A stretch of 20,000 nucleotides of DNA from an uncultured virus (IMG/VR IMGVR_UViG_3300008450_005828). Its lineage: Duplodnaviria > Heunggongvirae > Uroviricota > Caudoviricetes. Location of the stretch: IMG/VR virus record IMGVR_UViG_3300008450_005828. One strand, written 5' to 3'. The notes beneath the pieces are model-generated. The model saw nothing but the letters and a program-made list of their open reading frames with translations, made no database searches and was not told the origin of the DNA. How positions within the stretch are numbered: the stretch's first letter is position 1; the number at the start of each line of letters is the position of its first letter. Shown here piece after piece: positions 1 through 20,000 of this stretch. The position numbers were made by a program, and so were the translations under genes.

Positions 1-1657
1 AGTTAATATATTGACCTGCTGGACCAGCACGATAATTTCCAGCATCGCTGTCTGCTAGATAATACGGATCACCCCAGATTCGTAGTTTTAATTCAACGTT
101 ATCAACATCACTGTTTAAAACAAGCAAGTTAAACAGATTTGCAGTACGCATTTCATTTGTGTCGATTCCAGCGCCTGCGGTTCTTGTAGTTTCTTGTGTT
201 ATAGGAGCAATTTTTTGTTGCGGTCCACTTCTTCCCTTTGATTCAAATCCTGGACCGGAACTTACATCATAGTCCTGTCTATCTCTGTTAGGAGCAACAA
301 CATATGCTGTATTAGAATCAATTCCAGATTGTAGATTTACAAAAGGCTTAAAAAATGCACTATTAACAAAAAATTCAAAGTCAATAATGTCTGTGTTTTT
401 TCCAGTATACGAATAGTAATATGCTTTAACACAATCATTGATATTAGGAACGTAGTTATATGGAGTTGAGGGTTCTTGAAACTTACTACTGTGTATTTTC
501 CAAGGAATAACATCGTAGATATATCTAAATGCTGGTTTGCCACTGTTTTGCATTTCTTCTGTGCTGATTATTTCTAACTTGGCATCTATTCTAAACCAGT
601 CAACCATACCTTTGGCATCTGGCTGTCTTTCTAATAGACCTTGTCCCCAAGTACTTGTTAAAATAACATCGTTAATGATTTGTTCAATTTTAGAACCTTC
701 ATTAAAGTAAAAAACTCTTGAACTTTTATCAACAGCAAAATTTTCAAACTGAACTGTCTGATCATCCATAGACACTGCTTCTAAGCCAAAAAGATTTTTA
801 CCTAATTCACTAAAATCTTTGATAATTGTACTGCTTCCGATATAGTTTGTTCCCCCGGAAACTGCACTTGTAACAGCACCCATTGATATAAAAGAAGAAA
901 CTATATCGTTTGATTTTCCGTACCCAGATGTAGTACCTTCATTTGGATCAGGAAAACGTATTACATATTCGTCCTCAACCTTTTTTTGATTTAGTACAAC
1001 TTTTTCAAGTTCTTGTCTATTCAGTGTTTCGCACAAATTATTCAGTTTAGAAGCAACTGTAAGTCCATACATTTCAACATTTGTTCTTATGTTTTGCACT
1101 TCATCAGTAAAAGCAATGTGATTATAAGGAATTGCAGATATATTATAAACTGTACCGCCGGAATCAACTTTAAATTTACAATCAATTAATTTTATAACCA
1201 AAGTTCTTTTTTCGACTATTACAGGAGTATCAGAATCTGGTGTCCATCCAACAAAATCGCAGGTCAAAAAGAAAGGTGCTTCAAGGTATGAATTCTTTGT
1301 ATATCCTCCCATCTCTGCGCCAACTACCAATGACTGAAAAAATAGACCAATACTGTAGGGTTCTGTTACTGTAAAGTCAATGCTAATTGCACTAGAAACA
1401 CCTGTGGTAGGGTTAGGCGAAATCAACGATTCTATGTTAATGTCATCAATAAAAAATTCTAAATTTATTCCTAATTTATTTTCAATGTCAGTTTTAACAG
1501 GTTTGTTAGGAAGACCACCAGATTGAATTATTACTAAATTGCCGCCTGTATCTTTATAGGTACTAGGATTTTGTAATTCACCAGCGGCTATTACCCCAAA
1601 CGACCAACGATAGTTGTATGATTTGTATTGATGTAGAGGATTTTTTAATAATGCCAT
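1..1657 (-). CDS. Partial (runs off left edge) baseplate/tail hub-like structural protein, >550 aa
   Basis: Missing from the ORF track because its stop lies outside the window. Hand translation from ATG at 1657 gives MALLKNPLHQYKSYNYRWSFG...IDFTVTEPYSIGLF...YYYSYTGKNTDIIDF...LRIWGDPYYL with no stop to position 2. It starts 1 nt after the stop of the gp53-like gene. The hub function is inferred from context. Confidence 0.7.
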   Translation of the reverse strand, partial: MALLKNPLHQYKSYNYRWSFGVIAAGELQNPSTYKDTGGNLVIIQSGGLPNKPVKTDIENKLGINLEFFIDDINIESLISPNPTTGVSSAISIDFTVTEPYSIGLFFQSLVVGAEMGGYTKNSYLEAPFFLTCDFVGWTPDSDTPVIVEKRTLVIKLIDCKFKVDSGGTVYNISAIPYNHIAFTDEVQNIRTNVEMYGLTVASKLNNLCETLNRQELEKVVLNQKKVEDEYVIRFPDPNEGTTSGYGKSNDIVSSFISMGAVTSAVSGGTNYIGSSTIIKDFSELGKNLFGLEAVSMDDQTVQFENFAVDKSSRVFYFNEGSKIEQIINDVILTSTWGQGLLERQPDAKGMVDWFRIDAKLEIISTEEMQNSGKPAFRYIYDVIPWKIHSSKFQEPSTPYNYVPNINDCVKAYYYSYTGKNTDIIDFEFFVNSAFFKPFVNLQSGIDSNTAYVVAPNRDRQDYDVSSGPGFESKGRSGPQQKIAPITQETTRTAGAGIDTNEMRTANLFNLLVLNSDVDNVELKLRIWGDPYYLADSDAGNYRAGPAGQYIN

Positions 1658-1658
1658 T

Positions 1659-1961
1659 TTAAATTCCTATAATACTGCTCAACAACGAACCTTTTGGCAA
1701 ATATATTTTGTTTCCAGGTACAAAGTCAAAGACAGGATCCTTAAGAACATCCATGTTTCTAACTGCAAAGACCCACCATAGTTTAGCACTTCCATAAAGG
1801 TCAAATGCCAGTAGGTCAGGTCTGTAAGTGTACTGAGGTTGTATTTCGTACAAGATATCGTCGTCTCTTGCTGGAATATTTCTCTTGGTATAAATTCCCA
1901 AGTAGTTGTTTTGAACTATTTCTGTTTTGAACCACGGGCTGGTATTTGAATATTCAACCAT
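1659..1961 (-). CDS. gp53: Baseplate wedge subunit, gp53-like / LysM-type baseplate protein
   Basis: The motif YRPDLLAFDLYGSAKLWWVFAVRN...GNKIYLP is typical of gp53/LysM-like baseplate proteins. The ATG overlaps the upstream stop (TAATG). Confidence 0.7.
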   Translation of the reverse strand: MVEYSNTSPWFKTEIVQNNYLGIYTKRNIPARDDDILYEIQPQYTYRPDLLAFDLYGSAKLWWVFAVRNMDVLKDPVFDFVPGNKIYLPKGSLLSSIIGI

Positions 1962-2821
1962 TAGATAAATCCTCTGTCACTGCCAATGTATCCACCTTTG
2001 GCAAATTCATCAAGATTAAATTTGCTTACTTCGTCTCTGCTGTATGTTGGCGATACTGTAACGTTTAATCTGCTTAGTGTAGGAACATAGGTATATGAAC
2101 TTGTTGTATTATCTGTTGATGCTCCTTCAACCACCGGAACTTTAATATAATCAACCGAATCAGGGAGGTCCATGGAAAATAATTTTACAACCACTGGCAC
2201 TCTATTAAAAATAAAGTCTCCATAGCCACTCAAATAAACCAACGGAGGTGGCGAACCTCTGTTTGGCGATTCACCATAGAACATTTTAGTAACACTTCTT
2301 AAGAAATGTACCGATGCCATCCAGTATCTACCGTCGGCTTCGTTTTCAACTGGCCATTCAGCAGTAATAGTAATGTCTTCAACTGCACTATTTTGGTATG
2401 TAGGAAATGGATAATTAGTATGTACAGGAGCAAGTGTATTGTAGTTTGCAGTATGGCTAACTAAAATCTGTGGAGTAGTAGGAAATACCATACTTTTGTT
2501 TGATGTTACTAGAGGAGCTAAAATTGATGACGACGAAAATGAATCAATTTCCGGTAAATGAATTCTAACTCGCCAATCTTCGCTAGCAGTTTGTGATGCA
2601 GCACTGTAAGAACTGTACGATCTTATAGTATCATTGAATTCTGCTCCTACTGGAAGATTACCCAGTCGATTTTGTGAAATAAACTTTGTAGGATTTGTAA
2701 AATCTTGAATTGTTCGTTTAATATTGCTTTCAAAATTATTAACAAAGTTTATTGCACTACCAATTTTATTAGCAGTGGAACTGACTTTGTTAACTAATTT
2801 GCTTAAACCTGATAATGACAT
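1961..2821 (-). CDS. Baseplate tail-tube initiator/cap-like protein (gp48/gp54-like)
   Basis: Contains MVFPTTPQI...HFLRSVTKMFYG...GSPPPLVYLSGYG...VPVVV, a tube-initiator-like motif set, and sits upstream of the LysM/gp53 gene as in contractile tail loci. The start is moved from the track's 2836 to the ATG at 2821, which follows a GGAG Shine-Dalgarno (SD). Confidence 0.6.
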   Translation of the reverse strand: MSLSGLSKLVNKVSSTANKIGSAINFVNNFESNIKRTIQDFTNPTKFISQNRLGNLPVGAEFNDTIRSYSSYSAASQTASEDWRVRIHLPEIDSFSSSSILAPLVTSNKSMVFPTTPQILVSHTANYNTLAPVHTNYPFPTYQNSAVEDITITAEWPVENEADGRYWMASVHFLRSVTKMFYGESPNRGSPPPLVYLSGYGDFIFNRVPVVVKLFSMDLPDSVDYIKVPVVEGASTDNTTSSYTYVPTLSRLNVTVSPTYSRDEVSKFNLDEFAKGGYIGSDRGFI

Positions 2822-2839
2822 TTTCGAATACTCCACATA

Positions 2840-2847
2840 TATTTAGT
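2840..2847 (-). promoter_or_regulatory. Late-type promoter core (ACTAAATA) driving leftward baseplate genes
   Basis: TAAATA at 2845-2840 on the minus strand, just upstream of the SD. It matches the core of the T4 late promoter TATAAATA. Confidence 0.55.
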
Positions 2848-2875
2848 TGACAAAATTAACTACGTAGTTTAAAAT
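2847..2875 (+). promoter_or_regulatory. Sigma70-type promoter for gp55
   Basis: TTGACA (2847-2852), 17 bp spacer, TAAAAT (2870-2875). An AGGAG SD follows before ATG 2899. Confidence 0.75.
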
Positions 2876-2898
2876 AAATTATACTTCTAGGAGAAAAA

Positions 2899-3723
2899 AT
2901 GAAGAAAGTAAACTATCTTAATAACAAGGATATGCTTTTAGAAATACATAAATCAAAAAATACTTTTTCGAGTTTTGTAGAATCTGAATATGCGGATTAT
3001 GATATTATACTACCCAGTATAGATAAAATAAACATACGAACCATTGCTGAAGCAAAGAAAAATAGAGCAAAAAAACTATCGTCGGAAGCATACGAAAAAG
3101 AAAAGACTGCTGGAAACAAAGTTAAACTAGCAGATGTCGAAATAGATTACAAAAAAATAGAAAAAAAAGATTTAATTTTTCGTATTACAACATATGACCA
3201 TATTCCTGACGAAGCAGGTCGTAAGAAAAATCCAAAAACCATAGCCGATGGAAAAACAAAGTTAAACTTCCCTCCATTTCAACATTGGAAATTCAACGAC
3301 AACGACGAATTAATCTGTGTAGGCAAAAGTCACTGGTCTGGCGGTATGGAAAACGGACATTTTAGTAAAGATCACGGCCGTGCAACCAATAAACTTGCTC
3401 TTATGTGGATGAAACTCTGTGATAGATACGCTACACGCGGTAACGTTCGTGGTTATACCTACAACGATGAGATGAAAGGGCAAGCAATCCTGCAACTTTC
3501 ACAGATTGGCCTTCAATTTGACGAATCTAAATCGCAAAATCCGTTTGCTTACTACACTGCTGCCGTCACAAACAGTTTTGTTCGTGTTATTAACATCGAA
3601 AAGCGTAATCAGAACATAAGAGACGACATTTTAGAAATGAATAACTTGAATCCTAGTTTTACTAGACAAAGTGCAGGCGAATTTGAAGCAGGACTCAAAC
3701 GTTTTAACGACAGTCATGAATAA
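2899..3723 (+). CDS. gp55: Late-transcription RNA polymerase sigma factor, gp55-like
   Basis: N-terminal NYLNNKDML and C-terminal RGYTYNDEM...FDESKSQNPFAYYT...NSFVRVINIEK match gp55-family motifs. It lies next to gp47/gp46, the usual neighbours in T4-like phages. Confidence 0.85.
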   Translation: MKKVNYLNNKDMLLEIHKSKNTFSSFVESEYADYDIILPSIDKINIRTIAEAKKNRAKKLSSEAYEKEKTAGNKVKLADVEIDYKKIEKKDLIFRITTYDHIPDEAGRKKNPKTIADGKTKLNFPPFQHWKFNDNDELICVGKSHWSGGMENGHFSKDHGRATNKLALMWMKLCDRYATRGNVRGYTYNDEMKGQAILQLSQIGLQFDESKSQNPFAYYTAAVTNSFVRVINIEKRNQNIRDDILEMNNLNPSFTRQSAGEFEAGLKRFNDSHE

Positions 3724-3730
3724 AAACGTG

Positions 3731-3759
3731 TTGACAATCAACGAGTTAGACTTTATACT
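3731..3759 (+). promoter_or_regulatory. Sigma70-type promoter for gp47-gp46 operon
   Basis: TTGACA (3731-3736), 17 bp spacer, TATACT (3754-3759). GGAG SD at 3772-3775 before TTG 3785. Confidence 0.8.
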
Positions 3760-3784
3760 AAAAAACAATACGGAGTAATAAATT

Positions 3785-4795
3785 TTGTTTAAGAAAGCCG
3801 CTGTATTCACCGACATCCACTATGGTATGAAGGGCAATTCGCGTGTTCATAATCAAGATTGCGAGGATTTTGTTGATTGGTTCATTAAAACTGCTAAAGA
3901 AAACGGTTGTGAAACCGGAATCTTTTGTGGTGATTGGAATCACAACAGAAACAGTCTCAATCTAACTACTATGGACAGTGGTTTACGTTCATTGGAAAAA
4001 CTTGGTCAAGCATTTGATCAATTTTTTATGTTTGCAGGCAACCATGATCTCTACTACAAAGATAAAAGAGATGTAAAGTCAACCGAATTTGCAAAACACA
4101 TACCCGGAGTTACTGTGGTCAATGATGTTCTTGTAAAAGATGATGTTGCCCTAGTGCCTTGGCTAGTAGGCGAGGAATGGAAACGTATCAGCAAAATCAA
4201 AGCACGATACATGTTTGGACATTTTGAACTTCCTAGTTTTTACATGAACGCAATGGTTCAAATGCCCGATCACGGCGAACTTAAATCAGAACACTTTGTG
4301 AATCAAGACTATGTGTTCAGTGGACACTTCCATAAAAGACAGGTTCAAGGTAAAATTCATTACATCGGCAATGCGTTTCCGCACAACTATGCCGATTCGT
4401 GGGATGATGCACGTGGAATGATGATTCTAGATCGCGAAAACAATCAGGAACCTGAGTACATCAACTGGCCAGATGCTCCAAAGTACCGTACAATTGCACT
4501 TTCGCAGTTGATTGATCAGAAAGACACACTGCTAAAGAGCAAAATGTATCTTCGTGTTACTATCGATATTCCAATTTCGTTTGAAGAAGCAAATTTTATT
4601 AAAGAAACATTTATAAAAGAATACGATTGCAGAGAAATTACGCTTATTCCACAGAAACAACTCGACGAAATGACGTCAGACATTGATATTGCTAAGTTTG
4701 AAAGCGTAGATCAAATTGTTTCCAATGAAATTCTTGCAATTGACAGTGACAATTTCGATAAGTCACTGCTACTAAACATCTATAGTGAACTATGA
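3785..4795 (+). CDS. gp47: Recombination endonuclease subunit, Mre11/SbcD-like metallophosphoesterase
   Basis: Phosphoesterase motifs DIHYG, GDWNH, GNHD, GHFE and SGHFH. TTG start with SD; ATGA overlap with the next gene. Confidence 0.92.
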   Translation: MFKKAAVFTDIHYGMKGNSRVHNQDCEDFVDWFIKTAKENGCETGIFCGDWNHNRNSLNLTTMDSGLRSLEKLGQAFDQFFMFAGNHDLYYKDKRDVKSTEFAKHIPGVTVVNDVLVKDDVALVPWLVGEEWKRISKIKARYMFGHFELPSFYMNAMVQMPDHGELKSEHFVNQDYVFSGHFHKRQVQGKIHYIGNAFPHNYADSWDDARGMMILDRENNQEPEYINWPDAPKYRTIALSQLIDQKDTLLKSKMYLRVTIDIPISFEEANFIKETFIKEYDCREITLIPQKQLDEMTSDIDIAKFESVDQIVSNEILAIDSDNFDKSLLLNIYSEL

Positions 4796-6573
4796 CCATA
4801 AAAATCAAAGACTTAACTGTTAAAAACTTTATGAGTGTGGGTAATGTTACCCAGGCTGTTGACTTTAACCGTGAACAGCTCACTCTAGTGCTTGGCGAAA
4901 ACTTAGATCAAGGAGGTGACGATTCTGGTTCTCGTAACGGTACAGGTAAAACCACAATTATCAATGGTTTATCGTACGCCCTGTACGGCCAAGCACTAAC
5001 TAATATCAAGAAAAATAACTTAATTAACAAAACCAACAACAAAGGTATGTTGATTACGTTAAATTTTGAGAAAAACGGTATAACTTACCGTATTGAACGC
5101 GGAAGATCACCTAATATTCTTAAATTCTATGTTAACGACATAGAACAGTTTGCCGAAACTGTGGATGAAAGCCAAGGCGATAGCAGAGAAACACAAAAGG
5201 CTATCAACGATCTGCTAGGTATGAGCCATAATATGTTTAAACACATTGTTGCACTGAATACCTATACAGAACCGTTCCTTAGTATGCGAACCAATGAACA
5301 AAGAGAAATAATCGAACAACTTTTAGGTATTACACTGCTTTCAGAGAAGGCAGAAACACTAAAAGAACAAATAAAAACAACCAAAGACCTAATCACTGAG
5401 GAAACTCTTAAGATCAATGCTATCAAGTCAAGCAATGAGAAGATAACTCAGAGTATTGAAACACTTAAGAGTCGTCAACGTGCATGGAATCTTAAGAAAA
5501 ATCAAGATATCGAGAAACTAAAAGAGTCTATCAACGAACTTGAACAACTAAACATTGAAAAAGAACTCGATGCACATGACAAACTGGTAAACTGGACTGC
5601 TCTCAACGGCGAAATTGTATCGTTGAACAAACAAAAGAGTACACTAGGCTCTGCTTTGCTTCGTGCAGACTCATCTATTGAAAAAATTGCAAAAGAAATT
5701 GACGATCTTGCTGACGCAATGTGTTTTACTTGTGGTCAAGCACTTCATGCAGACAAGAAGGCTGCTATTCTTTCAGAAAAAGAAAAAGAACTGCATGAGG
5801 CAGTGCAGTATCAAGACGAAATTAGTAAAAAACTCAAAGTTGTTGAAGATTCCTTGTTTAAAATTGGTGATATCAACGGAAAGCCCAGTACTTTCTACGA
5901 AACTGCAAAAGAAGCATACGATCATAGAAGCAATGTTGATAGTTTGAAGTCTGCACTGGGGTTGAAACACAACGAAGAAGATACTTACGCAGCACAAATC
6001 GACGATCTTGAGACCACAGCCATACAAACCATCACATGGGATGTGGTAAACGATCTTACTTTGCTCAAAGAACACCAAGAGTTCTTGCTTAAACTGCTTA
6101 CAAACAAAGATTCGTTTATTAGAAAAAAGATTATTGAACAGAATCTGTCATATCTCAATCAAAGACTCACTTACTACTTAGATAAGATAGGATTGCCGCA
6201 TCAAGTCAAGTTCTTAAACGATCTCAATGTTGAAATTACACAACTTGGACAAGATTTAGACTTCGACAACCTTTCAAGAGGTGAAAGAAACAGACTTATC
6301 CTTGGCTTGAGTTTTGCTTTCCGTGATGTTTGGGAAAGTTTGTATCAAGGTGTTAACTTATTGTTCATTGACGAGTTGATTGACTCAGGTATGGACACTG
6401 CTGGCGTTGAAAATTCTCTTGCAATTCTTAAAAAGATGGGTAGAGAACGCAACAAAAACATATTCCTTATCAGTCACAAAGATGAATTGATTGGTAGAGT
6501 AAACAATGTTCTTAAGGTTATTAAGGAAAACGGGTTTACTTCTTATGCAAACGATATTGATATAGTACAATGA
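4792..6573 (+). CDS. gp46: Recombination endonuclease subunit, Rad50/SbcC-like ATPase
   Basis: KNFMSVG, Walker A NGTGKTT, coiled coils with a central zinc hook CFTCG, ABC signature LSRGE, Walker B LLFIDE and H-loop ISH. Confidence 0.93.
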   Translation: MTIKIKDLTVKNFMSVGNVTQAVDFNREQLTLVLGENLDQGGDDSGSRNGTGKTTIINGLSYALYGQALTNIKKNNLINKTNNKGMLITLNFEKNGITYRIERGRSPNILKFYVNDIEQFAETVDESQGDSRETQKAINDLLGMSHNMFKHIVALNTYTEPFLSMRTNEQREIIEQLLGITLLSEKAETLKEQIKTTKDLITEETLKINAIKSSNEKITQSIETLKSRQRAWNLKKNQDIEKLKESINELEQLNIEKELDAHDKLVNWTALNGEIVSLNKQKSTLGSALLRADSSIEKIAKEIDDLADAMCFTCGQALHADKKAAILSEKEKELHEAVQYQDEISKKLKVVEDSLFKIGDINGKPSTFYETAKEAYDHRSNVDSLKSALGLKHNEEDTYAAQIDDLETTAIQTITWDVVNDLTLLKEHQEFLLKLLTNKDSFIRKKIIEQNLSYLNQRLTYYLDKIGLPHQVKFLNDLNVEITQLGQDLDFDNLSRGERNRLILGLSFAFRDVWESLYQGVNLLFIDELIDSGMDTAGVENSLAILKKMGRERNKNIFLISHKDELIGRVNNVLKVIKENGFTSYANDIDIVQ

Positions 6574-6842
6574 GCGACGAAGACGATATACACGATAAAC
6601 TAACCAAAGCATATTTAGAATATTTCAAGGCAAATGCTGCATTTGAACAGCGTCCAGGAGAGTTAAAGCGTCGTGAAGCACGACGCTGGCTTTCTGTTAT
6701 CAGCAAACTTGCAAAGGAAAGACGTAATCAAATTATGGAAACACATTTGAAAAAGTTTGATGACGGTAGAGTAAACAATTGGAAGTACGCATTGAATGCT
6801 CGTCAAAAGAAGGCAGAGAAGAAGAAAGCCGGCGATACATAA
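6570..6842 (+). CDS. Small basic helical hypothetical protein
   Basis: 90 aa ORF coupled to gp46 by an ATGA overlap. K/R-rich (RREARRWLSVISKLAKERRNQI), so possibly nucleic-acid binding. Confidence 0.7.
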   Translation: MSDEDDIHDKLTKAYLEYFKANAAFEQRPGELKRREARRWLSVISKLAKERRNQIMETHLKKFDDGRVNNWKYALNARQKKAEKKKAGDT

Positions 6843-6845
6843 TGT

Positions 6846-7271
6846 ATGCAATGGATATATCAAGGACAAATCATAGACACTCTTCCAGAAGATTGTATTG
6901 GGTTTGTCTATGAGATTACAAATCTACTCTCAGGACGCAAATATATAGGCAAGAAACTAGCAAAGTTCACAAAAACAAAGTACAAAGTAGTAAAACTCAA
7001 GAACGGCACCAAGAAAAAACAAAAAATTAAAGAAAAAATCGATTCAGATTGGCAAACTTACTACGGATCTAACGATAAACTCAATCAAGATGTACAAGAA
7101 CTAGGCACAGAGAATTTTAAAAGAGAAATACTTTATTATTGCAAATCCAAGGCAGAGTGTAGTTACGTTGAAGCAAGAGAACAATTTGCTCGACAGGTTT
7201 TAGAATCAACAGATTACTACAACGGTCAGATCAGTGTTCGTGTTCACGGTTCGCACATTTTAAAATCATAA
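6846..7271 (+). CDS. GIY-YIG family endonuclease (Seg-like, free-standing)
   Basis: GFVYEITN...KYIGKK (GIY-YIG variant), YYGS, FKREIL, a catalytic-type Glu (YVEARE) and a terminal YYN motif. Confidence 0.8.
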   Translation: MQWIYQGQIIDTLPEDCIGFVYEITNLLSGRKYIGKKLAKFTKTKYKVVKLKNGTKKKQKIKEKIDSDWQTYYGSNDKLNQDVQELGTENFKREILYYCKSKAECSYVEAREQFARQVLESTDYYNGQISVRVHGSHILKS

Positions 7272-7273
7272 TA

Positions 7274-7680
7274 GGCAAAGCATACAGCACACAAGGTCGG
7301 CGGGCCAGTTCGTAATACCGCTGTGGAAAAATCGGTTTGATACCCGAACACGTAACATATTGATTGTGGCGAACCCTAACAGTTGATATAGAATGCTTGC
7401 TGTCATTCAAAAACACCGCTGCTCCTAAAAACCGTAATCACTGGAACGAGGATACGGGTAGAAAAATAGTTTCTACACTATAAAACAAAATTATAGGTTA
7501 TAAACTATATTTCGATGTCGACGCAGGTAGGGAAAAGGTCAGAGTCCCTGGAGTTGGTGTATAAACAAAAAACCTGCTTCCAATGTCTTGGCTGGTGATA
7601 CTCACAGAAAGTTTTCAAGACGACGGGACCGTAACAGGTTCCGTCTGACCAGATTAATCTACAGAAAATTTATACACTTC
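7274..7680 (+). ncRNA. Candidate large structured non-coding RNA (family not recognised)
   Basis: No credible ORF. Many helices: 7298-7303/7318-7323, 7357-7367/7379-7389 (3 G-U), 7413-7425/7550-7560, 7432-7436/7453-7457, 7528-7533/7545-7550, 7585-7591/7615-7621 and 7622-7630/7637-7645, plus loop pairings. The G-U pairs favour the + strand. The ends are approximate. Confidence 0.6.
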
Positions 7681-7756
7681 GTGCTTATATAATTAAAAAA
7701 AAGATTATGTATTGAGCGTAAGCGAAGATACAGATGAACGCAGTTCATCTTGCTAT

Positions 7757-7764
7757 GATAAATA
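7757..7764 (+). promoter_or_regulatory. Late-type promoter GATAAATA
   Basis: One mismatch from the T4 late consensus TATAAATA. It lies upstream of an AGGA SD and ATG 7791. Confidence 0.6.
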
Positions 7765-7790
7765 AAATAAATCATTTAGGATCTAATAAA

Positions 7791-8333
7791 ATGAAAATCA
7801 ATCAAGTTATCTCTGAATCAGAATTAGATGAAGCAATTCCATTTACTAAACAATGGAAACAAGACAGAAAAGTAGGTAAAAATATCAAAGCCGATGCTGG
7901 ACAAATAACTGCTGATCTCAAAACTTGGATGAAACATAGTAGATTACCAAACATTACTATTGATCAATTTAAAAATTTCTTAGATCAAAAAGGACTTGAT
8001 CCAGCCACTGTTGATAGTATTGCTGGAGATCGTACAAGTGGCAACACAGGTACAGAACCCGATGCTCCTTTAACTTCTGCAGAAGTTAAACAATACGTTG
8101 ACAAAGCTGTTAGAGCAGCGTTCCAATCTGCTGGTCCCGGATCGAGAAAAAGTAGATATGCTAGACCTTCTACTCCACCTGCTACAGGAGCAGGTAATCC
8201 GCCACCAGGTGGTAACCCACCACCGCCATCAGGTGGTAACCCACCACCGCCATCTGGCGGTGCTCCTGATATAACAGCCTTTGTTAATAGTTTAACACCT
8301 CAACAAAAAGCTGCACTAAAAGCAAGACTTTAA
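7791..8333 (+). CDS. Hypothetical virion/internal head protein with Pro/Gly-rich tail
   Basis: The start is moved from the track's 7734 to ATG 7791 (SD AGGA 7778-7781, downstream of the late promoter). The N-terminus MKINQVISESELDEA carries I/L-x-E prohead-protease-type sites. Confidence 0.65.
   Translation: MKINQVISESELDEAIPFTKQWKQDRKVGKNIKADAGQITADLKTWMKHSRLPNITIDQFKNFLDQKGLDPATVDSIAGDRTSGNTGTEPDAPLTSAEVKQYVDKAVRAAFQSAGPGSRKSRYARPSTPPATGAGNPPPGGNPPPPSGGNPPPPSGGAPDITAFVNSLTPQQKAALKARL
8207..8254 (+). repeat. Exact 24-bp tandem repeat x2 encoding GGNPPPPS
   Basis: AGGTGGTAACCCACCACCGCCATC at 8207-8230 and 8231-8254, preceded by a degenerate GNPPP copy. Confidence 0.9.
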
Positions 8334-8564
8334 TTAAAAGAACGGTTGTCCGGTTTTCTTAGAAGTTTCTAAATTGTCCTTGACAATGTTTGATAATATT
8401 TCTCTATCTTCGAATGACAGATCGAAGGCCTCTGTAACAGATAAGCCTCCTCTCATGTACCAACACAATTTGTACAAGTCGTGTTTTAGTTGTTTTGACT
8501 CTTGTTCGAGGATCTCAACTTGTTTTAGAATTTCTTCTAATGGTAAAGTTAAGATCCTTTGCCG
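8334..8564 (-). CDS. Unannotated -1 frame extension of the gp26-like gene (gp51-like / tail chaperone 'T' part), 76 codons
   Basis: Hand translation: RQRILTLPLEEILKQVEILEQESKQLKHDLYKLCWYMRGGLSVTEAFDLSFEDREILSNIVKDNLETSKKTGQPFF*. The frame opens only after a TGA a few codons upstream of the T-TTT-TTC site. The first ATG is codon 37 (8456). Confidence 0.75.
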   Translation of the reverse strand, partial: RQRILTLPLEEILKQVEILEQESKQLKHDLYKLCWYMRGGLSVTEAFDLSFEDREILSNIVKDNLETSKKTGQPFF

Positions 8565-9412
8565 AAAAAACTTGCTTGATCAAATGTGATTGGAATTTCT
8601 AAAAATTCTGGTGCACCGCGTTCAACATCTTCGGGAGGCAGTGTTGTTTTAAATGGTCTAATAGTAAACTTGTTTCTTTGATTTTCAATGTGCTTGACAA
8701 TTGCATAATAGATTTTTTTGTCAGCATTGTCAATGAATTCACTTATATAATTTTTATTAACAACAGCATCGTCATTGTTATAACGAATTGAAACAATACT
8801 GTTTTTTACCAGTTCGATGTTGATGTTTGTGAGTTTTTCAAAACTTTCTCTAATTCTTGTTAACTTATCTTCTTCACTGATGTTGTTGTTTTTCAATAGA
8901 GAAAATATACGTTGTTCTTCGAACGTTTTGATTGAAATGTCGTTTGAAGATTTATAAGAAATCGGTTGTATTTCAATTTGAAACTCATCAACTACAACAA
9001 TATTATCAAAGGAAGCAGTCATAAATTGATCCATTACTGTTCTTAGATCAATTTCGAATCCACGCTCTTCGTTTATACCTGGAACAGTGATGGTTAAGTC
9101 CATTTTTTCACCATAGGTTGCAATTCTAATTGCAATCAAGATAACATCCAAATCAATGTTTGGAACTTTCCATGCATCTTTGATATTTGGAATACAACTT
9201 TGAATTACATCAACAGTTGCTTGACCGTTGAGTAATGCATCTGGAGTTTTATATGACAGTTCGTCTTTTGCAGTCATAGAAAGCACAGGGTATTCACCCG
9301 ATTCTGTTTTTTCCAGTGCATTGCCGTACCACAATCCTTCACTCGGTAGACGTATATAAATTTTAGGCTGTCTGAAATGCTTTGATAGAGGATTTGCGCT
9401 TTGGGGAACCAT
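8549..9412 (-). CDS. gp26: Baseplate hub assembly protein, gp26-like (probable tail assembly chaperone)
   Basis: NPLSKHFRQPKIYIRLPS...MTAKDEL...LLNG...DLDVILIAIRIATYG is a gp26-family-like motif set. It ends in ...ITFDQASFF. AGGAG SD at 9423-9419. Confidence 0.7.
   Translation of the reverse strand: MVPQSANPLSKHFRQPKIYIRLPSEGLWYGNALEKTESGEYPVLSMTAKDELSYKTPDALLNGQATVDVIQSCIPNIKDAWKVPNIDLDVILIAIRIATYGEKMDLTITVPGINEERGFEIDLRTVMDQFMTASFDNIVVVDEFQIEIQPISYKSSNDISIKTFEEQRIFSLLKNNNISEEDKLTRIRESFEKLTNINIELVKNSIVSIRYNNDDAVVNKNYISEFIDNADKKIYYAIVKHIENQRNKFTIRPFKTTLPPEDVERGAPEFLEIPITFDQASFFGKGS
8564..8570 (-). promoter_or_regulatory. Putative -1 ribosomal frameshift heptamer T TTT TTC
   Basis: An X XXY YYZ heptamer in frame with the 8549..9412 gene (AGT TTT TTC GGC), four sense codons before its stop. 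A -1 slip enters the 76-codon ORF. Confidence 0.7.
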
Positions 9413-9423
9413 TATTATCTCCT

Positions 9424-9431
9424 GATAAATA
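9424..9431 (+). promoter_or_regulatory. Late-type promoter GATAAATA for tape measure/portal operon
   Basis: Lies in the divergent intergenic region, 52 nt upstream of ATG 9484. Confidence 0.55.
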
Positions 9432-9483
9432 TAATGTATATATCTCTCAAATTATATGCGTAGTTTATGTTTTGGAATAATCA

Positions 9484-11874
9484 ATGGCTGAAAGAGTTAG
9501 TATAAAAGGTGGTGATCTCGACGGTTCTCTGTTAGAGAACGCTGCTAGCGAAGCAACATTAGTCTTGCTTAAAGAAGCAATGGAAAAATTAGCAAAACAA
9601 TCTGGTGCTAGCACTAGCAGTGCCAATAGAGGATTACGTGATTTAAGAGATGCTTCTGAAGATACTGCCGAAGAAGTTGATGACCTTGGTAGTAGTTTAA
9701 GTGTTTTAACAACAAGTGTTGCGGTTGTTGGCAAAGCATTTATGGGCGTATTTAAAATTATTGGCGGTCTTGGTACTGCTGTTGGTAGTGGCATAACTGC
9801 ATTCAGTCAATTTACTGAAATGATGATTACTTCTCCGCCAACGATTACAGACTTTACTGGTGCTATTGAAGATAGCAGATTAAACATCTTAGGATTAGGT
9901 ACTGCGGTCAACGTTCTTACTAAACTTGTTTATGGAAACTATACAACATTTCAAGATCTAAGCAAAAGCGGTATACAACTTGGTGGCATGGTTGGAAGTT
10001 TAACCGAGATGTATGCTGGTTCCGGACAGTCACTCGAAGGAATGGCTGCTAGTCTTGCTGCTAATTCTGAACAACTTGCAATGCTTGGTACAGCATCAAA
10101 AGGCGCTAGAACTGCGATGATTTTAAATCAACGAGCATTTAATAATAACAAAAATGTTCTTGCAGCCTGGGGAATGAGTTTTTCCGAACAAGGTGAAATA
10201 TTCACAGAATTTCTTGCTCAAAATGCTATTGCACTAAGAAGAAGAACTATTACTGAATCTGATGTAACGAATATGAGTCAAGGTTATGCTATTAATTTAA
10301 GAAAACTTTCTGAGTTAACAGGTAAGCAAGTAGACGAAATTCAAGGTGAATTAGAAAAAGCTAATTTACACAAAGGGTTCGAAGCGTTTATTGCAGGCAT
10401 AGACGATCCTGCTTTACAAGACAAGTATAAGAGACTAATTGAAGAATATGGTGCTACATTTGGAGACTCGGGTAGAGAACTTGCAATGGCAACTATTATG
10501 GGAGTTTCACCTTTAACTGAAGGCTCTCAAAAGATGGCGGCAGTTATGCCAGACATTCAATCTGCACTTGAAAGTCAAAAGCAATCTGCACAAACCTTTG
10601 CTGGATCAACAGACGAGTTTATGGGCACTGTTCGAGAACAAAATCATAATCTAGCAATAAGTTTACAAAGTTGGATAGATGAAAATGCACAACTTGCTGC
10701 TATTTTAAGTATGAAAGGTAGCCCAATTGGTGACGCATTTAATGCAATTATAAACGGTTTAAATATATATTCTGGAGATATTGATTCACTGGGTGGTAAA
10801 TTAGATCCTGCTGCTGAAGCAATACTTACATTTGACACTGCAACACAAGGTGTTAGAGACTCACTATCAAAAATGGTAACTTCGTTCTTTGGAAACGAAG
10901 CAGTTATGAGCGGACTTGACAAATTTGGTCAATGGGTTGAATACTATACACCTATTATAACAACAGAACTTGAAAATTTTGCAACGTGGTTGCAAGGATT
11001 TGATCCAACACTTTATAATCCATTTGATGAACAAGGTAGACAAAACATCTATGATGCTTTTTGGGATGCTATGAAAACTGTTGGTGAAACTATTTCTGGT
11101 TGGTGGAACAGTGAAACCGGTTTAGCATTAAGAAATAACATTGCAGACTTCTTCGAAGGCTTAGTACGAACTATTGAAGATATGTTCGTTAATAGTACGA
11201 CCTTGAACACTTTGTTAGGTATTGACAGAGAAGAAGTTGCAAACAGACAAGCAACTACAGGTGGTAACATTGATGTAGAAAATGCACTAACCGCAGCACT
11301 TGGTAAAGGATTTTGGAACGTATCAGAAGTTGCTGGTGTAGAATCTGTTGGTGGTAAAGAAACCTACGATAAGTTAATGCAACATCTAGGTGATAGTGCT
11401 GACGACTATTGGACAATGAATGGAAGAATAGAAGCAGCACTTGAATCTCTTGGCGCAAAATACGAAGCAGGAACAGCGACTGAAGAAGAAAGACAACTTT
11501 TTGCAAAAACTATTGCTAATTTAACTGATCCAAATAAAGCTCCTATAGCTTATCGACCCGGTAATCCAGCAGTGCCTGCACCTGATATTAATCGTCGACA
11601 GATTGGGACTTATAGGTCAACTGGATTACCAGCAGAGCCAAACAATGCAATAACACAGATTCATCAAGGCGAAAGAGTGTTGAATCCACAAGAAACTCAA
11701 GTTTATAATAATTTAAATAATATTCAATCGCAATTGGTTAAAAAAGTAGAAGAGTTAAATACAAGTATGCTAAAAGCAGTAGATTTATTACAAGATTCTG
11801 TCAATGTAGCAAGACAGACTACAAGATCAATTAAAAGTTTAGGAACAGATGCAATGAGAGGTGTTGGTAGATGA
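9484..11874 (+). CDS. Tail tape measure / hub protein
   Basis: 796 aa, Ala/Gly/Ser-rich and helical, with a hydrophobic segment near residues 75-110. N-terminal NAASEATL and C-terminal IHQGERVLNP resemble phage tape-measure termini. It is adjacent to the frameshifting chaperone-like gene. Confidence 0.7.
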   Translation: MAERVSIKGGDLDGSLLENAASEATLVLLKEAMEKLAKQSGASTSSANRGLRDLRDASEDTAEEVDDLGSSLSVLTTSVAVVGKAFMGVFKIIGGLGTAVGSGITAFSQFTEMMITSPPTITDFTGAIEDSRLNILGLGTAVNVLTKLVYGNYTTFQDLSKSGIQLGGMVGSLTEMYAGSGQSLEGMAASLAANSEQLAMLGTASKGARTAMILNQRAFNNNKNVLAAWGMSFSEQGEIFTEFLAQNAIALRRRTITESDVTNMSQGYAINLRKLSELTGKQVDEIQGELEKANLHKGFEAFIAGIDDPALQDKYKRLIEEYGATFGDSGRELAMATIMGVSPLTEGSQKMAAVMPDIQSALESQKQSAQTFAGSTDEFMGTVREQNHNLAISLQSWIDENAQLAAILSMKGSPIGDAFNAIINGLNIYSGDIDSLGGKLDPAAEAILTFDTATQGVRDSLSKMVTSFFGNEAVMSGLDKFGQWVEYYTPIITTELENFATWLQGFDPTLYNPFDEQGRQNIYDAFWDAMKTVGETISGWWNSETGLALRNNIADFFEGLVRTIEDMFVNSTTLNTLLGIDREEVANRQATTGGNIDVENALTAALGKGFWNVSEVAGVESVGGKETYDKLMQHLGDSADDYWTMNGRIEAALESLGAKYEAGTATEEERQLFAKTIANLTDPNKAPIAYRPGNPAVPAPDINRRQIGTYRSTGLPAEPNNAITQIHQGERVLNPQETQVYNNLNNIQSQLVKKVEELNTSMLKAVDLLQDSVNVARQTTRSIKSLGTDAMRGVGR

Positions 11875-13595
11875 GTTGGAAAAAGTATTTTACCCCCGTT
11901 CCTACAAATATGAATGTAAGCGGAAGTTATTCGCCGTTTAGTTTTGCACGAGGTACCGGAGTAGGACCTGCTGCTACAAACTATAGCAGTCACCTGCCAG
12001 ATGTTTATGTTGGATCACCTAATCGTATTGAACGCTACGGTCAATACAACACCATGGACAATGACAGTGAAGTTAATGCAGCATTGGATATTCTTGCTGA
12101 ATTCTGTACTCAAGTGAACAAAGAAAACAATACACCTTTCCGTATTCAGTTTAACAGTCCTGCAACCAACACAGAAATTACAGTTCTAGCACAATACCTA
12201 AAGCAGTGGTGCAAGATCAACGAGTTTGAAACTCGTATGTTTAAAATTATTCGTAACGTTTTTAAATATGGCGATCAATTTTTTATTCGTGATCCAGAAA
12301 ATAAAAAATGGTTTCACATTGATCCAGCCAACCTAACAAAGATTATTGTTAACGAAAGCGAAGGCAAAAGACCTGAGCAGTATATTGTACGTGATCTAAA
12401 CATTGCATTTGAAGGATTAAGTGCAACAAAGATCAACACAACAAATGCTTACGGCCCAGGCGGAAACCAACCCGGCTATCAAACACTTGATCAGAAATAC
12501 ATGACAGGTAGAACACCTGATTCATCAACTAGTCGTTTTATGAATGAGTCAAACGAAACAGCAATTGATGCAGAACATGTTGTTCATCTAAGTCTAAGCG
12601 AAGGTCTAGACAACAATTTTCCTTTTGGCAACAGTTTACTTGAAACTATCTTTAAAGTTTATAAACAAAAAGAACTGCTGGAAGATGCTATTATTATCTA
12701 TCGTGTACAACGTGCGCCAGAACGCAGAGTATTCTATGTTGACGTAGGTAACATGCCCAGTCACCTTGCAATGCAGTTTGTTGAAAGAGTTAAAACAGAA
12801 ATTCACCAAAGAAGAATACCAAGTAAAACTGGCGGCGGCGCTAACATTATTGATAGCACATACAACCCACTGAGTATCAATGAAGATTACTTCTTCCCTC
12901 AAACTGCTGAAGGTAGAGGAAGTAAAGTTGAAACACTACCAGGCGGTACTAACCTAGGAGAGATTGATGATTTACGATACTTCACTAATAAGTTATTACG
13001 CGGACTACGTATCCCAAGTTCGTACCTTCCAACTGGCGCTGATGATGCAAACAGTCAATACAATGACGGCCGTGTTGGAACAGCATACATTCAAGAACTA
13101 CGTTTCAACAATTACTGCGAACGTTTGCAAACCTTAGTATCAGAAATTTTCAACAGAGAGTTTAAACTTTATCTAACACAAAAAGGTGTAAACATTGACG
13201 TTGCGATGTTTGATCTAAAACTGCAACCTCCGCAAAACTTTGCAAGTTATCGTCAAGCAGAACTAGATACAAATCGTATCAACACATTCTCAACAATTCA
13301 GCAAATTCCATTTATTTCAAATCGTTTTGCATTGATGCGTTTCTTAGGACTATCAAAAGAAGAAGTTGCTGAAAACGAACGCATGTGGAGAGAAGAAAAC
13401 GATGAGTCGTTTGCTGTTGGCGAACAAGATGCATCAGCACAAATGAGAGGCGCTGGTATTTCAGGTGCGGATATCAGCAACGATCTCGGATCTGCTGAAG
13501 GCGAGGAACCCGATCTAGGAGCAGAAGGCGAAACACCAGCAGCACCAGCAGGCGCCGCAGCACCTCCGGCAGGCAATGAACCATTTACGGCATAA
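11871..13595 (+). CDS. gp20: Portal vertex protein
   Basis: T4 gp20 signatures LLEDAIIIYRVQRAPERRVFYVDVGNMP, EDYFFP...GRGSKVETLPGG.NLGEIDDLRYF..KL.RGLRIPSS and ELRF. Confidence 0.95.
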   Translation: MSWKKYFTPVPTNMNVSGSYSPFSFARGTGVGPAATNYSSHLPDVYVGSPNRIERYGQYNTMDNDSEVNAALDILAEFCTQVNKENNTPFRIQFNSPATNTEITVLAQYLKQWCKINEFETRMFKIIRNVFKYGDQFFIRDPENKKWFHIDPANLTKIIVNESEGKRPEQYIVRDLNIAFEGLSATKINTTNAYGPGGNQPGYQTLDQKYMTGRTPDSSTSRFMNESNETAIDAEHVVHLSLSEGLDNNFPFGNSLLETIFKVYKQKELLEDAIIIYRVQRAPERRVFYVDVGNMPSHLAMQFVERVKTEIHQRRIPSKTGGGANIIDSTYNPLSINEDYFFPQTAEGRGSKVETLPGGTNLGEIDDLRYFTNKLLRGLRIPSSYLPTGADDANSQYNDGRVGTAYIQELRFNNYCERLQTLVSEIFNREFKLYLTQKGVNIDVAMFDLKLQPPQNFASYRQAELDTNRINTFSTIQQIPFISNRFALMRFLGLSKEEVAENERMWREENDESFAVGEQDASAQMRGAGISGADISNDLGSAEGEEPDLGAEGETPAAPAGAAAPPAGNEPFTA

Positions 13596-13598
13596 ATA
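13591..13598 (+). promoter_or_regulatory. Late-type promoter CATAAATA overlapping the portal stop codon
   Basis: TAAATA at 13593-13598; the next ATG is at 13604. Confidence 0.5.
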
Positions 13599-13603
13599 AT
13601 ATT

Positions 13604-13852
13604 ATGATACTACGTGAACTATTTTATTTTGATAAAAAGACAATGGAACCGATTGAAGATGATCGTTACGACGAATTCAGCGACGAATCTGTTGTGGATA
13701 TTGATGATACACGCAAGACTAGACTTACACTAAAAGATATTAATCGAGCACGTAGAGCCGACGACCTTCACAGATCAGAAGCACAAAAAGATTTAGAATA
13801 TATTAGATCCATGTACGGAATTGCTTCACAAGCACCTGCTGAAACTGTATAA
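13604..13852 (+). CDS. Small hypothetical head-morphogenesis protein
   Basis: 82 aa ORF just after the portal (DTRKTRLTLKDINRAR...MYG), in the position where T4 has small prohead core genes. Confidence 0.7.
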   Translation: MILRELFYFDKKTMEPIEDDRYDEFSDESVVDIDDTRKTRLTLKDINRARRADDLHRSEAQKDLEYIRSMYGIASQAPAETV

Positions 13853-13862
13853 GGAATAACTT

Positions 13863-14609
13863 TTGTCTAAAAAGTATTTCGAAGGTGAAACAAAAAGTCA
13901 GCGCCGTGCTAGAAAAGAAAGAGAAAAACTTTCAAAAAAAGCATCCTTAGTAAAAAGCCCCGTAATCAAAACTGTGTTGCCAACACCTGTTGTTGTAACA
14001 AACGTAGAAGTAAATTTAAAAAACTCTGCATTTGTTTTAGGAAATGGTACAAGCAGGGCTCCTATATCACCGGTAGATCTAAAGCCGTATGGAACAATCT
14101 ACGGATGCAATGCACTGTATAGAGAATTTAGACCAGATCATTTGATTGCTGTTGACACAAAAATGATTAAAGAAATAACCAGTACAGGTTATCATTTAGA
14201 AAATCGTGTTTGGACAAACCCTAACAGATACTCTAGAGAAATACCAAAGATAAACTTGTTTAATCCTAATCTAGGGTGGAGCAGCGGACCAAGTGCTTTA
14301 AATCTTGCAAGTGAACACAATTACGAAATAATTTATATACTTGGATTTGATTACGAGGGCGTTGGAAAAAATCATGAATTAGTAAACAATGTTTACTCAG
14401 GAACAGTAAATTATAAAAATATAAATGACAGAGCAACATATTATGGTAACTGGACAAGACAAACATCAACTTGTATAAAAAAGTATCCAAGGATTAAATA
14501 CATTAGAGTAATTAAAGATCAATCGAGTTTTGTTCCTGATGTTTTAATTGGATTACCTAATTTGACACATGTCACAGTTGAAAAATTTATGAAAAATTTC
14601 AATTTGTGA
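13863..14609 (+). CDS. Maf/DUF115/GT42-like putative glycosyltransferase
   Basis: FVLGNGTS, YGCNALY, DHLIAVD, WSSG and IYILGFDY parallel the GNGPS...CN...TSG...IYL.G.DF pattern of CstII-type sialyltransferases and Maf proteins. TTG start with AAGGA SD. Confidence 0.55.
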   Translation: MSKKYFEGETKSQRRARKEREKLSKKASLVKSPVIKTVLPTPVVVTNVEVNLKNSAFVLGNGTSRAPISPVDLKPYGTIYGCNALYREFRPDHLIAVDTKMIKEITSTGYHLENRVWTNPNRYSREIPKINLFNPNLGWSSGPSALNLASEHNYEIIYILGFDYEGVGKNHELVNNVYSGTVNYKNINDRATYYGNWTRQTSTCIKKYPRIKYIRVIKDQSSFVPDVLIGLPNLTHVTVEKFMKNFNL

Positions 14610-14621
14610 TATATAAATATC

Positions 14622-14661
14622 AAATAGGCTTGTTTTGAGCCTATTTCTGCGTACTTTTTTT
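14622..14661 (+). terminator. Hairpin, possible intrinsic terminator
   Basis: AAATAGGCTT (14622-14631) pairs with GAGCCTATTT (14637-14646). A T-run follows, but 8 nt downstream of the stem. Confidence 0.45.
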
Positions 14662-14668
14662 AATTATG

Positions 14669-14676
14669 TGTAAATA
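14669..14676 (+). promoter_or_regulatory. Late-type promoter TGTAAATA (a perfect TATAAATA also at 14612-14619)
   Basis: Upstream of the AGGAG SD and ATG 14707 of the core/protease/scaffold/capsid operon. Confidence 0.55.
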
Positions 14677-14706
14677 TAATTGACAGCCTTGACATAGGAG
14701 ATAACA

Positions 14707-15714
14707 ATGACTGATCGCAACAAGTTTGAAGAAATGCTTGAGCGTCTAATTAACGAAGACCGCACAGGTGCAGAAGAATTATTCCACGAGATTGTAGTAG
14801 AAAAATCACGTGAGATTTATCAAGCCATCATCGAATCCGAAGAAGAAGAAGATGAAGCAATCGACGAAGCCGACGACGAAGAAGTTGACGAAGCTTCAGA
14901 CGACGAAGAACTAGATGAAGCCGCTGACGAAGACGAAGAAGTCGACGAAGCCGCCGAAGATGATCTAGACGAAATGTTTGGACTTGATGAGTTTGAATTA
15001 GAAGCAGACCCAATGATGGGTGGCGACGCAACCGACGACATGATGAGCGACGCTGGTATGGGTGACGCTGGTATGGACGGCATGGATGACATGGGCGGTT
15101 CAGACGAGCCTCTAACAAGATCAGATCTTGATAGCGCACTTGAGCAACTAATGGCTGACTTCCAAGCAATGCTCGACGGCGAAGAAGGCGACGACGAAGA
15201 AGGCGACGACATGGACATGGACATGGACGACGAAGGTGAAGAAGACGAAGAAGGCGAAGAAGGCGACGAAGAAGAAGACGATGCAAAAGAAGCATTTGCT
15301 TTTGAAGCCAAGAAAGCCGACGACAAAAAGAAAGCCGACGTAAAAAAGACAGCCAGTGAGCAAATGCGTGAATACGTAGAAAAAGTTGCTCCTGCAAAAA
15401 TGGGCGACAACGGCACTAATGCTAAGTCAATTGTAGCATCAAAGAACGATATGGGCGGTACTACTGCTAATATTGCTAAAAGTACTACAGAAGCGGGTGT
15501 AGAAGCAAACAAAGGTCACCTAAAGGGTTCTAGTGTTTTCAAAGGAACTCCAAAGGAAGATAACGCTGGTAACATAAATGTTCCTGGCGGTAAAGCTGGT
15601 AAAACTTCTTTCAAGAAGTCAGAGCCAGGTCACGGCGCCGAAAAAAAAGGTAAGCCAGAAACTGCCGACAAGGGCGCAGGAAGCACCATCAAAGGTGTAG
15701 TGCGTAACAAGTAA
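14707..15714 (+). CDS. Highly acidic prohead core/internal scaffolding protein
   Basis: 335 aa with a very D/E-rich middle containing many [IVL]DE motifs and a basic K/G-rich C-terminus. Lies directly upstream of the prohead protease; strong SD. Confidence 0.7.
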   Translation: MTDRNKFEEMLERLINEDRTGAEELFHEIVVEKSREIYQAIIESEEEEDEAIDEADDEEVDEASDDEELDEAADEDEEVDEAAEDDLDEMFGLDEFELEADPMMGGDATDDMMSDAGMGDAGMDGMDDMGGSDEPLTRSDLDSALEQLMADFQAMLDGEEGDDEEGDDMDMDMDDEGEEDEEGEEGDEEEDDAKEAFAFEAKKADDKKKADVKKTASEQMREYVEKVAPAKMGDNGTNAKSIVASKNDMGGTTANIAKSTTEAGVEANKGHLKGSSVFKGTPKEDNAGNINVPGGKAGKTSFKKSEPGHGAEKKGKPETADKGAGSTIKGVVRNK

Positions 15715-15733
15715 GGCAAAAAAGTAAGGACCT

Positions 15734-16360
15734 ATGATGAACTACTTAAGAGAGAGTTTGAGTTTCGACCAAGCCAGGATGATCGTGGAGTCTGCTGAAG
15801 AAGGCAAAAATCTTTACATGAAAGGTATTTGCATTCAAGGTGGAGTAAGAAACGCAAATCAGCGTGTCTATCCCGTTAACGAAATCGGCAGGGCTGTCAA
15901 CACTCTCAACGATCAGATTGCTGGTGGTTATTCAGTTCTTGGAGAAGTAGATCATCCGGAGGGACTTAACATCAACCTCGACCGTGTAAGCCATATGATT
16001 ACAGAAATGTGGATGGATGGACCAAACGGTTATGGAAAGTTGAAAATACTACCAACTCCGATGGGACAACTAGTTAGAACAATGCTGGAAAGCGGCGTGA
16101 AACTAGGTGTCTCATCGCGAGGTAGCGGTAATGTTTCCGAAGATGAAAGCAATACTGTATCAGAATTTGAGATAATCACTGTTGACGTAGTAGCACAGCC
16201 TAGTGCGCCAGGCGCTTATCCAACACCAATTTACGAACACCTAATGAATACAAGAGGTGGATACAAGGCAATCCTTACTAGTAAGGAAGTTCAAGGCGAC
16301 AAAAAGGCACAAAAATACATTGCAGAGAGCTTATTAAATATAATAAGCAGGCTCCAATAA
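15734..16360 (+). CDS. gp21: Prohead core protease
   Basis: RNANQRVYP, LGEVDHP (catalytic His), LGVSSRGSG (catalytic Ser) and DVVAQPSAPGA. Confidence 0.93.
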   Translation: MMNYLRESLSFDQARMIVESAEEGKNLYMKGICIQGGVRNANQRVYPVNEIGRAVNTLNDQIAGGYSVLGEVDHPEGLNINLDRVSHMITEMWMDGPNGYGKLKILPTPMGQLVRTMLESGVKLGVSSRGSGNVSEDESNTVSEFEIITVDVVAQPSAPGAYPTPIYEHLMNTRGGYKAILTSKEVQGDKKAQKYIAESLLNIISRLQ

Positions 16361-16371
16361 AGGAGAATATT

Positions 16372-17460
16372 ATGGATACATTAAGAGCCCTTTTAGAGAG
16401 TGATGCAATTACTGAGCAAATGAAAACAGAAATTCAAGAGGCTTGGGACACAAAGATTCGCGAAAATCGAATTGCTGTTACCGCAGAACTTCGTGAAGAA
16501 TTTGCACAGAAATACGAGCACGACAAGAGTGTTATGGTTGAGGCTATTGACGCATTGATTGGAGAGAAGTTGTCTGAAGAGATGACAGAGTTCCACGAAG
16601 ATCGCAAGCAACTAGCAGAAGCCAAAGCACGTTATGCTGTAGCAATGAGAGAAAATACAAAACTAGTAAAGAAGTTTGTAGCAGAATCTCTAGCTAAGGA
16701 AGTTTCTGAGTTACACGAAGATCAAAAAGAAATGGCAAAGAAATTTGCTGTACTCGAAGAATTTATTGTTGAACAACTTGCAAAAGAACTTGCAGAATTC
16801 CAAGAAGATAAAAAAGATTTAGCCGAAACAAAAGTACGTCTTGTACGTGAGGCTAAAGCACACTTCGCTAAAGTTAAACAAACCTTTATCGAAAGAACCA
16901 CAAAACTAGTTGCTGAAACTGTTGAAAAAGGACTCAAGTCTGAAATTCATCAGTTGAAGGAAGATATTGAAGTAGCTCGTAAGAACGACTTTGGTCGTAA
17001 GGTTTTTGAAGCATTTAGTTCTGAATACTTGAATTCACACCTAAATGAAAAATCAGAATCTAAAAAGCTATTAAAAGTTCTCGAAGCAAAAGACAAGCAA
17101 CTTGCTGAAGCAAAAAAACTTACTGCCAAGGCAGTACAAATTGCTGAATCAAAAGGTGCTGAAGTAAAGCGTCTTGCAGAGTCACGCGAAAGAGAAAAAG
17201 TAATGAACGAGTTAGTTGCTCCATTGAGCAAAGATCAACGTGCAATTATGACAGATTTACTGGAAAGTGTTCAAACAAGTAGACTACGTTCTGCGTTTGA
17301 AAAGTATATACCGGCAGTTATTGACGGTAAGTCTCCAGCAAAGCAGAAGGCAGTATTATCAGAAGGCAAAGAAATCACAGGCAATAGAGAAAATAGTTCG
17401 ATTAAACAAGCTAGCGACAGTAATGTCTTCGACATTAAGCGTTTAGCAGGATTGAAATAA
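16372..17460 (+). CDS. gp22: Prohead core scaffolding protein
   Basis: Long E/K-rich coiled-coil protein between the protease and the major capsid, the conserved gp21-gp22-gp23 order. AAGGAG SD. Confidence 0.8.
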   Translation: MDTLRALLESDAITEQMKTEIQEAWDTKIRENRIAVTAELREEFAQKYEHDKSVMVEAIDALIGEKLSEEMTEFHEDRKQLAEAKARYAVAMRENTKLVKKFVAESLAKEVSELHEDQKEMAKKFAVLEEFIVEQLAKELAEFQEDKKDLAETKVRLVREAKAHFAKVKQTFIERTTKLVAETVEKGLKSEIHQLKEDIEVARKNDFGRKVFEAFSSEYLNSHLNEKSESKKLLKVLEAKDKQLAEAKKLTAKAVQIAESKGAEVKRLAESREREKVMNELVAPLSKDQRAIMTDLLESVQTSRLRSAFEKYIPAVIDGKSPAKQKAVLSEGKEITGNRENSSIKQASDSNVFDIKRLAGLK

Positions 17461-17470
17461 GGAGAAAATT

Positions 17471-18649
17471 ATGTCAGAACTACTAGAAAGTCGCTGGCAG
17501 GAGACAAAAACAGCCCTTCTTGAAGGCCTACAAGGCAACAAAAAAGCAGTTATGGCTACTACTCTGGAGAATACTCGTAAGTATCTCTCAGAAAGTGCAA
17601 CTGCTGGTGCTACTTCTGCTGGTAATATCGCAACACTAAACAGAGTCATTCTACCGGTTATCCGTCGTGTTATGCCAACTGTTATCGCTAACGAACTGGT
17701 CGGCGTTCAGCCAATGACTGGTCCAGTTGGTCAAATCCACACTCTAAGAGTACGTTACAGTGATTCGTTCACTGGTAGCGCAGGTGGTAACGTAACTGCT
17801 GGTGAAGAAGCACTAAGCCCATTCAAGATCGCAGAAGGTTACTCAGGTAACGTTTCCGGTGCTGATAGAGCTGCTAACACTGCTGTTCTTGAAGGTACTG
17901 CTGGAAACAGACTAAGTATCCAAATCTTGAAGCAAACTGTAGAAGCAAAGTCAAGAAAGCTAAGCGCTCGCTGGACATTTGAGGCTGCACAAGATGCACA
18001 AGCAATGCACGGCATCGACGTTGAAGCCGAAATCATGGCTGCTCTTGCTCAAGAAATTACTGCTGAAATCGACCAAGAAGTTATCCGTAGCTTGACTACC
18101 CTTGCAGGTAGTGCCGTTGAAACATACGACCAGGCTGCTGTTAGCGGTACTGCTACATTCGTTGGTGACGAACATGCTGCTCTAGCAGTTCAAATCAACC
18201 GTGTTTCAAACTTGATCGCTCAGCGTACACGTCGTGGTGCTGGTAACTGGGCAGTTGTTTCACCAACTGTTCTAACTCTTCTACAGAGTGCAACTACTAG
18301 TGCTTTCGCTCGTACTACCGAAGGTACTTTCGAAGCCCCAACTAACACTAAACTAGTTGGTACACTAAACAACGCAATGAAGGTTTATGTTAACACATAT
18401 GCTTCAAGCGACAACGTTCTAATCGGTTACAAAGGTTCTTCAGAATCAGACGCAGCCGCTTTCTATTGCCCATACATTCCGTTGATGAGCAGTGGTGTTG
18501 TTCTTGATCCGTCAACATTCGAACCAGTAGTTAGCTTCATGACTCGTTACGGTTATGTAGAACTAACTAACGCAGCGTCATCTCTTGGTAACGCAGCGGA
18601 CTACCTAGGTGTTGTTGGTGTAACAACTGCTAACCTATCATTCAGCTAA
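17471..18649 (+). CDS. gp23: Major capsid protein
   Basis: gp23 motifs IRRVMPTVIANELVGVQPMTGPVGQI, EAKSRKLSARWTFEAAQD, EITAEIDQEVI, RRGAGNW, GYKG...AFYCPYIPL and FEP...FMTRYG. Confidence 0.97.
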   Translation: MSELLESRWQETKTALLEGLQGNKKAVMATTLENTRKYLSESATAGATSAGNIATLNRVILPVIRRVMPTVIANELVGVQPMTGPVGQIHTLRVRYSDSFTGSAGGNVTAGEEALSPFKIAEGYSGNVSGADRAANTAVLEGTAGNRLSIQILKQTVEAKSRKLSARWTFEAAQDAQAMHGIDVEAEIMAALAQEITAEIDQEVIRSLTTLAGSAVETYDQAAVSGTATFVGDEHAALAVQINRVSNLIAQRTRRGAGNWAVVSPTVLTLLQSATTSAFARTTEGTFEAPTNTKLVGTLNNAMKVYVNTYASSDNVLIGYKGSSESDAAAFYCPYIPLMSSGVVLDPSTFEPVVSFMTRYGYVELTNAASSLGNAADYLGVVGVTTANLSFS

Positions 18650-18664
18650 TAGTTGAAGAAATAG

Positions 18665-18695
18665 AAAAAATAGGCCCTACGGGGCCTATTTTTTT
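18665..18695 (+). terminator. Strong intrinsic (bidirectional-type) terminator after major capsid
   Basis: AAAAAATAGGCCC-TACG-GGGCCTATTTTTTT: a perfect stem, a C(UACG)G UNCG tetraloop and a T-run. Confidence 0.92.
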
Positions 18696-18696
18696 G

Positions 18697-18704
18697 GATA
18701 AATA
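18697..18704 (+). promoter_or_regulatory. Late-type promoter GATAAATA
   Basis: Directly after the terminator and upstream of the AAGGAG SD and ATG 18722. Confidence 0.6.
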
Positions 18705-18721
18705 TTCTAAAGGAGAAAAGT

Positions 18722-18910
18722 ATGTTCACTGGTACAATTTATAAATTTTCTAAAACTCATGGGTATATTAAACCGGATCGATATGGAAGTTTTGCAGGCG
18801 ACATACTTTTTGATAAACGAGAATACGATTTTCTTTTATCTGATCGTGTAACCTACGAACAGTATGAAAAAAATAATAGAAAATACGCATACAATATAGA
18901 AAAAATTTAA
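18722..18910 (+). CDS. Cold-shock-domain-like (OB-fold) small protein
   Basis: MFTGTIYKF...HGYIKPD...DILF...DRVTYE...YAYNI follows the CSD pattern (TG.VK.F, GYGFI.P, D.F.H, G..V.FE, A.NV) in degenerate form. Strong SD. Confidence 0.65.
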   Translation: MFTGTIYKFSKTHGYIKPDRYGSFAGDILFDKREYDFLLSDRVTYEQYEKNNRKYAYNIEKI

Positions 18911-18917
18911 AAATTAC

Positions 18918-18946
18918 TTGACAAAGACAAAAAAGAGTATTATAAA
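18918..18946 (+). promoter_or_regulatory. Sigma70-type promoter
   Basis: TTGACA (18918-18923), 17 bp spacer, TATAAA (18941-18946). Confidence 0.6.
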
Positions 18947-18969
18947 CAGTATCTGCACCAAACAGTAGA

Positions 18970-19242
18970 GTGAGGGCTACCGTGGAACAAGATACGTTTT
19001 GGAATGATATCATTGATACTCTAAAACAATGGCGTCGTAAACATCGTAGTTACGCTCCGCAAATTTACAAAGTTCAAAAAACTTTTGAAACTATGCATAT
19101 TCAGTATCAAAAGAATATGCAACAACATTTTCAAAAACGATCTGTTGGCAGTCTTGCACGAGCAGAACAAATAAAGCAAGAGGCCGAGCAGATGTTTAAA
19201 AAAATATCAAAATTAGAGTTTTTAGCAACACTATCAAAATAA
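18970..19242 (+). CDS. Hypothetical protein
   Basis: 90 aa ORF between its own sigma70-like promoter and a terminator. The true start may be GTG 18982, after GAGGG. Confidence 0.65.
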   Translation: MRATVEQDTFWNDIIDTLKQWRRKHRSYAPQIYKVQKTFETMHIQYQKNMQQHFQKRSVGSLARAEQIKQEAEQMFKKISKLEFLATLSK

Positions 19243-19264
19243 TCCGCCTGGTGCGGATTTTTTT
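19241..19264 (+). terminator. Intrinsic terminator
   Basis: AATCCGC-CTGGT-GCGGATT followed by a T-run. Confidence 0.75.
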
Positions 19265-19293
19265 ATGGGTATATAACCCATTTCTTCTTATTT

Positions 19294-19301
19294 GATAAAT
19301 A
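19294..19301 (+). promoter_or_regulatory. Late-type promoter GATAAATA
   Basis: Upstream of a ~75 nt structured leader and ATG 19383. Confidence 0.6.
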
Positions 19302-19309
19302 CTATGTCA

Positions 19310-19382
19310 AGAGTGTGCCTTACAGCATACTTTATGCGGAAACCCGCCGCGTAGACCTAGAACGTCAATTAAGGAGAAAACA
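19310..19382 (+). promoter_or_regulatory. Structured 5' leader (candidate cis-regulatory RNA)
   Basis: Hairpins 19311-19318/19325-19332, 19333-19339/19347-19353 and 19354-19356/19364-19366 precede the AAGGAG SD. The first two contain G-U pairs. Confidence 0.5.
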
Positions 19383-19856
19383 ATGGGACGTCCACTACCA
19401 AGAAAATTATTCGGTCCTACAGATGCAACAACACCAGCATCGGGAGATACATGGTCAGCAGATGGTGCTGACCCACAGGGCCGTACACTAACATCACAAG
19501 CACAAAACTGGAACAAAGGTTATAACATTCCAGTTTACAAAGCACGTATTACTGGTCAACCTATGGACAGTATGGGAACAGGATCTGGTCCGTACATTCT
19601 ATCACAAAAAGGTTCTAGAAAATTTAAAGTAAGAACTGACAACGGCGACGGCATTTGTAAATTAGTCAACGACGACGACAGTTCGGTATTAGCAGAAGGC
19701 GAAATGGTACTACAAGGCTTTATTACTGCCGACGGTTCACCAATTTATTTACAAAGAATTACTAAAAGAAGAGCATACGACTTTAGTGGAAATGCTTACT
19801 CATGGTATGTAGATAACGATTCAACTGCAAATATCATCATGTTGACTGCTATCTAA
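19383..19856 (+). CDS. Hypothetical late (probably virion structural) protein
   Basis: 157 aa beta-rich ORF (MGRPL...YILSQKGSRKFKV) with a strong SD, under a late-type promoter. Confidence 0.7.
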   Translation: MGRPLPRKLFGPTDATTPASGDTWSADGADPQGRTLTSQAQNWNKGYNIPVYKARITGQPMDSMGTGSGPYILSQKGSRKFKVRTDNGDGICKLVNDDDSSVLAEGEMVLQGFITADGSPIYLQRITKRRAYDFSGNAYSWYVDNDSTANIIMLTAI

Positions 19857-19868
19857 TAGGAGTTTAAG

Positions 19869-20000
19869 ATGGCCAAGTCTAAAGTTAATAACTACGGTGT
19901 AGATCTATTAAGAAATTCAATCAACAGCGGCGGCGTAATTGAGTTTGACGTCGGCAGCGGTACGGTATTAATTAATGGTAATCTAAATGTAAGCGGCGAA
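19869..20000 (+). CDS. Partial ORF (runs off right edge), probable virion/tail-fibre-like protein
   Basis: AGGAG SD at 19858-19862. MAKSKVNNYGVDLLRNSINSGGVIEFDVGSGTVLINGNLNVSGE is open to the window end; the INGNLNVSG motif resembles fibre beta-repeats. Confidence 0.6.
   Translation, partial: MAKSKVNNYGVDLLRNSINSGGVIEFDVGSGTVLINGNLNVSGE

Follow-up and report, generated by a model that had tools for sequence, protein, structure and literature searches.

The gap at positions 7272-7790, a 519-nt interval on the + strand located 3′ of a SegE-like GIY-YIG nuclease gene, is a conserved structured-RNA locus. It lies within the window, by which we mean the entire 20,000-nt stretch of DNA analysed from the uncultured virus record IMGVR_UViG_3300008450_005828, and its sequence indicates that it encodes a large pseudoknotted RNA of about 415-480 nt, read from the + strand. 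The predicted RNA gene is common to many uncultured T4-like water phages and has no match among the catalogued RNA families. From 5′ to 3′, the RNA is predicted to consist of a 5′ domain, a 3′ domain with two pseudoknots, a hairpin (H13) carrying the first of two identical 7-nt boxes, an invariant hairpin (H10), the second box in a single-stranded tail, and three closing hairpins. We refer to it as the twin-box RNA. The core of the original prediction, a multi-pseudoknotted non-coding RNA of ~400 nt, is supported: the region is conserved, covaries, folds beyond chance and has no Rfam match, and the strings quoted in that prediction all sit where it had placed them. Its further suggestion, that an RNA this complex may be a large ribozyme or an RNP scaffold, is an inference. 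Its description of the gap as the only long non-coding stretch in the window is not quite right, as positions 18650-19382 hold two short family-less ORFs and a match to the freshwater-2 RNA.

No conserved ORF was found in the gap: the median length of the longest open + frame among 60 relatives is 50 codons, and 1107 of 1453 alignment gap runs have lengths that three does not divide. The fold of positions 7272-7700 on the + strand has an energy of -110.8 kcal/mol (z = -3.21), which was equalled by none of 100 shuffles, whereas the reverse strand reached a z-score of only -0.28 and was equalled by 37 of 100. The gap therefore beats dinucleotide-shuffled controls on the + strand only, and a fold of positions 7273-7750 yields a similar value (z = -3.14). 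Profile searches were performed with nhmmer, and pairs were counted in a MAFFT alignment of 60 non-redundant members using a 64-pair model. Both conservation and covariation were found. In this model 92.5% of cells are paired, compared to 82.7% in shuffled and 28-43% in slid alignments, and changes on both sides occur at 36 of the 64 pairs; the covariation score of 0.320 (0.146 shuffled) was reached by none of 500 shuffles. G-U pairs account for 11.4% of 3340 helix cells, positions at which the opposite strand would have C-A mismatches. This share and the strand-specific fold assign the RNA to the + strand. Most of the helices proposed in the original prediction hold in the alignment, while its outer helix, kissing loops and competing helix fail. 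Three pseudoknots are supported by covariation, and of the three that had been proposed, only GCAGGT/ACCTGC is among them.

The 5′ domain comprises the following features:

7273-7412, + strand: 5′ domain, hairpins H2-H5 closed by a pseudoknot (H1 into the H5 loop); 86-99.7% of cells paired
7284-7289, + strand: 5′ strand of H1, ACAGCA, pairing with TGCTGT (7398-7403) in the H5 loop, pseudoknot 1
7298-7323, + strand: H2 hairpin CGGCGG/CCGCTG with conserved loop GCCAGUU...; 99.4% paired
7332-7347, + strand: H3 hairpin TCGG/CCGA; 86.4% paired, 4/4 pairs change on both sides
7357-7389, + strand: H4 ATATTGA/TTGATAT, with a lineage-specific insert; 98.6% paired, 4/7 pairs change on both sides
7391-7408, + strand: H5 hairpin GAATG/CATTC, its loop containing the 3′ strand of H1; 98.0% paired, 5/5 pairs change on both sides

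Within helices 1-5, both sides change at 19 of 28 pairs in the 60 members. The pairing that closes the domain is H1, which is 99.7% paired and occurs in several types (CG 44/AU 13/GC 2, CG 52/UA 8 and AU 46/GC 13 in the 60 members); the outer helix GCAAAGCAT/ATGCTTGC, to which this role had been given, is paired in just 33.8% of cells. The H2 and H3 helices were retained as first drawn, and both covary among the 60 relatives. In H2, GCGG/CCGC is swapped for GCCC/GGGC, GCAG/CUGC or GUGG/CCAC. The alignment of H3 is blurred by bulges in relatives. The helix originally read as 11 bp long is borne out for its central 7 bp (7357-7363/7383-7389), and the alignment indicates that the H4 insert grows into as much as a three-way junction in some lineages. 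Kissing loops between CCAGT and ACTGG had to be abandoned, with 64.9% of cells paired and a middle pair that is standard in 1 of 60 members.

Downstream of it lies the 3′ domain:

7421-7425, + strand: 5′ strand of H6, GCTCC, long-range pairing with GGAGT (7550-7554); 92-97% paired, 5/5 pairs change on both sides
7432-7457, + strand: H7 hairpin CCGTA/TACGG with near-invariant loop GGAACGA(A/G)G; 86.6% paired, 5/5 pairs change on both sides
7458-7512, + strand: variable AU-rich hairpin region, of lineage-dependent length and sequence in the alignment
7520-7522, + strand: GAC, partner of GTC (7538-7540) within the loop of H9, pseudoknot 3
7523-7528, + strand: 5′ strand of H8, GCAGGT, pairing with ACCTGC (7572-7577) and crossing H6, pseudoknot 2
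7529-7549, + strand: H9 hairpin AGGGA/TCCCT with conserved loop AAAGGUCAGAG; helix of at least 4 bp in 57/60 members

The long-range helix proposed as ACACCG-ct-GCTCC is upheld in its GCTCC/GGAGT half, which becomes AUGCUAC/GUAGCAU in one relative (L027), and is lost in its ACACCG/TGGTGT half (38.9% paired). H8, the proposed pseudoknot that survives, is 97.8% paired, with two pairs changing on both sides in the 60 members, and crosses GCTCC/GGAGT. The pairing of GGTCAGA with TCTGACC, a further proposed pseudoknot, is present in 96.9% of cells, none of its pairs changing on both sides; the GTC within it covaries instead with GAC at 7520-7522, a pairing that is 100% paired, changes on both sides at 3/3 pairs and appears as GCU/AGC in the distant member L088. 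The H9 helix was counted per sequence, as the alignment column count is one register off, and is found as UGGG/CCCA (46), AGGGA/UCCCU (4), AGGA/UCCU (2), AAGGA/UCCUU (2) and UGGA/UCCA (1). A competing helix, GTGTATAAA/TTTATACAC, was paired in 56.2% of cells and was discarded.

The remainder of the locus contains the boxes and the 3′ end:

7585-7621, + strand: H13 hairpin GTCTTGG/TCAAGAC with box 1 in its loop; best-helix mean 5.75 bp
7604-7610, + strand: twin box copy 1, ACAGAAA, the same as copy 2 in 114/116 distinct members
7622-7645, + strand: H10 hairpin GACGGGACC/GGTTCCGTC, then conserved TGAC...AATCT; 98% paired
7661-7667, + strand: twin box copy 2, ACAGAAA, in a single-stranded stretch
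7675-7683, + strand: short hairpin after box 2, weak in the window and read from the alignment
7708-7732, + strand: H11 hairpin; conserved loop GAGCGTAAGCGA, a tandem G-A followed by a closing C-G pair
7733-7749, + strand: last hairpin GATGAAC/GTTCATC with CGNAG-type loop; top covariation sum, 3.46
7757-7764, + strand: late-promoter-like GATAAATA, ahead of the next gene, seen in the sequence

Both 3′ hairpins of the original prediction, H13 and H10, are kept in relatives. The mean best helix of H13 exceeds the 3.93 bp obtained in 200 shuffles (maximum 4.23); it reaches at least 5 bp in 46 of 60 members, in several covarying versions. The 3′ strand of H10 is the family's most conserved block in the alignment. 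The post-box-2 hairpin is read as longer in many relatives, often with a TTCG loop. The H11 loop motif lies within 420 nt of box 2 in 56 of 60 members, with a sequence-variable flanking stem of at least 4 bp in 53 of these 56, and changes from GAGCG..AGCGA to GAGUG..AACGA in nine members. The covariation sum of the last hairpin is the highest of all stacks in an unbiased scan.

The duplicate ACAGAAA, which had been noticed in the window, proved to be a box pair in relatives as well. The boxes occur in many sequence variants, with more in a divergent type 2, a third subtype and L088, and the column with the top mutual information to each variable box-1 column is the matching column of box 2. 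In a tree from which the box columns had been excluded, the box state changes at least 12 times. The repeat is confined to the 7-nt boxes and 2-4 similar flanking nt, the sequence between and after them being unrepeated, and the H10 unit between the boxes measures 49-67 nt across members, not a multiple of three. In the 2.5 kb on either side, no conserved position holds an exact reverse complement of the boxes. Further searches for a partner gave no complementary column in the RNA by mutual information and, in the 113-kb record, no pair of box complements, no inverted pair and no extended complement. We know of no counterpart of the twin boxes in catalogued RNA families.

Several identities were considered for the boxes and rejected. 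A codon-like tRNA “specifier” is at odds with the lack of tRNA genes in the 113-kb record and with flanking positions that vary too. A stop-codon or ribosomal-bypass site was set aside because an ORF is lacking and the landing site would have the same box after it. The GA of a box C/D or k-turn motif is lost in box variants, the consensus of a hammerhead core is unmet, and strings resembling RNase P or SRP RNA match no model; a reading of ACAGAAA as RNase P CR-V fails because the box varies freely in relatives. Site-specific recombination between the boxes was dismissed because their spacing of 57-64 bp is too short.

A search of the whole window with Rfam 15 at gathering thresholds returned only freshwater-2 (19313-19385). 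With E-values up to 10, positions 7150-7900 gave six chance-level matches of 11-18 bits against thresholds of 48-150, and 13 divergent relatives searched with E up to 1 gave one unrelated match. As originally suspected, the RNA matches neither tmRNA, RNase P nor group I/II introns according to the Rfam models and ARAGORN. The latter found no tmRNA in the window or the 113-kb record, and no tmRNA model matched; in the gap, searched to E = 10, neither the RNase P models nor the Intron_gpI model matched, and the latter was also without a match in the 13 relatives, searched to E = 1. A group I intron is also disfavoured because the upstream ORF has its own stop codon and the downstream ORF lacks conservation among loci. 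We rejected a T-box leader, for which there is no Rfam match and no aminoacyl-tRNA-related gene downstream.

Some known systems nevertheless share traits with the twin-box RNA. In ToxI-type antitoxin RNAs, a folded unit is bounded by the same short A-rich sequence, which differs between systems. Type III antitoxin RNAs and phage pseudo-ToxI thus resemble the twin-box RNA in placing a folded unit between identical short A-rich sequences. Type III antitoxins, however, are tandem whole units of 34-45 nt beside a toxin gene, whereas here 7-11 nt are repeated within an RNA of ~400 nt; membership was rejected because no such whole unit is tandemly repeated, and no ToxN-like gene was seen among the neighbouring ORFs scanned. 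Polynucleobacter-1 (RF01718) shares a freshwater origin (PMC2864571) but is a 141-position motif and far smaller; at E up to 10 it has 0 matches in the 113-kb record and the gap (threshold 37 bits). GOLLD, ROOL and OLE are likewise several hundred nt long, with many helices and pseudoknots, invariant loops and lineage-specific peripheral inserts, and GOLLD and ROOL are often found on phages, as is the twin-box RNA (partly after PMC12286853). Their covariance models do not match (gap searched to E = 10, the 13 relatives to E = 1), their architecture differs, and they are not known to have a counterpart of the twin boxes. HEARO or omega RNA with IscB or TnpB also places a large structured RNA beside a small same-strand nuclease gene. 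Here, by contrast, the nuclease folds are GIY-YIG or PD-(D/E)XK and not RuvC/HNH, there is no Rfam HEARO match, and neither end of the RNA shows a single long guide, the RNA having just two internal 7-nt boxes. OMEGA membership, with its obligate IscB/TnpB pairing, was excluded because the neighbours are PF19835 or PF24608, and RNA and nuclease are separable.

The exact pattern of the RNA was found in at least 120 IMG/VR contigs, all 120 of which were confirmed by nhmmer. Among 42 gp46-anchored loci with at least 1300 nt downstream, 37 carry the RNA; two of the remaining five have the divergent type 2 RNA in the same slot, as do four loci that match in the 3′ tail only. A 15-base type-2 pattern gave mostly chance matches, with matched boxes in ~30 of 87 distinct stretches. 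Scanning genome contigs returned four MAG contigs, one of which (L207) is a chance match inside a coding region, and blastn against GenBank phages, down to ~65% identity, found no match to the gap. Judged from these contigs, the twin-box RNA is conserved in uncultured T4-like phages of lakes and seas that make up a large clade. The 113-kb record has a CheckV completeness of 32%, which suggests a very large genome.

Two ORFs flank the RNA in the window:

6846-7271, + strand: SegE-like GIY-YIG nuclease gene, 141 aa (PF19835, E = 1e-33), the usual upstream neighbour
7791-8333, + strand: family-less ORF, 180 aa, downstream of the RNA and not a conserved RNA partner

The GIY-YIG gene is present as a single copy in the 113-kb record, and the catalytic-domain model spans residues 3-129 of its product. 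A homolog ends at most 60 nt upstream of the RNA in 61 of 78 distinct loci, and in 74 of the 78 the RNA has a same-strand nuclease gene next to it. The nuclease ORF ends a few nt from the RNA or, in relatives, overlaps its first ~30 nt. The surroundings of the RNA differ in L087, L150, L108 and L088: in the first two the order is swapped, the RNA ending 2-17 nt before the nuclease start, while the nuclease is 1.36 kb away in L108, and L088, like L099, has no recognisable nuclease nearby. A PD-(D/E)XK nuclease gene (PF24608) replaces the GIY-YIG gene in L046, L115 and L093. The same GIY-YIG family occurs in single copy in 306 GenBank phage records, and the two of these that were examined, Melnitz and S-SRM01, lack such an RNA after the gene. 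RNA and nuclease thus each occur without the other.

A precedent for such an arrangement exists in T4- and T6-like phages, where SegB genes are described as clustering with tRNA genes, inside which SegB cuts, and this cutting as driving preferred inheritance and amplification of the RNA genes (PMC2330249, PMC13096335). Seg-type nucleases also adjoin and amplify anti-defence RNA genes according to the latter report (PMC13096335). As here, a Seg-family GIY-YIG gene adjoins conserved structured-RNA genes in a myophage; the RNA in our case is no tRNA, however, and the nuclease is SegE-like, of 141 aa, and nearly fixed in the clade and not sporadic.

We tentatively favour, at a probability slightly short of even, a stand-alone, trans-acting structured RNA with a homing-type nuclease gene as its neighbour. 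The RNA would probably be co-transcribed with that gene, because the RNA follows the GIY-YIG stop codon so closely that little or no room for a promoter is left, and the closing hairpins may protect its 3′ end. Specificity would be set by the two identical 7-nt boxes, with one outside partner reading both, either a U-rich nucleic acid that pairs twice or a factor that cuts or binds RNA at a specific sequence. Reading in trans is an argument by elimination, made because no box partner was found. The conserved knotted body would position the boxes or bind a constant partner. The adjacent nuclease gene might use the conserved RNA gene as a landing place and help it to spread, a role modelled on SegB with the tRNA genes of T4 and T6; its product would then not be a subunit of an RNA-protein machine. 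We regard the nuclease as a neighbour and not a partner because the same GIY-YIG family occurs without the RNA and a PD-(D/E)XK enzyme can substitute for it. However, same-strand adjacency in 74 of 78 loci, maintained even where the order is swapped, exceeds what simple synteny predicts and counts against a neighbour-only view. Furthermore, a homology-dependent step within the RNA would be at least as simple an explanation for boxes that stay identical while their sequence is free to vary.

A further idea, which we consider unlikely, is that the boxes are a programmable element, serving either as guides that aim a minimal nuclease at inverted-repeat DNA or as matched donor and acceptor sites of an RNA-catalysed or polymerase-driven cut-and-join or template-jump reaction that releases or reiterates the H10 unit. 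If either version were true, a ribozyme-grade RNA of ~400 nt would carry a freely re-writable 7-nt address in duplicate. Box identity alone points to a matching mechanism, be it guiding, templating, or cutting and rejoining, and mechanisms based on matching have repeatedly yielded new tools. Large intricate RNAs without an assigned job are rare, and most of those later solved proved to be ribozymes, riboswitches or the cores of RNA-protein machines. Its presence in at least 120 IMG/VR phage contigs of lake and sea origin would make the twin-box RNA a common, unnoticed part of phage biology, and its steady company of small nucleases extends the recent finding that Seg-type endonucleases adjoin and spread RNA genes.

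Among specific alternatives, the best placed, and still distinctly unlikely, is a self-processing or templating RNA that is cut in both boxes and rejoined, the 49-67-nt H10 unit being excised or circularised, or on which a polymerase switches template. It would account for boxes conserved in identity and not in sequence (many variants, at least 12 concerted switches), for the lack of a complementary partner nearby and for the position of the RNA's most conserved part between the boxes, and the multi-pseudoknot body has ribozyme-like complexity. Yet no self-cleaving ribozyme or intron model matches, no internal guide is complementary to the boxes, neither a reverse transcriptase nor an RtcB ligase was found in the 113-kb record (~a third of the genome), and the unit varies in length without being a multiple of three.

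We rank next, as improbable, an RNA-guided or RNA-scaffolded nuclease particle in which the boxes pair with both strands of inverted-repeat DNA and two nuclease copies cut; if true, it would represent a new class of RNA-guided nuclease (GIY-YIG or PD-(D/E)XK). The same-strand adjacency in either order, the unrelated PD-(D/E)XK fold standing in for GIY-YIG in three loci, and a 141-aa protein whose model residues 3-129 leave no room for a separate DNA-binding domain all fit this proposal, as do boxes that are exposed, fast-evolving and guide-like. Against it, seven nt make a very short guide, no inverted pair of box complements exists in the 113-kb record, the GIY-YIG family of 306 GenBank phage records lacks the RNA in the two examined, and L088, L099 and L108 keep the RNA with no recognisable nuclease nearby or with one 1.36 kb away.

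A cis-acting UTR of the nuclease mRNA (a 3′ UTR, or a 5′ leader in L087 and L150), controlling stability or translation or acting in termination or insulation before late genes, appears quite improbable. The few nt or the overlap separating the RNA from the nuclease ORF, including the 2-17 nt in the swapped loci, and the three stable hairpins followed by the late-promoter-like ATAAATA are in line with it, but an RNA of ~400 nt that has invariant loops and three pseudoknots goes far beyond known UTR elements, the RNA persists with another nuclease in place of GIY-YIG or with none adjacent, and the same GIY-YIG genes lack it in the two other phages examined. Control of the next gene in cis was rejected because the downstream gene varies between loci and the RNA is also found in other contexts.

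More doubtful still is a decoy for a host RNA-cutting defence of the ToxN or MazF type, with the A-rich boxes as pseudo-substrates that change together with host or toxin. The boxes are indeed A-rich and single-stranded, flank a folded unit as type III antitoxin cleavage sites do, and turn over fast and together at both sites, and the amplification of anti-defence RNA genes by Seg-type nucleases described in PMC13096335 would suit such a role; but the repeat covers just 7-11 nt with no 34-45-nt unit, and the much larger conserved RNA around the boxes would go unexplained. Finally, a DNA-level element, in which direct repeats around an inverted repeat are sites for an oligomeric DNA-binding protein (small terminase or replication initiator), is very improbable: the direct repeats lie ~5.5-6 helical turns apart, small-terminase-like ORFs follow in L108 (directly after, E = 4e-5) and L088 (~1.6 kb, E = 6e-4) and AGGCA repeats lie upstream in several loci, but these terminase matches are weak, and the helices flanking the boxes covary with many G-U pairs in a strand-specific fold that fits RNA and not DNA. 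The AGGCA motif is not a genome-wide signal.

As to the other neighbours of the predicted twin-box RNA, the 180-aa downstream ORF has no Pfam or PHROG match, and tblastn finds its homologs after the RNA in a few loci only (about nine rows, several being the same contig twice). The 90-aa upstream ORF pointed only weakly to histone-like Hc1 (score 0.87), and comparison of a 173-aa ORF beside L088 gave no usable identification. The 20 sequencing runs listed as containing the stretch are mostly lake, freshwater and “fungus” metagenomes, none recorded as RNA. Of four runs presumed to be RNA, two were marked as probably DNA. Scanning for promoters returned one weak sigma-70-like site (TTCACG-18-CATAAT, 7243-7272), no better than shuffles yield, and a terminator scan found no intrinsic terminator. 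Ahead of the next gene lies GATAAATA, which we take to resemble a T4-type late promoter, and in the alignment ATAAATA is present again in some relatives.

At the level of sequence comparison, the 519-nt gap behind the SegE-like GIY-YIG gene is shown to encode a member of a real RNA family. The family is widespread, strand-specific and multi-pseudoknotted; it carries a box in two copies that are selected for identity, and a nuclease gene is its persistent neighbour. This twin-box RNA lies in a 113-kb IMG/VR virus record with a completeness of 32% (CheckV), and family searches placed T4-type genes around it in the window:

2899-3723, late sigma gp55
3785-4795, gp47
4792-6573, gp46
6570-6842, + strand, conserved 90-aa ORF between gp46 and the nuclease gene
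6846-7271, SegE-like GIY-YIG gene (PF19835, E 1e-33)
7272-7790, + strand, gap with the twin-box RNA, directly after the GIY-YIG gene
after the gap, 180-aa ORF without family
after the 180-aa ORF, minus strand, gp26-like hub
after the gp26-like hub, portal gp20 and then the major head protein
ahead of the gene after the gap, T4 late promoter-like GATAAATA

GATAAATA resembles the T4 late promoter. The nearest cultured phages are Phosso, Atu_ph07 and the PA5oct group, with an identity of only ~48-52% in gp46 and portal. The DNA runs containing the gap are chiefly lake and freshwater metagenomes, and none of the runs listed with it is recorded as RNA. The 90-aa ORF is helical with a basic tail; a weak lead to histone-like Hc1 (Atlas score 0.87) stays below trust level.

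The region of the RNA is not coding: the median length of the longest open + frame over 60 non-redundant relatives is 50 codons, and of 1453 gap runs in the alignment, 1107 have a length that is not divisible by three. The + strand of 7272-7700 folds at -110.8 kcal/mol, whereas 100 dinucleotide-shuffled sequences give -94.6 ± 5.0 (z -3.21, 0/100 as good), in line with the original prediction of a structured RNA; for the reverse strand z is -0.28, with 37/100 shuffles as good. For 7273-7750 the folding z is -3.14.

To derive the structure, 60 copies less than 97% identical were retained from 72 full-length RNA copies, and helices were chosen by an unbiased scan over all column pairs and counted on a tool-made alignment (60 rows, 579 columns). 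In the resulting 64-pair model, standard pairs fill 92.5% of 3820 cells; shuffling lowers this to 82.7%, and sliding the partner by 1-3 columns to 28-43%. Both sides change in 36 of the 64 pairs (368 cells, 99 expected), and the covariation score of 0.320 (0.146 shuffled) was reached in 0/500 shuffles. As a set, the helices of the model are conserved and covary in relatives. The model comprises:

7273-7412, 5' domain with hairpins H2, H3, H4 and H5
7284-7289, H1, ACAGCA pairing with the H5 loop and closing the 5' domain as a pseudoknot
7421-7425 with 7550-7554, H6, long-range foundation of the 3' domain
7523-7528 with 7572-7577, H8, crossing H6 as the second pseudoknot
7520-7522, GAC pairing with GTC of the H9 loop, third pseudoknot
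7585-7621, H13
7622-7645, H10, first element of the tail, followed by a single-stranded stretch
after that stretch, short hairpin, longer in many relatives and often with a TTCG loop
7708-7732, H11, with a loop motif in 56/60 and a covarying stem
7733-7749, last hairpin, with the top covariation sum in the unbiased scan

The GAC/GTC pairing is formed in 100% of cases and all three of its pairs change on both sides, reading GCU/AGC in L088, a distant member in a different gene context. H9, miscounted by columns because of a one-column register shift, has at least 4 bp in 57/60 members and five covarying versions when counted per sequence. H13 was likewise counted per sequence because its loop length varies, and its mean best helix is 5.75 bp, compared with 3.93 in shuffles.

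All strings quoted in the original prediction occur where it placed them. Relatives bear out its CGGCGG/CCGCTG and TCGG/CCGA helices and the core of its 7357-7389 helix, and its GCTCC/GGAGT and GCAGGT/ACCTGC pairings, both 3' hairpins and the ACAGAAA repeat were also recovered. Its outer helix (33.8% paired), ACACCG/TGGTGT (38.9%) and the competing helix GTGTATAAA/TTTATACAC (56.2%) are unconserved, and the kissing loops fail as well, being 64.9% paired with a central pair that is standard in 1/60. Complementarity of GGTCAGA/TCTGACC is kept at 96.9%, but covariation is never seen and a changed GTC tracks the upstream GAC; what is left is a possible CAGA/TCTG contact, in competition with the base of H10.

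The 7-nt box ACAGAAA occurs at 7604-7610, preceded by CUC and within the H13 loop of the model, and at 7661-7667, preceded by UCU and single-stranded. Its two copies are identical in 114 of 116 distinct members having both parts, while pairing box 1 with box 2 of a member whose box differs gave 7/7 identity in 2/2320 trials. The box itself varies: main-type members carry ACAUGAA (85), ACAUGAU (9), ACAUAAU (7), ACAUAAA (5), ACAGAAA (2), ACGUGAA (2), ACAUGAG (2), ACAUCAA (1) or ACAGGAA (1), and close relatives around the window's ACAGAAA have ACAGGAA and ACAUGAA. A tree of the 60 rows from which the box columns were left out shows at least 12 changes of box state, and each variable box column has its highest mutual information with the equivalent column of the other box. 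No sequence complementary to the box was found within the RNA or up to 2.5 kb away from it, and the 113-kb record holds no pair of complements. We read this as selection that would act on the identity of the boxes rather than on their sequence. About 4.8 kb before the window (~75528-75560 of the record), a perfect 8-bp hairpin followed by a U-rich run has a 3' arm equal to box 2 and its flank (UACAGAAA); it is probably a terminator with a coincidental likeness.

Blastn against GenBank phages returned no match to the gap. A gp46-anchored search of IMG/VR gave 80 loci (gp46 identity 61-80%), in which the gap sequence recurs at 66-81% DNA identity, and an exact pattern taken from the block with the strongest conservation matched at least 120 contigs, with 120/120 of those listed confirmed by an nhmmer profile. 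The RNA is present in 37 of 42 gp46 loci having at least 1300 nt downstream; of the five without the main type, two are incomplete and two others (L069 and L070) carry a divergent type 2 RNA. Type 2, also found in four loci matching the 3' tail only, takes the place of the main type behind the GIY-YIG gene (L069 6440-6830; L065 6430-6800; also L070, L010, L037 and L045). It departs largely from the main type in its 5' and central parts, has GAAUAAU or GAAUGAU as boxes, and keeps the layout ACUC-box...hairpin...UGAC..CAAUCU-box. A third subtype (L223, L225) has the box AACAAA, and a variant in L027 has a shorter 5' domain. Since a pattern scan of 185,579 species genomes returned only four MAG contigs, one of them a chance match, we regard the twin-box RNA as a phage RNA. 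No Rfam 15 family matches it, whether the window is scanned at the gathering threshold, 7150-7900 with E up to 10 or 13 divergent relatives with E up to 1, and ARAGORN found no tRNA or tmRNA in the window or the 113-kb record. The Polynucleobacter-1 motif (RF01718) likewise has no match at E up to 10, either in the gap or in the whole record. A word search of the open-access literature found no description of such an RNA, which does not prove that none exists.

Neighbours were counted at 78 distinct loci with a full RNA 5' end and at least 650 nt upstream. In 61 of them a GIY-YIG homolog ends within 60 nt before the RNA, and in 11 it is found 61-1000 nt upstream; in two it lies directly downstream and in one 1.36 kb downstream, and it is absent from three. 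In L046 (5981-6535), L115 (1396-1899) and L093 (3-200), a PD-(D/E)XK endonuclease gene (PF24608) replaces it directly upstream, so two unrelated nuclease folds use one slot. The order is reversed in two more distant phages, L087 and L150, where the RNA (end ~2645/2622) is directly upstream of the GIY-YIG gene (start ~2644/2603) and the usual closing hairpins are missing. The gene downstream of the RNA differs between loci, with no conservation. The GIY-YIG family is single-copy in our record and in 306 phage records of GenBank, most of them from cyanophages; in the two examined, Melnitz and S-SRM01, no twin-box-like RNA follows it.

Seg-type GIY-YIG genes are reported to lie in clusters with tRNA genes, and SegB to cut within the tRNA genes and drive their inheritance and amplification (PMC2330249; PMC13096335). 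The nuclease may similarly be a homing-type neighbour of the RNA gene. The RNA, probably co-transcribed with the nuclease gene, would act in trans, and the boxes would form a specificity element with one partner reading both. A rival is an RNA-guided nuclease particle. Further rivals are an RNA with self-processing or template jumping, a giant UTR, a decoy against host RNA-cutting toxins, and a DNA-level site; against the last, G-U pairs at 11.4% of helix cells argue for an RNA on the + strand.

GIY-YIG homologs are often annotated as 'NAD synthetase' (e.g. in P-HM1, S-SRM01 and phiN3, and in PHROG 447), apparently an annotation error that has spread. In two divergent contexts, an ORF downstream of the RNA weakly matches small terminase (phrog_309), namely in L108 (2783-3184; E 4e-5) and L088 (4165-4569; E 6e-4). 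The RNA starts with AGGCA(A) (7273-7277), and two to four extra AGGCA copies, ~10-25 nt apart, occur just upstream, ~80 nt before the RNA, in L108, L074, L161, L101, L013 and L007; AGGCA is not enriched genome-wide in our record. The gap had been taken for the only long non-coding stretch, a slight overstatement, as the stretch 18650-19382 is gene-poor too, with no more than two short ORFs without family. At its 3' end the freshwater-2 RNA motif (RF02980) is matched at 19313-19385 (+ strand; 56.8 bits, threshold 49.9), and this match ends at the start codon of a 157-aa ORF without family (19383-19856).
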